Below, one piece after another: positions 1-18,108 of a DNA stretch of 18,108 nucleotides. The notes beneath the pieces were generated by a model. That model did no database searches and was not told where the DNA came from. It saw only the letters and a program-made list of their open reading frames with translations. The stretch lies in the NCBI GenBank assembly GCA_013416795.1, contig RQSC01000034.1:1-18108 (forward strand), given 5' to 3'. How positions within the stretch are numbered: position 1 is the first letter of the stretch; every line of letters starts with the position of its first letter. Both the position numbers and the translations under genes were made by a program. The DNA is from Prasinococcaceae sp. CCMP 1430. Lineage: Eukaryota; Plantae; Prasinodermophyta.

Positions 1-36
<36 letters not shown>
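1..36. repeat. Poly-G run (G36) at the window edge
   Basis: 36 consecutive G at 1-36. It could be a real homopolymer or a sequencing/contig-end artefact. Confidence 0.9.
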
Positions 37-38
<2 letters not shown>

Positions 39-109
39 GGGGAGCACTTCTCCTTCCCGGCGGTGGCGCGGCGCGGCCGCGCCTGCTCGCCCGCGGCGCG
101 AACCCGGAC

Positions 110-1456
110 GTGGAGACGGCGGGGGCCGAAGGGGTGGCCGACGCGGCGGAGGAGCACGCCGGGGCGGTCGATGCCGAGGACGGAGCCGCGGCCGAACCGA
201 AGCCCGAGGTGGCCGTGAGGGCCAAGACGGGCGCCAAAACCATGGACTTCAAGAACCCCGAGCCGCTGTCGGCGTTCGACCTGGTGGACCTCAACCTGGG
301 CTTCGCCGCGCTGAGCCTCTTCCTCTCGCTGGCGGCCATCTCCGTCACCGAGCAGCTGAACACCTCCGGCGCCGAGTCGCTCGCGGACGTCTCGCTGAGC
401 CTCGCGTCGCTCGGCGCCGTGTGGGACGGCATCGTGGCCAACCAGCGCAGTTGGTTCGAGGACGTGTGCCTCAGCGGACTCACCATCTGCACGCTGTACT
501 CGCTGTACAAGCTCTTCGCCGTGCCGCGCAAGTCGCGCACCATCGGCACCACGCTCCACGTGCTGACGGGCGCCGGCGCGTTCATCTCGTCGCTGTACGC
601 CATCGGCCTGGAGCGCGCCTTCCGCATGTCGCCGGGGTGGGAGTGGTGCTGGGTGTCGGCGCTGATGTACACCGCCAACTCGCTGTCGTGGTTCCCGCTC
701 ATCAAGATCTTCCGCGGCAGCACGGAGAGCAAGTACGCGTTCTACCTGGCGTACTCCTTCGTGGTGAGCTTCCAGGGCGTGCAGCTCATCGCGTGGAGCG
801 CGCAGCCCGACGCGCCCTCGTGGATGTACTGGGCGGTGATGCCCTTCTGGTGGTGGTCGGTGCGCAAGCTGGGCGAGAGCGCCGACTTCATCTTCGCCAT
901 GACGCCCGACGAGACGGTGAGCACGTGGCCCGGGCCGCTCAGGAGCTTCGCCGAGGGCTCCAAGAAGCGCATCACGAGCATCCGGCCCGACGCCGCGACC
1001 ATCAGCTACACCGGCCTCAACCTCGCCGCGGCGCTCTTCGACAACGCCTACATGGCGGCCTTCACGCTGCTCGGCCCCGCGCAGTTCTGGCACACGAGCA
1101 TGATGTTCAACCCCAACGACTTCCACCTGAGGCTGCTCAAGGCCAACGCGGGCTCGCTCACCGTGAGCGTGCTGGTCTTCCTGTCGACCGTGGCGATCCG
1201 CCGCCAGATGCCCTGGAAGGTCATCATCGCGCTCAACGTGCTGCTGGGCTCCACGGGCCCGTGGGTGGTGCTGCTGTGGCACAAGATCCTCGACGGCAAG
1301 GAGATGCTCTTCCCGCAGTTCGTGTTCGACCCCGACTACGACTACCAGCTGTGGGACGTCTTCCGCGCGCTCCCCGGGAACATCCCCGCCGCCACCGCCG
1401 CCATCGACAGCGGCGTGGCCGAGGTGGTGGCGGCGACCGCCGCCGCGGCGATCTGA
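110..1456 (+). CDS. Uncharacterised multi-pass membrane protein, 5' end uncertain
   Basis: Long intron-free frame with strong G/C third-position bias and roughly 8-9 hydrophobic segments (e.g. LGFAALSLFLSLAAISV, FYLAYSFVVSFQGVQLIAW, LTVSVLVFLSTVAI). TGA at 1454-1456 and TGTAA at 1492-1496. Position 110 is GTG; the first in-frame ATG is at 242, and the frame stays open upstream to the poly-G. No family recognised. Confidence 0.8.
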   Translation: METAGAEGVADAAEEHAGAVDAEDGAAAEPKPEVAVRAKTGAKTMDFKNPEPLSAFDLVDLNLGFAALSLFLSLAAISVTEQLNTSGAESLADVSLSLASLGAVWDGIVANQRSWFEDVCLSGLTICTLYSLYKLFAVPRKSRTIGTTLHVLTGAGAFISSLYAIGLERAFRMSPGWEWCWVSALMYTANSLSWFPLIKIFRGSTESKYAFYLAYSFVVSFQGVQLIAWSAQPDAPSWMYWAVMPFWWWSVRKLGESADFIFAMTPDETVSTWPGPLRSFAEGSKKRITSIRPDAATISYTGLNLAAALFDNAYMAAFTLLGPAQFWHTSMMFNPNDFHLRLLKANAGSLTVSVLVFLSTVAIRRQMPWKVIIALNVLLGSTGPWVVLLWHKILDGKEMLFPQFVFDPDYDYQLWDVFRALPGNIPAATAAIDSGVAEVVAATAAAAI

Positions 1457-1491
1457 ATGGAACAGCGCGCGGCGTCGGCGGCTGCTGCGAA

Positions 1492-1496
1492 TGTAA
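1492..1496 (+). terminator. TGTAA green-algal polyadenylation signal of the membrane-protein gene
   Basis: TGTAA 36 nt after the TGA; UGUAA is the established main poly(A) signal in chlorophytes. Confidence 0.55.
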
Positions 1497-1715
1497 CATG
1501 TGCGTCATTTTGAGATCGCGAGGCCGCGTGCCGCAGTCGCCCCAAGAAAGCAGGAGCGGCGCGCGCGACCGAGGGCCGCTCTCGCACGCGCCTCGCGCGG
1601 CGGGCGTGGCGGCGCGCGCGTCGAGGGAGGAAGATACACTGCGGTGTTGTTTATGTGTGACCTATCGCGAGGCGTCTCTTGTTAAAATGAAGGTTCTGCC
1701 TGAATCGCGAGCCGC

Positions 1716-2312
1716 TTACAGCGAGATCGAGGTCCAGTACTCGGTGGCGTACTTCATCGAGTTGACGTGGACGGGGTCGGCGACGTGCGCGGACCAGTTG
1801 GCGATGGGGCCCTCCTTGGTCCACACGGCCTGCGAGATGCAGCCGAGCCACGCGAACATGGCGAGGCGGCAGTGCTTGAGCTCCTTGAGCTTCAGCTCGT
1901 CGAGGTCGCCCGACTCGGCGAGGTTGAGGGGGTCGAAGCGGCCGCCCGGGTTGGCGTCGCCCACGGTGAGCTCGTCGAACGCCGGGTCGGTGAGGCCGGT
2001 GCGGTACGCCTCGGCCAGGCCCATGGTGACGATCTCAATGCCGATCACCGCCCAGAACGAGGGGTAGCCGGAGCCCTCCGGCGCGAGCGGGGCGATGGCG
2101 CCCGGGAACTTGTCCGCGATGGCGGTGCAGTCGTCGGGGGTGCACAGGGCGCCCGCCTCGAACCAGGGGATGCCGGTGCCGTTCTCCGAGGCCCACGCGC
2201 CGGTCACGCCGAGCATGGCGAAGCGGCCGTGGATGATCTCGCGCTCGGCGTTCTTCTCGTTGCCGAAGGGGATCAGGGGCGACTCGCCCGCGCCGGGGTA
2301 GGTGCCGAACTC
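1716..2312 (-). CDS. LHCP: Prasinophyte light-harvesting chlorophyll a/b protein, copy 1 (main exon; exon 1 not visible, probably in gap 2679-3294)
   Basis: EREIIHGRFAMLG (helix B), CTPDDC, AEAYR (helix C) and ELKHCRLAM (helix A), typical of Mantoniella/Ostreococcus Lhcp. TTGCAG acceptor ends at 2313, GCTGAC branch at 2353-2348, TAA at 1718-1716. Confidence 0.95.
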   Translation of the reverse strand, partial: EFGTYPGAGESPLIPFGNEKNAEREIIHGRFAMLGVTGAWASENGTGIPWFEAGALCTPDDCTAIADKFPGAIAPLAPEGSGYPSFWAVIGIEIVTMGLAEAYRTGLTDPAFDELTVGDANPGGRFDPLNLAESGDLDELKLKELKHCRLAMFAWLGCISQAVWTKEGPIANWSAHVADPVHVNSMKYATEYWTSISL

Positions 2313-2678
2313 CTGCAATTGCGGCGGTCGCGCGGGCGGCGAAGCGTGTCAGCCAACGCGCTCGAGCTCGGGAGGGCGCGGCGGGCGCGACACCGCGCTG
2401 GCGCCGCGAATCGAGCGGTCCAGGGCGCGCGCGGGCGCTGCGATCGCATGGCTCCCATCCCCGATCCCCGATGCGCAGCCCGCGCCGGAAATTCGCGCCC
2501 CTCCCACCAGGCTCCCCGCCGGCGCTTGGGAGCCGCGCGGACAAGCAGCAGGGCAGCCGTGCCCGGCGCGCGCTCGCGCGCGCGCGCCCAATTTCTCGCC
2601 GAGGCCTTTGGTCGCCGCCGAGGCGCACGCGTCGAGCGCGGTCCCTCGGGCTCGCTGCCCTCGGCGCGCGCGCGCCGT

Positions 2679-3294
2679 NNNNNNNNNNNNNNNNNNNNNN
2701 NNNNNNNNNNNNNNNNNNNNNNNNNNNNNNNNNNNNNNNNNNNNNNNNNNNNNNNNNNNNNNNNNNNNNNNNNNNNNNNNNNNNNNNNNNNNNNNNNNNN
2801 NNNNNNNNNNNNNNNNNNNNNNNNNNNNNNNNNNNNNNNNNNNNNNNNNNNNNNNNNNNNNNNNNNNNNNNNNNNNNNNNNNNNNNNNNNNNNNNNNNNN
2901 NNNNNNNNNNNNNNNNNNNNNNNNNNNNNNNNNNNNNNNNNNNNNNNNNNNNNNNNNNNNNNNNNNNNNNNNNNNNNNNNNNNNNNNNNNNNNNNNNNNN
3001 NNNNNNNNNNNNNNNNNNNNNNNNNNNNNNNNNNNNNNNNNNNNNNNNNNNNNNNNNNNNNNNNNNNNNNNNNNNNNNNNNNNNNNNNNNNNNNNNNNNN
3101 NNNNNNNNNNNNNNNNNNNNNNNNNNNNNNNNNNNNNNNNNNNNNNNNNNNNNNNNNNNNNNNNNNNNNNNNNNNNNNNNNNNNNNNNNNNNNNNNNNNN
3201 NNNNNNNNNNNNNNNNNNNNNNNNNNNNNNNNNNNNNNNNNNNNNNNNNNNNNNNNNNNNNNNNNNNNNNNNNNNNNNNNNNNNNNNNNNNNNN
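2679..3294. other. Assembly gap (616 N)
   Basis: Run of N. Confidence 1.
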
Positions 3295-3925
3295 GGCCGC
3301 GCGCCGGGCGAAGGGGCGCGGCGCAGGCGAGGAGGACCCGCGCGTCGTTGCCCGTTGGCCGTCACTGCCCCCCGCCGCGGGGGTCACGGGCGCCTCACCG
3401 CCGGGCGACGGGGACTGCGAAAACTGGGAGAGGGCCACGAGGCGATGGCAGAATGTCCACAGCTTGTGTGGAGTTGGGATGGTCACGTGGTCGGTGCAGG
3501 GTCCTACGGAGCGCGTGCAGCTGAGCGTGCTCTGCCTTGGCCGCCTCGGCGCGCCGCCCTGGCCGCCTGCGTCGCCGTGCGACGCGACAGTCGTGCTCCG
3601 TGGCGCGGCTGGCTGCTCCCACGGCTCGCTCCCGCGGCTCGGCGCGCTGCGAGCGATGCTGGGTCGCGCCTCGACGCGCCCGGCTGCAAGGCCCGCGTCA
3701 CGGCCTGTGCACACCCACACCTTGCTGTCGCAACGGATCGAGACACTGGCATCGCTTGGCCCACGCCCGCGCGCCCGCACACGCGCGGCGTGGACGCGGG
3801 TCTCCGAGGCGATACACAAGTTGTTATGCGTTCAGACCTATCGCGCGGTCGCTATCGGGCGGCAGCATGTAAAATCGGTCCTCGGCACAAACACCGAACG
3901 CCCCGGGCGCCGGAGTGCGAGCCGC

Positions 3926-4522
3926 TTAGAGCGAGATCGAGGTCCAGTACTCGGTGGCGTACTTCATCGAGTTGACGTGGACGGGGTCGGCGACGTGCGC
4001 GGACCAGTTGGCGATGGGGCCCTCCTTGGTCCACACGGCCTGCGAGATGCAGCCGAGCCACGCGAACATGGCGAGGCGGCAGTGCTTGAGCTCCTTGAGC
4101 TTCAGCTCGTCGAGGTCGCCCGACTCGGCGAGGTTGAGGGGGTCGAAGCGGCCGCCCGGGTTGGCGTCGCCCACGGTGAGCTCGTCGAACGCCGGGTCGG
4201 TGAGGCCGGTGCGGTACGCCTCGGCCAGGCCCATGGTGACGATCTCAATGCCGATCACCGCCCAGAACGAGGGGTAGCCGGAGCCCTCCGGCGCGAGCGG
4301 GGCGATGGCGCCCGGGAACTTGTCCGCGATGGCAGTGCAGTCGTCGGGCGAGCAGAGCGCGCCGGCCTCGAACCAGGGGATGCCGGTGCCGTTCTCCGAG
4401 GCCCACGCGCCGGTCACGCCGAGCATGGCGAAGCGGCCGTGGATGATCTCGCGCTCGGCGTTCTTCTCGTTGCCGAAGGGGATCAGGGGCGACTCGCCCG
4501 CGCCGGGGTAGGTGCCGAACTC
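3926..4522 (-). CDS. LHCP: Lhcp copy 2 (main exon; 5' part in gap)
   Basis: Tandem duplicate of copy 1 at offset 2210 bp, with 7 nucleotide differences and one amino-acid change (CTPDDC to CSPDDC). GCAG acceptor abuts the gap; TAA at 3928-3926. Confidence 0.95.
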   Translation of the reverse strand, partial: EFGTYPGAGESPLIPFGNEKNAEREIIHGRFAMLGVTGAWASENGTGIPWFEAGALCSPDDCTAIADKFPGAIAPLAPEGSGYPSFWAVIGIEIVTMGLAEAYRTGLTDPAFDELTVGDANPGGRFDPLNLAESGDLDELKLKELKHCRLAMFAWLGCISQAVWTKEGPIANWSAHVADPVHVNSMKYATEYWTSISL

Positions 4523-4526
4523 CTGC

Positions 4527-5349
4527 NNNNNNNNNNNNNNNNNNNNNNNNNNNNNNNNNNNNNNNNNNNNNNNNNNNNNNNNNNNNNNNNNNNNNNNNNN
4601 NNNNNNNNNNNNNNNNNNNNNNNNNNNNNNNNNNNNNNNNNNNNNNNNNNNNNNNNNNNNNNNNNNNNNNNNNNNNNNNNNNNNNNNNNNNNNNNNNNNN
4701 NNNNNNNNNNNNNNNNNNNNNNNNNNNNNNNNNNNNNNNNNNNNNNNNNNNNNNNNNNNNNNNNNNNNNNNNNNNNNNNNNNNNNNNNNNNNNNNNNNNN
4801 NNNNNNNNNNNNNNNNNNNNNNNNNNNNNNNNNNNNNNNNNNNNNNNNNNNNNNNNNNNNNNNNNNNNNNNNNNNNNNNNNNNNNNNNNNNNNNNNNNNN
4901 NNNNNNNNNNNNNNNNNNNNNNNNNNNNNNNNNNNNNNNNNNNNNNNNNNNNNNNNNNNNNNNNNNNNNNNNNNNNNNNNNNNNNNNNNNNNNNNNNNNN
5001 NNNNNNNNNNNNNNNNNNNNNNNNNNNNNNNNNNNNNNNNNNNNNNNNNNNNNNNNNNNNNNNNNNNNNNNNNNNNNNNNNNNNNNNNNNNNNNNNNNNN
5101 NNNNNNNNNNNNNNNNNNNNNNNNNNNNNNNNNNNNNNNNNNNNNNNNNNNNNNNNNNNNNNNNNNNNNNNNNNNNNNNNNNNNNNNNNNNNNNNNNNNN
5201 NNNNNNNNNNNNNNNNNNNNNNNNNNNNNNNNNNNNNNNNNNNNNNNNNNNNNNNNNNNNNNNNNNNNNNNNNNNNNNNNNNNNNNNNNNNNNNNNNNNN
5301 NNNNNNNNNNNNNNNNNNNNNNNNNNNNNNNNNNNNNNNNNNNNNNNNN
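4527..5349. other. Assembly gap (823 N)
   Basis: Run of N between the divergent Lhcp copies 2 and 3. Confidence 1.
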
Positions 5350-5395
5350 CGAGCGGCGGGGCCGCACGCGCGCGCCGGCGCGAAATCGCGTGCGC

Positions 5396-5560
5396 GCGTG
5401 CGTGTGCGTGCGCGTGTGCGTGTGCGAGTGCGTGTGTGTACGCCTGTGCGTGTGTGTGTGTGCGTGTGTGTGTACGCCGGTGTGTGAAGCAGTGTGTGTG
5501 TGTGTGACTGCGTGTGTGACTGTGTGTGTGTGCATGTGCGTGTGCGCGTGTGCGTGCGCG
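5396..5560. repeat. Degenerate (GT)n/(GTGC)n microsatellite, probably inside the Lhcp copy 3 first intron
   Basis: Long interrupted gtgtgt/gcgtgt tract. Confidence 0.85.
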
Positions 5561-5986
5561 CGCGCGCCCCGCCGCGCAGCCCACGCATGCGCATGGGGAT
5601 CCTGCACGGATCCCTCTGACGTGCATTAGGGTATACACATTTGAGGGTCTGTATACACGCGCGAGGGGAGGTCTTTTCGCAAGCGGCGGCGGCGGCGGCG
5701 GGTTGGGGTTGGCGCGCGCCGCGGCGCCCCCCCCCCCCCCGGCCGCGCGCGCCTCATCCTCATCGCCTTATCGCCAACACGCGCGGAACCGCGGTTCGCG
5801 CGCGCTTTCGCCGTCCGCGAAGTCGACGCGTTCGCAGGCGATCCCGGGCGCGAGGCGGGCGGGCGGCGCGAGGCTGGGGCGCGGCGGTGGGCGCCTCGCG
5901 ATCGCTGGGGTGCGCGCGGCGCTGACACGACGCGCGCCCCTTCCCACATCTCCCTCTCCCCCGACCGACCTCCCGTGCCACCGCAG

Positions 5987-6571
5987 GAGCCGGGCACCTA
6001 CCCGGGCGGCGATGGCGAGACCATCATCCCCTTCACCGACGAGAAGAACGCCGAGCGCGAGATCATCCACGGCCGCTTCGCCATGCTCGGCGTGACCGGC
6101 GCGTGGGCCTCGGAGAACGGCACCGGCATCCCCTGGTTCGAGGCGGGCGCCCTGTCGTGGGGGCTGCTGACGTGGCGGATCGCGGACAAGTTCCCGGGCG
6201 CCATCGCCCCGCTCGCGCCGGAGGGCTCGGGCTACCCCTCGTACTGGCTGGTGATCGCCGTTGAGATCGCGGCCATGGGCGGCGCCGAGGCCTACCGCAC
6301 CGGCCTCGTCGACCCCGCGTTCGACGAGCTCACCGTGGGCGACGCCAACCCGGGCGGCCGCTTCGACCCCCTCAGCCTGGCCGAGTCGGGCGACCTCGAC
6401 GAGCTCAAGCTCAAGGAGCTCAAGCACTGCCGCCTCGCCATGGGCGCGTGGTTCGGCTGCATCTGGCAGGCGATCGCCACCGGCGAGGGCCCCATCGCCA
6501 ACTGGCGCGCGCACGTTGCGGACCCCGTCCACAACAACCTGATCTCCGCCCAGTACGCCCCGTGGCTGTAA
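5987..6571 (+). CDS. LHCP: Lhcp copy 3, divergent paralogue (main exon; exon 1 not visible)
   Basis: Same LHC helix motifs with different N- and C-termini (EPGTYPGGDGETIIPFTD...YAPWL). GCTGAC branch at 5921-5926, pyrimidine tract ~5937-5975, CGCAG acceptor ends at 5986, TAA at 6569-6571. Carries the anomalous block at 6156-6178. Confidence 0.95.
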   Translation, partial: EPGTYPGGDGETIIPFTDEKNAEREIIHGRFAMLGVTGAWASENGTGIPWFEAGALSWGLLTWRIADKFPGAIAPLAPEGSGYPSYWLVIAVEIAAMGGAEAYRTGLVDPAFDELTVGDANPGGRFDPLSLAESGDLDELKLKELKHCRLAMGAWFGCIWQAIATGEGPIANWRAHVADPVHNNLISAQYAPWL

Positions 6572-6712
6572 ATTTTGCGAACGCAGTATAACTTCTTGAT
6601 CCGCCCCGTCCCTGCGCTCCCCTCTTGAGCACCCGCACACCCAGCAGGTGCTCTCTGGCGTGCGCGGCGCGTGCGTGCGTGCGCACGAAGGAGCGCCCAG
6701 TCTTTTACCTCA

Positions 6713-8045
6713 TCACGCCCCGAGCATGCGCGGGACTGTAGCGCACTCATCGCGCCAAGCGTTACGGCGGCCTTTGCTGTGGCTGTTGAGCACGTCCTTG
6801 AGCACCGCGCGCGTTCCGTCGGGCAGCGCGCCGTCGGCACACAGGCATGCAATCGCCATGTCGCGTGGCGTGCGCGCGCTCGGGGAGGTAGAATCGGCAG
6901 AGCCGTTGTCTGCGGATGACTCAAACGTCGTGTCCGCTGGCTCCGCCTCGAGCACTTCCTGGGCGAGCCCCGCGGGCGCCGCGAGCACGCTGGCCGGCCC
7001 GAACATGGCCGCCACGCTGACCCACGCACCCGCCGGCAGTCGCAGCATCTCAAGGGTCGACAGGGTGGGCGCGACCGCCTCAGGAGGTAGGGCCCCCACC
7101 ATGTGGCATGCCTGTGCGGGCGGGCACGCGCGCGTGCGCGCGAAGGCCGCGCGAGCGTCAGCCCTGGGCCCCGGACGCACGCGCACACGCTCCAGAGCGC
7201 CCGCACGCGAGCAAACGCACGCCGCACCTCAATGTTCGGCTGGGCACCCTTCCCATCGGCGCTGTGAGCAACGAGCACTGCGCCGTGGGCTTGGGCGATC
7301 GTCAGCGGGGCGCGAAGCGGCGCACGCGACGCGCGCACCGCCTTGCCGCCAAGGCCGTGCAACGAGAGACCGTCGGCGCCGTCCATGGGCATCTGCTCGA
7401 ATCGGCGACTGTGGCGCACGCGCATGTGCGATTGCGCATGGCGGTGTCAGCGCGCACGCGCGCGCGCTTCCGCGTGCGCGCGCCGGTGTGCGCGCGTAAA
7501 GACGTGCGTGCTGCACACCTACGAGGGCGTACGGTGCGCGCGTGCTCACTCACGCGCGCGTGTTTGAGCGCCCTCTCACCTCTCCCCGCCCTTGCCGTCC
7601 TCCATCGCCTGCGCGCGCTTTGCCATGCGCTTCGCTGCCCCACCGGACGCACCGGCGGCGCCCGCGCGCAGCTCCTCCGTTGCAGGTGCGTTGGCGGTGG
7701 CTATGTGCGTTCGAGTACCGCGCGTGCACGCGCGCGCGAGCATGCGCGCGTCAGGATGGGCGCGCAAAAGGCGCTTGTGCATGCGCGAGCGCACTCGGGT
7801 GTGTGCGAGCGAGCTGCATGGCACGGTGTCCGCTCGCACGCACCCTTGGCGGCGCTCTCGCGTGCGCGGTCCCTGGCCGCGTTCACGACGCCGCCCTGCT
7901 GCGGCTTCGCACGCTTGTGCGCTTGCGTGCTGCTGAGCAGCGCCAGCCCCGCGACCACGAAGACCAGCGCGCACACGAGCACCACGCGCTCGCGCATCGA
8001 GAGGTGTACGAAGTCGCGGCTGGGGCGGCGGCGGGTGCGCGCCAT
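6713..8045 (-). CDS. Uncharacterised 300-aa type II membrane protein; 4 exons 8045-7844, 7700-7580, 7408-7228, 7111-6713
   Basis: ATG at 8045, then a basic stretch and one TM segment (VVLVCALVFVVAGLALLSS). Three GT-AG introns (143, 171, 116 bp) with donors GTGCGT/GTGAGA/GTGCGG, a CTGAC branch in each and matching phases 1, 2, 0. Exons total 903 bp and end in tandem TGA TGA. Confidence 0.7.
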
Positions 8046-8331
8046 GGTGCGCGGGGGCGTGGGTTCGGGCGCTCGCGCGCACGGGTGACCGTCTCGAGGC
8101 GCGCACACGTGCGCGCGCGCGCGCGCGCGCGTGTGTGGCGCGCGAATTCGCGCGCACGCCCCGCCTCACCTCACCCCGGTTTGATCCGGATAGACCCTGG
8201 TCATTATGGACGCTCGCGGCGATGTGCCCGGGTCTTTGCTGGGATCGCGCCTGCGCACACCCGGTCAATGCGCGGCAGTTTCGGGCTGGCCGCGGCGGCG
8301 GTGTAGTGCGAAAATATCTGACATTCTGCGG

Positions 8332-8384
8332 CGCGAGGTCGAAACGCATGCGCGGGCGGGCCGCGAGGTCGAAACGCATGCGCG
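8332..8384. repeat. Direct repeat, 2 x 23 bp CGCGAGGTCGAAACGCATGCGCG, period 30
   Basis: Identical units at 8332-8354 and 8362-8384. Confidence 0.9.
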
Positions 8385-8429
8385 CGGAGGCCGGGCGGCG
8401 GTTCGCCGCGCGAGGGCTCCTCGCGGTCG

Positions 8430-8769
8430 TGCCTCGAGCAGCACGGCCGCCACGTGGTCGAAGGGGCCGCCATGACGATGGGCGAGGGGATCGAGCCGTC
8501 GTGGCTGCACCTCGAAGCCTCGGCGGCGACGTCGCGCCACCACAATCTCCATAATCAGCACGAGCTGATTGGAATGCTCGCGCGAACACTGGCCGCCGGC
8601 GGCCTCCCTGGCCGCCTGCCTCGCCTCGGCGGCGCTCGGCCGCCACTCGCCCTCCCAGGCGAGCAGCGGCCGCGGCCGCGGCGACCGCTGCGCCCAGTAG
8701 TCGACGCAAGCGCGCGATTGGTGGGACTGCGGGGCCACCTTGAGGGTGGCCCCGCAGTGCTGCGCGCGC
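8430..8769. other. Possible coding exon of undetermined strand
   Basis: The open frames 8454-8864(+) and 8265-8738(-) share one codon register with GC-rich positions 1 and 3. The + option has gccgccATG at 8472 and a GTGCG donor at 8770; the - option has a GCTGAC at 8782-8777 and a CAG at 8762-8760. Confidence 0.25.
8726..8758. repeat. Perfect 14-bp inverted repeat with a 5-nt loop
   Basis: ACTGCGGGGCCACC (8726-8739), TTGAG, GGTGGCCCCGCAGT (8745-8758). Confidence 0.9.
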
Positions 8770-8797
8770 GTGCGCGGTCAGCCGACGACAAGCGCGC

Positions 8798-8805
8798 GCG
8801 CGAAA
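8798..8805 (-). promoter_or_regulatory. E2F-like site TTTCGCGC upstream of RAD5
   Basis: Matches the TTTSSCGC consensus and lies near an AT-richer patch (8815-8880). The motif is short and also occurs elsewhere in the window (5378-5385). Confidence 0.2.
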
Positions 8806-8968
8806 GCTCCCACGTCCGAATTTCGCTCGAATTTCAGGGGAAAATCCCAAAATTCCCCGGATAGTTTCGGTCGTCTTCCCGCTCACGCTGGCGCTCGCTG
8901 GCGCTGGCTGGCGCGGCGCGCGCGCGGCCGGCGAGGCTCGAGCGCTTCGCGCGGCCCGGAATTCGCGC

Positions 8969-9894
8969 NNNNNNNNNNNNNNNNNNNNNNNNNNNNNNNN
9001 NNNNNNNNNNNNNNNNNNNNNNNNNNNNNNNNNNNNNNNNNNNNNNNNNNNNNNNNNNNNNNNNNNNNNNNNNNNNNNNNNNNNNNNNNNNNNNNNNNNN
9101 NNNNNNNNNNNNNNNNNNNNNNNNNNNNNNNNNNNNNNNNNNNNNNNNNNNNNNNNNNNNNNNNNNNNNNNNNNNNNNNNNNNNNNNNNNNNNNNNNNNN
9201 NNNNNNNNNNNNNNNNNNNNNNNNNNNNNNNNNNNNNNNNNNNNNNNNNNNNNNNNNNNNNNNNNNNNNNNNNNNNNNNNNNNNNNNNNNNNNNNNNNNN
9301 NNNNNNNNNNNNNNNNNNNNNNNNNNNNNNNNNNNNNNNNNNNNNNNNNNNNNNNNNNNNNNNNNNNNNNNNNNNNNNNNNNNNNNNNNNNNNNNNNNNN
9401 NNNNNNNNNNNNNNNNNNNNNNNNNNNNNNNNNNNNNNNNNNNNNNNNNNNNNNNNNNNNNNNNNNNNNNNNNNNNNNNNNNNNNNNNNNNNNNNNNNNN
9501 NNNNNNNNNNNNNNNNNNNNNNNNNNNNNNNNNNNNNNNNNNNNNNNNNNNNNNNNNNNNNNNNNNNNNNNNNNNNNNNNNNNNNNNNNNNNNNNNNNNN
9601 NNNNNNNNNNNNNNNNNNNNNNNNNNNNNNNNNNNNNNNNNNNNNNNNNNNNNNNNNNNNNNNNNNNNNNNNNNNNNNNNNNNNNNNNNNNNNNNNNNNN
9701 NNNNNNNNNNNNNNNNNNNNNNNNNNNNNNNNNNNNNNNNNNNNNNNNNNNNNNNNNNNNNNNNNNNNNNNNNNNNNNNNNNNNNNNNNNNNNNNNNNNN
9801 NNNNNNNNNNNNNNNNNNNNNNNNNNNNNNNNNNNNNNNNNNNNNNNNNNNNNNNNNNNNNNNNNNNNNNNNNNNNNNNNNNNNNNNNNNNNNN
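8969..9894. other. Assembly gap (926 N)
   Basis: Run of N; probably contains the RAD5 start. Confidence 1.
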
Positions 9895-12800
9895 CGTCGC
9901 CCTGGCCGCCGCACGGCCGCGGCGGCGTGCGCCTCGGGCGGTGGGTCGTGCGCGCGACCTCCACCACGAAGGGCCGCGGGTACCTGCGCGCGGGAGACCC
10001 CGTGACGCTGCGCTTCCCCGACCCGCCGCCGCAAGCCGGCGCGGGCGCCAAGGCTTCCAAAGGGGCGGGCAAGGGCAAGGGCAAGGGCAAGGGCAAGGGC
10101 GGCGCCCTGCCGAGGAAACGCATGGAGATCATCCGCTTCGCGAACAGGGGCGGGTACGAGGTGGGCCGCCTCCCGGGCGACGCGCGGCCGCTCATCGCGC
10201 TGCACGACGCGGGGCACGTGGCGGTGCGGGCGACGGCGCTCGAATGCACCGAGCCCCTCGAGATCATGGCGACCATCACGCTCGTGATCGAGGTCTCGGG
10301 CACGCCCAAGCTCTTCCGCGAGGCGGCCGCGTGCTCGGCGGCCACGGCGGGGCCGTCGGGCGGGGTGTTTGGCGGCGGCGGCGCGGGCGCGGGCGCCATG
10401 CCCAGCGCCAGCTCCTCCATCAACGTGCAGAAGGCGCCCATCACGAGGGTGCTCGAGCTGTGCGGCCTGCGCCCCTCCGCGAAGGCCGACTTCACGCCGG
10501 AGGCCTTCGAGGCACAGCGCAAGCGCGCGCTCGACGCGGCCGCCGCCGCGTCGCCGCTGCCGCCGCCGAAGCGCGCGTCGCCGCAGCACCCGGCGCTGCC
10601 AGCCCCTGCCGACGTCGCAGGGGGCGACGCCCTCGAGGAGGCGCACGCCCGCGAGGCGCGCGCCGACGCAGAGATCCAGCACGCGGCCATGGCGTCGCTC
10701 AGCCGGAGCAAGGAGCTCGAGGGGCGCGCGCTGCCTCGCGCGGAGCAGCCCGCCGACATGTGCTCCCCGCTGCGCGGCTACCAGCTGCAGGCGCTGCACT
10801 TCATGCTGGGGCGCGAGCAGGGAGAGGAGTGCGCCGACAAGCTGCACCCCTCCTGGGAGGAGTACACGGTGGGAGACGACGTGGGGACGGGCGGCGGCGG
10901 CCCCACGCGCTTCTATCACAACGTCTTCACGGGGGAGTGCTCGCTCGAGTTTCAGTCGGCCACGCGCGCCACGCGCGGGGGCATCCTCGCGGACTCGATG
11001 GGCCTGGGCAAGACCGTGGAGACCATCGCGCTGCTGGTGGCGGCGAGGCCCCCGCCGGCCAAGGAGCGGAGGGAGGCGCTGGCGGCCGAGCTCGCCAGGC
11101 CCCAGGCCGCCGCGGCGCCCGCGGCAATCAAGAGCCCGCTCAACTCGATGTTCGCGAAGGCCGCCGACGCGAGCGGCGCCGCCAGGCCCAAGCCCGCGCA
11201 GGTGCGCTTCGGCGGCACGCTGGTGGTGTGCCCCATGTCGCTGCTCGGGCAGTGGCGCGACGAGATCGAGCGGCACGTCCGCGGCGGCGCGCTGCGCGTC
11301 GTGGTGTACTACGGGAGCGATCGCAACACCAAGGGCGCGGGCGTTCGCGCGCTCATCGATGCCGACGTGGTCCTCACCACGTTCGGCGTGCTCGGCTCGG
11401 AGCTGAAGGGGGGCGTCGGCGGCGGAAGCGATGGGGGCGCGCAGCCGGGCGAAGCGCCGGCGAGCGACGGCGCCGCTGCCTGGCCGCCGCCGCGCAGCGG
11501 GCCGCTCTTGCATGTGCGCTGGTGGCGGGTGGTCCTGGACGAGGCGCACTCGATCAAGGGGCGGGGCACCGTGTCGCAGCGCGCCGCCTGCGCGCTGGCC
11601 GCCGAGCGGCGGTGGTGTCTGACGGGCACGCCCATACAGAACTCGCTCGAGGACCTGTACTCGCTGCTCAAGTTCCTGCGAGTGGAGCCGTGGTGCCACT
11701 GGGGCTGGTGGAGCCGCCTCATCCAGGCGCCGAACGAGGCTGGGGACACGCGCGCCTTGCACCTGCTGCGCGGCCTGCTGGTGCCGCTCGCGCTGCGGCG
11801 CACGAAGGACACGCTGGGGGCGGACGGCGCACCCATCCTGTCGTTGCCGCCAGCCGACGTGCAACTGCTCGAGCTGGAACCCACGCCCGAGGAGCGCGAC
11901 TTCTACCAGGCGCTCTACAAGCGCTCCAAGACCGAGTTCGACACCTTCGTCGAGCAGGGGCGCGTGCTGCACGAGTACGCGCACGTGCTCGAGCTGCTGC
12001 TGCGCCTGCGACAGTGCTGCAACCACCCTTTCCTGGTCATGTCGCGCGCGGACACCGCCAATGCCCTCGGCAAGGTGGCCAAGGCGTTCATGGGCAACAA
12101 GTCCAAACACGTGCCCCCGCCCCCGCCCAACGTGCCGGCACAGGAGCGACGGGAAAGGCAGGCGGAGGAGCGGCCGCAGCGGCCGGAGCCGTCGAGGGGG
12201 CAGGGCCAGGACGACGCGTCGGCCAACGGGCGGCGGCGCAGCGGCGGAGGGGGTGCCGCGCGTGCGCCTACGCCCGGCACCCGCCGGTCGACTAGGCGCA
12301 CCAGCACTGGCCGCTACGCCACGCGCGCATCACTCGATGCCGACGGAGGCGACGCCGCCGCTTCTCAGGGCGACGAGCATCGCGACGTCTCGCAGGCCGA
12401 GCGCGGCGCCGGCGCTGGCAGCGACAGGGACAGCGACAAGGCCAACGACAGGGACAGCGACTTCGACGTGCGCGTGGAGGAGAGCGATGGCGCCTCCGAG
12501 GGGGACGGATCCGGTGGCTCGGACTCCGACTTCGTCCCGGGCGGTGGCGCCAAGGGTAAGGGGTCTAATAAGAACCGACGCGGCAGCAGCGGCGGGGGAA
12601 CGAGCCGTGGCGGGGCGGCCCGAGGAGCTAGCGCGCCCGGGTCTGCTGACGGCGAGGAGGGCGCCTGCGCCGGCCCGACGTCCGCCTACGCCGTCGAGGT
12701 GGTGAAGGAGATCCAGGCGGCGCTGGCAGAGGGCAAGCCGTACGATTGTCCGATCTGCATGGACACCGCCGACGACCCTGTGATCACGCCGTGCGCGCAC

Positions 12801-13508
12801 GTCACCTGCCGCGAGTGCCTGCTGCAGTACTGGGCGTCGCAGCGCGGCACGGGCGGGGCGCGGCCCAAGGGCGGCTCGTGCCCCACATGCCGCGCGGAGG
12901 TGGCCTCGTCTGAGCTCATGGCCGCGCCCACGGGCAGTCGCTTTCGCGTGGACATAGAGGGCCAGTGGCGCTCCTCGGCCAAAGTGACCGCGCTCTTCGA
13001 GGAGCTGTCCACGCTCGGGTCTGAGAAGGCGGTGGTGTTCTCGCAGTGGACGTCATTCCTCGACCTGCTCGAGGTGGCGTTCAGGCGAGACGAGCGCGCG
13101 CCGCGAGGCGTGCGCCTTGCGCGCCTCGACGGCGGCGTGGTCCAGGCGCGGCGCGAGGCCCTGCTGCGCGACTTCGCGGAGGCCGACGGACCCAACGTGC
13201 TGCTCATCAGCCTCAAGGCCGGCGGGACGGGGCTCAACCTGACCTCAGCCACGCGCTGCTACCTGATGGACCCGTGGTGGAACCCGGCCGTGGAGGATCA
13301 GGCCATCCACCGGCTGCACCGCGTGGGCCAGACCCGGCCGGTGCGCGTGCGGCGGCTCGTGGTGCGCGACAGCGTCGAGCGGCGCATGCTCGACGTGCAG
13401 GCGCGCAAGGGCGCCATCGTCGACGGCGCGCTCAACGCCGCCGCGAGGGACGGCGACCGCGACGCGCGCGCCAGGCGCATAGAGGAGCTCAAGAGCCTCT
13501 TCCGATGA
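9895..13508 (+). CDS. RAD5: RAD5/RAD5A-like DNA repair protein (HIRAN, SNF2 ATPase, RING, helicase C); 5' partial
   Basis: HIRAN-like STTKGR...IIRF...EVGRLP; SNF2 motifs GGILADSMGLGKT, RVVLDEAH, WCLTGTPIQN, LRLRQCCNHP; RING CPICMD...PCAH..C..C...CPTCR; helicase C motifs VVFSQW, LISLKAGGTGLNLT, DPWWNPAVEDQAIHRLHRVGQ. The frame is open from the gap to TGA at 13506-13508. Confidence 0.95.
10071..10100 (+). repeat. (AAGGGC)5 coding repeat, giving KG x5 in a HIRAN loop
   Basis: Five perfect hexamers. Confidence 0.9.
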
Positions 13509-13546
13509 GCGGCCGGACGCGACGTGCGCCGTGCGCGGTATGTCAC

Positions 13547-13568
13547 AAACCCTAAATAAAACCCTTAA
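13547..13568 (+). promoter_or_regulatory. Telo-box-like pair AAACCCTAAA / AAAACCCTTAA with an overlapping AATAAA
   Basis: AT-rich island about 40 nt after the RAD5 stop; contains the plant-type telomere unit CCCTAAA and a degenerate second copy. Confidence 0.4.
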
Positions 13569-13719
13569 TAAGCCTCTCTGAGAGCGGCGTGCGCCGCCAG
13601 CAGGGCGCCACGCAGGGCGCCGGCGTCGGGGCGTGCCACTGCGTGCGTGCGCCCGGGGCGCGCTCGGCGGCGGTGCGCGCTTCGATCTCGGCGCGCTGGC
13701 GGGTCTCGGTGTTGAGCGC

Positions 13720-13953
13720 GTCGATCAGCCCGGCGAGCTGGCGGGCGGGCCAGCGCTTCTCGTCGAGATCGGCGGCGAGGATCAGCTGCTTGATCAGGCG
13801 GAGCTGGTCGTCGGTATCGAGGATGGTGAAGTTGCTCTGCAGCCCGACCAGCTCGGCATGGCGGCGCAGCATCTTGGCGCCGATCGCATGGAAGGTGCCG
13901 AGCCAGGGCATGCCCTCGACCGCAGCGCCGACGAGGCGGCCGACGCGCTCCTT
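13720..13953 (-). pseudogene. uvrD: Internal 78-codon fragment of a bacterial UvrD/PcrA (SF1) helicase, alphaproteobacterial (sphingomonad-like)
   Basis: KERVGRLVGAAVEGMPWLGTFHAIGAKMLRRHAELVGLQSNFTILDTDDQLRLIKQLILAADLDEKRWPARQLAGLID contains UvrD motif Ib (WLGTFH) and the NFTILDTDDQ segment. No stops or frameshifts; similarity ends abruptly at both sides. Confidence 0.85.
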
Positions 13954-15160
13954 ATCGCGCCGGAGGGCGCCGTGTCGGCGCAGTGGCTGCGCGGCGCGCT
14001 CGCGGCGGAGGGCGCGGCGCGCGTGCGCGTGCTCGACGCGTCGTGGTTCCTCCCCACGGAGGGCCGCGACCCTCGCGCCGAGCACACCGCCAAGCGCGTG
14101 ACCGGGGCGAAGTTCTTCGACATCGAGGCCATCTCGGATCGCGCGAATCCGCTGCCGCACATGCTTCCCGGCGCCCCCGAGTTCCAGGATGCCGTGCGCG
14201 CGCTCGGCGTGGGTCAGGGCGACTGCGTCGTCGTGTACGATGCGAAGGTCCGTGCGCGGCGCCTCGCGGTGCGCGCGCGTGCGCCTGCGCCGGTGGCGCG
14301 CGCACCCCCGACGCCCGTGACTGCGTTGCCGCCGCACGCGCGCACACCCCCATTGGCGACGCTGACGCGCGGCTCTTCGCTGGCGTCCACGCTCGAAGGG
14401 CCTCTTCAGCGCCGCGCGTGCGTGGTGGATGTTCAGAGTGTTTGGTCACGACAACGTCGCCGTGCTGGATGGGGGCCTCCCGGCGTGGGAGGCCGCGGGC
14501 GGCGAGACCGAGACGGGCGAGGCCGCCGAGGCGCACGCGTCGCCCGAAGCGGTTGAGCCCTTCGTGGCGACGTACGACGCGTCACTCGTCGCCGACCTCG
14601 CGGACGTGCAGGTTGCGCTGGCAAAGGGAAGCGCAGATGCGCTCGTCGTGGACGCGCGCGGCGCCGGGCGCTTTGCAGGCGAGGCGCCGGAGCCGCGGCC
14701 GGGTGTGCGCGCCGGACACATGCCGGGCGCGGCCAACGTGCCCATGACGGCCGTGCTCGGGGAGGACAAGGTGCGGCGCGCGGGCGTGGGGGCAGGCGGC
14801 GGATATGCGCGCGCGCGATAGCGCGTGCGCCAGGCCGCCTCGTGCATAGCTGTGTGCGGGCTTGCTCGCTTCGCTGACGCCCGTGCTGCGTGCGCCCGCG
14901 TTCTTTCCTGTATCGCGCTGCACCGCCAGCGCATCCTGGACGAGGCGGACGTCCGAGCTGCCTTCGAGGGTGCGGGCGCGGCGGGCGCCCTGCCCGGCGG
15001 CGTGCCGGCCATTGCGAGCTGTGGCACGGGCGTCACCGCGTGCGTGTTGGCGCTCGCGCTCTTTCGCCTGGGACGCACGGACGTGGCGGTGTACGATGGC
15101 AGCTGGAGCGAGTGGGGCGCGCGAGAGGACACCGCCGTCGCGACAGGCTCGAGCGACTAG
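13954..15160 (+). CDS. MPST: 3-mercaptopyruvate/thiosulfate sulfurtransferase (two rhodanese domains); exons ~13954-14247, 14399-14770, 14930-15160; start unresolved
   Basis: [32 protein letters not shown]|[25 protein letters not shown], catalytic CGTGVTAC and VYDGSWSEW. Two phase-0 introns (14248-14398, 14771-14929), each with GCTGAC. TAG at 15158-15160. Confidence 0.93.
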
Positions 15161-15186
15161 GAGCGCGCGCGGCTCCAAACGGCGCT

Positions 15187-15200
15187 CCCCTAGCTAGGGG
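15187..15200. repeat. Perfect 14-bp palindrome CCCCTAGCTAGGGG in the MPST 3' region
   Basis: Self-reverse-complementary; a second palindrome TGTACATGTACA lies at 15261-15272. Confidence 0.85.
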
Positions 15201-15333
15201 GTCAACTAGCGCGTGCGAGTGGGCAGTCGCGTGGGCACTAAGAAAGACAGAGTGCACCCTTGTACATGTACATGCGGCAGCGGCCGTGCGAGGACGCCGA
15301 TGCCGAACATGCATCCTAGTCCCTCCGTCAACA

Positions 15334-15338
15334 TGTAA
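15334..15338 (+). terminator. TGTAA poly(A) signal for MPST
   Basis: TGTAA 173 nt after the stop. Confidence 0.5.
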
Positions 15339-15374
15339 AAATGTCGGACGTGTGCTTGATGCGATGTGGGCTTA

Positions 15375-15379
15375 TTACA
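15375..15379 (-). terminator. TGTAA poly(A) signal for the 16772-15454 gene
   Basis: ttaca on the + strand, 74 nt after the TGA at 15456-15454. Confidence 0.5.
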
Positions 15380-15453
15380 GGAGCACCAGCCAGTGCGCAC
15401 CTACATACGTCGCTCTGCTATGCCCATCCATCGAGCACCTGAATACACATCAT

Positions 15454-16772
15454 TCAGCCGAGCACGAGTGCCTTCAGCGTCGAATAGAGCACCGGCAGCT
15501 GCAAGCCGAGGCCAACCTGGGCGATCCTCACGAAGAACTCCGAGAGGGGATAAAGGAATGGAAAAATGTCCGCCTGCACCTCGCTGAGGGTGAGCGTGTA
15601 CAGGCGCTCTGCGGCGGCGCTGTCATCTTCAGAGCCGGGGCCCGACCGCGCTTGCGTCGCCCATCGGTGCGCCAGCAGACGCAACGCCGCGGCGCCATCG
15701 GCCGTCGCGAGCTCCTCCGCGTACTTCGACGCCGCTCGGCGGCCGGCGTCTGCAGCCGCAGAATTGGCAGAAGGCTCGCGCCCCGCCCCCTGCTCCTTCG
15801 CGTGCGCCTCTTGCACCTCTTCGAAGAAAATGAATCCCGCAGCGTTCGTGATGATGTGGCCCAGATAGTTCTCGGTCGTACGCAGCCCGCGGCGCGCCTG
15901 CACCAGGAAGCCCAGCATGGCGAGGGGTGACAGGAACGCGCTGTGCTCCCACAGCAGCGCGAGTTTTTGCATCGGATCCAGCGACAGGATCAGGCCCAGC
16001 ACGGTCTGGTGGTGTTCCGCCGCGACTCCCGCCGCGGACTGCAGCGCGAGGAACGTTTTCAGCACGTCGGTGGTCGTCCAGACGGCGAAGAAGATGCAGC
16101 AGAAGCCTATGTTCCTGCTGAGCTTGCGCATGAGGTCGGCCCCTGCCGCGTCCGTGAGAGCGCGCGCCTCCTCGAGGCTGCGCGGGAGTCGCACGCGCAT
16201 CTCAGGGGGGCCGCGCACGCGGCGCCACGCGGCGCCCAGCGCCGTGGACGGCTCGGCTGGCTGCAACGCCGGCATAGGGGGCGCTTCGACCACCCAACGA
16301 GAGGAGAGCGGGTTGCCCTTTCGGAGACTCCTGCGCATGTCGAGGATGGCACGCGTCGCGCGGTCGACCCATCTGGCCTGTCGCGGTGCCAGTTCAAATT
16401 CGCAGCGCCCGCCCGGATCGCCAGGCGCGTGCACCCGTGGTAGGCGTGTCCGATGGTCGACAACCCGAGTCGCTCCGTTAGCGCAGGCGAACGGCGTTGC
16501 TACTGCAGCACTGTCAGTTCTGGCGACAGAGTGCGACGCACCTTTGCGTCGTCGCTCGTCGCATCGCCTCCGCGGATCGCCTGCCTCTCCAGCTCCGGCT
16601 CGCCACCCGAATCGCGCGGAGCGCCGGTCGCGGCCGCGGCGCAGGCGCGCCGCCGGTGTCTCGCGGCGCATTCGCCGCGATGCGCTCGCCAGTGATGGCG
16701 GCTGGGGCGCGCCTGCGAGGGACGCGACGCCGTTCGCACCGCCGCCGCCCCTGCTGCTGAAATTAAGGGCAT
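15454..16772 (-). CDS. Uncharacterised, probably plastid-targeted membrane protein; exons 16772-16542 and 16377-15454
   Basis: Exon 1 (MPLISAAGAAAVRTASRPSQARPS...) is A/R/S-rich like a transit peptide. AAG|GTGCGT donor and GACAG acceptor define a 164-bp phase-0 intron. Hydrophobic segments IGFCCIFFAVWT, FLSPLAMLGFLV and a hydrophobic C-terminus. Confidence 0.65.
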
Positions 16773-16998
16773 TCTCGGCTTCGACTGCCGCAATAGGCTC
16801 CTCACGCAGCGTGCGCCGTCAGCCCCCAGCCGCCTCTAGAGCTTGAAGCCGAGCGGCCGCGACGACGGAGGGGAGGCTGGGGCAGCGGCGGGAGGAGGGA
16901 GGGCGGGGCACCGGCGCCGGCGCCCACTAGAGCCCGCACAGCAGCGCCGGGCGGCGTCGGTGTGATGCGCGCCGGTACGGAAAATTGCGGGATGCATC

Positions 16999-17015
16999 TT
17001 TTTTTTTTTTTTTTT
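16999..17015. repeat. T17 homopolymer in the IPP-2 / plastid-protein intergenic region
   Basis: 17 consecutive T. Confidence 0.9.
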
Positions 17016-17221
17016 GGCGCACGCGCGTGTGTGTGTGTGCCTCTCCTCCCTGCCGCGCAGTGGGTCGAGCGGGATGAGGGGGGTGGGGGTGGGTGGGGGC
17101 GTTCGCGTCGCGAGCCGCTTCTACCCCGCGCTCGCGGCCCAACGGCTCGCGCGCCGCGCCCTCGCGCGCTCCAGGGAGGCTCTCTTACGCCACGCGCGAG
17201 GAAGCTCGCGCGCGCGCGCGC

Positions 17222-17919
17222 TCACGGCGCGCCCCCGCCCCCGCCGGGCCCCTCGTCGAGCTCGGCCATCTCCTTGGCGAGGAGCGCCCGCGCCTCGCGC
17301 ATGGCGGAGGCCTCGTCGCCGTAGTGCATGCGCCGCACGGCTCGGAAGCCCTCGGCGTGTTCGGCGGCCGCCGCGGCGGCCTCCTCGGCGCTCATCGCGC
17401 GTGGCCCGCCGCCGTCGCTGGCGCCGCCGCCGTCTGCGCCGCCGATGCCGCCGTCGTCGCCGCCGTCGTCCCCGACGGCGCTCCCCTGCTCCTTCCCGCC
17501 CGCCCGCGCGTCGGCGTCCGCCTTCCCCTTGCGTATGGCCTCGTCTTCGAGCTCCTTGAGCCTGCGCTGCAGCTCGTGGGCGGTGTGCTCGTGCGGCGTG
17601 GCGCCTCGCACGTACTCCCGCACGACTGCGCGGTCGCGGTCGCGGGCGGGGGGCGGGCGAGTCAGCCGTCGCCGAGCGCGCGCGCGCCTGCGCGCGCGGG
17701 CACGCGCGTGCGCGCTCGCGAGCGTGGGTGCATGCCCGGTGCGCGCACGAGCGGCGGCAACGCACCTGTCCTTGCTTCCGCCTCCTCGTCCGAGTCGTAG
17801 TACAGGAAGGGCGTGTCCGGGATGTCGATCTTCTGCGTCGCGTACTCGCCCGCCGCGCGCGCCCGCCTGTCGGCCTCTATGGCGGACTCGTCGAAGGACA
17901 CGCCGCGCCGCGGGGACAT
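17222..17919 (-). CDS. PPP1R2: Protein phosphatase 1 inhibitor-2 homologue; exons 17919-17766 and 17625-17222
   Basis: Plant-type N-terminal RGVSFDE (cf. GRVQWDE), KIDIPDTPF (IDEPxTPY motif) and FRAVRRMHY (FxxxRKxHY motif). 140-bp phase-1 intron with GTGCGT donor, GCTGAC at 17666-17661 and CGCAG acceptor. Confidence 0.85.
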
Positions 17920-17935
17920 GGCGCGCCCGCGGCGA

Positions 17936-18082
17936 CTACTCCTTCCCTCCCGAAAGCCCGCGGGCCTCCTCAGCCTTGGCGTTCGCGCAGCACGCGTCGA
18001 AGCGCGCGATCTCCGCGGCGCAGTCGCGCTGGAAGTCGTACCGGCCCGCCGCGGAGCCGCGCGCGCGCGTGGCGATGCACGT
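17936..18082 (-). CDS. CMC4: Last exon of a CMC4/MTCP1-like Cx9C mitochondrial intermembrane-space protein (not in the ORF track)
   Basis: After a CGCAG acceptor (ends at 18083): TCIATRARGSAAGRYDFQRDCAAEIARFDACCANAKAEEARGLSGGKE*, with the C-x9-CC signature of CMC4 and strong GC3. TAG at 17938-17936; upstream exon(s) lie outside the window. Confidence 0.7.
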   Translation of the reverse strand, partial: TCIATRARGSAAGRYDFQRDCAAEIARFDACCANAKAEEARGLSGGKE

Positions 18083-18108
18083 CTGCGCGCGGGCGCCGGC
18101 GCGCGCGC

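What the first reader, a model, noticed from the sequence alone, without database searches (positions are those of the whole stretch)
6156..6178. 23-nt block in Lhcp copy 3 is the exact complement, without reversal, of its homologue
Seen: the copy 1 coding strand reads CTG T[GCACCCCCGACGACTGCACCGCC]ATC; copy 3 reads CTG T[CGTGGGGGCTGCTGACGTGGCGG]ATC. All 23 bases are A<->T / C<->G swapped in the same order; equivalently, the block is the letter-by-letter mirror of + strand 2121-2143. Flanks are identical for over 100 bp upstream and 50 bp downstream, and the frame is kept. The conserved CTPDDCTA becomes SWGLLTWR, losing both Cys. A true inversion would give GGCGGTGCAGTCGTCGGGGGTGC, which is not observed. 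Known: template switching and recombination give reverse complements; strand polarity rules out complement-only copies. Inference: most likely a computational artefact or deliberate edit; if present in the DNA it would be an unexplained mutational process.
Basis: partly seen in the sequence, partly recalled or inferred. Interest (0 to 1): 0.85.

Follow-up and report, generated by a model that had tools for sequence, protein, structure and literature searches.

The report
Complemented 23-base block: sequence-record artefact
A 23-base stretch in one light-harvesting (Lhcp) gene copy is written as the letter-by-letter complement of the correct sequence; independent assemblies of the same locus carry the normal sequence, so this is an error in the sequence record, not biology.

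Summary
Window 6156-6178 (CGTGGGGGCTGCTGACGTGGCGG) is the position-by-position complement of the copy-1 coding strand, which equals the letter-wise reverse of + strand 2121-2143. It is flanked by 117 nt and 50 nt of perfect identity to copy 1, and the reading frame stays open (CTPDDCTA becomes SWGLLTWR).

It is not chance, and it is not an inversion.

The window is a gapped draft assembly of Prasinoderma coloniale or a very close relative. Two Tara Oceans metagenome scaffolds are collinear with window 5981-8144 and about 99% identical outside the block. At exactly this position they carry GCACCCCCGACGACTGCACCGCC.

- All 12 environmental Lhcp loci fetched have the normal strand sense.
- So does the published P. 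coloniale protein PRCOL_00003081.
- All 118 homologues in which the loop motif could be located keep both cysteines.

So copy 3's own sequence was complemented in place.

The block lies where the assembly appears to mix paralogue variants. N gaps border the region of the three gene copies, and the window starts with a 36-G run.

Unchecked notes from this scan report many similar in-place complemented blocks on other pieces of the same genome, so the scan has met this before.

Verdict: a strand-handling artefact of the record. About 0.62 that it arose in the assembly pipeline, about 0.33 that it is a later edit or corruption, about 0.01-0.02 that it is real DNA.

The parts
6156..6178 (+). The 23-nt block written as the letter-wise complement (no reversal) of the correct coding sequence. 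It turns the conserved loop motif CTPDDCTA into SWGLLTWR without breaking the frame.
   Evidence: The orthologous Tara scaffolds L001:716-738 and L002:624-646 are its exact complement at the collinear position.
5987..6571 (+). Lhcp copy 3, exon 2 (194 codons plus stop; splice acceptor ...ccgcag|gag at 5986/5987). Exon 1 was not found in the window.
   Evidence: Best database hit is P0001 (EukProt PRCOL_00003081-RA), identical to it except for S42A and the 8 residues of the block. PF00504 is precomputed for the hits. 7yca_P scores E = 4e-101 with P0001.
1716..2312 (-). Lhcp copy 1, exon 2. Its bases 2121-2143 are the homologous block in normal sense.
3926..4522 (-). Lhcp copy 2, exon 2. It is a 2210-bp tandem copy of copy 1 and runs up to the N gap. 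The homologous block at 4331-4353 is in normal sense with 3 differences (CSPDDCTA type).
2124..2154 (-). The six positions that distinguish copy 1 from copy 2 within exon 2 (2124, 2139, 2141, 2145, 2148, 2154, equivalent to copy-3 positions 6175, 6160, 6158, 6154, 6151, 6145). At all six, copy 1 carries the bases of the copy-3 orthologue. This cluster overlaps the position homologous to the block.
6110..6112 (+). Codon TCG (Ser) in copy 3. It is the copy-1/2 type. The Tara orthologues read GCC (Ala), and P0001 and P0124 also have Ala here.
2679..3294 (.). N gap (616 nt) upstream of copy 1.
4527..5349 (.). N gap (823 nt) between the heads of copy 2 and copy 3.
1..36 (+). Run of 36 G at the start of the window. 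It looks like a poly-G short-read artefact at a contig end (inference).

Best explanation
The block is not a property of the organism's DNA. It is an in-place, letter-wise complement of copy 3's own 23 bases, and it most likely arose from a strand-handling error in the pipeline that built this gapped draft assembly of Prasinoderma coloniale (or a very close relative). Shown: the orthologous locus in independent assemblies has the normal sequence. Shown: the block lies within a 190-nt stretch (6039-6228) that would be identical between the inverted paralogues copy 1 and copy 3 but for the block, at the cluster of variants that distinguishes the paralogues. Inferred mechanism: a piece stored in the orientation of copy 1's + strand had to be written out reverse-complemented for copy 3 and was only reversed. 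An equivalent route is a consensus or polishing step that complemented bases taken from reverse-strand reads which were already in reference orientation. Either error yields exactly this result: correct length, correct register, intact flanks, and every base swapped for its complement.
For: (1) Exact 23/23 complement with intact flanks of 117 and 50 nt. (2) L001 and L002 are Tara metagenome scaffolds from two samples. They are collinear with window 5981-8144, including the downstream 326-codon ORF. They differ from the window by scattered single substitutions (18 for L001; 23 plus one 2-nt insertion for L002) outside the block, and they carry GCACCCCCGACGACTGCACCGCC at the block position. (3) All 12 environmental Lhcp loci, each from a different ENA metagenome assembly record, have the normal strand sense. 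(4) P0001, the published P. coloniale model from a PacBio assembly (PMC7455551), matches copy 3 at 185 of 186 residues outside the block and has CTPDDCTA. (5) All 118 homologues in which the loop motif was located keep both Cys, and none of the proteins held at that point contains SWGLLTWR. (6) Assembly context: three N gaps, exon 1 not found for any of the three Lhcp copies, a 36-G run at the start, copy 1 carrying copy-3-type bases at the six sites that separate it from copy 2, and copy 3 carrying a copy-1/2-type codon at 6110-6112. (7) About 5.4 kb of the window that has a near-identical environmental counterpart shows no other clustered differences. (8) Leads I did not check: other first-stage notes on this genome report many in-place complemented blocks of 37 to 143 nt and of 900 nt, with 55 nt and about 126 nt recurring, some flanking a repeat copy on both sides. 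That pattern points to a systematic pipeline error.
Against: I could not reach the raw reads or the deposited record, so presence of the block in the public assembly is not shown. The software step is inferred, and I found no published description of such a bug. The comparison sequences are environmental relatives about 99% identical and a protein model from another assembly, not reads from the same DNA preparation. The recurrence across the genome rests on unchecked AI notes. P0001 may be a paralogue elsewhere in the genome rather than this locus, because its exon 1 is not in the window.
Confidence: 0.62

Rival explanations
1. The block was introduced after assembly, either as a deliberate edit (for example a spiked-in control anomaly) or as accidental corruption of the copy of the record that was scanned. 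The deposited assembly would then be normal at this site.
For: An in-place complement of a clean block, in frame and with untouched flanks, is what a simple scripted edit would produce. None of the protein hits was marked as window-encoded, so the record's own annotation could not be compared. The published assembly is described as 22 PacBio chromosomes with no gaps mentioned, unlike this gapped window of a genome with at least 184 pieces, so the provenance of the record is unclear.
Against: According to unchecked notes, the same genome holds dozens of such blocks, with recurrent lengths (55 nt, about 126 nt) and pairs flanking repeat copies. That looks more like assembly-graph or overlap handling than arbitrary editing. 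The block also sits exactly at a cluster of paralogue variants where the assembly appears to mix copies, a place an assembler would stumble and an editor would be unlikely to choose.
Confidence: 0.33
2. The block is really in the genome. An unknown mutational or repair process copied 23 nt in parallel-complement sense, or 23 adjacent complementing transversions accumulated, leaving copy 3 with a disrupted lumenal loop.
For: The frame stays open and nothing in the window directly contradicts it. No reads were available to exclude it.
Against: Known templated DNA synthesis is antiparallel, so I know of no process that yields a complement without reversal (established knowledge). Twenty-three adjacent substitutions that are all the complementing transversion have a chance of about (1/3)^23 even if all 23 sites mutated. 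The rest of the locus differs from the orthologues at only about 1% of sites. The orthologous locus in two environmental samples and the species' published protein are normal. Both cysteines are kept in all 118 homologues in which the motif was located.
Confidence: 0.015
3. A genuine inversion, or template switching or gene conversion between the inverted paralogues copy 1 and copy 3.
For: Copy 1 and copy 3 are inverted repeats 4 kb apart with long identical tracts. The variant pattern around the block could reflect real gene conversion.
Against: An inversion would give GGCGGTGCAGTCGTCGGGGGTGC at 6156, which is not there. Gene conversion between inverted copies reproduces the coding sequence unchanged. 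The block is not a mirror palindrome, so complement and reverse complement cannot coincide.
Confidence: 0.005

Closest known systems
Strand-handling errors in sequence records (sequence reversed but not complemented, or complemented but not reversed, by software or by hand)
   Same: The result is a letter-wise complement or mirror of the true sequence, with correct length and register. Antiparallel DNA synthesis cannot produce it. It is absent from independent data for the same locus.
   Different: Here only a 23-nt internal block of a scaffold is affected, not a whole entry. According to unchecked notes, it is one of many such blocks in the same assembly. I found no published description of an assembler or polisher bug with this signature.
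Short inversions and template-switch mutations between inverted repeats
   Same: It occurs inside an inverted paralogue pair with long identical flanks, and the length is preserved.
   Different: Those processes give the reverse complement. The observed block is the complement only.
Prasinophyte-type light-harvesting protein Lhcp (Ostreococcus tauri PSI-LHCI-Lhcp structure, PDB 7YCA chains P and Q)
   Same: The gene that carries the block is a typical Lhcp. P0001 scores E = 4e-101 against 7yca_P, which also has CTPDDCTA in the loop after the first membrane helix.
   Different: As written, the window's copy 3 lacks the C-x-P-D-D-C loop motif that all located homologues keep.
Paralogue collapse or chimeric threading in short-read assemblies of tandem gene families
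   Same: Near-identical Lhcp copies lie among N gaps. Copy 1 carries copy-3-type variants and copy 3 carries a copy-1/2-type codon.
   Different: Ordinary collapse mixes real variants in the correct strand sense and does not complement a block. The variant pattern could also be real gene conversion.

Membership tests
Inversion or template-switch product | The altered segment equals the reverse complement of the original or donor segment. | tested here: not met
   The expected GGCGGTGCAGTCGTCGGGGGTGC is absent at 6156-6178. The observed string is the complement only.
Gene conversion between inverted paralogues | The converted tract is identical to the donor when both are read in coding sense. 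| tested here: not met
   Read in coding sense, 23 of 23 bases differ from copy 1, while the flanks are identical.
Record-level artefact (in-place complement) | The block is the exact complement of the locus's own orthologous sequence, at the collinear position, with unchanged flanks. | tested here: met
   L001:716-738 and L002:624-646 match the complement-only window at 6156-6178 with 100% identity, inside a collinear alignment of about 2.17 kb.
Record-level artefact (in-place complement) | The block is absent from independent sequence data of the same or closely related organisms. | tested here: met
   None of the 12 environmental Lhcp loci carries it. P0001 and P0124 from the published P. 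coloniale annotation have CTPDDCTA. No protein held at that point contains SWGLLTWR. The JGI metagenome scans found neither version, so they are uninformative.
Record-level artefact (in-place complement) | The block is absent from the raw reads of the sequenced strain. | not testable with these tools
   No read archive is reachable. An exact look-up of the neighbouring 326-aa ORF found no other assembly of the same strain.
Record-level artefact (in-place complement) | The same signature recurs elsewhere in the same assembly (systematic cause). | tested here: inconclusive
   Many first-stage notes on other pieces of this genome report it, but I could not read those pieces. Within this window no second block was found, either by self-comparison or against about 5.4 kb of orthologous DNA.
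Lhcp (prasinophyte-specific chlorophyll a/b-binding protein, PF00504) | Chlorophyll a/b-binding domain with high similarity to known Lhcp proteins. | tested here: met
   Copy 3 exon 2 hits Lhcp proteins down to E = 3e-120, and PF00504 is precomputed for all listed hits. P0001 against 7yca_P gives E = 4e-101.
Lhcp (prasinophyte-specific chlorophyll a/b-binding protein, PF00504) | Conserved C-x-P-x-x-C loop motif (CTPDDCTA in most members). | tested here: not met
   As written, copy 3 reads SWGLLTWR. All 118 homologues in which the motif was located keep both Cys. The failure is attributed to the artefact.

The most novel reading that the evidence does not exclude
The complemented block is physically present in the alga's DNA, and the similar blocks reported elsewhere in this genome are too. 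That would reveal a process able to write a DNA segment in parallel-complement sense, which no known polymerase or repair pathway does.
Probability: 0.01. Interest if true: 0.95.

Novelty: not a real feature. Interest (0 to 1): 0.1.

Why it matters
This finding adds nothing to the biology. Its value is practical. If the block, and the many similar blocks reported by other notes on this genome, are in the public record, then this assembly contains silent, frame-preserving corruptions. They change conserved protein motifs without producing stops or frameshifts, so they would pass routine quality checks and spread into gene models, alignments and selection analyses. Other anomalies reported from this genome (odd motifs, seemingly encrypted segments, false stops) should be read with this in mind. 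If the block was spiked in or arose in a local copy, the result shows that such a change can be recognised and traced with orthologous metagenome contigs.

Tried and rejected
1. Chance. Rejected: no match in 200 shuffles, and the two control letter-swap maps give no hits.

2. True inversion, template switch or gene conversion. Rejected on the sequence itself.

3. Colour-space or 2-bit XOR decoding error, which would also produce blocks under the A<->C/G<->T and A<->G/C<->T maps. No such blocks were found against the paralogues or the orthologous loci. This is a small sample, so it gives no support but is not excluded genome-wide.

4. Duplicated or mirrored sequence at the edges of the N gaps. 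Only matches of 8-12 nt were found, at chance level.

5. Scans of JGI metagenome contigs for the complemented 29-mer and then the normal 29-mer. Both returned zero, so the collection lacks this gene version and the negative result says nothing.

6. Exact look-up of the neighbouring 326-aa ORF, to find another assembly of the same strain. It is not on record.

7. Search for exon 1 peptides (MATTMM, TFGG, YPE... and others) in six frames, to decide whether PRCOL_00003081 sits at this locus. None was found, so the exon 1 sequences are missing or lie in the gaps.

8. Literature search for a described "complement without reversal" assembly bug. Nothing relevant was found.

Full report
**Observation**

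The + strand at 6156-6178 reads CGTGGGGGCTGCTGACGTGGCGG. The + strand at 2121-2143 reads GGCGGTGCAGTCGTCGGGGGTGC. A script confirmed that the second string reversed letter by letter equals the first, and that the copy-1 coding strand is GCACCCCCGACGACTGCACCGCC. Every one of the 23 bases of copy 3 is therefore the Watson-Crick partner of the copy-1 coding base at the same position, in the same order.

Read in coding sense, copy 3 and copy 1 are identical over 6039-6155 (117 nt) and 6179-6228 (50 nt). Bases 6155 and 6179 are unchanged, so the block is exactly 23 nt. The frame is preserved: copy 3 reads GAL-SWGLLTWR-IADKF and copy 1 reads GAL-CTPDDCTA-IADKF.

The block string occurs once in the window, and none of 200 dinucleotide-preserving shuffles gave a match. 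The normal string occurs in copy 1, and with 3 mismatches in copy 2. An inversion would have produced the 2121-2143 string at 6156, and it is not there.

As controls, I applied the other two pairwise letter swaps (A<->C/G<->T and A<->G/C<->T). They give no matches between the window and itself or any fetched locus. The complement map gives this block at the collinear position, plus low-complexity self-mirror hits.

**Surroundings**

- The window is about 70% G+C and contains three N runs: 2679-3294, 4527-5349 and 8969-9894.
- It holds three exon-2 copies of a prasinophyte-type light-harvesting gene.
  - Copy 1 is on the - strand at 1716-2312.
  - Copy 2 is on the - strand at 3926-4522, is a 2210-bp tandem copy of copy 1, and runs up to a gap.
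  - Copy 3 is on the + strand at 5987-6571.
- No exon 1 peptide was found in any frame.
- The window starts with 36 G.

**Source organism**

The best protein hit to copy 3 is EukProt PRCOL_00003081-RA of Prasinoderma coloniale (P0001). It is identical to copy 3 at 185 of 186 residues outside the block, and it carries CTPDDCTA.

Residues 28-72 of a second published model, PRCOL_00006298-RA (P0124), are a 45/45 translation match to the non-coding stretch just upstream of copy 3, 5855-5989.

The source is therefore P. coloniale or a very close relative. The published genome, however, is described as a PacBio/NextDenovo assembly of 22 chromosomes with no gaps mentioned (PMC7455551). The scanned genome has N gaps and at least 184 pieces. 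I could not establish the provenance of the record.

**Independent sequence of the same locus**

Cluster members of P0001 led to Tara Oceans metagenome scaffolds.

- L001 (sample record ERZ28654376) and L002 (ERZ28654407) are collinear with window 5981-8144. That stretch covers copy 3, its 3' flank and the downstream 326-codon ORF.
- Outside the block they differ from the window only by scattered single substitutions: 18 for L001, and 23 plus one 2-nt insertion for L002, in about 2.14 kb.
- At the block position both read GCACCCCCGACGACTGCACCGCC.
- Against a complement-only copy of the window, L001:716-738 and L002:624-646 match 6156-6178 at 100% identity.

So the block is the in-place complement of copy 3's own orthologous sequence. 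It is not something imported from copy 1.

Ten further environmental Lhcp loci (L005-L013 and L007), each from a different ENA metagenome assembly record, all have the normal strand sense. All 118 homologues in which the loop motif could be located keep both cysteines. CTPDDCTA is by far the commonest form, and no protein held at that point contains SWGLLTWR. The solved Ostreococcus Lhcp (7yca_P) also has CTPDDCTA.

A second stretch of the window, the RAD5/HLTF-like gene, could be compared with Tara scaffold L003. It shows 19 scattered single differences in 3259 nt and no blocks.

**Context that points to assembly trouble**

Within exon 2, copy 1 and copy 2 are 100% identical except at six positions. 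These correspond to copy-3 coordinates 6145, 6151, 6154, 6158, 6160 and 6175. At all six, copy 1 carries the bases of the copy-3 orthologue.

Conversely, copy 3 carries the copy-1/2-type codon TCG at 6110-6112. The Tara orthologues read GCC there, and both published models have Ala.

In the environmental loci, Ser at that codon goes with the TCG-CCC form of the block, and Ala goes with the ACC or ACG form. The window's copy 1 shows a combination not seen among the sequences I examined.

Either real gene conversion or cross-threading of paralogue variants during assembly could explain this. In both cases the complemented block lies inside that cluster of variants, within a 190-nt stretch (6039-6228) that would be identical between two inverted paralogues but for the block. 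A graph- or mapping-based tool handles pieces in both orientations at exactly such a place.

**Recurrence (leads, not checked by me)**

The scan's notes for this genome list many first-reader reports of the same signature on other pieces.

- Reported block lengths are 37, 55 (several), 66, 87, 102, about 126 (recurring), 143 and 900 nt.
- Some lie in single-copy conserved genes (eIF5B, a SUMO protease, EHD).
- One report describes two 55-nt blocks flanking a repeat copy.
- One describes an Lhcp exon 1 that "switches mid-codon into its own complement".
- Other notes suspect systematic mis-assembly.

If these reports hold, the cause is systematic. Recurrent lengths and placement at repeat edges look more like overlap or k-mer handling in an assembly, gap-closing or polishing step than like arbitrary editing.

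**Explanation and odds**

Shown:
- The block is exact.
- It is not chance and not an inversion.
- The orthologous locus elsewhere, and the species' published protein, are normal.
- The change hits a motif kept in every located homologue while the rest of the gene is intact.

Inferred: a strand-handling error. One route is a piece stored in copy-1 + strand orientation that was reversed but not complemented when written for copy 3. Another is a consensus step that complemented bases from reverse-strand reads already given in reference orientation.

My estimates are as follows.
- About 0.62 that the error arose in the assembly pipeline and is in the record.
- About 0.33 that it was introduced later, as a deliberate control edit or as corruption of the scanned copy.
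- About 0.015 that it is real DNA.
- About 0.005 for inversion or gene conversion, which the sequence itself already rules out.

A real origin would need a process that writes DNA in parallel-complement sense, which antiparallel templated synthesis cannot do (established knowledge). The alternative is 23 adjacent complementing transversions, at about (1/3)^23, in a locus that otherwise differs from its orthologues at about 1% of sites.

**What could not be done**

- An exact look-up of the neighbouring ORF found no other same-strain assembly.
- The JGI metagenome collection contains neither version of the 29-mer, so it is uninformative.
- No paper describing such a bug was found.

**Verdict**

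This is not a real biological feature. Its interest lies only in quality control of this assembly.

Noticed in passing
window 1-36: The window starts with a run of 36 G followed by TTGGGG. It looks like a poly-G read artefact at a contig end, which would fit a short-read draft assembly.
   Followed up: no
window 1707-2316 and 3917-4526: Copy 1 and copy 2 form a 2210-bp tandem duplicate. Within exon 2 they are 100% identical except for six SNPs inside 31 nt. At all six, copy 1 matches the copy-3 orthologue. This is either a short gene-conversion tract from an inverted paralogue or cross-threading of paralogue variants by the assembler.
   Followed up: partly
window 6110-6112: Copy 3 has TCG (Ser), like copies 1 and 2. 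The two Tara orthologues read GCC, and the published P. coloniale models P0001 and P0124 have Ala.
   Followed up: partly
window 8144 onward; L001:2705-4438: Collinearity with the Tara scaffolds stops at a G+C-rich simple repeat near 8100-8144. The WW-domain gene that follows in L001 and L002 has no counterpart in window 8145-8968, which runs into an N gap. This is either a real rearrangement or a misjoin.
   Followed up: partly
window 5855-5989: The published gene model PRCOL_00006298-RA (P0124) has an N-terminal part (residues 28-72) that is a 45/45 translation of this stretch upstream of the exon-2 splice acceptor, together with a read-through C-terminus. The model looks mis-annotated, and a paralogous locus shares this upstream sequence.
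   Followed up: partly
window 9927-13505 (+): A RAD5/HLTF-like ORF (HIRAN, SNF2, RING and Helicase_C domains) starts just after the N gap, so its 5' end may be missing. It is 99.4% identical at the DNA level to Tara scaffold L003.
   Followed up: partly
window 5387-5567: A long imperfect (GT/GC)n simple repeat lies between the gap and copy 3. It behaves as a mirror repeat in the complement-only comparison (low complexity, not an anomaly).
   Followed up: no
window 2313-2678, 4523-4526, 5350-5986: No exon 1 (transit-peptide exon) was found for any of the three Lhcp copies. The expected upstream sequence is either inside the N gaps or absent.
   Followed up: partly

Follow-up and report, generated by a model that had tools for sequence, protein, structure and literature searches.

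Sequence features of a candidate bicistronic locus pairing a CMC4-like gene with PP1 inhibitor-2 in Prasinodermophyta

Green-algal bicistrons and the CMC4/inhibitor-2 junction

Exclusively bicistronic nuclear loci were previously reported in Chlamydomonas, Chromochloris, and Auxenochlorella (Gallaher 2021, PMC7896298; Duenas 2025, PMC11892635), and the named examples include REX1S-REX1B, which has a 14-nt spacer, and TOM22-SDHAF3 (PMC7896298; PMC11892635). The median length of ORF 1 in these loci is 291-357 nt and the median inter-ORF distance is 40-183 nt, compared with intergenic medians of more than 2.5 kb for monocistronic genes. The 5′ UTRs are short, AUG is depleted before ORF 2, and a weak Kozak-like context at ORF 1 is combined with a consensus-like context at ORF 2. 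Moreover, mitochondrial proteins are over-represented among the products (PMC7896298; PMC11892635). Strengthening the context of ORF 1 led to a lower output of ORF 2 in A. protothecoides in vivo, which indicated leaky scanning, and the bicistron set of Auxenochlorella includes COX17, a COA4-like protein, and COA6 (PMC11892635).

The locus described here lies on the minus strand of a stretch of 18,108 nt, which was analysed as a whole and is called the window. Two conserved ORFs, both with homologues, follow each other on this strand with a TAG between them; the upstream ORF (ORF 1) is CMC4-like, and the downstream ORF (ORF 2) corresponds to PP1 inhibitor-2. The locus resembles the green-algal bicistrons in its small ORF 1 (240 nt), its very short spacer (16 nt), and the different frame of ORF 2. 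The likeness extends to the lack of an AUG before ORF 2 and, as judged by a general rule only, to an apparently weaker start of ORF 1 and an apparently better one of ORF 2. It also extends to the products, that of ORF 1 being a small Cys-motif protein of mitochondrial type with no obvious functional link to its partner. COX17, the COA4-like protein, and COA6 of Auxenochlorella are of the same class as CMC4, namely small Cys-motif proteins of the intermembrane space. Unlike the published loci, this one is from Prasinoderma coloniale (Prasinodermophyta), outside the Chlorophyta where those were described. Furthermore, the published bicistrons were defined by evidence from transcripts, TSSs, poly(A) sites, and peptides, whereas the candidate locus in Prasinoderma was recognised by its sequence. 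The initial annotation was not aware of a description of the pairing, and the CMC4 and inhibitor-2 pair was absent from the text supplements of the 2025 study (PMC11892635).

We consider it fairly probable that both ORFs lie on one mature mRNA, from which inhibitor-2 is made by leaky scanning, perhaps beside a monocistronic form. Such a shared message appears plausible and would agree with every sequence-level feature tested. If it is real, nuclear bicistronic expression would reach a third green-plant phylum with a new gene pair. Leaky scanning could then be tested on a clean example in which the spacer is very short and each cistron has its own intron.

On the minus strand, the upstream frame was read up to its stop as ...GGAAGGAG TAG, followed by the spacer and the ATG of inhibitor-2, and every coordinate initially annotated for this arrangement was correct (Table 1). 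Since 16 mod 3 is 1, ORF 2 lies in the +1 frame and read-through of the stop cannot fuse the two proteins, exactly as had been claimed. The spacer had also been described as free of TGTAA, and in fact no TGTAA was found anywhere on the minus strand from 18108 to 16600. The earlier view that separate UTRs would not fit this geometry was likewise borne out: a gap of 16 nt is too small for a promoter and the UTRs on either side of it, so that the mRNAs must be either heavily overlapping or one. The CMC4 mRNA must end further downstream, and it would carry both ORFs unless it is polyadenylated inside inhibitor-2. The neighbouring genes at the locus are 320-960 nt apart, compared with 16 nt here, which makes this gap exceptional for the locus.

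Table 1. Features of the CMC4/inhibitor-2 locus in the window and their variable sites.
Feature	Position	Strand	Remarks	Variable sites
CMC4-like intron, 3′ end (acceptor cag 18088-18086)	18086..18108	-	Spliced product restores conserved motif	
CMC4-like exon 2 (PRCOL_00006294), 48 codons + TAG 17938-17936	17936..18085	-	100% identity to annotated protein	3/147 (window + 11 contigs)
Inter-ORF spacer TCGCCGCGGGCGCGCC, 16 nt	17920..17935	-	No ATG	4/16
Inhibitor-2 exon 1, ATG at 17919 (17919-17917)	17766..17919	-	PF04979 E = 1.2e-3, profile 1-39	1/154
Inhibitor-2 intron, 140 nt, GTGCGT...CTGAC...GCGCAG	17626..17765	-	Sequence read	13/140
Inhibitor-2 exon 2, stop TGA 17224-17222	17222..17625	-	PF04979 E = 0.02, profile 79-125	18/401
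GTAA, 34 nt past inhibitor-2 stop	17185..17188	-	Sole GTAA on strand, 18108-16600	

The main rival explanation is that two overlapping but independent mRNAs are made, with the TSS of inhibitor-2 in the intron or exon 2 of CMC4, and with the CMC4 message polyadenylated inside inhibitor-2. The public annotation, in which CMC4 is a gene of its own, is in line with this arrangement. The strand, however, contains neither TGTAA nor GTAA from the stop of CMC4 to that of inhibitor-2, where such a CMC4 message would have to end. In addition, hundreds of bases separate the other genes at the locus, and equally close gene pairs proved to be polycistronic in the algae where they were tested. Independent mRNAs are thus judged unlikely, although they keep some weight.

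The sequence around the spacer also contains a 9-bp GC inverted repeat, CGCCGCGGG / CCCGCGGCG (17906-17934, minus strand), which places the AUG of inhibitor-2 in the loop of a hairpin. This hairpin was rejected as a feature of the locus, since substitutions at 17927 and 17929 break it in some haplotypes with no compensating change, and since the RNA fold around the spacer gained nothing in stability over shuffled sequence (z = 0.13); it is probably incidental. An Rfam scan of the window matched no RNA family. The G+C content of the window is 70-75%, and 2365 of its positions are N. Stretches of N, either masked sequence or gaps, were observed within 2001-6000 and about 8970-9900, and they are the reason why parts of the composition profile look low in GC.

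The two genes of the locus

The window carries only exon 2 of the CMC4-like gene, as exon 1 lies beyond its end. The upstream frame in the window matches, with 100% identity, residues 31-79 of the 79-aa Prasinoderma coloniale protein PRCOL_00006294-RA (EukProt set), which confirmed the earlier assignment of the DNA to a prasinophyte-type lineage. Two environmental contigs with 98% identity to the window, L001 and L003, contain the complete gene. On L001, the gene consists of an ATG at L001:1331, a 93-nt exon 1, a GT..AG intron of 170 nt with a CTGAC branch-like site, and a 147-nt exon 2. The translation of exon 1 on L001 and L003 corresponds exactly to residues 1-31 of PRCOL_00006294-RA. The motif C-A-I-Q-x-C-I-A crosses the predicted splice junction and is contiguous in intronless homologues; its unbroken reading over the junction validates the predicted intron.

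In the window, the upstream frame contains a C-x9-C with a second Cys directly after it. The full protein shows the twin Cx9C pattern (C-x4-C-x4-C ... C-x9-CC), with C23-x9-C33 enclosing C28, and C52-x9-C62 followed by C63. An exhaustive HMMER search yielded 26 relatives at E < 1e-3, with a local identity of 40-52% over the full length, and the 21 relatives that were aligned are 32-47% identical to PRCOL_00006294-RA over its full length. Among the 22 aligned homologues, C19, C23, C33, and C62 are invariant, while C28, C52, and C63 are nearly so; the N-terminal FVYQ motif is conserved together with the cysteines. PRCOL_00006294-RA alone scored 16.4 bits (E = 0.012) against the Pfam CMC4 profile (PF08991) and did not reach the gathering cut-off of 28.9, while 20 of the 22 aligned members, PRCOL_00006294-RA included, matched this profile (best E = 1.9e-11). 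The membership of ORF 1 in the family is therefore due to transitive homology and not to its own Pfam score, and on this basis we accept its predicted product as a twin-Cx9C protein of the CMC4 family. The nearest Atlas clusters, which are language-model look-alikes and serve as a lead only, all belonged to twin-Cx9C/CHCH families. A PDB sequence search with PRCOL_00006294-RA returned chance-level matches only, with no p8MTCP1 among them. The AlphaFold single-sequence model was a two-helix hairpin with a pLDDT of 61, too uncertain for a fold search.

The conservation of this protein bears on a second explanation, by which the CMC4-like frame is mainly a long regulatory uORF, translated to hold down inhibitor-2 and yielding a peptide without a function of its own. 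The frame is placed and spaced like a uORF, and the inter-ORF distances of published bicistrons are no different from uORF spacing. A functionless peptide, on the other hand, is at odds with a conserved family that gives full-length matches and has invariant cysteines, and with an intron positioned so as to preserve the conserved motif. We regard a purely regulatory frame as very improbable.

The downstream gene was identified by an exon-by-exon scan with the Pfam IPP-2 profile (PF04979). Exon 1 scored 20 bits and exon 2 scored 16 bits; the two matches are colinear, and each lies under the 25-bit cut-off. The donor GT of exon 1 is at 17765-17764, in phase 1. The three Atlas clusters nearest to exon 2 were all IPP-2 clusters from streptophytes (0.86-0.87). 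Furthermore, exon 1 contains RGVSF (RVxF-type) and KIDIPDTPF (PxTP), and exon 2 contains HYGDE (HYxxE). From what is known of mammalian and plant inhibitor-2, we take RGVSF, PDTP, and HYGDE to be the PP1-binding or regulatory motifs. PDB sequence searches with both exons gave chance-level matches only, and no inhibitor-2 chain was among them. By these sequence criteria, ORF 2 is a predicted two-exon PP1 inhibitor-2 gene of about 185 codons. The homologues on the CMC4 side, and the colinear IPP-2 matches and Atlas clusters on the inhibitor-2 side, bear out the initial assignment of both ORFs to conserved genes of these named families.

The protein collection, which includes the EukProt set of P. 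coloniale, was searched with inhibitor-2 exon 2 over lengths of 73-233 aa, and only genomic ORF calls of 133 aa from metagenomes were found, with no transcript-derived ORF among them. Within this length range, the public protein set of P. coloniale thus seems to be without a correct model of inhibitor-2, the gene being missing or mis-modelled. One partner of a bicistronic pair is often lost or mis-modelled in annotation, and a shared message, if real, would explain why gene catalogues miss one of the partners. In a further search for transcript-derived ORFs, a 159-aa stop-free reference across the spacer matched nothing among collection proteins of 87-278 aa. Moreover, an exact look-up of PRCOL_00006294-RA found no contig, and scans of JGI metagenome contigs with this protein and with inhibitor-2 exon 2 gave no match. 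None of the nine environmental alleles was equal to the strain's own sequence, and the sequencing runs of the strain are probably absent from the protein collection.

Start contexts and the proposed mode of translation

Both start contexts were assessed with the general preference for a purine at -3, not with a consensus of P. coloniale. On the environmental contigs L001 and L003, at 98% identity to the window, ORF 1 starts with cctgtggATGG. This context, whose strength the initial annotation had listed as a check, is weak by the general rule, with T at -3. ORF 2 starts with gcgcgccATGt, with G at -3 and C at -1. In the spliced sequence (exon 1, exon 2, and spacer), the 253 nt that separate the two starts lack any ATG, and so does the 170-nt intron. 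Stretches of 253 nt without ATG made up 190 of 2949 (6.4%) in the window, so the AUG-free run is only modestly unusual.

These features differ in what they say about the independent mRNAs considered above. The CMC4 intron and exon 2 have no ATG, which fits a 5′ UTR too, and an AUG-free exon 2 is equally expected if a separate inhibitor-2 mRNA has this exon as its 5′ UTR. Leaky scanning from a shared cap is specifically favoured only by the lack of AUGs in exon 1 and by the apparently weak context of ORF 1, which separate messages do not predict.

Under the shared message, the locus would be one transcription unit, with its promoter in a region of ~320 nt shared with a divergent MAPEG gene. The pre-mRNA would contain two introns, one in each coding region, and the mature mRNA would consist of the 79-codon CMC4-like ORF, 16 nt, and the inhibitor-2 ORF of ~185 codons. 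Some 40S subunits would initiate at the poorly placed AUG of CMC4, while the remaining ones would scan the 253 AUG-free nucleotides and reach the better placed AUG of inhibitor-2. In this scheme, we infer that the two ORFs have a transcript and its 3′ end in common, and also how they are translated. A further inhibitor-2 mRNA, monocistronic and begun at an internal start site, which would make the locus partially polycistronic, would be compatible with the proposal.

A shared mRNA could also be translated differently, with inhibitor-2 being reached by reinitiation after termination on CMC4. The very short spacer and the lack of a competing AUG near the stop would suit this mode, and some reinitiation was not fully excluded by the authors of the 2025 study (PMC11892635). 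A 79-codon ORF 1 is nevertheless long for reinitiation, and its context is weak here. Furthermore, the Kozak strength of ORF 1 was inverse to the output of ORF 2 in A. protothecoides in vivo (PMC11892635). Translation of inhibitor-2 by reinitiation appears improbable, and leaky scanning remains the mode that we prefer.

Upstream of the CMC4-like gene, just past the end of the window, a divergent neighbour encodes a membrane protein of the MAPEG family (L001:136-1008, minus strand; PF01124, E = 2.3e-8). Its ATG is ~320 nt from that of CMC4, which suggests that the region between them is a shared bidirectional promoter region. The nearest ATGs upstream of ORF 1 are 88-92 nt before its start, where the promoter region has its single A/T-rich patch. 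At the other end of the locus, the GTAA downstream of inhibitor-2 (Table 1) is a candidate for a variant poly(A) signal, which could be common to both ORFs.

CMC4 in other lineages and environmental haplotypes

The initial annotation had proposed synteny in other algae as a check. This gave no support, as no inhibitor-2 was found downstream of the CMC4 homologues of five other lineages. A 133-aa ORF downstream of a CMC4 homologue on contig L014 proved to be unrelated. The CMC4/inhibitor-2 pair is therefore lineage-specific, and since it is not conserved outside Prasinoderma-like populations, conservation lends no support to a shared message. The same result counts on the side of independent mRNAs.

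A different partner was found on a marine metagenome contig (L015:4001-5004, plus strand), where only 5 nt separate the end of an 81-aa CMC4 homologue from the ATG of a 250-aa protein. This downstream protein belongs to DUF1824 (PF08854, E = 8.9e-25), and the contig, with a GC content of 0.64, represents a compact, intron-poor eukaryote. As at the Prasinoderma locus, ORF 1 has no internal ATG, and a weak start with C at -3 is followed by an ORF 2 with G at -3; unlike there, the partner is DUF1824 and the eukaryote is a different one. By its sequence features, this pair is a candidate for a second bicistron with CMC4 first. Human CMC4 at Xq28 shares a transcription unit and 5′ UTR with the unrelated MTCP1 (PMC8566464), and in this way CMC4 is again joined to an unrelated gene, as at the Prasinoderma locus. 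The human locus differs in that it produces two alternatively spliced transcripts with one ORF each, MTCP1 being in an intron of CMC4, whereas the Prasinoderma ORFs follow one another in tandem at a distance of 16 nt and are not known to be alternatively spliced.

CMC4 may have repeatedly become the first cistron, with inhibitor-2, DUF1824, and human MTCP1 as partners, which is a lead and not a result. Its place ahead of more than one partner hints that some general rule may govern which genes become upstream cistrons. A recurrent CMC4 would suggest that small, AUG-poor proteins of the intermembrane space are favoured as ORF 1, where they set the translation level of the next gene. The joint proposition that leaky-scanning bicistrons are used in Prasinodermophyta and that CMC4 is a recurrent upstream cistron is tentative, and we rather doubt that both parts hold together. 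Prasinodermophyta are reported to branch before Chlorophyta and Streptophyta part from each other. If leaky-scanning bicistrons are indeed used there, this mode of expression would be either ancestral to green plants or repeatedly arisen.

The variation of the locus was followed on 13 metagenomic contigs from Tara, other ENA assemblies, and Logan, with an identity of 97.5-98.4%. The arrangement of stop, 16 nt, and ATG was identical in all 12 contigs that reach the junction. The 887 aligned bases of the locus contain no indel anywhere, and the constant length of the spacer is consequently uninformative by itself. Moreover, the contigs are only about 2% diverged, too close to show a long-term retention of the arrangement.

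Substitutions were more telling (Table 1). The density of variable sites in CMC4 exon 2 was lower than in the intron and spacer taken together (3/147 vs 17/156, p = 0.002), and the spacer differed from the flanking coding sequence (Fisher p = 0.0003). These densities indicated that both ORFs act as constrained coding sequence, while the sequence of the spacer is free to vary. Two of the three changes in CMC4 exon 2 are synonymous third positions, and the third is an L>R change in the C-terminal tail. Both changes in the Cys-motif region are synonymous, which again speaks against a regulatory uORF with a functionless peptide. The amino-acid differences in inhibitor-2 exon 2 are mostly in a G/D-rich linker.

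A run of 17 A was also observed at 16999-17015 (minus strand), ~207 nt past the stop of inhibitor-2, in a region of 75% G+C. Such a run may act as a poly(dA:dT) element of a promoter or terminator, or it may give rise to internal priming when libraries are selected for poly(A). The run was retained in all eight environmental contigs checked, with a length of 10-20 A, and an ATG follows directly after it at 16997.
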